Source of the DNA: a virus
Lineage: Duplodnaviria > Heunggongvirae > Uroviricota > Caudoviricetes
IMG/VR virus record: IMGVR_UViG_2541047681_000006
DNA length: 46,617 nt
Direction: 5' to 3' (one strand)
Position 1 is the first letter of the stretch. The number at the start of each line of letters is the position of its first letter. The position numbers and the translations under genes are program-made. The notes beneath the pieces were generated by a model. It was given only the letters and a program-made list of their open reading frames with translations, searched no databases and was not told the DNA's origin. Of this stretch, positions 1 through 46,617 are shown one piece after another.

Positions 1-1143
1 CTATGCTGTTTTGATATCTACGATAATCCAGTCTTTACCACGATCATCATTGTATCGGTCGGTCATTTTTCTGGATTTATGACCTAACAACTTTTGCGTA
101 TCCAGACCCTGTTCCCGATATAACCGTTCTGACAGAGATCGCTGCTCATGAAATGTGGGCGCAGTTCCTGGCTCCCATTTTATGCCACATTTTTCCCTGG
201 CCTTTTTAAAAGCCGTTGTAAGAGTATTTGCAGACACCTGGTCTCCTCTGTTTGCTTGAGAGGTAGTGTGACGGTAATGGACCAGATATTTACTAACAAC
301 AGCATCCCTGCACTGAGATATAACTTCACGAAGGGTAATATTCAGAGCATCGCATTTCAGGTTAAGCGGAATAGCAAGTTTTGAACCGGTTTTTTCCTGA
401 GTAATGTGCAACATGTCGTCCCAGATATCAGAGAATTTCAAATTGCAGATATCGCCTAAACGTTGTCCAGTGACAAGAGCAAGTAGCATCCCGCATTTTA
501 AATAGGGCTGCCGTCTGCTTACGCTGTCAAATATTGCCTGCCATTCGGGCAGTGATAATCTTTGGCGGTTTACTCGATTTCGCGGTTGTTTTGTTGCCTG
601 CGCTGGGTTAAATCCTGGCGGAACATGTCCTGCGTGTTGTGCTTCTTTGAAGACGTCGATCAACACCATTCTCACGACTTGCGCCATCCTGTTATGACCT
701 TCAGCCTTTACAGCATCAATTATTTCGGCAATATCAAGTGCGGTAATATCCTTGAGGTGTTGCATTCCACAATGCTCACGGAAAAGACGAATGGGTTTGC
801 CTTTTTGCCGATAGGAGTTGGGTCTTAGTTCATTATGTTGCAGCCTGTCCTCCTGGATAGAAATATATTTATCAAGCCATTCTGTCACCGTAATGTCTGA
901 GCGCCTGCCTTTCATTCTTTCTAGACGCTCATTGACGCTTAATATTTGTCGGGTACGTTGTTCAGCAATAATGGTATTTGCTTCAGTAGCAACTTGTTTT
1001 GCTTCATTCTCATCAGTTCCTAAGCTATGAAAACGACCGGATAGTGGATGTTTGTATTGCCAATATACCTTTCCGGTTCGCTTATCTAATTTGCAATATA
1101 AATTGGGTATAGAGATTTTGTGAGATCGGGGTCTAGCAGCCAT
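1..1143 (-). CDS. int: phage tyrosine integrase (lambda Int family)
   Basis: 380-aa ORF with stop at 1-3; colinear with lambda Int including the C-terminal catalytic region (TFHEQRSLSERLY, LLGHKS, DRGKDW); start overlapped by an Xis-like ORF as in lambda. Confidence 0.9.
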   Translation of the reverse strand: MAARPRSHKISIPNLYCKLDKRTGKVYWQYKHPLSGRFHSLGTDENEAKQVATEANTIIAEQRTRQILSVNERLERMKGRRSDITVTEWLDKYISIQEDRLQHNELRPNSYRQKGKPIRLFREHCGMQHLKDITALDIAEIIDAVKAEGHNRMAQVVRMVLIDVFKEAQHAGHVPPGFNPAQATKQPRNRVNRQRLSLPEWQAIFDSVSRRQPYLKCGMLLALVTGQRLGDICNLKFSDIWDDMLHITQEKTGSKLAIPLNLKCDALNITLREVISQCRDAVVSKYLVHYRHTTSQANRGDQVSANTLTTAFKKAREKCGIKWEPGTAPTFHEQRSLSERLYREQGLDTQKLLGHKSRKMTDRYNDDRGKDWIIVDIKTA

Positions 1144-1369
1144 CAGCGATTATCCGTTGGAGTTTTGGGTTTGCGTTTATTGGGAGTTGCGGTTCTGCAA
1201 GCGTTCCTACAAAACGGGAATTTCGGTCAATCATCCAGTAGCGACCAACTTTTATAGCGGGTGGGGCCATCATTTTCCCTTGCGCGTATTTTTTCAGAAC
1301 TCGCTCACTTGGTGCTAAGTCCCCAAATTCTTCTTTAGCCCAGTCCTGTAAAGTGATTAGTCGAGACAT
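1133..1369 (-). CDS. xis: excisionase (Xis-like)
   Basis: 78-aa ORF overlapping the int start by 11 nt; LTLQDW and PPAIKVGRYW motifs parallel lambda Xis (LTLQEW, PPPVKDGREY). Confidence 0.7.
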   Translation of the reverse strand: MSRLITLQDWAKEEFGDLAPSERVLKKYAQGKMMAPPAIKVGRYWMIDRNSRFVGTLAEPQLPINANPKLQRIIADGC

Positions 1370-1508
1370 TTGTCCTCCTCTTAGCTGCTGAGGGAGTTTG
1401 TGACCGATATATCTGACATGATATTAAGCTCATGGCAGGTACATCTCTTGACTGGTCATAGAGATAAATTTAATGCTGAGAAATGCAGTATTGAATTTAT
1501 CAATTTTT

Positions 1509-1748
1509 CTATTTCCTGCGTATGGCACGTAACTTCTTAATGTGTTCTGCTGTTTCGATCTCTTCAGCTATCCGATCTGCGTCAGCTTTATTCACAGGTT
1601 CAAAGTCATGATTAAAGCGGAACATGCTGGCGATACATGTTCTGCCTTTTCGGATGTAGTGAACTTTGTTGTGAGTGGAACGCAGGATTTTGCAGGGAGT
1701 GCCGTGGTGGTCGACGTACCAGGTGTTAGGGTAAATCACTCTGAACAT
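1509..1748 (-). CDS. hypothetical protein
   Basis: 79-aa ORF in the early-left accessory region, same strand as neighbours; no family recognised. Confidence 0.4.
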   Translation of the reverse strand: MFRVIYPNTWYVDHHGTPCKILRSTHNKVHYIRKGRTCIASMFRFNHDFEPVNKADADRIAEEIETAEHIKKLRAIRRK

Positions 1749-1773
1749 TCTTGACCTTGTGTTGTGCGGATTG

Positions 1774-2142
1774 TTATTCAGTGCCGATATTTACCTTTAT
1801 CGCGTATACCTTTACCGGTTTATCACCGAAGTGCGGATGTGTGATTGTCTTCACTTCATATCCGTCATACGGAACATCAACTCTGCGGCTGGAATCGTCG
1901 CGCTTCGGATATCCCTTTGTGATAATCAGGCGGTCATGCTTACGGTTAACGAGGCGCTTTTTCCAGTAGTCATTACACAGGCGATACTCTTCCGTTTTCT
2001 CTCCGCGAATCATGGCATCGAAGTATTCACCTTTAACGGCAAGTTGCAGGTTAGCCACGGTTAACTCCTTGCTGTGTGGCGTCGAGTAATAAATCCCACA
2101 ACCGCTGAGAGCAATTTCCGCATGTACAGCGTTGACCCACAA
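1774..2142 (-). CDS. ASCH-domain-like protein (start uncertain)
   Basis: GEYFDAMIRGEKTEEYR resembles the ASCH N-terminal signature; annotated ORF start overlaps the upstream ORF by about 90 nt, so the true start is probably internal. Confidence 0.45.
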   Translation of the reverse strand: MWVNAVHAEIALSGCGIYYSTPHSKELTVANLQLAVKGEYFDAMIRGEKTEEYRLCNDYWKKRLVNRKHDRLIITKGYPKRDDSSRRVDVPYDGYEVKTITHPHFGDKPVKVYAIKVNIGTE

Positions 2143-2791
2143 CGTTTATCGCGTTGCTGATTTCCGGCGTTACCTGTTTAGGAACCATAACCCAACCATC
2201 CGGAGTTACCGGAAGCGAGAACGGCAGCACATCTCTGTGAACAAGTTTTTGCTGTGACAGGTTATCCAGAACTTTCTGTACTGCTGCATCACCGAATACA
2301 CCAAGCGCATCTGCCATAACTCCTACAACCTGATAAGCCTCAGCGCATACCGTGGATAAACCATCCGGAATTACCGGAGAGTTGCCGGGTTCTTTAATGT
2401 GCAAGCGAGGCTCACCATCTTTTGGCTCAGGCCACTGGCGCTCCATGTTGATCTTCAATTTATCTTCCATAGCAACGGTAATTTCAGCATCGCTGATGCC
2501 AGCACGGCGCTGTGCATCCCACAACAGAAACTGCATATCAGCCCACTCGCTAAGATCGTCTGGTTCGGCTGCGGCTTCCAGTGCCTCTTTTGAGAGGTGT
2601 TTCAGTGGACCAATGGGGCCAACGCAGCCAAATGTGGAGTCAGACCATTTGGCATGCTCGTGGCGAATCTGTTCGCGTTCCAGTGATGCCAGTGCAATTC
2701 GTGCTAGTTCCATTTGTTCGCCACGAGTAAGCCCGTTTTCAAGCGGATTTTTAATGAACAATTCAATACGTTCTTTGGTAATAGTGGTCAT
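2051..2791 (-). CDS. DUF550-type dATP/dGTP pyrophosphohydrolase-like protein
   Basis: 246-aa ORF; recalled similarity to the DUF550/MazG-like proteins common in E. coli lambdoid prophages; not verified by search. Confidence 0.5.
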   Translation of the reverse strand: MTTITKERIELFIKNPLENGLTRGEQMELARIALASLEREQIRHEHAKWSDSTFGCVGPIGPLKHLSKEALEAAAEPDDLSEWADMQFLLWDAQRRAGISDAEITVAMEDKLKINMERQWPEPKDGEPRLHIKEPGNSPVIPDGLSTVCAEAYQVVGVMADALGVFGDAAVQKVLDNLSQQKLVHRDVLPFSLPVTPDGWVMVPKQVTPEISNAINVVGQRCTCGNCSQRLWDLLLDATQQGVNRG

Positions 2792-3039
2792 GTGTTAATC
2801 CTCAAAACTTTATGCCCGGGCGCAAAAGTACGTGTTTTGTCTTTGCTTATTCGCCACCCGTCTTTACGGGCCTCTTTTGCACAACCAGACCATGACGTAC
2901 CGATATACTCACCGAAGTCTGGCACTGGATATACACCTTCCGTACACTGGCGACAATCACAATAGAGATGCATGGTGTAACTTGCGGCAATAGCCATATC
3001 ACTCTCTTTTTCCCTGAAGCATGGCAGCGTGGCAGGCAT
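2788..3039 (-). CDS. hypothetical Cys-rich protein
   Basis: 83-aa ORF, stop/start coupled to neighbours; several Cys residues (CDCRQC). Confidence 0.4.
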   Translation of the reverse strand: MPATLPCFREKESDMAIAASYTMHLYCDCRQCTEGVYPVPDFGEYIGTSWSGCAKEARKDGWRISKDKTRTFAPGHKVLRINT

Positions 3040-3607
3040 CCTCTACGCCCTTAACTGCATCTGCGCAGTAGTTATAGCGATTGCATTCCACTAACTTCTG
3101 CCTGAGATTTTCAATTGCTTGCGCGACATCAGCCTGTATTACAGGAACTGGCGGAACGGCTGTCTGCTGCTCTCGAACGTCATTAGTCGCTATCGGTTCT
3201 GCTGCCAACTGACTGGCATATTTGTTAATGGTAACGATAAGCTCTTGCTCAGCCTCATCCAGACAATCACCGATACCTCGCCTGTCGCCGTCAAAATCAT
3301 CGAAATCAGCACGAACTCTGGCAAATTTCAGGATTGCGGACAACACCTCACCAGGAATTACCGGAGAGTTGGTTGACGTTTCCGAAATTTCCCGAAAATT
3401 ATTGGTTGACGAATTCGCGTTTTCCCGAAAGTTTCCGGCATGAAGCATAGCCGCGCGGCAGGCGTTCCAGCCTCTCACCTCTGCAATAGCGGCAACAGCA
3501 TCGACCGCGTACATGCTAAGAGGGTTAGGCATTGGTTTTTCTTCAGGTACTACTGGCACTGGCTTGGCATATATAGCGGCTGAACATACCAACCCTTTGA
3601 TAACCAA
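2999..3607 (-). CDS. hypothetical protein with repeated PV(V/I)P linker motifs
   Basis: 202-aa ORF; contains KPVPVVPEE, NSPVIPGEV and PPVPVIQ motifs also seen in adjacent ORFs. Confidence 0.45.
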   Translation of the reverse strand: MVIKGLVCSAAIYAKPVPVVPEEKPMPNPLSMYAVDAVAAIAEVRGWNACRAAMLHAGNFRENANSSTNNFREISETSTNSPVIPGEVLSAILKFARVRADFDDFDGDRRGIGDCLDEAEQELIVTINKYASQLAAEPIATNDVREQQTAVPPVPVIQADVAQAIENLRQKLVECNRYNYCADAVKGVEDACHAAMLQGKRE

Positions 3608-3804
3608 CTGTCAGCAATGTTTTTACTCCTCGTTATTGCCGGAATACCTAAGCCATTGTCTGAATGCAGCCATGCCACCGGATTCTCTTCCAGCGATGCC
3701 AGAGCAATTTCATAAGCCCGGCGCTCAACATTGTCTCGCACATCCAAACTGCTGATACGCTCTTTGATTTCTTTAATCAGTTCTTTGTCGGTAAAAGTGC
3801 TCAT
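3550..3804 (-). CDS. hypothetical protein
   Basis: ORF trimmed to the ATG at 3804 (MSTFTDKELIKEIK), which abuts the stop of the upstream Ea22-like gene. Confidence 0.4.
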   Translation of the reverse strand: MSTFTDKELIKEIKERISSLDVRDNVERRAYEIALASLEENPVAWLHSDNGLGIPAITRSKNIADSWLSKGWYVQPLYMPSQCQ

Positions 3805-3805
3805 A

Positions 3806-4570
3806 TCAATCTCCATTGGTATCAATGTTTACAGCCTGACAAGACTCTTTGAGCACCCAGTCAATAGCGTCTTTCCATGCCTCTGTTTCGACTGGTGGAT
3901 TTTCACGCTTAACCTGTTCATAGAAGCGCACTGCTTTAACCAGTCCTTCCGGTACTACTGGTGATGGCTGTTTAGCTTCTAAATCAGCAATTCTGTCAAC
4001 CACGGCATCGACAGCATCTGAAAAGCCGAACCAGTTGCTCCACTCCGGCTCATCCCCGGTTGCTGCAAAGTACATATCTGCTAAAGCAGATTCAGCATGG
4101 TCACGCTCGTTAATGAGTTGCTCTTCGCTTTTCTCCAGTTCAGCAATACGCTTACCCCCATCCGAGATAACACCTTCGTAATACTCACGCTGCTCGTTGA
4201 GTTTTGATTTTGTCTCCTCAAGCTCAACTCTCAGCTTCCCAACAGTAAGAGCAATATCCTCGTTCTCCTGGTCGCGGCGTTTTATGTATTGCTGGTTTCT
4301 TTCCCGTTCATCCAGCAGTGCCAGCACAGTAGCCGGATTGGCTGCGGCGATGAATTCAGCATTGGCCTGCTGTTCCATTTGGAAATCTTCATCGAAACCG
4401 CTTTCTGGATGCGCTCCTTCAATTCTGCAAATGGGAATATATCCAGCAACTTCACGATGAATTAGCGCATAATCACCATCAAATCGGCTCTCTCCATATT
4501 CGAGCGACCACTCACCACACGTTGCTTTTTCTGCCGCTTCACGCAGTGCCTGATAGTTAATTTCGCTCAC
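3806..4570 (-). CDS. Ea22-like protein (coiled-coil)
   Basis: 254-aa ORF; acidic coiled-coil central region (ELEETKSKLNEQREYYEG, IAELEKSEEQLINERD) typical of the ead/Ea22-like family of lambdoid early-left regions. Confidence 0.55.
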   Translation of the reverse strand: MSEINYQALREAAEKATCGEWSLEYGESRFDGDYALIHREVAGYIPICRIEGAHPESGFDEDFQMEQQANAEFIAAANPATVLALLDERERNQQYIKRRDQENEDIALTVGKLRVELEETKSKLNEQREYYEGVISDGGKRIAELEKSEEQLINERDHAESALADMYFAATGDEPEWSNWFGFSDAVDAVVDRIADLEAKQPSPVVPEGLVKAVRFYEQVKRENPPVETEAWKDAIDWVLKESCQAVNIDTNGD

Positions 4571-4788
4571 TTCGAACCTCTCTGTTTACTGATAAGCTCC
4601 AGATCCTCCTGGCAACTTGCACAAGTCCGACAACCCTGAACGACCAGGCGTCTTCGTTCATCTATGGGATCGCCACACTCACAACAATGAGTGGCGGATA
4701 TAGTCTGGTAGTTCAGACGACGCATTTTTATTGCTGTATTGCGCTGTAATTCTTCAATTTCTGATGCTGAATCAATGATGTCCGCCAT
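4567..4788 (-). CDS. TraR/DksA-family C4 zinc-finger protein
   Basis: 73-aa ORF with CxxC...CxxC (CCECGDPIDERRRLVVQGCRTCASC), typical of phage TraR/DksA-like zinc fingers. Confidence 0.6.
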   Translation of the reverse strand: MADIIDSASEIEELQRNTAIKMRRLNYQTISATHCCECGDPIDERRRLVVQGCRTCASCQEDLELISKQRGSK

Positions 4789-4886
4789 CTTTCATTAATC
4801 CCTGAATTGTTGGTTAATACGCTTGAGGGTGAATGCGAATAATAAAAAAGGAGCCTGTAGCTCCCTGATGATTTTGCTTTTCATGT

Positions 4887-5168
4887 TCACCGTTCCTTAA
4901 AGACGCCGTTTAACATGCCGATCGCCAGGCTTAAATGAGTCGGTGTGAATCCCATCAGCGTTACCGTTTCGCGGTGCTTCTTTAGTACGCTACGGCAAAT
5001 GTCATCGACGTTTTTATCCGGAAACTGCTGTCTGGCTTTTTTGATTTCAGAATTAGCCTGACGGGCAATGCTGCGAAGGGCGTTTTCTTGCTGAGGTGTC
5101 ACTGAACAAGCCCCATGTCGGCAAGCATAAGCACACAGAATATGAAGCCCGCTGCCAGAAAAATGCAT
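4887..5168 (-). CDS. hypothetical protein
   Basis: 93-aa ORF between the zinc-finger gene and exo-proximal small ORFs; start uncertain. Confidence 0.3.
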   Translation of the reverse strand: MHFSGSGLHILCAYACRHGACSVTPQQENALRSIARQANSEIKKARQQFPDKNVDDICRSVLKKHRETVTLMGFTPTHLSLAIGMLNGVFKER

Positions 5169-5178
5169 TCAGTGGTTG

Positions 5179-5370
5179 TCATACCTGGTCTCTCTCATCT
5201 GCTTCTGCTTTCGCCACCATCATTTCCAGCTTTTGTGAAAGGGATGTGGCTAACGTATGAAATTCTTCGTCTGTTTCTACTGGTATTGGCACAAACCTGA
5301 CTCCAATTTGAGCAAGGCTATGTGCCATCTCAATACTCGTTCTTAACTCAACAGGAGATGCTTTGTGCAT
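5179..5370 (-). CDS. hypothetical small protein (lambda orf60a-region-like)
   Basis: 63-aa ORF in the position of the small lambda ORFs upstream of exo. Confidence 0.4.
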   Translation of the reverse strand: MHKASPVELRTSIEMAHSLAQIGVRFVPIPVETDEEFHTLATSLSQKLEMMVAKAEADERDQV

Positions 5371-5531
5371 ACCGCCTCCCGTTTATTATTTATCTTCTCA
5401 GCCAGCCGCTGTGCTTTCAGTGGATTTCTGATAACAGAAAGGCCGGGAAATACCCAGCCTCGCTTTGTAACGGAGTAGACGAAAGTGATCGCGCCTACCC
5501 GGATATTATCGTGAGGATGCGTCATCGCCAT
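5343..5531 (-). CDS. hypothetical small protein
   Basis: 62-aa ORF immediately downstream of exo on the same strand. Confidence 0.4.
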
Positions 5532-6202
5532 TGCTCCCCAAATACAAAACTAATTTCAGCCAGTGCCTCGTCCATTTTTTCGATGAACTCCGGCACCATC
5601 TCGTCAAAACTCGCCATGTACTTTTCATCCCGCTCAACCACGACATAATGCAGTCCTTCACGCTTCATACGCGGGTCATAGTTGGCAAAGTACCAGGCAT
5701 CTTTTCGCGTCACCCACATGCTGTACTGCACCTGGGCCATGTAAGCCGATTTTATGGCCTCGAAACCACCGAGCCGGAACTTCATGAAATCCCGGGAGGT
5801 AAACGGGCATTTCAGCTCAAGGCCGTTGCCGTCACTGCATAAACCATCGGGAGAGCAGGCGGTGCGCATACTTTCGTCGCGATAGATGATCGGGGATTCA
5901 GTAACATTCACGCCGGAAGTAAACTCAAACAGGGCTCTGGCGTCGTTCTCGTACTGTTTTCCCCAAGCCAGCGCCTTAGCGTTAACTTCCGGAGCCACAC
6001 CGGTGCAAACCTCAGCAAGCAGGGTGTGGAAGTAGGACATTTTCATGTCAGGCCATTTCTTTCCGGAGCGGGGTTTTGCTATCACGTTGTGAACTTCTGA
6101 AGCGGTGATGACGCCGAGCCGTAATTTGTGCCATGCATCATCCCCCTGTTCGACAGCTCTCACGTCGATCCCGGTACGCTGCAGGATAATGTCCGGTGTC
6201 AT
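5522..6202 (-). CDS. exo: lambda exonuclease (Red alpha)
   Basis: 226-aa ORF near-identical to remembered lambda Exo ([40 protein letters not shown]...). Confidence 0.95.
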
Positions 6203-6984
6203 GCTGCCACCTTCTGCTCAGTGGCTTTCTGTTTCAGGAATCCAAGAGCTTTCACTGCTTCGGCCTGTGTCAGTTCTGACGATGCGCGAATGTCGCGGCG
6301 AAATATCTGGGAACAGAGCGGCAATAAGTCGTCATCCCATGTTTTATCCAGGGCGATCAGCAGAGTGTTAATCTCCTGCATGGTTTCATCGTTAACCGGA
6401 GTGATGTCGCGTTCCGGCTGACGTTCTGCAGTGTATGCGGTATTTTCGACAATGCGCTCGGCTTCATCCTTGTCATAGATACCAGCAAATCCGAAGGCGA
6501 GACGGGCACACTGAATCATGGCTTTATGCCGTAACATCCGTTTGGGATGCGACTGCCACGGCCCCGTGATTTCTCTGCCTTCGCGGGTTTTGAATGGTTC
6601 GCGGCGGCATTCATCCATCCACTCGGTAACGCAGATCGGATGATTGCGGTCTTTGCGGTAAATCCGGCATGTACATGATTCATTGTCCTGCTCAAAGTCC
6701 ATACCATCAAACTGCTGGTTTTCATTGATGATGCGGGACCAGCCATCAACGCCCACCACCGGAACAATGCCGTTCTGCTTATCAGGGAAGGCGTAAATTT
6801 CTTTCGTCCACGGATTAAGGCCGTACTGGTTGGCGACGATCAACAATGCGATGAACTGCGCATCGCTGGCATCACCTTTAAATGCCGTCTGGCGAAGAGT
6901 GGTGATCAGTTCCTGTGGGTCGACAGAATCCATGCCGACACGTTCAGCCAGCTTCCCTGCCAGCGTTGCGAGTGCTGTACTCAT
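6199..6984 (-). CDS. bet: Red beta single-strand annealing protein
   Basis: 261-aa ORF matching lambda Bet; 4-nt overlap with exo. Confidence 0.95.
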
Positions 6985-6989
6985 CCGTT

Positions 6990-7286
6990 TTATACCTCTG
7001 AATCAATATCAGCCTGATGGTGAGCAATGGTTTCAACTATGTACCGGATGTGTTCTGCCATGCGCTCCTGAAACTCAACATCGTCATCAAACGCACGGGT
7101 AATGGCTTTTTTGCTGGCCCCGTGGCGTTGTAAATGATCGATGCATAGCGATTCAAACAGGTGCTGGGGCAGGCCTTTTTCCATGTCGTCTGCCAGTTCT
7201 GCCTCTTTCTCTTCACGGGCGATCTGCTGGTAGTGACGCGCCCAGCTCTGAGCCTCAAGACGATCCTGAATGTAATAAGCGTTCAT
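6990..7286 (-). CDS. gam: Gam, RecBCD inhibitor
   Basis: 98-aa ORF matching the short form of lambda Gam ([21 protein letters not shown]...DIDSEV). Confidence 0.9.
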
Positions 7287-7361
7287 GGCTGAACTCCTGA
7301 AAATGGCTGTGAAAATATCGCCCGCGAAATGCCAGGCTGATTAGGAAAACAGGAAAGGGGG

Positions 7362-7505
7362 TTAGTGAATGCTTTTGCTTGATCTCAGTTTCAGTATTAA
7401 TATCCATTTTTTATAAGCGTCGACGGCCTCACGAAACATCTTTTCATCGCCAATAAAAGTGGCGATAGTGAATTTAGTCTGGATAGCCATAATTGTTTGA
7501 TCCAT
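7362..7505 (-). CDS. kil: Kil, host cell-division inhibitor
   Basis: Internal ATG at 7505 gives a 47-aa product [47 protein letters not shown] matching lambda Kil. Confidence 0.8.
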
Positions 7506-7638
7506 TTTTTGGGACTCCTGGCTGATTAAGTATGTCGATAAGGCGTTTCCATCCGTCACGTAATTTACGGGTGATTCGTTCAAGTAAAGATTCGGAAGGG
7601 CAGCCAGCAACAGGCCACCCTGCAATGGCATATTGCAT
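7474..7638 (-). CDS. cIII: CIII, FtsH inhibitor / CII stabiliser
   Basis: 54-aa ORF (below the ORF-track cutoff) translated by hand: [54 protein letters not shown], matching lambda CIII; overlaps kil in another frame. Confidence 0.8.
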   Translation of the reverse strand: MQYAIAGWPVAGCPSESLLERITRKLRDGWKRLIDILNQPGVPKNGSNNYGYPD

Positions 7639-7710
7639 GGTGTGCTCCTTATTTATACATAACGAAAAACGCCTCGAGTGAAGCGTAATTGGTATGCGGT
7701 AACGCCGCGC

Positions 7711-8079
7711 TCAGGCGGCCTTGATAGTCATATCATCTGAATCAAATATTCCTGATGTATCGATATCGGTAATTCTTATTCCTTCACTACCATCCATTGG
7801 AGGCCATCCTTCCTGACCATTTCCATCATTCCAGTCGAACTCACACACAACACCATATGCATTTAAGTCGCTTGAAATTGCTATAAGCAGAGCATGTTGC
7901 GCCAGCATGATTAATACAGCATTTAATACAGAGCCGTGTTTATTGAGTCGGTATTCAGAGTCTGACCAGAAATTATTAATCTGGTGAAGTTTTTCCTCTG
8001 TCATTACGTCATGGTCAATTTCAATTTCTATTGATGCTTTCCAGTCGTAATCAATGATGTATTTTTTGATGTTTGACAT
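7711..8079 (-). CDS. ea10: Ea10-like protein
   Basis: 122-aa ORF in the lambda ea10 position between cIII and ral; matches remembered Ea10. Confidence 0.65.
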   Translation of the reverse strand: MSNIKKYIIDYDWKASIEIEIDHDVMTEEKLHQINNFWSDSEYRLNKHGSVLNAVLIMLAQHALLIAISSDLNAYGVVCEFDWNDGNGQEGWPPMDGSEGIRITDIDTSGIFDSDDMTIKAA

Positions 8080-8093
8080 CTATTCATATCCTC

Positions 8094-8125
8094 ATAGATA
8101 AAAAATCGCCCTCACACTGGAGGGC
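8094..8125 (-). terminator. intrinsic terminator between ral and ea10 (tL2-like)
   Basis: On the minus strand: stem GCCCTC/GAGGGC with 6-nt loop, followed by a T-run (GATTTTTTAT). Confidence 0.45.
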
Positions 8126-8261
8126 AAAGAAGATTTCCAATAATCAGAACAAGTCGGCTCCTGTTTAGTTACGAGCGACATTGCTCCGTGTATTCACTCG
8201 TTGGAATGAATACACAGTGCAGTGTTTATTCTGTTATTTATGCCAAAAATAAAGGCCACTA

Positions 8262-8462
8262 TCAGGCAGCTTTGTTGTTCTGTTTACCAAGTTCTCTGGC
8301 AATCATTGCCGTCGTTCGTATTGCCCATTTATCGACATATTTCCCATCTTCCATTACAGGAAACATTTCTTCAGGCTTAACCATGCATTCCGATTGCAGC
8401 TTGCATCCATTGCATCGTTTGAATTGTCCACACCATTGATTTGTATCAATAGTCGTAGTCAT
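8262..8462 (-). CDS. ral: Ral, restriction alleviation protein
   Basis: 66-aa ORF matching lambda Ral (MTTTIDTNQWCGQFKRCNGCKLQSECMVKPEEMFPVMEDGKYVDKW...). Confidence 0.85.
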   Translation of the reverse strand: MTTTIDTNQWCGQFKRCNGCKLQSECMVKPEEMFPVMEDGKYVDKWAIRTTAMIARELGKQNNKAA

Positions 8463-8532
8463 ACGGATAGTCCTGGTATTGTTCCATCACATCTTGAGGA
8501 TGCTCTTCGAACTCTTCAAATTCTTCTTCCAT
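8446..8532 (-). CDS. orf28-like acidic peptide
   Basis: 28-aa ORF translated by hand (MEEEFEEFEEHPQDVMEQYQDYPYDYDY); corresponds to the small lambda ORF upstream of ral. Confidence 0.45.
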   Translation of the reverse strand: MEEEFEEFEEHPQDVMEQYQDYPYDYDY

Positions 8533-8675
8533 ATATCACCTTAAATAGTGGATTGCGGTAGTAAAGATTGTGCCTGTCTTTTAACCACATCAGGCTCGGT
8601 GGTTCTCGTGTACCCCTACAACGAGAAATCGGATAAACTCTATTCACCCCTACAGAGAGCAAAAGAGAAACGCCG

Positions 8676-9257
8676 ATGAACAACTCATGGTGGCAGGAAC
8701 TAATGCATTTTTTCCTGCAAGGAATGACACTTAAACAGTTGATTCATATGCTAATCATCCTGATCATATTGATTATTGTTATGCCGGTAAGCGTAAAAGA
8801 ATGGATAAACCTGCATAGTCCAGAAATCCTTCCTCATTACTGGATGTATTACATCCTGTTGTTTTGCGTTAGCTATGTGCTTAACGGCGTTGTTAATTCC
8901 GCTTATCACGCTGTGACTGAAAGAATTGAGGTATTCGCTGCTCAGAAGCGCAAATCTAAAGAAGAAAAATATGTGCAAGATTTGTTTGATTCGTTAACTC
9001 TTGGAGAAAGAGCGTATTTGGCATTCGCTGTAGCCGCTAATAACCAGCTACAAACGGAAAAGGGCGCTCATGAATCAATTTCATTGCTCAAAAAAGGACT
9101 CCTCGTTCGAAGGCCTCCTGCTGTTGGATATCCTGATACCGACCGTTTCGTTATCCCTGAAAGCTATAGACATGAGTGCTACATTAGGTTTGCCGGGAAG
9201 GCAGACAGCCTTATGGATGAACTTATCGCTCAGGATAAGCATGGCAAAAACAAGTAA
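8676..9257 (+). CDS. sieB: SieB superinfection exclusion protein
   Basis: 193-aa ORF with N-terminal hydrophobic segment, on the strand opposite the pL operon as in lambda; matches remembered lambda SieB. Confidence 0.85.
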   Translation: MNNSWWQELMHFFLQGMTLKQLIHMLIILIILIIVMPVSVKEWINLHSPEILPHYWMYYILLFCVSYVLNGVVNSAYHAVTERIEVFAAQKRKSKEEKYVQDLFDSLTLGERAYLAFAVAANNQLQTEKGAHESISLLKKGLLVRRPPAVGYPDTDRFVIPESYRHECYIRFAGKADSLMDELIAQDKHGKNK

Positions 9258-9273
9258 TTAGCAAATGAATTTA

Positions 9274-9546
9274 TCATCTCGCCGTCAGTTGTTTTGATTT
9301 CCGGTAGCCTGCCGCGTAAAGAGCTACGTTCGGAAGACAAGTTGAACCTTCATATTTTCTGGTCAACGTTGTCAGAGTTATCACTTCTGCTCTCATTGCT
9401 GGTTTGAGCTTGCATTGCAAGACCACTCGTGAAGGGGTTGGCCTGTGTAGCTTGTCGGAGCTGATCGCCTCCTGACTTTGCAGATTTGCGCGACGAGCTC
9501 TACGGCGAGAAGCTGCGGTGCCTTTAAATTCTGTTTTTCTGGACAT
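9274..9546 (-). CDS. N: N-like transcription antitermination protein
   Basis: First gene downstream of nutL on the leftward operon; start set at ATG 9546 (MSRKTEFKGTAASRRRARRANLQ) giving an N-terminal arginine-rich motif like lambda N (TRRRERRAEKQ); rest of protein is not lambda N. Confidence 0.6.
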   Translation of the reverse strand: MSRKTEFKGTAASRRRARRANLQSQEAISSDKLHRPTPSRVVLQCKLKPAMRAEVITLTTLTRKYEGSTCLPNVALYAAGYRKSKQLTAR

Positions 9547-9643
9547 GGATTCCTCCCGAATAAACTTTGGCGATGCAATCTCGAAGCTCCTCCTGAGACG
9601 GTTGCTTCGGCATTGCATCCCACAGCTTATGTGGTTGGGTGAT

Positions 9644-9689
9644 CTGGCTTTTCAGCCACGTAGTCGAGAGTCGACGTTGTTTAAAGAGC
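9644..9689 (-). promoter_or_regulatory. nutL (boxA + boxB)
   Basis: Minus strand reads GCTCTTTAAACAA (boxA-like, 9677-9689) followed by hairpin TGGCT-GAAA-AGCCA (9644-9657), about 100 nt upstream of the N-like gene. Confidence 0.55.
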
Positions 9690-9739
9690 CTGCCAGTCTG
9701 TTCCATTTGGCTTCCAGCGTCCTGCTGACGGTTAAATAG

Positions 9740-9790
9740 TACGATATGTACTTTACAAGATCAATACAATTTGTTGTAAGTTGGCGTGGT
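9740..9790 (-). promoter_or_regulatory. putative oL/pL operator-promoter region
   Basis: Contains ATATGTACTTTACAAG and AATACAAT elements that recur, inverted, in the cI-cro intergenic region. Confidence 0.35.
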
Positions 9791-9949
9791 TTTTTATAAC
9801 GCTTTGTATTTAATAGTGTTGTTTTTTAGCGTGGATGTATTGCCTCGGCGATGTAAGGAGAGATCAGAATTGCGTGGTTTAGTGGGTTGCATCTATTTAT
9901 TTTTCAATAAATATAATTGGTTATGTGTTTTTAGGTGGGCAAACGTGAG

Positions 9950-9980
9950 GCAAAGAAAACCCGGCGCTGAGGCCGGGTTG
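9950..9980 (-). terminator. intrinsic terminator downstream of the cI-moron operon
   Basis: Minus strand: CCCGGC-CTCAGC-GCCGGG stem-loop followed by TTTTCTTTG, directly after the stop at 9983. Confidence 0.55.
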
Positions 9981-9982
9981 TA

Positions 9983-10735
9983 TTATGCTGCAAGTCTCTT
10001 AACCCAAGTCTCTCTTTTGGAGAATGGTAGAACTTGGCTTGATTCATGGAAGAGTAAGGAGAGTTGTTGCATTTGATCACCAATTGCTTCGCTGTCTATA
10101 ACAACAAATCTGTTGTTATACTCCTCACTTGAAGCTTTAAGATCAATTAGTTTCCCAAGCAATGAGTAAGCACTATTCCAGCTTCCTCCGTGTTTCACGC
10201 TTGATGTAAAAACGTATTTAGGTATGTCGGTTTTTATTGTTACAGGGACGGTAATTTGATGTCCACTCAAGCCATATACGTTTTCACGAAGAGAAAGTGC
10301 GTCTCTAAGCTCTGTGTGATATAGATAATCAATAACCATACTTTCAAACTTTTCAGCTTGAACTGGCTGATACCAGTCTAACGACAAAGTTGATGCGAGT
10401 ATACCAGCTCTAATTATGTTCGATGTAATCGCACCGACATCCTTTTCTGTTGCCCAAGCAATGATTTCTCCTCGAGCATTGAGTTCTGCGCCTTCTTTAA
10501 GCAGTAATTGTCGTATCTCATCAAGTCGTTTTTTGGTAAGCGAGATCCCTCTTGCCTCCATATTCATTAAGGCATCGCATCTGTCACTAACTAAATACCT
10601 ACCATTGACTTCACGGATAAAGGCACCGACATGCTCTCCATCATCACAGTAAGTGAATGGACTGATAATTCTCAAGGTCTTGCCTATTGGATGGCATTCG
10701 AAACCTAGTTGTGAGATCACTGTTGAGCACATCAT
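9983..10735 (-). CDS. hypothetical protein (distal gene of the rex-position operon)
   Basis: 250-aa ORF; start ATG overlaps the upstream stop (ATGA at 10732-10735); AT-rich; no family recognised. Confidence 0.6.
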   Translation of the reverse strand: MMCSTVISQLGFECHPIGKTLRIISPFTYCDDGEHVGAFIREVNGRYLVSDRCDALMNMEARGISLTKKRLDEIRQLLLKEGAELNARGEIIAWATEKDVGAITSNIIRAGILASTLSLDWYQPVQAEKFESMVIDYLYHTELRDALSLRENVYGLSGHQITVPVTIKTDIPKYVFTSSVKHGGSWNSAYSLLGKLIDLKASSEEYNNRFVVIDSEAIGDQMQQLSLLFHESSQVLPFSKRETWVKRLAA

Positions 10736-11289
10736 ATTCCAAACCCCATTTGCCCCGACTCATCTTCAAGCGGTAAAGGTATTCTCCCAGAGTAAGTTAT
10801 GTTCAGATGTTTACAGAAGTAATTCCAATACCCTACCAGGTCATCTGGGTTTATGTCATCTTCGATTGGAAACGCTATTCTATCACTATAGTATCCAGCT
10901 TCTTCATAGTATACATGGTAGTGAGCACCGTAAATGATATCTTGGTACTTCGGATGATCGACCTTGTAACTATTCGTGTGTTTGTCAAAGTGATAGGTAT
11001 CTACCGCGAAAACCCTCTTGTTATGATAGAAAGCAATAATATTTATTTTAGGGTAAGAAATCGGGTCATCAGGTTCTGAATCCTGATCTGGTTTCCATTT
11101 CAGTTCAAACTTTAGCCCTTGTATAGGTATACAATCCTCATCCAAGGGGATGATATGGGCTTGTAGCCACATATCAGAGCGACTTGGTTTCTGTTTCCAT
11201 TTAACGCCAGAAAAGTTAACTATTTTTTTACAATAAAGTATTGTATCAACTTCTACTTGGCTTGGCTGATAATCATCTATTTTTGCCAA
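10732..11289 (-). CDS. hypothetical protein (proximal gene of the rex-position operon)
   Basis: 185-aa ORF 40 nt downstream of cI on the same strand; acidic, Tyr/His-rich (YHVYYEEAGYY); AT-rich; no family recognised. Confidence 0.6.
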   Translation of the reverse strand: MAKIDDYQPSQVEVDTILYCKKIVNFSGVKWKQKPSRSDMWLQAHIIPLDEDCIPIQGLKFELKWKPDQDSEPDDPISYPKINIIAFYHNKRVFAVDTYHFDKHTNSYKVDHPKYQDIIYGAHYHVYYEEAGYYSDRIAFPIEDDINPDDLVGYWNYFCKHLNITYSGRIPLPLEDESGQMGFGI

Positions 11290-11328
11290 TGTTTACCGCC
11301 CTGTAAATTGTAGATAAAAGTGGTTTCA

Positions 11329-11988
11329 TCACCCAAACGTCTCTTCAGGCCATTGGCTGGCGATAACTTTCCCCACAACGGAACAACTCTCATTGCATGG
11401 GATCATTGGGTATTGTGGGTTTAGTGGCTGTAGAAACACCTGACCGCTATCCCTGATCAGTTTCTTGAAGGTAAATTCATCACCACCAAGTCTGGCTATG
11501 CAGAAATCGCCGGGCTCAACAGCTTGCTCAGGGTCAACCAGAATTAACATCCCGTCAGGAAAGCTGGGTTTGGAACCTGTTGGTGCGGTCATTGAGTTAC
11601 CTTCAACCTCAAGCCAGAATGCAGAGTCACTGGCTTTTTTGGTTGTGCTTACCAATCTCTCCGCATCGCCTTTGGTAAAGGTTCTGAGTTCTGGAGAGAA
11701 CATCCCAGCCTGAACATGAGAAAAAACAGGGTACTCATATTGTTTTTTAACTGGGGCCGATGAGTATTCGCCAACAGGTGAAAATGTCCCGTCGTGGTTG
11801 AATGATATGTTATCAATACCAAGGTATTTAAACACCACACCAATATCACTAAGAGATGGATGACGAGATCCGCGCAACCAGTGTCCAATCCCACCCTGCG
11901 TCATACCTAGCTCTTCGGCTAACTTCTCTTGAGTTATGCCGAGCTCTTTCATTCTGGATCTAGCCAGTTCATACCATTTCATTTTCAT
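11329..11988 (-). CDS. cI: CI-type prophage repressor (hybrid: novel N-terminal HTH, lambda-type S24 C-terminal domain)
   Basis: C-terminal ~140 aa match lambda CI ([21 protein letters not shown]...[14 protein letters not shown]) including the Ser/Lys autocleavage domain; N-terminal HTH domain is different; start set at ATG 11988 (MKMKWY), preceded by AAGGA. Confidence 0.85.
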
Positions 11989-12030
11989 GTCCTTATTATT
12001 ACGCTCTGTACTGGAACCATCCATGCACAA

Positions 12031-12099
12031 TGTGTATTTTTACTTGTATTCGCAAAGTACATATTGTATTTTTTTATTCGTGTTTACTATGGAGGGCAT
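12031..12099. promoter_or_regulatory. oR / pR / pRM divergent control region
   Basis: About 110-bp gap between divergent cI and cro starts; AAAGTACATAT and TTGTATT elements shared with the putative oL region. Confidence 0.4.
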
Positions 12100-12315
12100 A
12101 TGAGCAACCTACGAAAATATCGAGAGTCACTGAATATCTCTCAAACAACACTTGCTAAGGCAGTTGGATGCACACAGGGAGCTATCGGACATTGGGAATC
12201 TGGTCGTCGCTTCCCAGACCTTAAAACATGCCGTGCTCTTGTTGCGTGCCTAAACAAGTTAGGCGCAAAAGTCAGTCTTGATGACGTGTTCCCGCCGGAA
12301 CACAAAGCCGCTTAA
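12100..12315 (+). CDS. cro: Cro-like HTH repressor
   Basis: 71-aa product from ATG 12100 (MSNLRKYRESLNISQTTLAKAVGCTQGAIGHWESGRR...) with GGAGGG RBS; HTH motif; divergent from cI; not lambda Cro. Confidence 0.8.
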   Translation: MSNLRKYRESLNISQTTLAKAVGCTQGAIGHWESGRRFPDLKTCRALVACLNKLGAKVSLDDVFPPEHKAA

Positions 12316-12325
12316 TAAGCGGATC

Positions 12326-12371
12326 CGCTCTTTGTAACAACGGACATTCGTCCTACGTCGCTGAAAAGCGA
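12326..12371 (+). promoter_or_regulatory. nutR (boxA + boxB)
   Basis: CGCTCTTTGTAACAA (boxA-like, 12326-12340) followed by hairpin TCGCT-GAAA-AGCGA (12358-12371), just downstream of cro. Confidence 0.55.
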
Positions 12372-12456
12372 GTTCCAAGATATCTGACCAACTAAGGCCA
12401 TATGCGTTTCCACGCATACCTTTCAACTAACTATTCACTATTGGAAATCTTAAGAA

Positions 12457-12753
12457 ATGGAAAGAACAAGTTACAGCAAACTATCACAGCGTGACGTTGA
12501 TCGCGCAGAAACAGATTTACTTATCAATCTGTCAGCTATTACCCAGCGCGGTCTGGCAAAGATGATTGGCTGTCATGAATCGAAGATAAGCAGAACGGAC
12601 TGGAGATTTATTGCTTCGGTCTTGTGTGCTTTCGGAATGGCATCAGACATCAGTCCGATTAGCAGGGCTTTTAAGTATGCGCTTGATGGACTCACCAATA
12701 AAAAACGCCCGGCGGCAACCGAGCGTTCTGAACAAATCCAGATGGAATTCTGA
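12457..12753 (+). CDS. cII: CII-type transcriptional activator
   Basis: 98-aa ORF; C-terminus identical to lambda CII (LTNKKRPAATERSEQIQMEF); N-terminal part divergent. Confidence 0.85.
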   Translation: MERTSYSKLSQRDVDRAETDLLINLSAITQRGLAKMIGCHESKISRTDWRFIASVLCAFGMASDISPISRAFKYALDGLTNKKRPAATERSEQIQMEF

Positions 12754-12785
12754 GGTCATTACTGGATCAATCCACAGGAGTCATT

Positions 12786-13685
12786 ATGACAAATACAGCA
12801 AAAATACTCAACTTCTGCAGAGGTAACTTTGCCAAACAGGAGCGTAATGTGGCAGATCTCGATGATGGTTACGCCAGACTATCAAATATGCTGCTTGAGG
12901 CTTATTCAGGCGCAGATCTGACCAAGCGACAGTTTAAAGTGCTGCTTGCCATTCTGCGTAAAACCTATGGATGGAATAAACCAATGGACAGAATCACCGA
13001 TTCTCAACTTAGCGAGATTACAAAGTTACCCGTCAAACGGTGCAATGAAGCCAAGTTAGAACTCGTCAGAATGAATATTATCAAGCAGCAAGGCGGCATG
13101 TTTGGACCAAATAAAAACATCTCAGAATGGTGTATCCCTCAAAACGAGGGAAAATCCCCTAAAACGAGGGATAAAACATCCCTCAAATTGGGGGATTGCT
13201 ATCCCTCAAAACAGGGGGACACAAAAGACACTATTACAAAAGAAAAAAGAAAAGATTATTCGTCAGAGAATTCTGGCGAATCCTCTGACCAGCCAGAAAA
13301 CGACCTTTCTGTGGTGAAACCGGATGCTGCAATTCAGAGCGGCAGCAAGTGGGGGACAGCAGAAGACCTGACCGCCGCAGAATGGATGTTTGACATGGTG
13401 AAGACCATCGCGCCATCAGCCAGAAAACCGAATTTTGCAGGGTGGGCTAACGATATCCGCCTGATGCGTGAACGTGACGGACGTAACCATCGCGACATGT
13501 GTGTACTGTTCCGCTGGGCATGCCAGGACAACTTCTGGTCCGGTAACGTGCTGAGCCCGGCCAAACTCCGCGACAAGTGGACCCAGCTCGAAATCAACCG
13601 TAACAAGCAACAGGCAGGTGTGACAGCCTGCAAACCAAAACTCGACCTGACAAACACTGACTGGATTTACGGGGTGGATTTATGA
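12786..13685 (+). CDS. O: replication initiator O
   Basis: 299-aa ORF matching lambda O (MTNTAKILNF...); contains the ori iterons internally. Confidence 0.95.
   Translation: MTNTAKILNFCRGNFAKQERNVADLDDGYARLSNMLLEAYSGADLTKRQFKVLLAILRKTYGWNKPMDRITDSQLSEITKLPVKRCNEAKLELVRMNIIKQQGGMFGPNKNISEWCIPQNEGKSPKTRDKTSLKLGDCYPSKQGDTKDTITKEKRKDYSSENSGESSDQPENDLSVVKPDAAIQSGSKWGTAEDLTAAEWMFDMVKTIAPSARKPNFAGWANDIRLMRERDGRNHRDMCVLFRWACQDNFWSGNVLSPAKLRDKWTQLEINRNKQQAGVTACKPKLDLTNTDWIYGVDL
13133..13260 (+). repeat. ori-lambda iterons plus AT-rich region
   Basis: Four about 18-bp direct repeats of the form ATCCCTCAAAACGAGGGA between 13134 and 13219, followed by an A-rich stretch, inside the O gene. Confidence 0.8.
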
Positions 13686-14383
13686 AAAACATCGCCGCAC
13701 AGATGGTTAATTTTGACCGTGAGCAGATGCGTCGGATCGCCAACAACATGCCGGAACAGTACGACGAAAAGCCGCAGGTACAGCAGGTAGCGCAGATAAT
13801 CAACGGTGTATTCAGCCAGTTACTGGCAACTTTCCCGGCGAGCCTGGCTAATCGTGACCAGAACGAACTGAACGAAATCCGCCGCCAGTGGGTTCTGGCT
13901 TTCCGGGAAAACGGGATCACCACGATGGAACAGGTGAGCGCCGGAATGCGTGTTGCCCGTCGGCAGAATAGACCATTTCTGCCATCACCCGGGCAGTTTG
14001 TTGCATGGTGCCGGGAAGAAGCATCCGTTACCGCCGGGCTGCCAAACGTCAGCGAGCTGGTTGATATGGTTTACGAGTATTGCCGGAAGCGTGGTCTGTA
14101 TCCGGATGCAGAGTCTTATCCGTGGAAATCAAACGCGCACTACTGGCTGGTTACCAACCTGTATCAGAACATGCGGGCCAATGCGTTGACTGACGCGGAA
14201 TTACGGCGCAAGGCTGCCGATGAACTGTCCTGTATGACCGCGCGAATTAACCGTGGTGAGGCGATACCTGAACCAGTAAAACAACTTCCTGTCATGGGCG
14301 GTAGACCTCTAAATCGTGCACAGGCTCTGGCGAAGATCGCAGAAATCAAAGCTAAGTTTGGGCTGAAAGGAGCAATTGTATGA
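13682..14383 (+). CDS. P: replication protein P (DnaB helicase loader)
   Basis: 233-aa ORF matching lambda P; 4-nt overlap with O. Confidence 0.95.
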   Translation: MKNIAAQMVNFDREQMRRIANNMPEQYDEKPQVQQVAQIINGVFSQLLATFPASLANRDQNELNEIRRQWVLAFRENGITTMEQVSAGMRVARRQNRPFLPSPGQFVAWCREEASVTAGLPNVSELVDMVYEYCRKRGLYPDAESYPWKSNAHYWLVTNLYQNMRANALTDAELRRKAADELSCMTARINRGEAIPEPVKQLPVMGGRPLNRAQALAKIAEIKAKFGLKGAIV

Positions 14384-14670
14384 CGGGCAAAGAGGCAATT
14401 ATTCATTACTTGGGGACTCATAAGAACTTCTGTGCGCAGGACGTTGCCGCGGTAACAGGTGCAACCGTAACCAGCATAAATCAGGCTGCGGCTAAAATGC
14501 CGCGGGCAGGAATCCTGGTCGTTGATGGTAAGGTCTGGCGAACGGTGTATTATCGGTTCGCTACCAGAGAAGAATGGGAAGGAAAGGTGAGCACGAATTT
14601 GATTTTTAAGGAGTGTCGCCAGAGTGCCACGATGAAACGGATATTGGCGGTATATGGAGTTAAAAGATGA
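14380..14670 (+). CDS. ren: Ren
   Basis: 96-aa ORF matching lambda Ren; overlaps the P stop. Confidence 0.85.
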   Translation: MTGKEAIIHYLGTHKNFCAQDVAAVTGATVTSINQAAAKMPRAGILVVDGKVWRTVYYRFATREEWEGKVSTNLIFKECRQSATMKRILAVYGVKR

Positions 14671-14694
14671 CCATCTACATCACTGAGCTAATAA

Positions 14695-14727
14695 CAGGCC
14701 TGCAGGTAATCGCAGGCCTTTTTATTT
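14695..14727 (+). terminator. intrinsic terminator (tR2-like) between ren and ninB
   Basis: AGGCCTGC...GCAGGCCT stem-loop followed by TTTTTATTT. Confidence 0.5.
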
Positions 14728-14743
14728 GGGGGAGAGGGAAGTC

Positions 14744-15184
14744 ATGAAAAAACTAACCTTTGAAATTCGATCTCCGGCACATCAGCAAAACGCTATTCAC
14801 GCAGTACAGCAAATCCTTCCAGACCCAACCAAACCAATCGTAGTAACCATTCAGGAACGCAACCGCAGCTTAGACCAAAACAGGAAGCTATGGGCCTGCT
14901 TAGGTGACGTCTCTCGTCAGGTTGAATGGCATGGTCGCTGGCTGGATGCAGAAAGCTGGAAGTGTGTGTTTACCGCAGCATTAAAGCAGCAGGATGTTGT
15001 TCCTAACCTTGCCGGGAATGGCTTTGTGGTAATAGGCCAGTCAACCAGCAGGATGCGTGTAAGCGAATTTGCGGAGCTATTAGAGCTTATACAGGCATTC
15101 GGTACAGAGCGTGGCGTTAAGTGGTCAGACGAAGCGCGACTGGCTCTCGAATGGAAAGCGCGATGGGGAGATCGGGCTGCATGA
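14744..15184 (+). CDS. ninB: NinB recombination protein
   Basis: 146-aa product from ATG 14744 (MKKLTFEIRSPAHQQNAIHAV...) matching lambda NinB. Confidence 0.85.
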   Translation: MKKLTFEIRSPAHQQNAIHAVQQILPDPTKPIVVTIQERNRSLDQNRKLWACLGDVSRQVEWHGRWLDAESWKCVFTAALKQQDVVPNLAGNGFVVIGQSTSRMRVSEFAELLELIQAFGTERGVKWSDEARLALEWKARWGDRAA

Positions 15185-15708
15185 CTATCAAATCAAATAC
15201 GCCAGCACACGACAAGGACTGCTGGCAAACGCCGCTTTGGCTTTTTGATGCACTGGATATTGAGTTTGGATTCTGGCTGGATTCGGCAGCGAGCGACAAA
15301 AATGCTCTGTGCGCTCACTGGCTAACTGAGGACGACGACGCGCTCAATTCTGAGTGGGTAAGCCACGGTGCAATCTGGAATAACCCACCGTACAGCAATA
15401 TCAGGCCGTGGGTGGAAAAAGCCGCTGAGCAGTGTATACAACAGCGACAGACGGTAGTGATGCTTGTGCCAGAGGATATGTCTGTCGGATGGTTCAGCAA
15501 GGCTCTGGAGAGTGTTGACGAAGTTCGTATTATCACTGATGGACGGATTAATTTTATCGAACCATCGACAGGGCTGGAGAAGAAGGGAAACAGCAAAGGC
15601 TCCATGCTGCTGATTTGGCGACCGTTCATCAGTCCTCGACGGATGTTTACTACCGTATCCAAAGCGGCATTGATGGCGATCGGGCAGGGCGTCAGGAGGG
15701 CTGCATGA
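15181..15708 (+). CDS. phage DNA N6-adenine methyltransferase
   Basis: 175-aa product from ATG 15181 overlapping the ninB stop; NPPY catalytic motif ([10 protein letters not shown]). Confidence 0.8.
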
Positions 15709-15881
15709 GACGACAGCGACGAAGCATCACCGACATAATCTGCGAAAACTGCAAATACCTTCCAACGAAACGCTCCAGAAATAAACGCAAGCTAATCCCA
15801 AAAGAATCTGACGTAAAAACCTTCAATTACACAGCCCACCTGTGGGATATCCGGTGGCTAAGATATCGTGCGAGGAAATGA
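15705..15881 (+). CDS. ninE: NinE
   Basis: 58-aa product ([29 protein letters not shown]...) consistent with NinE; ATG overlaps the methyltransferase stop. Confidence 0.65.
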
Positions 15882-16225
15882 CAATGGATTATTCACAGTT
15901 AAGTGATTTTGAAATTAACAGAATGGTAGGAGACATAATTTTTAAAGGCCTTTGGGCAAGTAAACCGGAAACATCAGGGAATAACACCAACAAATGGTAT
16001 TACGGAAATGCTGATACAACTTTTGAGCCATTAAATCATTTGCCTGACTACTGCAATGATCCGAGCGCTTCATGGCCGATTATTGAGAAATACAGGATTT
16101 CTATCTTAGACCAGTTAACTGAATGGTGTGTGGATGCAAAAGGCGTAAGCCCAATATTTGATACCAGACCTCTCCGCGCCGCCATGATTGTCTTTCTCCT
16201 GATGCAGGAGGCCAATAATGCTTAG
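15878..16225 (+). CDS. hypothetical nin-region protein
   Basis: ATGA-coupled to the ninE stop; product [15 protein letters not shown]...; family not verified. Confidence 0.5.
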
Positions 16226-16412
16226 CCCATCTCAATCCCTTCAATACCTGAAAGAAAGCATAGAGCGGGCTTCAATGTGCACAGAGTGGATTCTATCTAG
16301 GTTTAGCGCATACAGAAGATTGCCGGTAAAGGGCATGCCAAGCAAGTCGATGCTGCATATGCAAAAGAATGCGCGCTGGAAGGTATGGCGAGAACACAGG
16401 TTATGTGGCTGA
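16218..16412 (+). CDS. NinF-like N-terminus with divergent C-terminus
   Basis: 64-aa ORF starting [10 protein letters not shown] as remembered for NinF, then unrelated and lacking the Cys cluster. Confidence 0.45.
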
Positions 16413-16431
16413 AAGAGGGGGTTATTAAGGC

Positions 16432-16794
16432 GTGAATACCTACAGCATCACATTACCCTGGCCTCCGAGCAATAATCGCTATTACCGCCATAATCGCGGG
16501 CGCACGCACGTCAGCGCAGAGGGGCAGGCATACCGCGATAACGTCGCCCGAATCATTAAAAACGCAATGCTGGATATCGGCCTGGCTATGCCTGTGAAAA
16601 TCCGCATTGAGTGCCACATGCCGGATCGCCGTCGCCGTGACCTGGATAATCTGCAAAAAGCCGCTTTTGACGCACTCACTAAAGCAGGTTTCTGGCTGGA
16701 TGATGCTCAGGTCGTTGATTACCGCGTTGTGAAGATGCCTGTTACCAAAGGTGGGAGGCTGGAACTGACCATCACCGAAATGGGGAATGAATGA
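16432..16794 (+). CDS. rusA: RusA Holliday-junction resolvase
   Basis: 120-aa ORF matching E. coli DLP12 RusA ([18 protein letters not shown]...). Confidence 0.9.
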
Positions 16795-16931
16795 TGTTTG
16801 AGTTTAATATGGCAGAACTTCTTCGCCACCGCTGGGGGCGTCTGCGCTTATATCGTTTCCTCGGTTCTGTTTTGACCGATTACCGAATACTGAAGAATTA
16901 CGCCAAAACCCTGACAGGAACAGGAGTATGA
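16791..16931 (+). CDS. ylcG: YlcG-like small protein
   Basis: 46-aa ORF translated by hand ([23 protein letters not shown]...), ATGA-coupled to rusA as in DLP12. Confidence 0.55.
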
Positions 16932-17016
16932 AGTCAGAGATAACAATCAACTAATACTGTTTTGTTGATTTTTGCTTGTAATTGGCGTTCTGGTCTGATT
17001 TTTGTGGAGTAAGTTG

Positions 17017-17400
17017 ATGCGTGATATTCAGATGGTTCTTGAGCGTTGGGGGGCGTGGGCGGCTAATAATCATGAAGATGTGACCTGGTCGTCCATTGCC
17101 GCCGGTTTTAAGGGATTAATTCCTTCAAAAGTAAAATCTCGCCCGCAATGTTGTGACGATGACGCGATGATCATTTGCGGGTGCATGGCCCGTCTGAAAA
17201 AGAACAACAGCGATTTACACGATTTATTAGTAGATTATTATGTATGTGGTATGACATTCATGTCACTGGCAAGTAAGCATTGCTGCTCGGATGGTTATAT
17301 CGGGAAAAGGTTACAGAAGGCTGAGGGCATAATTGAAGGGATGTTAATGGCATTAGATATCCGGTTAGATATGGATATCGTTGCTAATAATTCTAATTGA
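17017..17400 (+). CDS. Q: late-gene antiterminator Q (QuuD / phage-82 type)
   Basis: 127-aa product from ATG 17017 ([24 protein letters not shown]...) matching DLP12 QuuD; Cys-rich zinc-binding region. Confidence 0.8.
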
Positions 17401-17540
17401 TATGCAATTGTTTACTAAAAGTTATTAAAAATGGGGCGTGGAAACGCCCCCAAAATAAAGGGTAATATATAACAGAAGGTTTATATAGTAAGAAGCAAGG
17501 TAGTGCTTCTAAAGGAAGTGGCTTGAGGGCTCCACTTATA

Positions 17541-17578
17541 TGTTGCGGAGGCAAAGCCTCCCGCAACATATCTTTTTC
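17541..17578 (+). terminator. intrinsic terminator downstream of Q (tR'-like)
   Basis: GTTGCGGAGGC-AAA-GCCTCCCGCAAC stem-loop followed by ATATCTTTTTCG; lies in the convergent gap between Q and the porin gene. Confidence 0.5.
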
Positions 17579-17588
17579 GTAAGTCAGA

Positions 17589-18671
17589 TTAGAACTGATA
17601 AACCAGACCTACAGCGACGATGTCGTCGGTATCAATACCAGCTGTTTTGGTAAACTTACTATCGTCAATTAAGTTGATTTTGTAATCAACAAAAGTGGAC
17701 ATGTTTTTATTAAAGTAGTAAGTAGCACCGACATCGACATACTTGACTAAGTCTCGGTCACCATGAACACCAAGGTCTTTACCTTTTGACTGAAGGTAAG
17801 CAACAGATGGACGCAGACCGAAGTCAAACTGATATTGTGCTACTGCTTCAAAGTTTTGTGCTTTGTTTGCAATATGGTTATTACCAAAAACGGTCATATT
17901 CTGAGTTTCAGAATATGTGGTAGCCAGATAGATATTGTTCGCATCATATTTCAGGCCTGCAGCCCATACTTCCGCATTTTTGCCGGAGGCATTGAATTTG
18001 CTCTTACCATAGGCGACCTGACCGTCAGTGCGATCTGATTTAGCATAGGTTGCACCCACGCCGAATCCTTCATACTCATAAGTAGTGGAGAAACCGAAAC
18101 CATCACCATTGGCTTCAGTTACGTCAGTGCGGTCATTTTTACCCTGATACTGAGCAGCAAAGTTCAGGCCATCGACCAGACCAAAGAAGTCGTTGTTACG
18201 ATAAGTTGCAACACCAGTAGTGCGACCAGTCATGAACACATCTGTTTGGGTCCAGGTATCACCACCGAATTCTGGCAGAACGTCAGTCCACGCACCGATG
18301 TCGTATGCTACACCGTAGTTACGGCCGTAATCGATTGAGCCGTAATCACCAAATTTCAGGCCTGCAAATGCAAGACGGGTTTTGTCTTTGGAAGAACCTT
18401 GAGATTCAGCACGGTTGCCTTTGAATTCATATTCCCACTGACCGAAACCAGTCAGTTGATCGTTGATTTGGGTTTCACCTTTGAAGCCAAGACGGGCATA
18501 AGTAGTATCACCATCATCTGCATCATTAGAGGAGAAGTAGTGCTTGGCATTAACTTTCCCGTATAGATCCAGCTTGTTACTGTCTTTATTATAAATTTCA
18601 GCTGCCTGAGCAGACATCGCCATCAGTACTGATGCAGCTACAGCAGAAATTGCCACTGTTAATTTTTTCAT
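17589..18671 (-). CDS. OmpC-family outer-membrane porin (NmpC / Lc type), phage-borne
   Basis: 360-aa product from ATG 18671 with signal peptide [23 protein letters not shown] and C-terminal ...VGLVYQF beta-barrel signature; located between Q and the lysis genes as in DLP12 and phage PA-2. Confidence 0.9.
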
Positions 18672-19097
18672 TGTACGCCCTTTTTTTGAACTATTATTAA
18701 AAAATGATGTCACTGCGCGATAAATATTCATCTAATCAATGTGATTATTTCAAGATGTAAGTTTTAGTTTCTCATTTAATTTGTGAAGTAGATCTCTATT
18801 TTTATCTGAACCTTTTCTATCTAATCCTATTCATGGCTCTTGTCTGAACAAAAATAAATCTATTAGCTAATTTATATTAATGGCACTTATTTATAAGTGC
18901 TCTATAATTCTTTAGCTTAATTTAAACAAACTAAAAATAACATCGGAAATTATTAACTGGTTATTTGTTGAAGTTTTCTTATGCATTTGTGGTGGTGTTT
19001 TGAACACTCGGTGGCATTCTCACAAATATCATTTAGTAGTTTACGTACGTAAAAAATTGGTTATGCTGTTAAGAGTGGTTACTTCGTCACACAGCTT

Positions 19098-19130
19098 AAA
19101 CCCGCCGTCGAGCGGGTTTTTCCATTTTTT
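19098..19130 (+). terminator. terminator-like hairpin upstream of the lysis cassette
   Basis: CCCGC-CGTCGA-GCGGG stem followed by TTTTTCCATTTTTT. Confidence 0.35.
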
Positions 19131-19259
19131 GAGTCTCGATATTAGCTGATAACCCAATACCTGAGTTATTCACTGACTCCGAATCTGTTACGTTTCTGCC
19201 TTTATTGCGATACGTAGTATCCCCTTAATTTACACCCGCTTTGTCTGCGAGGTGGGGTT

Positions 19260-19475
19260 ATGAAATCCATGGATAAGTTAACAACGGGTGTCGCCTATGG
19301 TACCTCAGCAGGTAGTGCCGGGTACTGGTTTTTACAGTTGCTCGATAAAGTCACGCCCTCACAGTGGGCGGCAATAGGTGTGCTGGGTAGCCTGGTATTT
19401 GGCCTGCTGACGTACCTGACAAACCTTTATTTCAAGATTAAAGAAGATAAGCGCAAGGCTGCGAGAGGTGAATAA
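19260..19475 (+). CDS. S: pinholin (S21-type class II holin) with dual-start motif
   Basis: 71-aa ORF starting MKSMDK (two Met starts separated by Lys), two predicted TM segments, charged C-terminus; matches phage 21 S. Confidence 0.85.
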
Positions 19476-19972
19476 TGCCTCCATCATTACGAAAAGCCGT
19501 TGCTGCTGCTATTGGTGGCGGAGCAATTGCTATAGCATCAGTGTTAATCACTGGCCCAAGTGGTAACGATGGTCTGGAAGGTGTCAGCTACATACCATAC
19601 AAAGATATTGTTGGTGTATGGACTGTATGTCACGGGCATACAGGAAAAGACATCATGCTCGGTAAAACGTATACCAAAGCAGAATGCAAAGCCCTCCTGA
19701 ATAAAGACCTTGCCACGGTCGCCAGACAAATTAACCCGTACATCAAAGTCGATATACCGGAAACAATGCGCGGCGCTCTTTACTCATTCGTTTACAACGT
19801 GGGTGCTGGCAATTTCAGAACATCGACGCTTCTTCGCAAAATAAACCAGGGCGATATCAAAGGCGCATGTGATCAGCTACGTCGCTGGACATATGCTGGC
19901 GGTAAGCAATGGAAAGGTCTCATGACTCGTCGTGAGATTGAGCGTGAAATCTGTTTGTGGGGTCAGCAATGA
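19475..19972 (+). CDS. R: SAR endolysin (lysozyme R21 type)
   Basis: 165-aa ORF with N-terminal Gly/Ala-rich signal-anchor-release segment ([18 protein letters not shown]) and lysozyme-like core; ATG overlaps the holin stop. Confidence 0.9.
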
Positions 19973-20430
19973 ACAGAGTAACCGCGATTATCTCCGCTCT
20001 GGTTATCTGCATCATCGTCTGCCTGTCATGGGCTGTTAATCATTACCGTGATAACGCCATTACCTACAAAGCCCAGCGCGACAAAAATGCCAGAGAACTG
20101 ACGCTGGCGAACGCGGCAATTACTGACATACAGATGCGTCAGCGTGATGTTGCTGCGCTCGATGCAAAATACACGAAGGAGTTAGCTGATGCGAAAGCTG
20201 AAAATGATGCTCTGCGTGATGATGTTGCCGCTGGTCGTCGTCGGTTGCACATCAAAGCAGTCTGTCAGTCAGTGCGTGAAGCCACCACCGCCTCCGGCGT
20301 GGATAATGCAGCCTCCCCCCGACTGGCAGACACCGCTGAACGGGATTATTTCACCCTCAGAGAGAGGCTGATCACTATGCAAAAACAACTGGAAGGAACC
20401 CAGAAGTATATTAATGAGCAGTGCAGATAG
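19969..20430 (+). CDS. Rz: Rz i-spanin
   Basis: 153-aa product from ATG 19969 with N-terminal TM segment and coiled-coil periplasmic domain. Confidence 0.8.
20189..20371 (+). CDS. Rz1: Rz1 o-spanin lipoprotein (embedded in Rz, +1 frame)
   Basis: 60-aa ORF with lipobox (LVVVGC) and proline-rich mature part, wholly inside Rz. Confidence 0.7.
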
Positions 20431-20461
20431 AGCTGCCCATATCGATGGGCAACTCATGCAA

Positions 20462-20755
20462 TTATTGTGAGCAATACACACGCGCTTCCAGCGGAGTATA
20501 AATGCCTAAAGTAATAAAACCGAGCAATCCATTTACGAATGTTTGCTGGGTTTCTGTTTTAACAACATTTTCTGCACCACCACAAATTTTTGCTGCATCG
20601 ACAGTTTTCTTCTGCCCAATTCCCGAAACGAAGAAATGATGGGTGATGGTTTCCTTTGGTGTTACTGCTGTAGGTTTGTTTCCAACAGTAAACGTCTGTT
20701 GAGCACATCCTGTAATAAGCATTGCCAGAGCGGCAGAAAACAACATTTTTTTCAT
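20462..20755 (-). CDS. bor: Bor lipoprotein (serum-resistance factor)
   Basis: 97-aa product from ATG 20755 (MKKMLFSAALAMLITGCAQQTFTV...) matching lambda Bor; opposite strand to the late operon. Confidence 0.85.
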   Translation of the reverse strand: MKKMLFSAALAMLITGCAQQTFTVGNKPTAVTPKETITHHFFVSGIGQKKTVDAAKICGGAENVVKTETQQTFVNGLLGFITLGIYTPLEARVYCSQ

Positions 20756-21235
20756 CTTATTATCCTGCATTGTTAAAAACGGCAGAATCCTATGTGACAA
20801 CAATTAAACGATAGTTAAATGGATTGATGAAAATTAAAACTACACAGGTGGGCTCAGACTATTGGAGGAAGTTGGGGACACTCAGAATCCTGTGGAATGA
20901 AATAAACCGGTCTATCCGTCCATTACCCTTTTAGCTGCGCTGTATCGTCGCCGTATTCCCGCATTAACCATGACCGTAGCCCGACGGGGAATTCCTTCTG
21001 CGTGAGTGTGCGGGAATAATTAAAAACGATGCACACCGGGTTTTTACCGCGTTAATGATTCGCGGGTTTATCCCGGTGCGATGGTGGAAGAAACAGGAAG
21101 CTGTATTACAGAAAGTGCTACTACTGTATCCCGATGCGATGTATGTAATGTGAGTCAGATAATGGCACAGGATGTGGTGATGTGGCAGTCTGGAACACAG
21201 GATATATTGTCAGAATAAGACCCGTAGGAATAAAA

Positions 21236-21562
21236 ATGAAAAGACGCCTTTTACTACTTTTTCTGTTATCTGTCCTGGCAGTGGGATGCTCGCAGCAAAA
21301 AGCTGATGAGCCCCGGCAATTAGTGACGGTGTATCCACGATATCCGGAATATGCTGCAGCAAATTATATCAAGGGGCTGGTTGAGGTTAAGTTCGATATT
21401 GGTGCTGATGGGACTGTGACACGGATCGTTTTTCTCCGCTCAGAGCCTCATAATTTGTTTCGTGATGAAGTGGTGAAGGCCATGGCGAAATGGCGATTTG
21501 AAAAGAATCGCCCCTGTCAGGGAGTGAAGAGACAATTTATCTTTACGCCGTCACGTCCTTGA
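21236..21562 (+). CDS. lipoprotein with TonB C-terminal-like domain
   Basis: 108-aa product from ATG 21236 with RBS AGGAA; lipobox LAVGCSQ; YPRYPEYAAANYIKGLVEVKFDIGADGTV...WRFE resembles the TonB C-terminal domain. Confidence 0.6.
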   Translation: MKRRLLLLFLLSVLAVGCSQQKADEPRQLVTVYPRYPEYAAANYIKGLVEVKFDIGADGTVTRIVFLRSEPHNLFRDEVVKAMAKWRFEKNRPCQGVKRQFIFTPSRP

Positions 21563-21684
21563 TGCTTCCAGGTAGAGAGGGGCTGGAAGCAGGAGAAAAA
21601 TGAAAGAGCCAGCGGTTATATTTTTGTCATGGCTGACGAGGAATGATGGAAGAAGGCGTTGTATGCCACACAACGCCTCACTGT

Positions 21685-22038
21685 TCATTTCTTCTTTTTC
21701 TCTGGTGGAACCCGATGAATAAGAGTTGCACTGGTTTCCGATGAGATGGCGATATACTCGGGCAAAGTATGCTGGCAGTTTTCCAACTGGTCAAAAATAC
21801 CTGCTCTCGTCTGTTGCAATGCCTGCAGCATGCGGCGGCAATGCGCCTTGCTTTTACTAACCATCTTTCCTTCCTCTATCAGTCGCTGCGTGAACTCATC
21901 ATGGAATACCAGGTAAATGCGGATGTTATCGGTTTTGGCTACGCAGCATAGTACAAAACGGACAGGTGCATCCCGGGACGGGGGAGGCGTCACATGTCCC
22001 TGTGATGGTTGTTCCGGGTAATGTACTGTGTGGGGCAT
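21685..22038 (-). CDS. hypothetical protein (doubtful)
   Basis: 117-aa ORF in the cargo region; overlaps a plus-strand ORF; no support beyond ORF length. Confidence 0.25.
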   Translation of the reverse strand: MPHTVHYPEQPSQGHVTPPPSRDAPVRFVLCCVAKTDNIRIYLVFHDEFTQRLIEEGKMVSKSKAHCRRMLQALQQTRAGIFDQLENCQHTLPEYIAISSETSATLIHRVPPEKKKK

Positions 22039-22177
22039 AAAAATGTCCGATAATTTTACTTTCTACCGCAGTTAGTTGATTCGTTGGTCCTGGTAGCACA
22101 TTGGGCGAGGATTTAAATGCCAGGCAACTGAAGGATGATGTCGCAAGGGAGATAGCGAGAATATTTCTGATTTTCAT
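21926..22177 (-). CDS. hypothetical small secreted Cys-rich protein
   Basis: Internal ATG at 22177 gives an 83-aa product with a signal-peptide-like N-terminus (MKIRNILAISLATSSFSCLA) and Cys-rich C-terminus. Confidence 0.35.
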   Translation of the reverse strand: MKIRNILAISLATSSFSCLAFKSSPNVLPGPTNQLTAVESKIIGHFYAPHSTLPGTTITGTCDASPVPGCTCPFCTMLRSQNR

Positions 22178-22325
22178 TTGATGATGCCTCTGTGTGAAAT
22201 GACGGTAAACGACGCACTTGTGCCGGCACATAATAGCAAGCACCATAATAGATCAGATTCGATTCTTGCTGTAAGTGATAATTATTCTCGTTTTCGGGTC
22301 CTTTCCGTCGATCCAACAGGTTACG

Positions 22326-22337
22326 GGGCGGCGACCT
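22326..22337 (+). other. cosN cohesive-end site (lambda-type)
   Basis: Exact GGGCGGCGACCT followed by CGCGGTTTTTCACTATTTATGAAAATTTT, nearly identical to lambda cos; cosB region continues to the Nu1 start. Confidence 0.8.
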
Positions 22338-22513
22338 CGCGGTTTTTCACTATTTATGAAAATTTTTCAGGGAAAATCGTGTCGGTACTTCTCGAATATA
22401 ACTTTTTGTTTTTTTTAATATTGCATCCGTAAAGGTCCGACATGAAAGTGTCCGAAAATGCCTTTTTCTGGCGTTTTCATGTCGGGCCTTGTATTTGATA
22501 ATGGGTTGTTTTC

Positions 22514-23062
22514 ATGAAGGTTAATAAAAAGAGGCTTGCCGAAATTTTCAACGTGGACCCGCGGACGATTGAACGCTGGCAGTCTCAGGGACTCCCTTGC
22601 GCCTCCAAAGGTAGTAAGGGCATTGAATCTGTATTTGATACTGCCATGGCAATTCAGTGGTATGCGCAGAGGGAAACTGATATCGAAAACGAAAAGCTCC
22701 GCAAAGAACTGGACGATTTGCGTGCGGCAGCGGAGTCAGATTTACAACCCGGCACCATTGACTATGAACGCTACCGGCTCACAAAAGCGCAGGCAGATGC
22801 GCAGGAACTGAAAAATGCCCGTGAAGACGGAGTAGTGCTGGAAACTGAACTGTTTACCTTCATTCTGCAACGTGTGGCACAGGAGATTTCGGGGATACTT
22901 GTGCGTGTGCCGTTGACATTACAGCGTAAATATCCGGACATTTCACCATCACACCTTGATGTGGTGAAAACTGAAATCGCGAAAGCCTCCAATGTTGCAG
23001 CTAAGGCCGGTGAAAACGTGGGCGGGTGGATCGATGATTTCAGACGCGCAGAAGGCAGCTAA
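22514..23062 (+). CDS. nu1: terminase small subunit (Nu1)
   Basis: 182-aa ORF matching lambda Nu1 (M.VNKK.LA.IF...ENEKLR...[25 protein letters not shown]). Confidence 0.9.
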
Positions 23063-24962
23063 TGCAGCCGGTGCGATAGCTACAGGGCTTTTATCTCTCA
23101 TTATTCCTGTTCCACTGACGACAGTTCAGTGGGCCAATAAACATTATTACCTTCCTAAAGAGTCGTCTTATACCCCGGGGCGATGGGAAACACTGCCGTT
23201 TCAGGTTGGCATCATGAACTGTATGGGCAACGATCTGATTCGCACGGTTAACCTGATTAAATCTGCCCGTGTTGGTTATACAAAGATGTTGCTGGGAGTG
23301 GAGGCTTATTTTATTGAGCATAAATCACGCAACAGCCTTCTTTTTCAGCCCACGGACTCAGCTGCTGAAGATTTTATGAAATCTCATGTTGAGCCAACGA
23401 TAAGGGATGTTCCTGCATTGCTGGAGCTGGCTCCATGGTTCGGAAGAAAACACCGCGATAATACGCTCACCCTGAAGCGTTTTTCCTCCGGTGTGGGGTT
23501 CTGGTGTCTGGGTGGTGCGGCAGCAAAAAACTACCGTGAAAAATCCGTGGATGTGGTCTGTTATGACGAGCTTTCCTCGTTCGAACCGGATGTTGAAAAA
23601 GAGGGTTCGCCAACCCTGCTGGGGGATAAACGTATTGAGGGCTCTGTATGGCCAAAATCCATTCGCGGCTCGACGCCTAAAATCAAAGGCTCCTGCCAGA
23701 TCGAAAAAGCCGCTAACGAGTCGGCACACTTCATGCGTTTTTATGTGCCCTGTCCGCACTGTGGGGAGGAGCAGTATCTGAAATTTGGCGATGATGCCTC
23801 GCCTTTCGGTCTTAAGTGGGAGAAGAATAAGCCAGAAAGTGTTTTCTACCTTTGTGAGCATCATGGCTGTGTGATCCATCAGTCTGAGCTTGACCAGAGT
23901 AACGGGCGGTGGATCTGTGAAAACACGGGCATGTGGACCCGTGACGGCCTGATGTTTTTCAGCGCCCGGGGTGATGAAATTCCGCCGCCGCGCTCCATCA
24001 CTTTCCATATCTGGACGGCGTACAGTCCGTTCACCACCTGGGTACAGATTGTCTATGACTGGCTGGATGCACTGAAAGATCCCAACGGCCTGAAAACCTT
24101 TGTGAACACCACGCTGGGCGAGACCTGGGAAGAGGCTGTGGGCGAAAAACTCGATCACCAGGTGCTGATGGATAAGGTTGTGCGTTACACGGCGGCGGTG
24201 CCTGCCCGGGTGGTTTATCTGACGGCGGGCATTGACTCGCAGCGAAACCGTTTTGAGATGTATGTCTGGGGATGGGCTCCGGGAGAGGAAGCCTTTCTGG
24301 TGGATAAAATCATCATTATGGGGCGTCCCGATGAGGAAGAGACGCTGTTACGTGTGGATGCGGCGATCAACAAAAAATACCGCCATGCAGACGGAACCGA
24401 AATGACCATTTCCCGTGTCTGCTGGGACATCGGGGGGATCGATGGCGAAATCGTTTATCAGAGGTCAAAAAAACACGGTGTTTTCCGGGTGCTGCCGGTA
24501 AAAGGCGCATCTGTCTATGGCAAGCCGGTGATCACCATGCCAAAAACCCGCAATCAGCGGGGCGTGTATCTGTGTGAAGTGGGGACGGACACCGCAAAAG
24601 AAATTCTCTATGCCCGTATGAAAGCCGATCCCACGCCTGTGGATGAAGCCACGTCGTATGCTATCCGTTTTCCTGATGATCCGGAGATTTTTTCGCAGAC
24701 AGAGGCGCAGCAACTGGTCGCGGAAGAGCTTGTGGAGAAGTGGGAAAAAGGAAAGATGCGTCTGCTGTGGGATAACAAAAAGCGGCGTAACGAAGCGCTG
24801 GACTGCCTGGTGTATGCCTACGCGGCATTACGTGTGTCCGTGCAACGCTGGCAGCTTGATCTGGCTGTACTGGCAAAATCCCGGGAAGAAGAGACGACCC
24901 GGCCAACCCTTAAAGAACTGGCAGCGAAGCTGTCCGGAGGAGTGAATGGTTACAGTCGCTGA
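23034..24962 (+). CDS. A: terminase large subunit (gpA)
   Basis: 642-aa product from ATG 23034; colinear with lambda gpA ([13 protein letters not shown], Walker-like region, C-terminal nuclease domain). Confidence 0.95.
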
Positions 24963-25152
24963 ACTGCAGGCGCTGCGTCAGGCGCGCCTTGATTTATTAA
25001 CCGGTAAACGGGTGGTGTCTGTCCAGAAAGATGGTCGCAGAATTGAATATACGGCGGCTTCTCTGGATGAGCTTAACCGGGCGATCAATGATGCGGAGTC
25101 GGTACTGGGGACAACCCGGTGTCGCCGTCGTCCGCTGGGAGTGAGGTTATGA
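24946..25152 (+). CDS. W: head-tail joining protein gpW
   Basis: 68-aa ORF matching lambda W (LTGKRVVSVQKDGRRIEYTAAS). Confidence 0.85.
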   Translation: MVTVAELQALRQARLDLLTGKRVVSVQKDGRRIEYTAASLDELNRAINDAESVLGTTRCRRRPLGVRL

Positions 25153-26741
25153 AACGAACGCCTGTCCTGATTGATGTGAACGGCGTTCCGCTTCGTGAGA
25201 GTCTCAGCTACAACGGGGGCGGTGCAGGATTTGGCGGGCAAATGGCTGAGTGGTTGCCACCGGCGCAGAGTGCCGATGCGGCCCTGCTGCCCGCGTTGCG
25301 TCTGGGGAATGCCCGGGCAGATGATCTGGTGCGCAATAACGGAATAGCGGCTAATGCGGTGGCTCTGCATAAGGATCACATTGTCGGGCATATGTTTCTG
25401 ATCAGCTACCGTCCGAACTGGCGCTGGCTGGGGATGCGGGAGACCGCAGCAAAAAGCTTTGTCGATGAGGTGGAGGCGGCCTGGTCGGAATACGCCGAAG
25501 GGATGTTTGGCGAGATCGACGTGGAAGGAAAACGCACGTTCACGGAATTTATCCGTGAAGGTGTGGGCGTTCATGCGTTTAACGGCGAAATCTTTGTGCA
25601 GCCGGTCTGGGATACGGAAACCACGCAGTTATTCCGTACGCGTTTTAAAGCCGTGAGTCCGAAACGGGTGGACACGCCTGGACACGGTATGGGGAACCGT
25701 TTTCTGCGGGCCGGTGTGGAGGTCGATCGATATGGCCGTGCCGTCGCGTACCATATCTGTGAGGATGATTTTCCGTTCTCTGGTAGTGGACGATGGGAAC
25801 GGATCCCGCGTGAACTTCCCACCGGGCGTCCGGCCATGCTGCATATTTTCGAGCCGGTGGAGGACGGGCAGACCCGTGGGGCTAATCAGTTTTACAGCGT
25901 CATGGAACGGCTGAAGATGCTCGATTCCCTGCAGGCAACACAGCTTCAGTCGGCCATAGTGAAGGCGATGTATGCAGCGACGATTGAAAGTGAACTTGAT
26001 ACCGAAAAGGCCTTTGAATATATCGCCGGCGCGCCACAGGAGCAGAAGGATAATCCGCTTATTAATATTCTGGAGAAGTTTTCCAGCTGGTATGACACGA
26101 ATAACGTGACACTGGGCGGTGTCAAAATTCCGCACCTTTTCCCTGGTGATGATCTGAAACTACAGACTGCGCAGGATTCAGACAATGGATTTTCTGCGCT
26201 TGAACAGGCGCTGCTGCGGTATATCGCCGCCGGTCTTGGCGTTTCCTACGAACAGTTGTCCCGTGATTACTCGAAGGTCAGTTACTCAAGTGCCCGCGCC
26301 TCCGCCAATGAGTCGTGGCGCTATTTTATGGGGCGGCGAAAATTTATTGCGGCCCGGCTGGCCACGCAGATGTTTTCCTGCTGGCTGGAAGAGGCACTTC
26401 TTCGGGGGATTATTCGTCCGCCACGGGCACGTTTTGATTTTTATCAGGCGCGATCAGCCTGGTCACGGGCAGAGTGGATTGGTGCCGGAAGAATGGCCAT
26501 TGACGGGCTCAAGGAAGTCCAGGAATCAGTGATGCGCATTGAGGCCGGACTGAGCACGTATGAGAAAGAGCTGGCGCTGATGGGCGAGGATTATCAGGAC
26601 ATTTTCCGCCAGCAGGTCAGGGAATCTGCTGAGCGGCAAAAAGCCGGACTCTCACGTCCGGTGTGGATAGAGCAGGCGTATCAGCAGCAGATAGCGGAGA
26701 GTCGTAGGCCGGAAGAGGAGACAACACCACGTGAGACGTAA
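25149..26741 (+). CDS. B: portal protein gpB
   Basis: 530-aa product from ATG 25149; colinear with lambda gpB. Confidence 0.95.
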   Translation: MKRTPVLIDVNGVPLRESLSYNGGGAGFGGQMAEWLPPAQSADAALLPALRLGNARADDLVRNNGIAANAVALHKDHIVGHMFLISYRPNWRWLGMRETAAKSFVDEVEAAWSEYAEGMFGEIDVEGKRTFTEFIREGVGVHAFNGEIFVQPVWDTETTQLFRTRFKAVSPKRVDTPGHGMGNRFLRAGVEVDRYGRAVAYHICEDDFPFSGSGRWERIPRELPTGRPAMLHIFEPVEDGQTRGANQFYSVMERLKMLDSLQATQLQSAIVKAMYAATIESELDTEKAFEYIAGAPQEQKDNPLINILEKFSSWYDTNNVTLGGVKIPHLFPGDDLKLQTAQDSDNGFSALEQALLRYIAAGLGVSYEQLSRDYSKVSYSSARASANESWRYFMGRRKFIAARLATQMFSCWLEEALLRGIIRPPRARFDFYQARSAWSRAEWIGAGRMAIDGLKEVQESVMRIEAGLSTYEKELALMGEDYQDIFRQQVRESAERQKAGLSRPVWIEQAYQQQIAESRRPEEETTPRET

Positions 26742-28236
26742 TCTTTCACACATTATTGCCGCAGCATTCAATGAACCGCTGCTTCTGGAGCCCGCCTATG
26801 CGCGGGTTTTCTTTTGCGCGCTCGGGCGCGAGATGGGGGCAGCAAGTCTTTCGGTACCACAACAGCAGGTACAGTTTGATGCTCCCGGAATGCTGGCTGA
26901 AACGGACGAGTACATGGCCGGAGGTAAACGACCGGCCCGTGTTTACCGGGTGGTGAACGGTATTGCTGTACTGCCGGTGACCGGCACGCTGGTGCACCGG
27001 CTGGGTGGTATGCGGCCATTTTCCGGAATGACAGGCTATGACGGCATTGTCGCCTGTCTTCAGCAGGCAATGGCGGATAGCCAGGTGCGGGGCGTACTGC
27101 TGGACATTGACAGTCCGGGCGGGCAGGCCGCCGGCGCGTTTGACTGCGCTGACATGATTTACCGCCTCCGTCAGCAGAAGCCGGTCTGGGCACTGTGCAA
27201 TGACACGGCCTGTTCTGCAGCCATGCTGCTGGCGTCGGCCTGCTCCCGACGGCTGGTTACCCAGACATCCTGTATCGGCTCCATTGGCGTGATGATGAGC
27301 CATGTCAGCTATGCCGGTCATCTGGCGCAGGCCGGTGTGGATATCACGCTGATTTACTCAGGGGCGCACAAGGTGGATGGCAATCAGTTTGAAGCGTTGC
27401 CGGCAGAGGTTCGCCAGGACATGCAGCAGCGGATTGATGCGGCGCGCCGGATGTTTGCCGAAAAAGTGGCGATGTATACCGGTCTGTCTGTTGATGCCGT
27501 CACGGGAACAGAGGCTGCCGTTTTTGAAGGTCAGTCCGGCATTGAGGCCGGGCTGGCGGATGAATTAATCAATGCGTCGGATGCCATCAGTGTGATGGCC
27601 ACGGCGCTGAACAGTAATGTCAGAGGAGGCACTATGCCGCAATTAACTGCAACGGAAGCCGCCGCGCAGGAGAACCAGCGAGTGATGGGGATCCTGACAT
27701 GCCAGGAAGCGAAAGGACGTGAACAGCTTGCCACGATGCTGGCAGGACAACAGGGCATGAGCGTTGAACAGGCCCGGGCGATTCTGGCCGCGGCGGCACC
27801 GCAGCAGCCGGTGGCATCCACGCAGAGTGAAGCCGATCGCATTATGGCGTGTGAAGAAGCGAACGGTCGTGAACAACTGGCGGCAACGCTGGCGGCGATG
27901 CCGGAGATGACGGTGGAAAAAGCCCGCCCGATCCTGGCTGCTTCACCGCAGGCGGATGCCGGACCATCACTCCGTGATCAGATCATGGCACTGGATGAGG
28001 CAAAAGGGGCTGAGGCGCAGGCTGAACAGCTGGCTGCCTGCCCGGGAATGACAGTGGAGAGCGCCCGGGCTGTGCTGGCTGCGGGATCAGGTAAGGCAGA
28101 ACCGGTCTCTGCATCCACAACCGCCATGTTTGAACATTTCATGGCGAACCATTCACCGGCAGCGGTACAGGGTGGCGTGGCACAGACGTCAGCAGACGGT
28201 GATGCGGACGTGAAAATGCTCATGGCCATGCCATGA
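26731..28236 (+). CDS. C: head maturation protease / scaffold gpC (with nested Nu3-like scaffold region)
   Basis: 501-aa ORF (GTG start at 26731) matching lambda gpC, S49/ClpP-like N-terminal protease domain; C-terminal region carries three tandem copies of a motif present once in lambda. Confidence 0.9.
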   Translation: MRRNLSHIIAAAFNEPLLLEPAYARVFFCALGREMGAASLSVPQQQVQFDAPGMLAETDEYMAGGKRPARVYRVVNGIAVLPVTGTLVHRLGGMRPFSGMTGYDGIVACLQQAMADSQVRGVLLDIDSPGGQAAGAFDCADMIYRLRQQKPVWALCNDTACSAAMLLASACSRRLVTQTSCIGSIGVMMSHVSYAGHLAQAGVDITLIYSGAHKVDGNQFEALPAEVRQDMQQRIDAARRMFAEKVAMYTGLSVDAVTGTEAAVFEGQSGIEAGLADELINASDAISVMATALNSNVRGGTMPQLTATEAAAQENQRVMGILTCQEAKGREQLATMLAGQQGMSVEQARAILAAAAPQQPVASTQSEADRIMACEEANGREQLAATLAAMPEMTVEKARPILAASPQADAGPSLRDQIMALDEAKGAEAQAEQLAACPGMTVESARAVLAAGSGKAEPVSASTTAMFEHFMANHSPAAVQGGVAQTSADGDADVKMLMAMP

Positions 28237-28272
28237 AGTCAGTGCTGACCATCAATAGGAGGTTTTTACAAT

Positions 28273-28620
28273 ATGGTGACGAAAACCATCACTGAACAGC
28301 GTGCGGAAGTACGTATTTTTGCCGGTAATGATCCGGCTCATACCGCCACAGGCAGCAGCGGGATTTCCTCGCCAACACCGGCACTGACGCCCCTGATGCT
28401 GGATGAAGCCACCGGGAAACTGGTGGTCTGGGACGGACAGAAAGCCGGTAGTGCGGTTGGCATACTGGTACTGCCGCTTGAAGGCACAGAGACGGCGCTG
28501 ACGTATTACAAGTCGGGAACCTTTGCGACGGAGGCAATCCACTGGCCTGAAAGTGTGGATGAACACAAAAAGGCCAACGCCTTTGCTGGCAGTGCCCTGA
28601 GTCACGCGGCGCTGCCGTAA
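28273..28620 (+). CDS. D: head decoration protein gpD
   Basis: 115-aa ORF matching lambda D (DPAHTAT...TPLMLD...KSGTF). Confidence 0.9.
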   Translation: MVTKTITEQRAEVRIFAGNDPAHTATGSSGISSPTPALTPLMLDEATGKLVVWDGQKAGSAVGILVLPLEGTETALTYYKSGTFATEAIHWPESVDEHKKANAFAGSALSHAALP

Positions 28621-28677
28621 CACGTTATCAGGCCACCGCGGTGGCCTGACTGATTTCTGAATGAAAGGAACTGATTT

Positions 28678-29706
28678 ATGGGATTGTTTACGACCCGCCA
28701 GTTACTCGGTTATACCGAACAAAAAGTTAAATTTCGTGCGCTGTTTCTGGAGCTGTTTTTCCGCCGTACGGTGAATTTCCATACCGAAGAGGTGATGCTG
28801 GACAAAATTACCGGAAAAACGCCGGTGGCGGCCTATGTCTCCCCGGTTGTTGAAGGAAAAGTGCTGCGTCATCGTGGTGGTGAAACCCGCGTGTTGCGTC
28901 CGGGCTACGTCAAGCCGAAACACGAATTTAATTACCAGCAGGCGGTTGAGCGCCTTCCTGGTGAAGATCCATCTCAACTGAATGATCCGGCTTACCGCCG
29001 TCTGCGTATCATTACCGATAACCTCAAACAGGAAGAGCACGCGATTGTCCAGGTGGAAGAAATGCAGGCGGTAAATGCTGTGTTGTATGGCAAATACACC
29101 ATGGAAGGAGACCAGTTCGAGAAAATTGAGGTCGATTTTGGCAGGTCGACGAAGAATAACATCACTCAGGGTAGTGGTAAGGAGTGGTCAAAACAGGATC
29201 GTGACACGTTCGATCCTACACATGATATTGACCTCTACTGCGACCTGGCCAGCGGTCTTGTGAATATTGCCATTATGGACGGTACCGTCTGGCGTCTTCT
29301 GAATGGTTTTAAGCTGTTCCGCGAAAAACTGGATACCCGTCGCGGTTCAAATTCTCAACTCGAAACGGCAGTGAAAGATCTGGGCGCAGTGGTGTCCTTC
29401 AAGGGGTATTACGGCGATCTGGCCATTGTGGTGGCGAAAACGTCTTATATAGCAGAAGACGGTATCGAAAAACGTTATCTTCCAGATGGCATGCTGGTTC
29501 TGGGGAATACTGCTGCAGATGGGATCCGTTGTTACGGTGCCATTCAGGATGCTCAGGCGTTGTCCGAAGGTGTGGTGGCCTCTTCCCGTTATCCGAAACA
29601 CTGGCTGACGGTAGGGGATCCCGCCCGTGAATTTACCATGACGCAGTCCGCGCCGCTGATGGTGTTGCCGGACCCGGATGAGTTTGTGGTGGTACAGGTG
29701 AAATAA
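28678..29706 (+). CDS. E: major capsid protein gpE
   Basis: 342-aa ORF matching lambda E along its length. Confidence 0.95.
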   Translation: MGLFTTRQLLGYTEQKVKFRALFLELFFRRTVNFHTEEVMLDKITGKTPVAAYVSPVVEGKVLRHRGGETRVLRPGYVKPKHEFNYQQAVERLPGEDPSQLNDPAYRRLRIITDNLKQEEHAIVQVEEMQAVNAVLYGKYTMEGDQFEKIEVDFGRSTKNNITQGSGKEWSKQDRDTFDPTHDIDLYCDLASGLVNIAIMDGTVWRLLNGFKLFREKLDTRRGSNSQLETAVKDLGAVVSFKGYYGDLAIVVAKTSYIAEDGIEKRYLPDGMLVLGNTAADGIRCYGAIQDAQALSEGVVASSRYPKHWLTVGDPAREFTMTQSAPLMVLPDPDEFVVVQVK

Positions 29707-29714
29707 TCCGTGAG

Positions 29715-29743
29715 CGGGGGCGAAATGCCCCCGTGTCTTTTTT
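29715..29743 (+). terminator. hairpin plus T-run after the major capsid gene (possible attenuator)
   Basis: CGGGGGC-GAAAT-GCCCCCG stem-loop followed by TGTCTTTTTT, between E and FI. Confidence 0.4.
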
Positions 29744-29757
29744 CACAGGGGGCTGAT

Positions 29758-30132
29758 ATGGCAACGAAAGAGCAAAATCTGAAACGGCTTGATGAACTGG
29801 CCCTGATTCTGGGGCGTGAGCCGGATATATCCGGGAGTGCCGCAGAGATAGCGCAGCGGGTGGCAGAATGGGAAGAGGAAATGCAGTCATCCGGCGATGA
29901 TGTACAGGTTATGAATATGGATATCCGGGAGCGGGAAACCGCGGCTCATGATGTTCGTGAGGAAACATCCGGCGCGTTAACGCGCATCAGAGTTCTGACC
30001 TGCCTCCATCTCTGTGGCGTTGATGGTGAAACGGGGGAATCCGTTGAGCTTGCGGATGTTGGTCGGGTGATTCTGATTATGTCCTCAGATGCAAAAACAC
30101 ACGTTGATGGTGGAATGGCTGTTTATGCGTGA
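29758..30132 (+). CDS. FI: DNA-packaging protein gpFI-like
   Basis: Position between E and FII; start set at ATG 29758 (MATKEQNLKRLDELALILG...); sequence similarity to lambda FI is weak. Confidence 0.6.
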   Translation: MATKEQNLKRLDELALILGREPDISGSAAEIAQRVAEWEEEMQSSGDDVQVMNMDIRERETAAHDVREETSGALTRIRVLTCLHLCGVDGETGESVELADVGRVILIMSSDAKTHVDGGMAVYA

Positions 30133-30478
30133 TTTTCAGAATGCCTTTGATGCCGCCCTTGCCGGGGTGGACAGTACGATTGTTGAAGTGATGGGCATCA
30201 GTGCGCAGTTCACCTCCGGTGCACAGCGTGGCGGCGAGGTTCATGGCGTTTTTGACGATCCGGAGTCGCTGGGTTTTGCCAGTAGTGGGATCCGTATTGA
30301 AGGAAGTAACCCGTCATTATTTGTGCTTACGGATACGGTTTGTGCTGTACGGCGTGGTGACACGCTGACCATTAACGGCGAGATGTTCTGGGTGGACCGT
30401 GTTTCTCCGGATGACGGAGGGAGTTGTTATCTCTGGCTCAACCGGGGGCAACCACCTGCCGCCAGCCGTCGCCGCTGA
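30125..30478 (+). CDS. FII: head-tail connector gpFII
   Basis: 117-aa product from ATG 30125 matching lambda FII (WVDRVSPDDGGSC.LWL). Confidence 0.85.
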   Translation: MRDFQNAFDAALAGVDSTIVEVMGISAQFTSGAQRGGEVHGVFDDPESLGFASSGIRIEGSNPSLFVLTDTVCAVRRGDTLTINGEMFWVDRVSPDDGGSCYLWLNRGQPPAASRRR

Positions 30479-30489
30479 AAGGGGGATGT

Positions 30490-31068
30490 ATGGCCATAAA
30501 AGGTCTTGAGCAGGCCGTTGAAAACCTCAGCCGTATCAGCAAAACGGCAGTGCCTGGTGCCGCCGCAATGGCCATTAACCGCGTTGCTTCATCCGCGATA
30601 TCGCAGTCGGCGTCACTGGTTGCCCGTGAGACAAAGGTACGCCGGAAACTGGTAAAGGAAAGGGCCAGGCTGAAAAGGGCCACGGTCAAAAATCCGCAGG
30701 CCAGAATCAAAGTTAACCGGGGGGATTTGCCCGTAATCAGGCTGGGTAATGCGCGGGTTGTCCTTTCGCGCCGCAGGCGTCGTAAAAAGGGGCAGCGTTC
30801 ATCCCTGAAAGGTGGCGGCAGCGTGCTTGTGGTGGGTAACCGTCGTATTCCCGGCGCGTTTATTCAGCAACTGAAAAATGGCCGCTGGCATGTCATGCAG
30901 CGTGTGGCCGGGAAAAACCGTTACCCCATTGATGTGGTGAAAATTCCGATGGCGGTGCCGCTGACCACGGCGTTTAAACAGAATATTGAGCGGATACGGC
31001 GTGAGCGTCTTCCGAAAGAGCTGGGCTATGCGCTGCAGCATCAACTGAGGATGGTAATAAAGCGATGA
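30490..31068 (+). CDS. Z: tail completion protein gpZ
   Basis: 192-aa product from ATG 30490, near-identical to lambda Z (MAIKGLEQAVENLSRISKTAVPGAAAMAINRVASSAISQSAS). Confidence 0.9.
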   Translation: MAIKGLEQAVENLSRISKTAVPGAAAMAINRVASSAISQSASLVARETKVRRKLVKERARLKRATVKNPQARIKVNRGDLPVIRLGNARVVLSRRRRRKKGQRSSLKGGGSVLVVGNRRIPGAFIQQLKNGRWHVMQRVAGKNRYPIDVVKIPMAVPLTTAFKQNIERIRRERLPKELGYALQHQLRMVIKR

Positions 31069-31460
31069 AACATACTGAATTCCGTGCAGCCGTACTGGAT
31101 GCACTGGAAAAACATGACACCGGGGCGACGCTTTTTGATGGTCGCCCCGCTGTTTTTGATGAGGCGGATTTTCCGGCAATTGCCGTTTATCTCACCGGCG
31201 CTGAATACACGGGCGAAGAGCTGGACAGCGATACCTGGCAGGCGGAGCTGCATATTGAAGTTTTCCTGCCTGCTCAGGTGCCGGATTCAGAGCTGGATTC
31301 GTGGATGGAAAGCCGGATTTATCCGGCGATGAGCGATATCCCGGCACTGTCAGATTTGATCACCAGTATGGTGGCCAGTGGCTATGACTACCGGCGCGAC
31401 GATGATGCGGGCCTGTGGAGTTCAGCCGATCTGACTTATGTCATTACCTATGAAATGTGA
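31065..31460 (+). CDS. U: tail terminator gpU
   Basis: 131-aa ORF matching lambda U. Confidence 0.9.
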
Positions 31461-31812
31461 GGACGATATGCCAACACCAAATCCTCTGGCACCGGTGAAA
31501 GGGGCCGGAACCACACTGTGGGTTTATAACGGGAGCGGCGACCCTTATGCAAACCCGCTTTCAGACAATGACTGGTCGCGTCTGGCAAAAATTAAAGACC
31601 TGACGCCCGGCGAACTGACCGCTGAGTCCTATGACGACAGTTATCTCGATGATGAAGATGCGGACTGGACCGCGACCGGGCAGGGGCAGAAATCCGCCGG
31701 AGATACCAGCTTCACGCTGTATGAGACGACAATAACTCAGTCCGCCTGGCGCCGATTATTCTGGCCGGTTTTGTAACCTGAGTGTCATTTACATGATCCA
31801 ACAGGAAATGGC

Positions 31813-33312
31813 GTGACGCTCAATACTTCTCAGGTCAGTTACTATATGACTCAGCGTAAGAAAGGTATAACTCAGCATATCTCGGCCATGAAGGCTGGTA
31901 TCTCAGTCCGTTCTGGTCGTCGGATCGAAAAAGGAGAGTGGGCAAAAAACAGTGTTCGGCACTGGCGCACACGCAAAGATCCTCTGGAAGCTGTGTGGGA
32001 CAGCATGCTTGTTCCTCTGTTGAAAGAGAGGCCGGCTCTGACACCAACAACTCTGCTGGAGATGCTACAGGATAAATATCCCGGCCAGTACCCCAACAGC
32101 CTTCGAAGAACAATGCAACGGCGGGTCCGCGAATGGAAGCTACAGTATGGTGCAGAGCAGGAGGTCATGTTCCGCCAGCGACATCAGCCCGGTCTGCGAG
32201 GTCTGTCGGACTTTACTGAACTGAAAGGTGTAGTTGTCACCATCGCCGGTAAGTTGTTGGCGCATAAGTTGTATCACTTCCGTCTGGAATGGAGCCACTG
32301 GAGCTGGATGCGGGTTGTGCTGGGTGGTGAGAGCTTCTCTGCTCTGGCTGAAGGTCTGCAGGAAGCCCTCGGACAACTGGGCGGAGTGCCGGTAGAACAT
32401 AAAACGGACAGCCTGAGGGCAGCATGGAAACAACAGGGCGAAGATGGACGCCGCGAGCTGACTGAGCGTTATGCTGCTCTCTGTCAGCACTACGGAATGC
32501 AGGGCGTACACAATAATGCCGGTCGGGGCCACGAAAATGGCTCGGTTGAAAGTGCCCACGGACATCTGAAAAGGCGTATCTGTCAGGCGCTGATACTGCG
32601 GGGCAGTAACGACTTCAGCACCATAGAAGAATATCAGGCCTTCATCACTCAGCAGGTTATGCGGCACAACCGTAACAATCAGGATCTGGTCAAGGAAGAA
32701 CGTCTTCATCTGAAACCGCTGCCGCTTCGTCGCAGTGCTGACTATGATGAGCTGACTGTGAGGGTTAGCCGCAGCAGTACCATCAATGTGAAGCACGTCG
32801 TCTACAGCGTACCTTCCCGGCTTGTAGGTCAACTGTTACGGGTCCGGTTATGGGACGATCGTCTGAGCTGTTACGTTGGCAGCAGCGAGGTCATGAGCTG
32901 CCCACGTGTCAGACCAGAAAAAGGGAAGACGCGGGCCCGTCGTATCGACTTCCGACATGTGATCGACAGTCTGGCAAAAAAGCCCGGTGCGTTCTGCCAT
33001 GCAACGCTGAGAAATGACATCCTGCCAGACGATGAATGGCGGAGGCTGTGGCGTCGCTTATGTAATCATCTGGAACCCGACATGGCAGGCAGGCTGATGG
33101 TACATGCTCTGAAACTGGCTGCAGGATACGACGATATCTCAGTCGTGGCAAAAGGTATGGAGCAGATGCTGAATACCCCGGGAAACGTGGATCTGCACCG
33201 GCTGATGCGCTTCCTGGGTATAAAGGAAAAGGCGTTGCCGGTAGTCAATGTGAAACAGCATAACCTGAGCAGTTATGAGCAACTACTGCGTGGCAAGGGA
33301 GGTTCGCAGTGA
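31813..33312 (+). CDS. istA: IS21-family transposase IstA
   Basis: 499-aa ORF (GTG start), overlapping istB by 4 nt; IS21-family organisation; later ATG start at 31846 also possible. Confidence 0.8.
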   Translation: MTLNTSQVSYYMTQRKKGITQHISAMKAGISVRSGRRIEKGEWAKNSVRHWRTRKDPLEAVWDSMLVPLLKERPALTPTTLLEMLQDKYPGQYPNSLRRTMQRRVREWKLQYGAEQEVMFRQRHQPGLRGLSDFTELKGVVVTIAGKLLAHKLYHFRLEWSHWSWMRVVLGGESFSALAEGLQEALGQLGGVPVEHKTDSLRAAWKQQGEDGRRELTERYAALCQHYGMQGVHNNAGRGHENGSVESAHGHLKRRICQALILRGSNDFSTIEEYQAFITQQVMRHNRNNQDLVKEERLHLKPLPLRRSADYDELTVRVSRSSTINVKHVVYSVPSRLVGQLLRVRLWDDRLSCYVGSSEVMSCPRVRPEKGKTRARRIDFRHVIDSLAKKPGAFCHATLRNDILPDDEWRRLWRRLCNHLEPDMAGRLMVHALKLAAGYDDISVVAKGMEQMLNTPGNVDLHRLMRFLGIKEKALPVVNVKQHNLSSYEQLLRGKGGSQ

Positions 33313-34064
33313 GCAATATCCATCACCTTGAACGCAGCCTGCGTAAACTACGCCTGACACGAGTTGGAGCTGAATGGCACGCTCTGGAAAAACGAGCACT
33401 GGCAGAAGGCTGGACACCATCGCGCTATCTTCTGACGCTATGCAATGAAGAACTCCTGTGGCGCGAGAGTGAAAAACTGCGTCGTTATAAAAAGGAGGCC
33501 CGGTTGCCAGTTGCCAAAACGCTAAGCGAATACGACTTCAGTCAGGTGCCGGAACTGAATGGAGCTCAGTTCCGGCAACTCTGTGAAACGACAGACTGGG
33601 TTGATGCAGGAGAAAACGTTCTGCTGTTCGGAGCCAGCGGGTTGGGGAAAAGCCATCTGGCGGCAGCGATCGTGGATGGCGTAGTAGGCCAGGGCTACCG
33701 GGCCCGGTTCTACAGCGCAGGAGAGTTGTTGCAGGAACTACGTAAAGCCAGAGCGCAGTTGAAACTGAATGAGCTGCTACTGAAACTGGATCGCTACCGG
33801 GTGATAGTGGTGGATGATCTTGGCTATGTCAAACGCGACAGCGCCGAAACGGGAGTACTGTTCGAGTTAATAGCGCATCGCTATGAACGTGGGAGCCTGG
33901 TGATAACCAGTAACCATCCGTTCAGCATGTGGGGCAGCATCTTCGTGGATGAGACTATGGCGGTGGCGGCGGCAGACCGGCTGATCCATCACGGATATAT
34001 GTTCGAACTGAAAGGTGAAAGCTACAGGAAAAAGACAGCGAAGGCAGTAACAAGCGCGACTTGA
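33309..34064 (+). CDS. istB: IS21-family ATP-binding helper IstB
   Basis: 251-aa ORF with Walker A (GASGLGKSH) and Walker B (VIVVDDLGY) motifs. Confidence 0.85.
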   Translation: MSNIHHLERSLRKLRLTRVGAEWHALEKRALAEGWTPSRYLLTLCNEELLWRESEKLRRYKKEARLPVAKTLSEYDFSQVPELNGAQFRQLCETTDWVDAGENVLLFGASGLGKSHLAAAIVDGVVGQGYRARFYSAGELLQELRKARAQLKLNELLLKLDRYRVIVVDDLGYVKRDSAETGVLFELIAHRYERGSLVITSNHPFSMWGSIFVDETMAVAAADRLIHHGYMFELKGESYRKKTAKAVTSAT

Positions 34065-34639
34065 TGTCGCACTGAAGGGTGCGGCCAGTATAGTTGGCGC
34101 GAGTCGGCAAAACTAGTTGACGTCTAATAACGCTGGCGTGGATGCCCGGAGAGCAGGGGCAGCAGGCGCTGCTGGCGTGGTTTAATGAAGGTGATACCCG
34201 TGCCTATAAAATCCGCTTCCCGAACGGCACGGTCGATGTGTTCCGTGGCTGGGTCAGCAGTATCGGTAAGGCGGTGACGGCGAAGGAAGTGATCACCCGT
34301 ACGGTGAAGGTCACCAATGTGGGCCGTCCGTCAATGGCAGAAGATCGCAGTACGGTGACGGCGGCAACCGGTATGACCGTGACGCCTGCCAGCTCCTCGG
34401 TGGTGAAAGGGCAGAGCACCACGCTGACCGTGGCCTTCCAGCCGGAGGGCGCAACTGACAAGAGCTTCCGTGCGGTGTCAGCGGATAAAACAAAAGCCAC
34501 CGTGTCGGTCAGTGGTATGACCATCACCGTGAACGGCGTTGCTGCAGGCAAGGTCAACATTCCGGTTGTATCCGGTAATGGTGAACTTGCTGCGGTTGCA
34601 GAAATCACTGTCACCGACAGTTAATCCGGAGAGTCAGCG

Positions 34640-35062
34640 ATGTTCCTGAAAACCGAATCATTTGAACATAACGGCGTGACCGTCACGCTTTCTGAACTGT
34701 CAGCCCTGCAGCGTATTGAGCATCTCGCCCTGATGAAACAGCAGGCAGAACAGGCGGAGTCAGACAGCAACCGGCAGGTTACTGTGGAAGACGCCATCAG
34801 AACCGGTGCTTTTGTGGTGGCGATGTCCCTGTGGCATAACCATCCGCAGAAGACAAAGCAGCCTTCCATGAATGAAGCCGTTAAACAGATTGAGCAGGAA
34901 GTGCTTACCACCTGGCCCGCGGAGGCAATTTCTCATGCTGAAAACGTGGTGTACCGGCTGTCCGGTATGTATGGGTTTGTGGTGAATGATGCCCCTGACC
35001 AGGCAGAGGACTCCGGGCCTGCAGAGCCTGTTTCTGCGGGAAAGTGTTCGACGGTGAGCTGA
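34640..35062 (+). CDS. G: tail assembly chaperone gpG
   Basis: 140-aa ORF matching lambda G; slippery heptamer GGGAAAG near its 3' end. Confidence 0.9.
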   Translation: MFLKTESFEHNGVTVTLSELSALQRIEHLALMKQQAEQAESDSNRQVTVEDAIRTGAFVVAMSLWHNHPQKTKQPSMNEAVKQIEQEVLTTWPAEAISHAENVVYRLSGMYGFVVNDAPDQAEDSGPAEPVSAGKCSTVS

Positions 35063-35478
35063 GTTTTGCCCTGAAACTGGCGCGAGAGATGGGGCGACCT
35101 GACTGGCGCGCCATGCTTGCCGGGATGTCATCCACGGAGTATGCCGACTGGCACCGCTTTTACAGTACCCATTATTTTCATGATGTTCTGCTGGATATGC
35201 ACTTTTCCGGGCTGACGTACACTGTGCTCAGCCTGTTTTTCAGCGATCCGGATATGCATCCGCTGGATTTCAGTTTGCTGAACCGGCGTGAGGATGACGA
35301 AGAGCCTGAAGATGATGTGCTGATGCAGAAAGCGGCAGGGCTTACCGGAGGCGTCCGCTTTGACCCGGACGGAAATGAAGTTATCCCCGCTTCCCCGGAT
35401 ATGGCGGGCATGACGGAGGATGACGTAATGCTGATGACAGTATCAGAAGGGATCGCAGGAGGAGTCCGGTATGGCTGA
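34640..35478 (+). CDS. GT: tail assembly chaperone gpG-T (programmed -1 frameshift product)
   Basis: Slippery site GGGAAAG at 35038-35044; the -1 frame continues as VFDGELSFALKLAREMGRPDW... (lambda gpT) to 35478. Confidence 0.75.
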
Positions 35479-38032
35479 ACCGGTAGGCGATCTGGTCGTT
35501 GATTTAAGTCTGGATGCGGCCAGATTTGACGAGCAGATGGCCAGAGTCAGGCGTCATTTTTCCGGTACGGAAAGTGATGCGAAAAAAACAGCGGCAGTCG
35601 TTGAACAGTCGCTGAGCCGACAGGCGCTGGCTGCACAGAAAGCGGGGATTTCCGTCGGGCAGTATAAAGCCGCCATGCGTATGCTGCCTGCACAGTTCAC
35701 CGACGTGGCCACGCAGCTTGCAGGCGGGCAAAGCCCGTGGCTGATCCTGCTGCAACAGGGTGGTCAGGTTAAGGACTCCTTCGGCGGGATGATCCCCATG
35801 TTCCGGGGGCTTGCCGGTGCGATCACCCTGCCGATGGTCGGGGCCACCTCGCTGGCGGTGGCGACCGGTGCGCTGGCGTATGCCTGGTATCAGGGTAACT
35901 CAACCCTGTCCGATTTCAACAAAACGCTGGTCCTTTCCGGCAATCAGTCGGGTCTGACGGCAGATCGTATGCTGGTCCTGTCCAGAGCCGGGCAGGCGGC
36001 AGGGCTGACGTTTAACCAGACCAGCGAGTCACTCAGCGCACTGGTTAAGGCGGGAGTAAGCGGTGAGGCTCAGATTGCATCCATCAGCCAGAGTGTGGCG
36101 CGTTTCTCCTCTGCATCCGGCGTGGAGGTGGACAAGGTCGCTGAAGCCTTCGGGAAGCTGACCACTGACCCGACGTCGGGGCTGACGGCGATGGCGCGCC
36201 AGTTCCATAACGTAACGGCGGAGCAGATTGCGTATGTTGCTCAGTTGCAGCGTTCCGGCGATGAATCCGGGGCATTGCAGGCGGCGAACGAGGCCGCAAC
36301 GAAAGGGTTTGATGACCAGACCCGACGCCTGAAAGAGAACATGGGCACGCTGGAAACCTGGGCAGACAGGACAGCACGGGCATTCAAATCCATGTGGGAT
36401 GCGGTGCTGGATATTGGTCGTCCTGATACCGCTCAGGAGATGCTGATTAAGGCAGAGGCTGCGTTTAAGAAAGCGGACGACATCTGGAATCTGCGCAAGG
36501 ATGATTATTTTGTTAACGATGAAGCGCGGGCGCGTTACTGGGATGATCGTGAAAAGGCCCGTCTTGCGCTTGAAGCCGCCCGAAAGAAGGCTGAACAGCA
36601 GAGTCAACAGGACAAAAATGCGCAGCAGCAGAGCGATACCGAAGCATCACGGCTGAAATATACCGAAGAGGCGCAGAAGGCTTACGAACGGCTGCAGACA
36701 CCGCTGGAGAAATATACCGCCCGTCAGGAAGAACTGAACAAGGCACTGAAAGACGGGAAAATCCTGCAGGCAGATTACAACACGCTGATGGCGGCGGCGA
36801 AAAAGGATTATGAAGCGACGCTGAAAAAGCCGAAACAGTCCGGCGTGAAGGTGTCTGCGGGCGATCGTCAGGAAGACAGTGCTCATGCTGCCCTGCTGAC
36901 GCTTCAGGCTGAACTCCGGACGCTGGAGAAGCATGCCGGAGCAAATGAGAAAATCAGCCAGCAGCGCCGGGATTTGTGGAAGGCGGAGAGTCAGTTCGCG
37001 GTACTGGAGGAGGCGGCGCAACGTCGCCAGCTGTCTGCACAGGAGAAATCCCTGCTGGCGCATAAAGATGAGACGCTGGAGTACAAACGCCAGCTGGCTG
37101 CACTTGGCGACAAGGTTACGTATCAGGAGCGCCTGAACGCGCTGGCGCAGCAGGCGGATAAATTCGCACAGCAGCAACGGGCAAAACGGGCCGCTATTGA
37201 TGCGAAAAGCCGGGGGCTGACTGACCGGCAGGCAGAACGGGAAGCCACGGAACAGCGCCTGAAGGAACAGTATGGCGATAATCCTCTGGCGCTGAATAAC
37301 GTCATGTCAGAGCAGAAAAAGACCTGGGCGGCTGAAGACCTGCTTCGCGGGAACTGGATGGCAGGCCTGAAGTCCGGCTGGAGTGAGTGGGAAGAGAGTG
37401 CCACGGACAGTATGTCGCAGGTTAAAAGTGCTGCCACGCAGACCTTTGATGGTATTGCGCAGAATATGGCGGCGATGCTGACCGGCAGTGAACAGAACTG
37501 GCGCAGCTTCACCCGTTCCGTGCTGTCCATGATGACAGAAATTCTGCTTAAGCAGGCAATGGTGGGGATTGTCGGGAGTATCGGCAGCGCTATTGGCGGG
37601 GCTGTTGGTGGCGGCGCATCCGCGTCAGGCGGTACAGCCATTCAGGCCGCTGCGGCGAAACTCCATTTTGCAACCGGAGGATTTACGGGAACCGGCGGCA
37701 AATATGAGCCAGCGGGGATTGTTCACCGTGGTGAATTTGTCTTCACGAAGGAGGCAACCAGCCGGATTGGCGTGGGAAATCTCTACCGGCTGATGCGCGG
37801 CTATGCCACCGGCGGTTATGTCGGTGGCACCGGAAGTCCGGCGCAAATGCGGCGTTCAGAGGGTATCAGGTTTGAGCAGAACAACAACGTGGTGATTCAG
37901 AACGACGGTACGAATGGTCTGCCAGGTCCACAGATGATGAAGGCGGTGTATGACATGGCCCGCAAGGGTGCCCGTGATGAAATCCAGGCACAGATGCGCG
38001 ATGGTGGTCTGTTCTCCGGAGGTGGACGATGA
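35471..38032 (+). CDS. H: tail tape measure protein gpH
   Basis: 853-aa ORF, same length as and colinear with lambda H. Confidence 0.95.
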   Translation: MAEPVGDLVVDLSLDAARFDEQMARVRRHFSGTESDAKKTAAVVEQSLSRQALAAQKAGISVGQYKAAMRMLPAQFTDVATQLAGGQSPWLILLQQGGQVKDSFGGMIPMFRGLAGAITLPMVGATSLAVATGALAYAWYQGNSTLSDFNKTLVLSGNQSGLTADRMLVLSRAGQAAGLTFNQTSESLSALVKAGVSGEAQIASISQSVARFSSASGVEVDKVAEAFGKLTTDPTSGLTAMARQFHNVTAEQIAYVAQLQRSGDESGALQAANEAATKGFDDQTRRLKENMGTLETWADRTARAFKSMWDAVLDIGRPDTAQEMLIKAEAAFKKADDIWNLRKDDYFVNDEARARYWDDREKARLALEAARKKAEQQSQQDKNAQQQSDTEASRLKYTEEAQKAYERLQTPLEKYTARQEELNKALKDGKILQADYNTLMAAAKKDYEATLKKPKQSGVKVSAGDRQEDSAHAALLTLQAELRTLEKHAGANEKISQQRRDLWKAESQFAVLEEAAQRRQLSAQEKSLLAHKDETLEYKRQLAALGDKVTYQERLNALAQQADKFAQQQRAKRAAIDAKSRGLTDRQAEREATEQRLKEQYGDNPLALNNVMSEQKKTWAAEDLLRGNWMAGLKSGWSEWEESATDSMSQVKSAATQTFDGIAQNMAAMLTGSEQNWRSFTRSVLSMMTEILLKQAMVGIVGSIGSAIGGAVGGGASASGGTAIQAAAAKLHFATGGFTGTGGKYEPAGIVHRGEFVFTKEATSRIGVGNLYRLMRGYATGGYVGGTGSPAQMRRSEGIRFEQNNNVVIQNDGTNGLPGPQMMKAVYDMARKGARDEIQAQMRDGGLFSGGGR

Positions 38033-38358
38033 AAACCTTCCGCTGGAAAGTGAAACCCGGGATGGATGTGACATCGGCTCCTTCCGTCAGGGAGGTGCGC
38101 TTTGGTGATGGCTATTCCCAGCGTGCGCCTGCCGGGCTGAACGCTGACCTGAAAACGTACAGCGTGACGCTGTCTGTCTCCCGTGAGGAGGCCACGGCGC
38201 TGGAGTCGTTTCTGGCTGAGCACGGGGGCTGGAAGGCCTTTCTGTGGACGCCGCCTTATGGTTACAGGCAGATAAAGGTGACCTGCGCAAAATGGTCGTC
38301 GCGGGTCAGTATGCTGCGTGTTGAGTTCAGCGCAGAGTTTGAACAGGTGGTGAACTGA
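38029..38358 (+). CDS. M: minor tail protein gpM
   Basis: 109-aa ORF matching lambda M. Confidence 0.9.
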   Translation: MKTFRWKVKPGMDVTSAPSVREVRFGDGYSQRAPAGLNADLKTYSVTLSVSREEATALESFLAEHGGWKAFLWTPPYGYRQIKVTCAKWSSRVSMLRVEFSAEFEQVVN

Positions 38359-39056
38359 TGCAGGATATCCGGCAGGAAACATTGAATGAATGCACCCGTG
38401 CGGAGCAGTCGGCCAGCGTGGTGCTCTGGGAAATCGATCTGACAGAGGTCGGTGGAGAACGTTATTTTTTCTGTAATGAGCAGAACGAAAAAGGTGAGCC
38501 GGTCACCTGGCAGGGGCGACAGTATCAGCCGTATCCCATTCAGGGGAGTAGTTTTGAACTGAATGGCAAAGGCACCAGTACGCGCCCCACGCTGACGGTT
38601 TCTAACCTGTACGGTATGGTCACCGGGATGGTGGAAGATCTGCAGAGTCTGGTCGGCGGAACGGTGGTCAGGCGTAAGGTTTACGCCCGTTTTCTGGATG
38701 CGGTGAACTTCGTCAACGGAAACAGCGACGCCGATCCGGAGCAGGAGGTGATCAGCCGCTGGCGCATCGAGCAGTGCAGCGAACTGAGTGCGGTCAGTGC
38801 CTCCTTTGTACTGTCCACACCGACGGAAACGGATGGTGCCGTTTTTCCGGGGCGCATCATGCTGGCTAATACCTGCACCTGGACCTATCGCGGTGATGAG
38901 TGCGGTTATCACGGTCCGGCGGTCGCGGATGAATATGATCAGCCGACTTCCGATATCACGAAGGATAAATGCAGCAAATGCCTGAGCGGCTGTAAGTTTC
39001 GCAATAACGTCGGCAACTTTGGCGGCTTCCTTTCCATTAACAAACTTTCGCAGTAA
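38358..39056 (+). CDS. L: minor tail protein gpL
   Basis: 232-aa ORF matching lambda L (C-terminal Cys cluster). Confidence 0.9.
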   Translation: MQDIRQETLNECTRAEQSASVVLWEIDLTEVGGERYFFCNEQNEKGEPVTWQGRQYQPYPIQGSSFELNGKGTSTRPTLTVSNLYGMVTGMVEDLQSLVGGTVVRRKVYARFLDAVNFVNGNSDADPEQEVISRWRIEQCSELSAVSASFVLSTPTETDGAVFPGRIMLANTCTWTYRGDECGYHGPAVADEYDQPTSDITKDKCSKCLSGCKFRNNVGNFGGFLSINKLSQ

Positions 39057-39061
39057 ATCCC

Positions 39062-39805
39062 ATGACAGAGACAGAATCAGCGATTCTGGCGCATGCCCGG
39101 CGATGTGCGCCAGCGGAGTCGTGCGGCTTCGTGGTGAGAGCGCCGGAGGGGGAAAGATATTTTCCCTGCGTGAATATCTCCGGTGAGCCGGAGGCGTATT
39201 TCCGGATGGCTCCGGAGGACTGGCTGCAGGCAGAGATGCAGGGTGAGATTGTGGCGCTGGTCCACAGTCATCCCGGTGGTCTGCCCTGGCTGAGTGAGGC
39301 CGACCGGCGGCTGCAGGTGCAGAGTGATTTGCCGTGGTGGCTGGTCTGCCGGGGGGCGATTCATAAGTTCCGCTGTGTGCCGCATCTCACCGGGCGGCGC
39401 TTTGAGCACGGGGTGACGGACTGTTACACGCTGTTCCGGGACGCTTACCATCTGGCGGGGATTGAGATGCCGGACTTTCATCGTGAGGATGACTGGTGGC
39501 GTAACGGCCAGAATCTCTATCTTGATAATCTGGAGGCCACAGGGCTGTATCAGGTGCCGTTGTCAGCGGCGCAGCCGGGCGATGTGCTGCTGTGCTGCTT
39601 TGGTTCATCGGTGCCGAATCATGCCGCTATTTACTGTGGTGACGGCGAGCTGCTGCACCATATTCCTGAACAACTGAGTAAACGAGAGAGGTATACCGAC
39701 AAATGGCAGCGACGCACACACTCCCTCTGGCGTCACCGGGCATGGCGCGCATCTGCCTTTACGGGGATTTACAACGATTTGGCCGCCGCATCGACCTTCG
39801 TGTGA
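39062..39805 (+). CDS. K: tail assembly protein gpK (JAB/MPN + NlpC/P60-like)
   Basis: ORF matching lambda K (HSHPGG metalloprotease-like motif; Cys/His peptidase motifs); overlaps the start of I. Confidence 0.85.
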   Translation: MTETESAILAHARRCAPAESCGFVVRAPEGERYFPCVNISGEPEAYFRMAPEDWLQAEMQGEIVALVHSHPGGLPWLSEADRRLQVQSDLPWWLVCRGAIHKFRCVPHLTGRRFEHGVTDCYTLFRDAYHLAGIEMPDFHREDDWWRNGQNLYLDNLEATGLYQVPLSAAQPGDVLLCCFGSSVPNHAAIYCGDGELLHHIPEQLSKRERYTDKWQRRTHSLWRHRAWRASAFTGIYNDLAAASTFV

Positions 39806-40374
39806 AAACGGGGGCTGAAGCCATCCGCGCACTGGCCACACAGCTCCCGGTGTTTCGTCAGAAACTGAGCGACGGCTGGTATCAGGTACGGATTGCCGGG
39901 CGGGACGTCAGCACGTCCGGGTTAACGGCGCAGTTACATGAGACTCTGCCTGATGGCGCTGTGATTCATATTGTTCCCAGAGTCGCCGGGGCCAAGTCAG
40001 GTGGCGTATTCCAGATTGTCCTGGGGGCTGCCGCCATTGCCGGATCATTCTTTACCGCCGGAGCCACCCTTGCAGCATGGGGGGCAGCCATTGGGGCCGG
40101 TGGTATGACCGGCATCCTGTTTTCTCTCGGTGCCAGTATGGTGCTCGGTGGTGTGGCGCAGATGCTGGCACCGAAAGCCAGAACTCCCCGTACACAGACA
40201 ACGGATAACGGCAAACAGAACACCTATTTCTCCTCACTGGATAACATGGTTGCCCAGGGCAATGTTCTGCCGGTTCTGTACGGTGAAATGCGCGTGGGGT
40301 CACGCGTGGTTTCTCAGGAGATCAGCACGGCAGACGAAGGGGATGGTGGTCAGGTTGTGGTGATTGGTCGCTGA
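39703..40374 (+). CDS. I: tail assembly protein gpI
   Basis: 223-aa ORF matching lambda I. Confidence 0.9.
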   Translation: MAATHTLPLASPGMARICLYGDLQRFGRRIDLRVKTGAEAIRALATQLPVFRQKLSDGWYQVRIAGRDVSTSGLTAQLHETLPDGAVIHIVPRVAGAKSGGVFQIVLGAAAIAGSFFTAGATLAAWGAAIGAGGMTGILFSLGASMVLGGVAQMLAPKARTPRTQTTDNGKQNTYFSSLDNMVAQGNVLPVLYGEMRVGSRVVSQEISTADEGDGGQVVVIGR

Positions 40375-40434
40375 TGCAAAATGTTTTATGTGAAACCGCC
40401 TCCGGGCGGTTTTATCGTTTATGGAGCATGAGGA

Positions 40435-43400
40435 ATGGGTAAAGGCAGCAGTAAGGGGCATACCCCGCGCGAAGCGAAGGACAACCTGAAATCATCCCAG
40501 ATGCTGAGCGTGATAGACGCCATCAGCGAAGGGCCGGTTGAAGGTCCGGTGGATGGATTAAAAAGCGTGCTGCTGAACAGTACGCCGGTGCTGGACAGTG
40601 AGGGGAATACCAATATATTCGGCGTCACGGTGGTGTTCCGGGCCGGTGAGCAGGAGCAGACACCGCCGGAGGGATTTGAATCCTCCGGCTCCGAGACGGT
40701 GCTCGGTACAGAAGTGAAATATGACACGCCGATCACCCGGACCATCACGTCGGCAAACATTGACCGTCTGCGTTTTACTTTCGGCGTGCAGGCACTGGTG
40801 GAAACCACCTCAAAGGGGGACAGGAATCCATCGGAAGTCCGCCTGCTGGTTCAGATTCAACGTAACGGTGGCTGGGTGACGGAAAAAGACATCACCATTA
40901 AGGGCAAAACCACGTCGCAGTATCTGGCCTCGGTGGTGGTGGATAACCTGCCGCCGCGCCCGTTTAATATCCGGATGCGCAGGATGACGCCGGACAGCAC
41001 CACAGACCAGTTGCAGAACAAAACGCTCTGGTCGTCATACACCGAAATCATCGATGTGAAACAGTGCTACCCGAACACGGCACTGGTCGGCGTACAGGTG
41101 GACTCGGAGCAGTTCGGCAGCCAGCAGGTGAGCCGTAATTATCATCTTCGCGGGCGCATTCTGCAGGTGCCGTCGAACTATAACCCGCAGACGCGGCAAT
41201 ACAGCGGTATCTGGGACGGAACGTTTAAGCCAGCATACAGCAACAACATGGCCTGGTGTCTGTGGGATATGCTGACCCATCCGCGCTACGGCATGGGGAA
41301 ACGTCTTGGTGCGGCAGATGTGGATAAATGGGCGCTGTATGTCATCGGCCAGAATTGCGACCAGTCAGTGCCGGACGGCTTTGGCGGCACGGAGCCGCGC
41401 ATCACCTGTAATGCGTACCTGACCACACAGCGCAAGGCGTGGGATGTGCTCAGTGATTTTTGCTCGGCGATGCGCTGTATGCCGGTATGGAACGGGCAGA
41501 CGCTGACATTCGTGCAGGACCGACCGTCGGATAAGGTGTGGACCTATAACCGCAGTAATGTGGTGATGCCGGATGATGGCGCGCCGTTCCGCTACAGCTT
41601 CAGCGCCCTGAAAGACCGCCATAATGCCGTTGAGGTGAACTGGATTGACCCGGATAACGGCTGGGAGACGGCGACAGAGCTTGTGGAGGACACGCAGGCC
41701 ATTGCCCGTTACGGTCGTAACGTCACGAAGATGGATGCCTTTGGCTGTACCAGCCGGGGGCAGGCACACCGCGCCGGGCTGTGGCTGATTAAAACGGAGC
41801 TGCTGGAAACGCAGACCGTGGACTTCAGCGTGGGTGCAGAAGGGCTTCGCCATGTACCGGGCGATGTCATTGAAATCTGTGATGATGACTATGCGGGGAT
41901 CAGCATCGGCGGGCGCGTGCTGGCGGTGAACAACCAGACGCGGACACTGACGCTCGACCGTGAAATCACGCTGCCATCCTCCGGCACCACGCTGATAAGC
42001 CTGGCTGACGGACAGGGGAATCCGGTCAGCGTGGAGGTCCAGTCCGTCACCGACGGCGTGAAGGTAAAAGTGAGCCGTGTTCCTGACGGCGTTGCAGAAT
42101 ACAGCGTGTGGGGGCTGAAGTTGCCAACGTTGCGCCAGCGCCTGTTCCGCTGTGTGAGTATCCGTGAGAACGATGACGGCACGTATGCCATCACTGCCGT
42201 GCAGCATGTACCGGAAAAAGAGGCCATCGTGGATAACGGGGCGCACTTTGACGGCGACCAGAGCGGCACGGTGAATGGTGTCACGCCGCCAGCGGTGCAG
42301 CACCTGACTGCCGAAGTCACCGCAGACAGCGGGGAATATCAGGTGCTGGCGCGCTGGGACACGCCGAAGGTGGTGAAGGGGGTGAGCTTTATGCTTCGCC
42401 TGACCGTGGCAGCGGATGACGGCAGTGAGCGGCTGGTCAGCACGGCCCGGACGACGGAAACCACATACCGCTTCAGGCAACTGGCGCTGGGGAACTACAG
42501 GCTGACAGTCCGGGCGGTAAATGCGTGGGGGCAGCAGGGCGATCCGGCATCGGTATCGTTCCGGATTGCCGCACCGGCAGCGCCGTCGCAGATTGAGCTG
42601 ACACCGGGGTATTTTCAGATAACCGCCACGCCGCATCTTGCGGTTTATGATCCGACGGTACAGTTTGAGTTCTGGTTCTCGGAAAAGCGGATTGCGGATA
42701 TCAGGCAGGTTGAAACCACAGCACGCTATCTTGGCACGGCGCTGTACTGGATAGCCGCCAGTATCAATATCAAACCGGGCCATGATTATTATTTTTACAT
42801 CCGCAGTGTGAACACCGTTGGCAAATCGGCATTTGTGGAGGCTGTTGGCCAGCCGAGTGATGATGCATCCGGCTATCTGAATTTTTTCAAAGGAGAGATA
42901 GGGAAAACCCATCTGGCTCAGGAGTTGTGGACGCAGATTGATAACGGTCAGCTTGCGCCTGACCTGGCTGAAATCAGGACGTCCATTACGGGTGTCAGCA
43001 ATGAAATCACGCAGACCGTCAATAAGAAACTGGAAGACCAGAGTGCGGCAATTCAGCAGATACAGAAGGTTCAGGTTGATACAAATAATAACCTGAACAG
43101 CATGTGGGCTGTGAAGCTGCAGCAGATGCAGGACGGACGCCTTTATATCGCGGGTATTGGTGCCGGTGTTGAGAATACTCCTGACGGTATGCAGAGTCAG
43201 GTGCTGCTGGCGGCGGACAGGATTGCGATGATTAATCCTGCGAATGGCAACACAAAGCCGATGTTTGTTGGGCAGGGCGATCAGATATTCATGAACGAAG
43301 TGTTCCTGAAATATCTGACGGCTCCCACCATTACCAGCGGTGGCAATCCCCCAACGTTTTCACTGACACCTGATGGTCGACTTTCTGCGAAAAATGCGGA

Positions 43401-43917
43401 TATCAGCGGTAACGTGAACGCGAACTCCGGGACGCTCAACAACGTCACGATTAATCAGAACTGTCGGATTCTGGGAAAACTGTCAGCTAACCAGATTGAA
43501 GGTGATATTGTCAAAACGGTGGGAAAAGCCTTTCCGAGAAATGGCAGTTATGCCAGCGGTACAATAACGGTCACTGTGTACGATGACCAGGCTTTTGACC
43601 GTCAGATAGTAGTCCCCCCCGTTCTGTTTCGTGGGGGTAAGCATGAAAACTTCAACAGCAACAACCAACAGTCATACTGGTATTCAACCTGTAAGCTGCA
43701 GGTACTGAAGAACGGACAGGAAATCTTTCAGCAACCCGCGACGGATGTCAGCAGGGTATTTTCATCAGTCATTGATATGCCTGCCGGACACGGCCATGTC
43801 ACCCTGACTTTCAATGTTTCTTCATATGGTGCTAATAACTGGACGCCAACGACCAGTATCAGCGACCTTCTTGTTGTTGTGATGAAGAAATCTACAGCCG
43901 GTATCAGTATCAGTTGA
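40435..43917 (+). CDS. J: central tail fiber / host-specificity protein gpJ
   Basis: 1160-aa ORF; N-terminus matches lambda J ([22 protein letters not shown]...); fibronectin-III-like central region. Confidence 0.95.
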
Positions 43918-43936
43918 ATTTTATAACCCAGATACG

Positions 43937-43964
43937 GGCGCCAGAAATGGCGCCTTTTTTATTT
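43937..43964 (+). terminator. intrinsic terminator after J
   Basis: GGCGCC-AGAAAT-GGCGCC stem-loop followed by TTTTTTATTT. Confidence 0.6.
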
Positions 43965-43975
43965 GTGGAGTGAAT

Positions 43976-46036
43976 ATGGCAGTACAGATTTCAGGCGTGC
44001 TGAAAGACGGTGCAGGAAAACCGATACAGAACTGCACCATTCAGCTCAAAGCAAAACGTAACAGCACCACGGTTGTGGTGAACACGGTGGCCTCAGAAAA
44101 TCCGGATGAAGCCGGACGTTACAGCATGGATGTCGAGTATGGCCAGTACAGCGTTATCCTGCTGGTTGAAGGTTTTCCGCCTTCACATGCCGGGGCCATC
44201 ACCGTGTATGAGGATTCTAAGCCGGGGACATTGAATGATTTTCTGGGCGCTGCAACAGAAGATGATGTTCGTCCGGAGGCACTGTATCGTTTTGAAAAGA
44301 TGGTGGAAGAGGTGGCACGCAACGCTGAAGCCGCCTCTCAGAGCGCAGCGGCAGCAAAGAAATCAGAAACAGCAGCGGCATCGTCCAGGAATGCGGCGAA
44401 AACATCAGAGACGAATGCAGGTAACAGCGCGAAAGCGGCAGCTTCTTCAAAAACAGCCGCACAAAACGCAGCAACAGCGGCAGAACGTTCAGAGACAAAT
44501 GCCCGTGCGTCAGAAGAAGCCTCCGCAGACAGTGAAGAGGCTTCCCGCCGTAATGCAGAGTCAGCCGCTGAAAATGCCGGAGTCGCCACCACAAAAGCGC
44601 GGGAGGCCGCAGCAGACGCAACAAAGGCCGGGCAGAAAAAGGATGAGGCTCTGTCGGCAGCGACACGGGCTGAAAAGGCGGCAGACCGCGCAGAAGTCGC
44701 AGCGGAAGTGACTGCAGAGCCCTATGCGAATATAGTGCCGCCGCTGCCTGATGTGTGGATACCGTTTAACGATTCACTGGATATGATTGCGGGTTTTTCT
44801 CCGGGCTATAAAAAAATAGCTATTGGTGACGATGTGGTTCAGGTCGCCAGTGATAAACAGGTTAATTTCAGTCGCGCATCAACGGCAACATATATCAACA
44901 AATCTGGCGAACTGAAAACGGCGGAAATTAATGAGCCGCGATTTGAGTGTGATGGCCTGCTTATTGAGGGACAAAGAACGAACTACATGCTCAATTCGGA
45001 AAGTCCAGCCAGCTGGGGGAAGTCATCAAACATGGATGTGCCCGAAACCGGGACAGATAGTTTTGGTTTTACTTATGGAAAGTTTGTCTGCAACGATTCT
45101 CTGGTTGGGCAAACTTCGGCTATTAATATGGCATCAATTGCTGCAACAAAGTCAGTTGATGTCTCAGGCGATAACAAGTACGTGACAACCTCATGCCGTT
45201 TTAAAACAGAACGACAGGTAAGGTTACGTATACGGTTTGATAAGTATGATGGTAGTGCAACAACTTTTCTTGGCGATGCGTACATTGATACGCAAACGCT
45301 TGAAATTAATATGACAGGTGGGGCTGCCGGCAGAATTACGGCACGAGTCAGGAAGGATAAGACCACAGGCTGGATTTTTGCAGAGGCAACGATTCAGGCA
45401 ATTGATGGTGAGTTAAAAATAGGCTCTCAGATACAGTATTCTCCTGAGCGGGGTGGGGCAACAGTATCTGGTGACTATATTTATCTTGCCACCCCACAAG
45501 TAGAGAATGGGCCGTGTGTATCATCATTTATTATTTCAGGAGGCAGCGCAACGACAAGAGCCAGTGATTTGGTTAGTATCCCCACCAGAAATAATCTTTA
45601 TAAGTTACCATTTACTTTTTTACTTGAGATTCATAAAAACTGGGATATTGCACCAAACGCCGCACCCCGCGTGTGGGATATAGCAGCAGCCAATACCGGG
45701 CAATCAGCAATTGCAGCAATCAACAGAGGTAGTGGTAAGTTATATATGAGTCTGTCAAACCCTTCAGGCTTGTATGTTAATAGCGCAGCGACAGATGTAT
45801 TTGCAGAGAAAACCACATTTGGATGTATTGCAAAAGCTGATGGTCACTTTCATGTGGTGACAAATGGTAAAGCGGTTAATGAAGTTTATTGTGAATATAA
45901 TGGTGTGACCGCTGATAAAAATATCCGATTTGGAGGGCAGACGAATACTGGAGAACGACATCTGTTTGGCCATATTCGCAATTTCCGCATATGGCATAAA
46001 GAATTAAATGACAGGCAATTAAAAGAGGTCGTATGA
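43976..46036 (+). CDS. stf: side tail fiber protein (Stf-like) with divergent C-terminal domain
   Basis: N-terminal ~90 aa match lambda Stf (MAVQISGVLKDGAGKPIQNCTIQLKA...); Ala-rich repetitive stalk; C-terminal ~400 aa not lambda-like. Confidence 0.8.
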   Translation: MAVQISGVLKDGAGKPIQNCTIQLKAKRNSTTVVVNTVASENPDEAGRYSMDVEYGQYSVILLVEGFPPSHAGAITVYEDSKPGTLNDFLGAATEDDVRPEALYRFEKMVEEVARNAEAASQSAAAAKKSETAAASSRNAAKTSETNAGNSAKAAASSKTAAQNAATAAERSETNARASEEASADSEEASRRNAESAAENAGVATTKAREAAADATKAGQKKDEALSAATRAEKAADRAEVAAEVTAEPYANIVPPLPDVWIPFNDSLDMIAGFSPGYKKIAIGDDVVQVASDKQVNFSRASTATYINKSGELKTAEINEPRFECDGLLIEGQRTNYMLNSESPASWGKSSNMDVPETGTDSFGFTYGKFVCNDSLVGQTSAINMASIAATKSVDVSGDNKYVTTSCRFKTERQVRLRIRFDKYDGSATTFLGDAYIDTQTLEINMTGGAAGRITARVRKDKTTGWIFAEATIQAIDGELKIGSQIQYSPERGGATVSGDYIYLATPQVENGPCVSSFIISGGSATTRASDLVSIPTRNNLYKLPFTFLLEIHKNWDIAPNAAPRVWDIAAANTGQSAIAAINRGSGKLYMSLSNPSGLYVNSAATDVFAEKTTFGCIAKADGHFHVVTNGKAVNEVYCEYNGVTADKNIRFGGQTNTGERHLFGHIRNFRIWHKELNDRQLKEVV

Positions 46037-46311
46037 AAGATTTAACTTTGAAGTTTCATGACAAACTGCAGTTTAAGGCCTTCCTGTCATCTCTTGACTG
46101 GGAGGAGGATGAAGACCTCCAGAATAAACTGTTAGTCGATGAAATTGGTTTCACCTACACAGAAACAGGGGTAACAGAAGAGGGAGAACCTGTCTGTGTC
46201 CGGAATGACGGTTATTTTGTCAACATTCGCATTCTTGATGACTTGTTTGATGTTTCTGTATTCTCTGATTATGTCGTGGAGCTGGAAACACCGCTTCGGG
46301 AATGGAGCTGA
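46033..46311 (+). CDS. hypothetical acidic protein downstream of stf
   Basis: 92-aa ORF overlapping the stf stop by 4 nt; does not resemble Tfa tail-fiber assembly proteins. Confidence 0.35.
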   Translation: MKDLTLKFHDKLQFKAFLSSLDWEEDEDLQNKLLVDEIGFTYTETGVTEEGEPVCVRNDGYFVNIRILDDLFDVSVFSDYVVELETPLREWS

Positions 46312-46323
46312 AAGGAGGAAATA

Positions 46324-46617
46324 ATGGATATAAGCCCCTTACTTCATGCGCTTTGTGCTGTGGCTGCGCAGATACTGGTTGGTCTTTTTACCGGAAACTG
46401 GGCTTACGGAGCGATAGCCGGTTGTACGTTCTTCATTGCGCGTGAACATACCCAGGCAGAATATCGCTGGATTGAAATGTTCGGGCATGGCAAGCGAATG
46501 AATATGCCGTGGTGGGGCGGTTTTGATCCGCGAGCTTGGGATGTGGCAAGCCTGATGGATTTTGCTGTGCCGGTGGTGGCGTGTCTGCTGGTCTGGCTGT
46601 TGGTTAATCGTGGGTGA
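46324..46617 (+). CDS. hypothetical small membrane protein
   Basis: 97-aa ORF with RBS-like GGAGGAA upstream; two hydrophobic segments at the N- and C-termini; stop at the window end. Confidence 0.4.
   Translation: MDISPLLHALCAVAAQILVGLFTGNWAYGAIAGCTFFIAREHTQAEYRWIEMFGHGKRMNMPWWGGFDPRAWDVASLMDFAVPVVACLLVWLLVNRG

What the first reader, a model, noticed from the sequence alone, without database searches (positions are those of the whole stretch)
43976..46617. Side tail fibre with lambda-like N-terminus but a divergent C-terminal domain; no lom, no recognisable tfa; two small ORFs downstream
Seen in sequence: stf follows J directly after a terminator, with no lom gene between them. The first ~90 aa match lambda Stf, followed by an Ala-rich repetitive stalk and a ~400-aa C-terminal domain that is not lambda-like and looks more AT-rich by eye. 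The next ORF (92 aa, acidic) does not resemble Tfa chaperones and is followed by a small membrane-protein ORF. Inference: a horizontally exchanged receptor-binding domain with a non-canonical partner protein.
Basis: partly seen in the sequence, partly recalled or inferred. Interest (0 to 1): 0.5.

Follow-up and report, generated by a model that had tools for sequence, protein, structure and literature searches.

The report
Phage-21-type side tail fibre cassette
This is the ordinary, already sequenced side-tail-fibre region of a phage-21-like lambdoid prophage of E. coli: a lambda-type fibre base carrying a swapped-in sugar-binding-type tip, followed by two small conserved genes of unknown function that travel with such tips in many phages.

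Summary
A terminator sits between J and stf. There is no lom and no tfa anywhere in the window. The Stf base is lambda-like, the roughly 425-aa C-terminal part is not, and that part is AT-rich (GC3 0.32-0.38, against 0.66 in J). Two real downstream genes follow: a 92-aa acidic protein (p92) and a 97-aa membrane protein (p97).

The region is not new. It is 100% identical to phage 21 (OL657228) and ev017. At least 80% of the cassette is present in 453 of 5,426 complete E. coli genomes.

The C-terminal module has two domains: one like the RcGTA head-spike fibre, and one galectin/LamG-like. It moves horizontally and also occurs on P2-like, T1-like, T5-like, Nonagvirus, Seuratvirus and Dhillonvirus fibres. 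Its T5-like homologue, IrisVonRoten Gp22, is described in the literature.

p92 directly followed the fibre gene in all 77 IMG/VR loci with an intact stf 3' end, and in each phage region I opened. It is under purifying selection and has no known structural analogue. It is most likely a Tfa-unrelated fibre accessory protein, but its function is not shown.

p97 belongs to a broad proteobacterial family. In temperate phages it lies beside receptor-binding genes of several types, which suggests a lysogenic-conversion or exclusion gene.

Interest is low to moderate.

The parts
43936..43965 (+). Intrinsic-terminator-like hairpin and T-run between J and stf
   Evidence: 8-bp stem with 6 GC pairs, 4-nt loop, T-rich tail. 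Sequence read. Annotated as a terminator in the identical phage 21 record.
43976..46036 (+). stf, an intact 686-aa side tail fibre gene. The ORF finder's GTG at 43970 is an alternative start; the ATG at 43976 has a GGAG ribosome-binding site at 43967-43970.
   Evidence: 100% identical to phage 21 CPT_21_22 'side tail fiber'. The cluster of the identical protein has 2,232 member sequences.
43976..44365 (+). Stf aa 1-130: lambda-type collar and attachment domain with linker and the start of the coiled coil
   Evidence: Pfam PF08400 covers aa 3-133 at E 1e-68. 83/94 identical to the lambda Stf 1-94 sequence of PDB 9e7m. In Ur-lambda, twelve copies of this domain form a collar at the gpV-gpM junction (PMC12617516).
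44366..44761 (+). Stf aa 131-262: Ala/Glu/Ser-rich stalk (predicted coiled coil)
   Evidence: 43 Ala in 132 residues. AT skew about 0.5. No DNA tandem repeat. Weak similarity to the lambda orf-401 stalk.
44762..45634 (+). Stf aa 263-553: conserved junction (PLPDVWIPFNDSLDM) followed by C-terminal domain 1, which resembles the RcGTA head-spike fibre
   Evidence: NCBIfam NF048003 GTA_spike_fiber covers aa 331-531 at E 1e-14, 55 bits against a cutoff of 36. A profile hit to the Rcc01080 sequence (PDB 6tb9) has E 2e-7. GC3 is 0.375.
45635..46033 (+). Stf aa 554-686: C-terminal domain 2, LamG/galectin-like, ending in the conserved motif RHLFGHIRNFRIWHKxLxDxQ
   Evidence: Pfam Laminin_G_3 covers aa 562-683 at E 5e-5, below the gathering score. 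The homologous domain of IrisVonRoten Gp22 is described as galectin-like (PMC11990801). It is the most variable segment between alleles. GC3 is 0.32.
46033..46311 (+). p92: a 92-aa acidic cytoplasmic-type protein (PHROG 1361), translationally coupled to stf through an ATGA overlap
   Evidence: AlphaFold2 pLDDT 90. pN well below pS. Directly downstream of the fibre gene in 77/77 IMG/VR loci with an intact stf 3' end, and in the 10 cassettes compared (the window and nine fetched loci); 145 phage records hold a homologue.
46324..46617 (+). p97: a 97-aa small membrane protein (PHROG 1443) with an AAGGAGG ribosome-binding site at 46312-46318 and the invariant motifs REHTQAEYRWI and MPWWGGFD
   Evidence: dN/dS is about 0.17-0.2. 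The identical phage 21 gene is annotated 'putative membrane protein'.

Best explanation
This is the host-range cassette at the end of the late operon of a phage-21/ev017-type lambdoid prophage.

**Stf (shown by homology).** Stf is a chimeric trimeric side fibre. Its first ~130-160 residues are the lambda-type collar domain that clamps the fibre to the tail-tube/tip junction. An Ala-rich coiled-coil stalk follows.

**C-terminal module (mobility shown, function inferred).** The last ~425 residues are a horizontally mobile two-domain module: a domain homologous to the capsule-binding head-spike fibre of the Rhodobacter gene transfer agent, then a galectin/LamG-like beta-sandwich. I infer that this module binds a surface polysaccharide (O-antigen or capsule) for the reversible first adsorption step. 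J remains the terminal-receptor binder.

**p92 (inferred).** It is translated by coupling to stf. It is most likely a dedicated accessory of this fibre tip, taking the genomic place of Tfa. It would be either a folding or assembly factor, or a small structural cap or adaptor. In relatives, a second distal fibre with a conserved N-terminal docking peptide is encoded right after p92. That gene is absent here, so this fibre is probably unbranched.

**p97 (weakest inference).** It is a small inner-membrane protein found in temperate phages next to receptor-binding genes of several types, and as a chromosomal gene in some proteobacteria. It is most likely a lysogen-benefit gene, such as envelope or receptor modification or superinfection exclusion, and not a virion assembly factor.
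For: **Identity and annotation.** The region is 100% identical to phage 21 and ev017.

**N-terminus.** PF08400 matches, and the first 94 residues are 88% identical to the solved lambda collar domain.

**C-terminal module.**
- NCBIfam GTA_spike_fiber scores above its cutoff.
- A profile hit to Rcc01080 has E 2e-7.
- Rcc01080 mediates attachment to the polysaccharide capsule (PMC7296036).
- The homologue IrisVonRoten Gp22 is 46% identical over aa 127-686, and 52% over the C-terminal 439 aa. It is described as a proximal lateral fibre with a galectin-like C-terminal domain (PMC11990801).

**Mobility.**
- The same module sits on a P2-like fibre, followed by p92 and p97 and then a Tfa remnant.
- It occurs in 230 phage records of many genera.
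- Alleles are mosaic, with domains 1 and 2 reassorting independently.
- Its GC3 is low.

**p92.**
- It has strict synteny and an ATGA overlap with the fibre gene across temperate and virulent phages.
- pN is well below pS.
- It is retained in cassettes that lack fibre B.
- Its divergence tracks domain 1 (rho 0.81) more closely than the physically adjacent domain 2 (rho 0.37).
- Distant versions of the trio occur in Comamonas, Pantoea and Chelativorans prophages.

**p97.**
- It was not found in the virulent phages I inspected that carry the same fibre and p92. The p97 hits above about 60% identity are all temperate Escherichia phages; the weaker hits include short partial matches in other phages that I did not follow up.
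- It is present after P22-like tailspikes, after a P2-type Tfa and after J-like proteins.
- It stands alone in Aeromonas chromosomes.
Against: - No binding, assembly or exclusion function was tested.
- The AlphaFold2 model of the Stf C-terminal part failed (pLDDT 50), so the folds of both domains rest on sequence profiles and on a literature description of a homologue.
- Laminin_G_3 scores below Pfam's gathering threshold.
- Only residues 2-10 of Rcc01080 are actually resolved in the PDB entries.
- One allele pair decouples p92 from the variable part of the fibre. PhiR47_2 is 93% identical to the window in p92 but only 20-50% identical over Stf aa 360-640.
- The correlation is not corrected for shared ancestry.
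- The same p97 allele accompanies very different fibre tips and other receptor-binding-protein types. Any receptor-specific role is therefore unlikely.
- Its co-occurrence with the fibre and p92 in distant prophages could instead mean a role linked to the fibre.
- Stf itself is dispensable for plaque formation in relatives that carry IS insertions in it.
Confidence: 0.6

Rival explanations
1. p92 is not a chaperone of the fibre tip. It is the hinge or adaptor that docks a second, distal fibre (fibre B) onto this proximal fibre. In this prophage fibre B has been lost, so p92 is a leftover or merely caps the docking site.
For: - In Tritos-type lambdoids, IrisVonRoten (T5-like), tonn (T1-like), JenP1, SA126VB and Ioannina, p92 lies exactly between the fibre and a second fibre gene.
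- In five of those six phages (all but Ioannina) fibre B shares the N-terminal motif M.T.T.IP.DITKLKS although the bodies differ, which implies a common docking partner.
- Many E. coli prophages have fibre B (234 or 346 aa) between p92 and p97.
- The literature places IrisVonRoten Gp24 on the proximal fibre Gp22.
Against: - p92 stays intact and under purifying selection in the abundant cassettes without fibre B. Their protein clusters have 398 and 174 member sequences, and pN is 0.25 against pS 0.88 between two alleles that both lack fibre B.
- The published model attaches Gp24 to the proximal fibre without assigning a role to the small protein.
- No docking was tested here.
Confidence: 0.25
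2. The Stf C-terminal module is an enzyme, a glycan hydrolase or lyase of the concanavalin-A-like glucanase superfamily, and not a lectin-type binder. It would cut through O-antigen or capsule as a tailspike does.
For: The Pfam family that matches weakly is named 'Concanavalin A-like lectin/glucanases superfamily'. Many lateral receptor-binding proteins of coliphages are depolymerases.
Against: - There was no hit to any glycoside hydrolase or lyase family in Pfam or NCBIfam.
- The related RcGTA head fibre is described as a binder.
- The BASEL authors describe the homologous domain as galectin-like and as a possible additional receptor-binding domain.
- No catalytic motif was identified. The structure model was too poor to check.
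Confidence: 0.1
3. p92 and p97 are morons unrelated to the fibre, for example anti-defence, defence or toxin-related cargo, that only hitch-hike at a recombination hotspot at the end of the late operon.
For: - The end of the tail-fibre operon is a classic moron site. In phage 21 the sitABCD operon follows directly.
- p97 has stand-alone chromosomal homologues.
Against: - There are no PADLOC hits.
- p92 is present in strictly virulent T1-, T5- and 9g-like phages, always ATGA- or ATG-coupled to the same type of fibre gene. That pattern is not moron-like.
- For p97 this reading partly merges with the best explanation.
Confidence: 0.1
4. The two downstream ORFs are non-coding chance ORFs.
For: They are short and have no Pfam family.
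Against: - Both have strong Shine-Dalgarno sequences.
- Both match PHROG families at E 1e-42 and 1e-58.
- They have dozens to hundreds of homologues with conserved residues.
- pN is well below pS.
- p92 gives a confident fold prediction.
Confidence: 0.01

Closest known systems
Escherichia phage 21 (OL657228) genes CPT_21_22, CPT_21_23 and CPT_21_24; also phage ev017 and PhiR57_1/PhiR63_2
   Same: Window 43900-46617 is 100% identical in DNA to phage 21 and ev017. Gene order and spacing are the same, and so is the terminator upstream of stf. The first 25 kb of the window is 99.7% identical to PhiR57_1.
   Different: Nothing differs in this region. In those records sitDCBA follows p97, whereas the window stops at the p97 stop codon.
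Phage lambda Stf (orf-401 + orf-314) with Tfa and Lom
   Same: The position after J is the same. The N-terminal collar domain is 88% identical over 94 aa and 74% over 158 aa. Both have an Ala-rich coiled-coil stalk. The role as a side fibre for reversible adsorption is presumably shared.
   Different: There is no lom. The distal half, which in lambda is a gp37-like shaft and receptor-binding domain, is replaced by an unrelated two-domain module. There is no Tfa (Caudo_TAP) gene; a 92-aa unrelated protein takes its place.
Lateral tail fibre locus of Tequintavirus IrisVonRoten (Bas32): Gp22 proximal fibre with galectin-like domain, Gp23, and the T-shaped fibre Gp24 (PMC11990801)
   Same: Gp22 is 46% identical to this Stf over aa 127-686, and 52% over the C-terminal 439 aa, including the C-terminal motif. 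Gp23 is a p92 homologue (49%) with the same 4-nt overlap.
   Different: The N-terminal attachment domain is T5-type, not lambda-type. A distal fibre (Gp24) follows p92 there and is absent here. There is no p97 in that virulent phage.
RcGTA head-spike fibre Rcc01080 (GhsB), NCBIfam NF048003
   Same: Stf aa ~300-546 is homologous to Rcc01080 residues 45-285. Rcc01080 is reported to bind a polysaccharide capsule.
   Different: Rcc01080 is a single chain attached to capsid vertices by an N-terminal Leu-Gly repeat. Here the domain is the distal part of a tail fibre. Identity is low, and no solved structure covers the shared domain.
Tfa/gp38/gpG-type tail fibre assembly proteins (Pfam Caudo_TAP, PF02413)
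   Same: p92 has the same genomic position and the same translational coupling immediately after the fibre gene. In the P2-like prophage, the cassette replaced the 3' end of H and the 5' end of G, leaving a Caudo_TAP remnant.
   Different: There is no sequence similarity. p92 is half the size and has a different predicted fold, an alpha/beta two-layer sandwich. No function has been demonstrated.
Lysogenic-conversion and superinfection-exclusion genes next to receptor-binding genes (cor after J, llp next to pb5, gtrABC or oac after P22-type tailspikes)
   Same: p97 is a small membrane protein found in temperate phages directly after the receptor-binding genes. This includes the tailspike-to-int interval of a P22-like phage, which is where conversion genes normally sit.
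   Different: There is no sequence relationship to any of them. It is not a lipoprotein. The same allele accompanies unrelated receptor-binding proteins. It has conserved chromosomal homologues in Aeromonas and sphingomonads. Its function is untested.

Membership tests
Lambda-type side tail fibre (Stf) | N-terminal prophage tail fibre domain (Pfam PF08400) that forms the collar on the tail tip | tested here: met
   PF08400 covers aa 3-133 at E 1e-68, 230 bits against a cutoff of 26.6. 83/94 identical to the lambda Stf 1-94 sequence of PDB 9e7m.
Lambda-type side tail fibre (Stf) | Lambda-like distal shaft and receptor-binding domain (the orf-314 part), which depends on Tfa | tested here: not met
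   blastp against lambda orf-314 finds no significant match (best E 8.5). tblastn of orf-314 and Tfa finds nothing in the window.
Tail fibre assembly protein Tfa (Pfam Caudo_TAP, PF02413) | Sequence membership of the protein encoded directly after the fibre gene | tested here: not met
   p92 has no Pfam hit except a chance LUD_dom match at E 0.064. There is no NCBIfam hit and no blastp match to lambda Tfa.
Phage head spike fibre domain (NCBIfam NF048003, GTA_spike_fiber) | Score above the curated cutoff | tested here: met
   55.3 bits against a cutoff of 36, E 1e-14, aa 331-531 matching profile positions 1-181 of 182. A profile hit to the Rcc01080 sequence has E 2e-7.
Concanavalin-A-like lectin/LamG domain (Pfam Laminin_G_3, PF13385) | Score above the gathering threshold, or a confident beta-sandwich fold | tested here: inconclusive
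   23.9 bits against a gathering score of 27.6, E 5e-5, aa 562-683. The AlphaFold2 model was too poor to judge, with pLDDT 50. The homologous domain in IrisVonRoten Gp22 is reported as galectin-like.
Intramolecular-chaperone fibres (Peptidase_S74) | C-terminal S74 chaperone domain | tested here: not met
   Stf has no PF13884 hit. The domain is present in fibre B of Tritos, and that gene is absent from the window.
Branched or two-protein lateral fibre (proximal fibre + p92 + distal fibre B) | A second fibre gene with the N-terminal motif M.T.T.IP.DITKLKS directly after p92 | tested here: not met
   Only 12 nt separate p92 from p97 in the window. The motif is found in Tritos, IrisVonRoten, tonn, JenP1 and SA126VB and in about 40 IMG/VR loci, but not in the window-type cassettes.
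PHROG 1361 (p92 family) | Full-length profile match, and position directly after a fibre gene with this type of C-terminal module | tested here: met
   E 8e-42 over positions 1-91 of 92. The synteny holds in 77/77 IMG/VR loci with an intact stf 3' end and in the 10 cassettes compared (the window and nine fetched loci).
PHROG 1443 (p97 family) | Full-length profile match and the invariant motifs REHTQAEYRWI and MPWWGGFD | tested here: met
   E 2e-58 over positions 1-96 of 97. The invariant columns are listed.
Known anti-phage defence proteins (PADLOC) | Any profile match | tested here: not met
   No hits for p92, p97 or the Stf C-terminal part at E up to 0.1.
Superinfection-exclusion or lysogenic-conversion membrane proteins | Expression from the prophage, and a change in the receptor or envelope or a block of incoming phage | not testable with these tools
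   Only positional evidence is available.

The most novel reading that the evidence does not exclude
p92 founds a Tfa-unrelated family of tail-fibre accessory proteins, acting as chaperone or structural adaptor. It would be obligatorily coupled to fibre tips of the GTA-spike-fibre/galectin type, across temperate and virulent siphophages and P2-like myophages of alpha-, beta- and gammaproteobacteria. p97 would be a general envelope-modifying or exclusion factor that temperate phages keep next to their receptor-binding genes. Neither role has been described in the literature I could search.
Probability: 0.45. Interest if true: 0.5.

Novelty: already known. Interest (0 to 1): 0.3.

Why it matters
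**As a sequence feature it is ordinary.** It is a very common E. coli prophage host-range cassette, already deposited and annotated in phage 21.

**Its practical value is as a lead.**
- The fibre tip is one of the most widespread lateral-fibre modules of coliphages. It occurs in 230 phage records, and at least 80% of the cassette is present in 453 of 5,426 complete E. coli genomes.
- Groups that engineer lambda Stf chimeras for DNA delivery would need to know whether p92 must be co-expressed for this tip to assemble.
- p97 is a highly conserved small membrane protein with invariant polar motifs and no known function. It sits beside receptor-binding genes of three phage morphotypes, which makes it a cheap candidate for a new lysogenic-conversion or exclusion activity.

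Tried and rejected
- **Stf C-terminal structure.** AlphaFold2 on aa 250-688 with a 19-sequence alignment gave pLDDT 50.
- **Fold searches with the p92 model.**
  - BFVD returned only uncharacterised family members.
  - The afdb50 library was unavailable.
- **Profile search of p92 against 1.84 billion representatives.**
  - It found 80 proteins, mostly small phage proteins of the same family.
  - I rejected the multi-stretch hits in very long proteins (PKD-like and TPR repeat proteins). They look like compositional or repeat artefacts.
- **PDB sequence search with the p92 profile.** It gave only a chance-level hit, Tetrahymena p19 at E 0.02.
- **PADLOC.** Nothing.
- **The search for related loci with the broad p92 alignment.** It failed because the alignment has no conserved stretch long enough to search with.
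- **P0168 look-up.** Not on record.
- **Literature.**
  - I found no paper on the phage 21 side fibre or its downstream genes.
  - The Eligo Stf-chimera papers use other tips.
  - The DT57C LtfA/LtfB branched fibres are a different, phiEco32-type system with S74 domains.
- **DNA tandem repeats in the stalk.** None.
- **Promoter scan.** No more promoter-like sites than expected by chance, so there is no evidence that p97 has its own promoter.
- **p97 as a holin.** I considered and dropped this. The lysis cassettes lie elsewhere in these phages, and the family also occurs as a chromosomal gene.


Full report
**What is there**

J ends at 43917. A GC-rich hairpin followed by a T-run lies at 43936-43965. 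A GGAG ribosome-binding site is at 43967-43970 and the stf ATG is at 43976.

stf runs to 46036 and encodes 686 aa. Its TGA overlaps the ATG of a 92-aa ORF, p92 (46033-46311), which is preceded by AAGAGG. Twelve bases further on, behind AAGGAGG, a 97-aa ORF, p97 (46324-46617), ends exactly at the window's last base.

tblastn with lambda Lom, orf-314 and Tfa finds nothing anywhere in the window. J is 83% identical to lambda J.

**Identity**

Window 43900-46617 is 100% identical to Escherichia phage 21 (OL657228) and ev017, and 99.7-99.9% identical to PhiR57_1 and PhiR63_2. The first 25 kb of the window is 99.7% identical to PhiR57_1, so the window is a lambdoid genome in prophage order.

In phage 21 the three genes are annotated 'side tail fiber', 'hypothetical protein' and 'putative membrane protein'. 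They are followed by sitDCBA on the other strand.

At least 80% of the cassette 44717-46617 is present in 453 of 5,426 complete E. coli genomes, and parts of it in 1,909. The E. coli type strain carries a 100% identical copy.

**Stf anatomy**

- **Collar domain.** Pfam phage_tail_N covers aa 3-133 (E 1e-68). The first 94 aa are 83/94 identical to the lambda Stf collar domain solved in PDB 9e7m/9mgh. Similarity to lambda orf-401 runs to aa 158 at 74%. In Ur-lambda, twelve copies of this domain form a collar at the gpV-gpM junction and carry four trimeric fibres (PMC12617516). By homology the same attachment applies here.
- **Stalk.** Residues 131-262 are an Ala/Glu/Ser-rich stalk (43 Ala in 132 residues) with no DNA tandem repeat.
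- **Junction.** From the invariant junction PLPDVWIPFNDSLDM (about aa 265) onward, the protein is unrelated to lambda.
- **Domain 1.** NCBIfam GTA_spike_fiber matches aa 331-531 above its cutoff. A profile of the family hits the sequence of the RcGTA head-spike fibre Rcc01080 at E 2e-7. That fibre mediates attachment to the Rhodobacter polysaccharide capsule, although only its residues 2-10 are resolved structurally (PMC7296036).
- **Domain 2.** The last ~130 aa match Laminin_G_3 weakly, below the gathering score.
- **Published homologue.** IrisVonRoten Gp22 is 46% identical over aa 127-686, and 52% over the C-terminal 439 aa. It is described as a proximal lateral fibre with a protruding galectin-like C-terminal domain that may be an additional receptor-binding domain (PMC11990801).
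- **Failed model.** My own AlphaFold2 model of this part failed (pLDDT 50) and was not used.

**Horizontal mobility**

GC3 falls from 0.66 in J, through 0.52 and 0.46 in the Stf N-terminus and stalk, to 0.375 and 0.32 in the two C-terminal domains (profile).

The same module occurs on fibres with other N-termini:
- A P2-like prophage carries a PF12571-type fibre with an 88% identical tip. It is followed by p92 and p97 with the same spacing as in the window, and then by a 74-aa Caudo_TAP remnant.
- In T1-like, T5-like, Nonagvirus, Seuratvirus and Dhillonvirus phages the fibres are 33-48% identical to this Stf, and in other lambdoids about 60%. The tip itself occurs in 230 phage records in all, including rV5-like phages at about 39%.

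Alleles are mosaics. Tritos shares domain 1 (90-95%) but not domain 2 (27-32%) with the window. PhiR47_2 is nearly identical up to aa 280 and only 20-50% identical over aa 360-640.

The receptor itself remains inferred.

**p92**

It is a real gene:
- PHROG 1361 matches at E 8e-42.
- There are 48 close homologues and 80 representatives at 50% clustering in 1.84 billion proteins.
- Conserved motifs include GYFVNIR and P.R.W.
- pN is well below pS, for example 0.25 against 0.88 versus ev243.
- The AlphaFold2 model is confident: pLDDT 90, a small alpha/beta sandwich.
- It is acidic (pI 4.1) and has no signal peptide or transmembrane segment.

It has no Pfam, NCBIfam or PADLOC family and no informative structural neighbour.

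Its one strong property is synteny:
- 145 phage records hold a homologue. In 38 of the 40 rows listed, the match lies against or overlaps an annotated tail fibre or tail protein gene.
- In every region I opened, that fibre ends with the same type of C-terminal module and the same closing motif.
- In 77 of 77 IMG/VR loci with an intact stf 3' end, p92 is directly downstream. The three exceptions have a truncated stf.
- Distant versions of fibre plus p92-like protein also occur in Comamonas, Pantoea and Chelativorans prophages.

In most virulent relatives, and in Tritos-type lambdoids, p92 is followed by a second fibre gene (fibre B). Fibre B bodies differ, but in five of the six phages examined (all but Ioannina) its N-terminus is conserved as M.T.T.IP.DITKLKS. 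The window has no fibre B.

Because p92 is retained and constrained without fibre B, I favour a role tied to the fibre tip itself, as an assembly factor or a structural cap. The pure adaptor-for-fibre-B role is the main rival.

Across 55 distinct cassettes, p92 divergence tracks domain 1 (rho 0.81) more closely than the physically adjacent domain 2 (rho 0.37). This is suggestive only, because it is not corrected for ancestry and the PhiR47_2 pair is an exception.

**p97**

PHROG 1443 matches at E 2e-58. There are more than 577 homologues at 57-69% identity in Escherichia, Aeromonas, Comamonas, Leclercia, Salmonella and Citrobacter. A genome scan extends the family to Pantoea, Halomonas, sphingomonads, Devosia and Desulfovibrio.

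The central 40 residues are almost invariant: REHTQAEYRWI, then MPWWGGFD. dN/dS is about 0.17-0.2. Hydrophobic segments lie at about aa 4-24, 25-39 and 76-96. The topology is unresolved (the phage 21 record quotes TMHMM as two TMDs).

Where it occurs:
- Among phage records, the hits above about 60% identity are all temperate Escherichia phages, and it is not present in the virulent phages I inspected that carry the same fibre and p92. The weaker hits include short partial matches in Aeromonas, Salmonella and other Escherichia phages that I did not follow up.
- After p92, or after fibre B, in lambdoids.
- After the fibre in a P2-like prophage.
- Directly after a P22-like tailspike, in the interval before int (JEP4).
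- After Tfa in Halomonas phiHAP-1.
- After tailspike-like proteins in Leclercia and Desulfovibrio.
- After a giant J-like protein in Comamonas.
- Between the fibre and a p92-like gene in Chelativorans.
- As a stand-alone chromosomal gene in Aeromonas, next to pirin, and in Sphingomonas, next to ligA.

This pattern fits a host-derived gene kept by temperate phages next to their receptor-binding genes, which is the position where conversion and exclusion genes usually sit. That is an inference from position only. The recurrence of the trio in distant prophages leaves open a fibre-linked role.

**Verdict**

The object is a known and extremely common cassette. The fibre type is recognised by curated models and discussed in the recent literature. 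The two small genes remain uncharacterised in everything I could search.

The conserved fibre-p92 coupling and the association of p97 with receptor-binding genes are modest, testable leads. They are not surprises.

Noticed in passing
L007 5587-8003 (phage 1W; the same in 3W, 4A7 and 4C10); E. coli chromosomes H166 and H167: An element of three consecutive ORFs annotated 'mobile element protein', which I take to be IS66-type, interrupts stf at about codon 643. The last 46 codons, p92 and p97 lie downstream of it. IS3-family insertions occur in the same cassette in two E. coli chromosomes. These phages were still isolated as plaque formers, so Stf is dispensable there, as it is in lambda PaPa.
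   Followed up: partly
window 46617 (end); L016-L044: The window stops exactly at the p97 stop codon. About 20 IMG/VR viral contigs end at the same point, 584 nt after the stf end. In phage 21 and PhiR63_2 the next genes are the sitDCBA iron/manganese transporter operon on the opposite strand. The shared end probably reflects a prophage-boundary call and not a biological end.
   Followed up: partly
L009 6242-7282, L010 5289-7013, L011 5292-5966, L012 4289-5344, L014 4278-6038: The second fibre genes that follow p92 in Tritos, IrisVonRoten, tonn, JenP1 and SA126VB have unrelated bodies. One has an S74 chaperone domain and one is the published T-shaped Gp24. They nevertheless share the N-terminus M.T.T.IP.DITKLKS, which looks like a common docking peptide. 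Ioannina's second fibre gene starts differently.
   Followed up: partly
window 44762-46033 compared with L008 and L009: The two C-terminal domains of Stf reassort independently between alleles. Tritos shares domain 1 only with the window. PhiR47_2 differs in both domains yet keeps a near-identical p92 and an identical p97.
   Followed up: yes
L107 2051-3794, L116 1797-3794, L126 2026-4090: Distant versions of the trio (a fibre with a PHROG 5939 tip, a p92-like protein and p97) occur in Comamonas kerstersii, Pantoea and Chelativorans prophages. In Chelativorans the order is fibre, p97, then the p92-like gene.
   Followed up: partly
L006 6001-6309; L104, L106 and L110: In Aeromonas rivipollensis (L006) the p97 homologue is a stand-alone chromosomal gene downstream of a pirin gene, outside any prophage. 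Three other Aeromonas species (L104, L106, L110) have an upstream ORF of similar size (292-330 aa) that I did not annotate. This suggests a host origin for the phage gene.
   Followed up: partly
L005 1-5769: A Comamonas testosteroni prophage encodes a J-like tail tip protein of about 2,520 aa. A 72-aa ORF and a p97 homologue follow it.
   Followed up: no
window about 44461-44474 (minus strand); phage 21 record 19719-19732: The phage 21 record annotates a CII-binding-site pattern (TTGYN6TTGY) inside stf on the minus strand. It is a pattern match only. A terminator-like hairpin on the minus strand lies at the same place (44472-44456).
   Followed up: no
window 1-25000: The annotation of the near-identical PhiR57_1 lists an OmpD/NmpC-type porin gene among the early-region genes. 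This would be another moron in this prophage.
   Followed up: no
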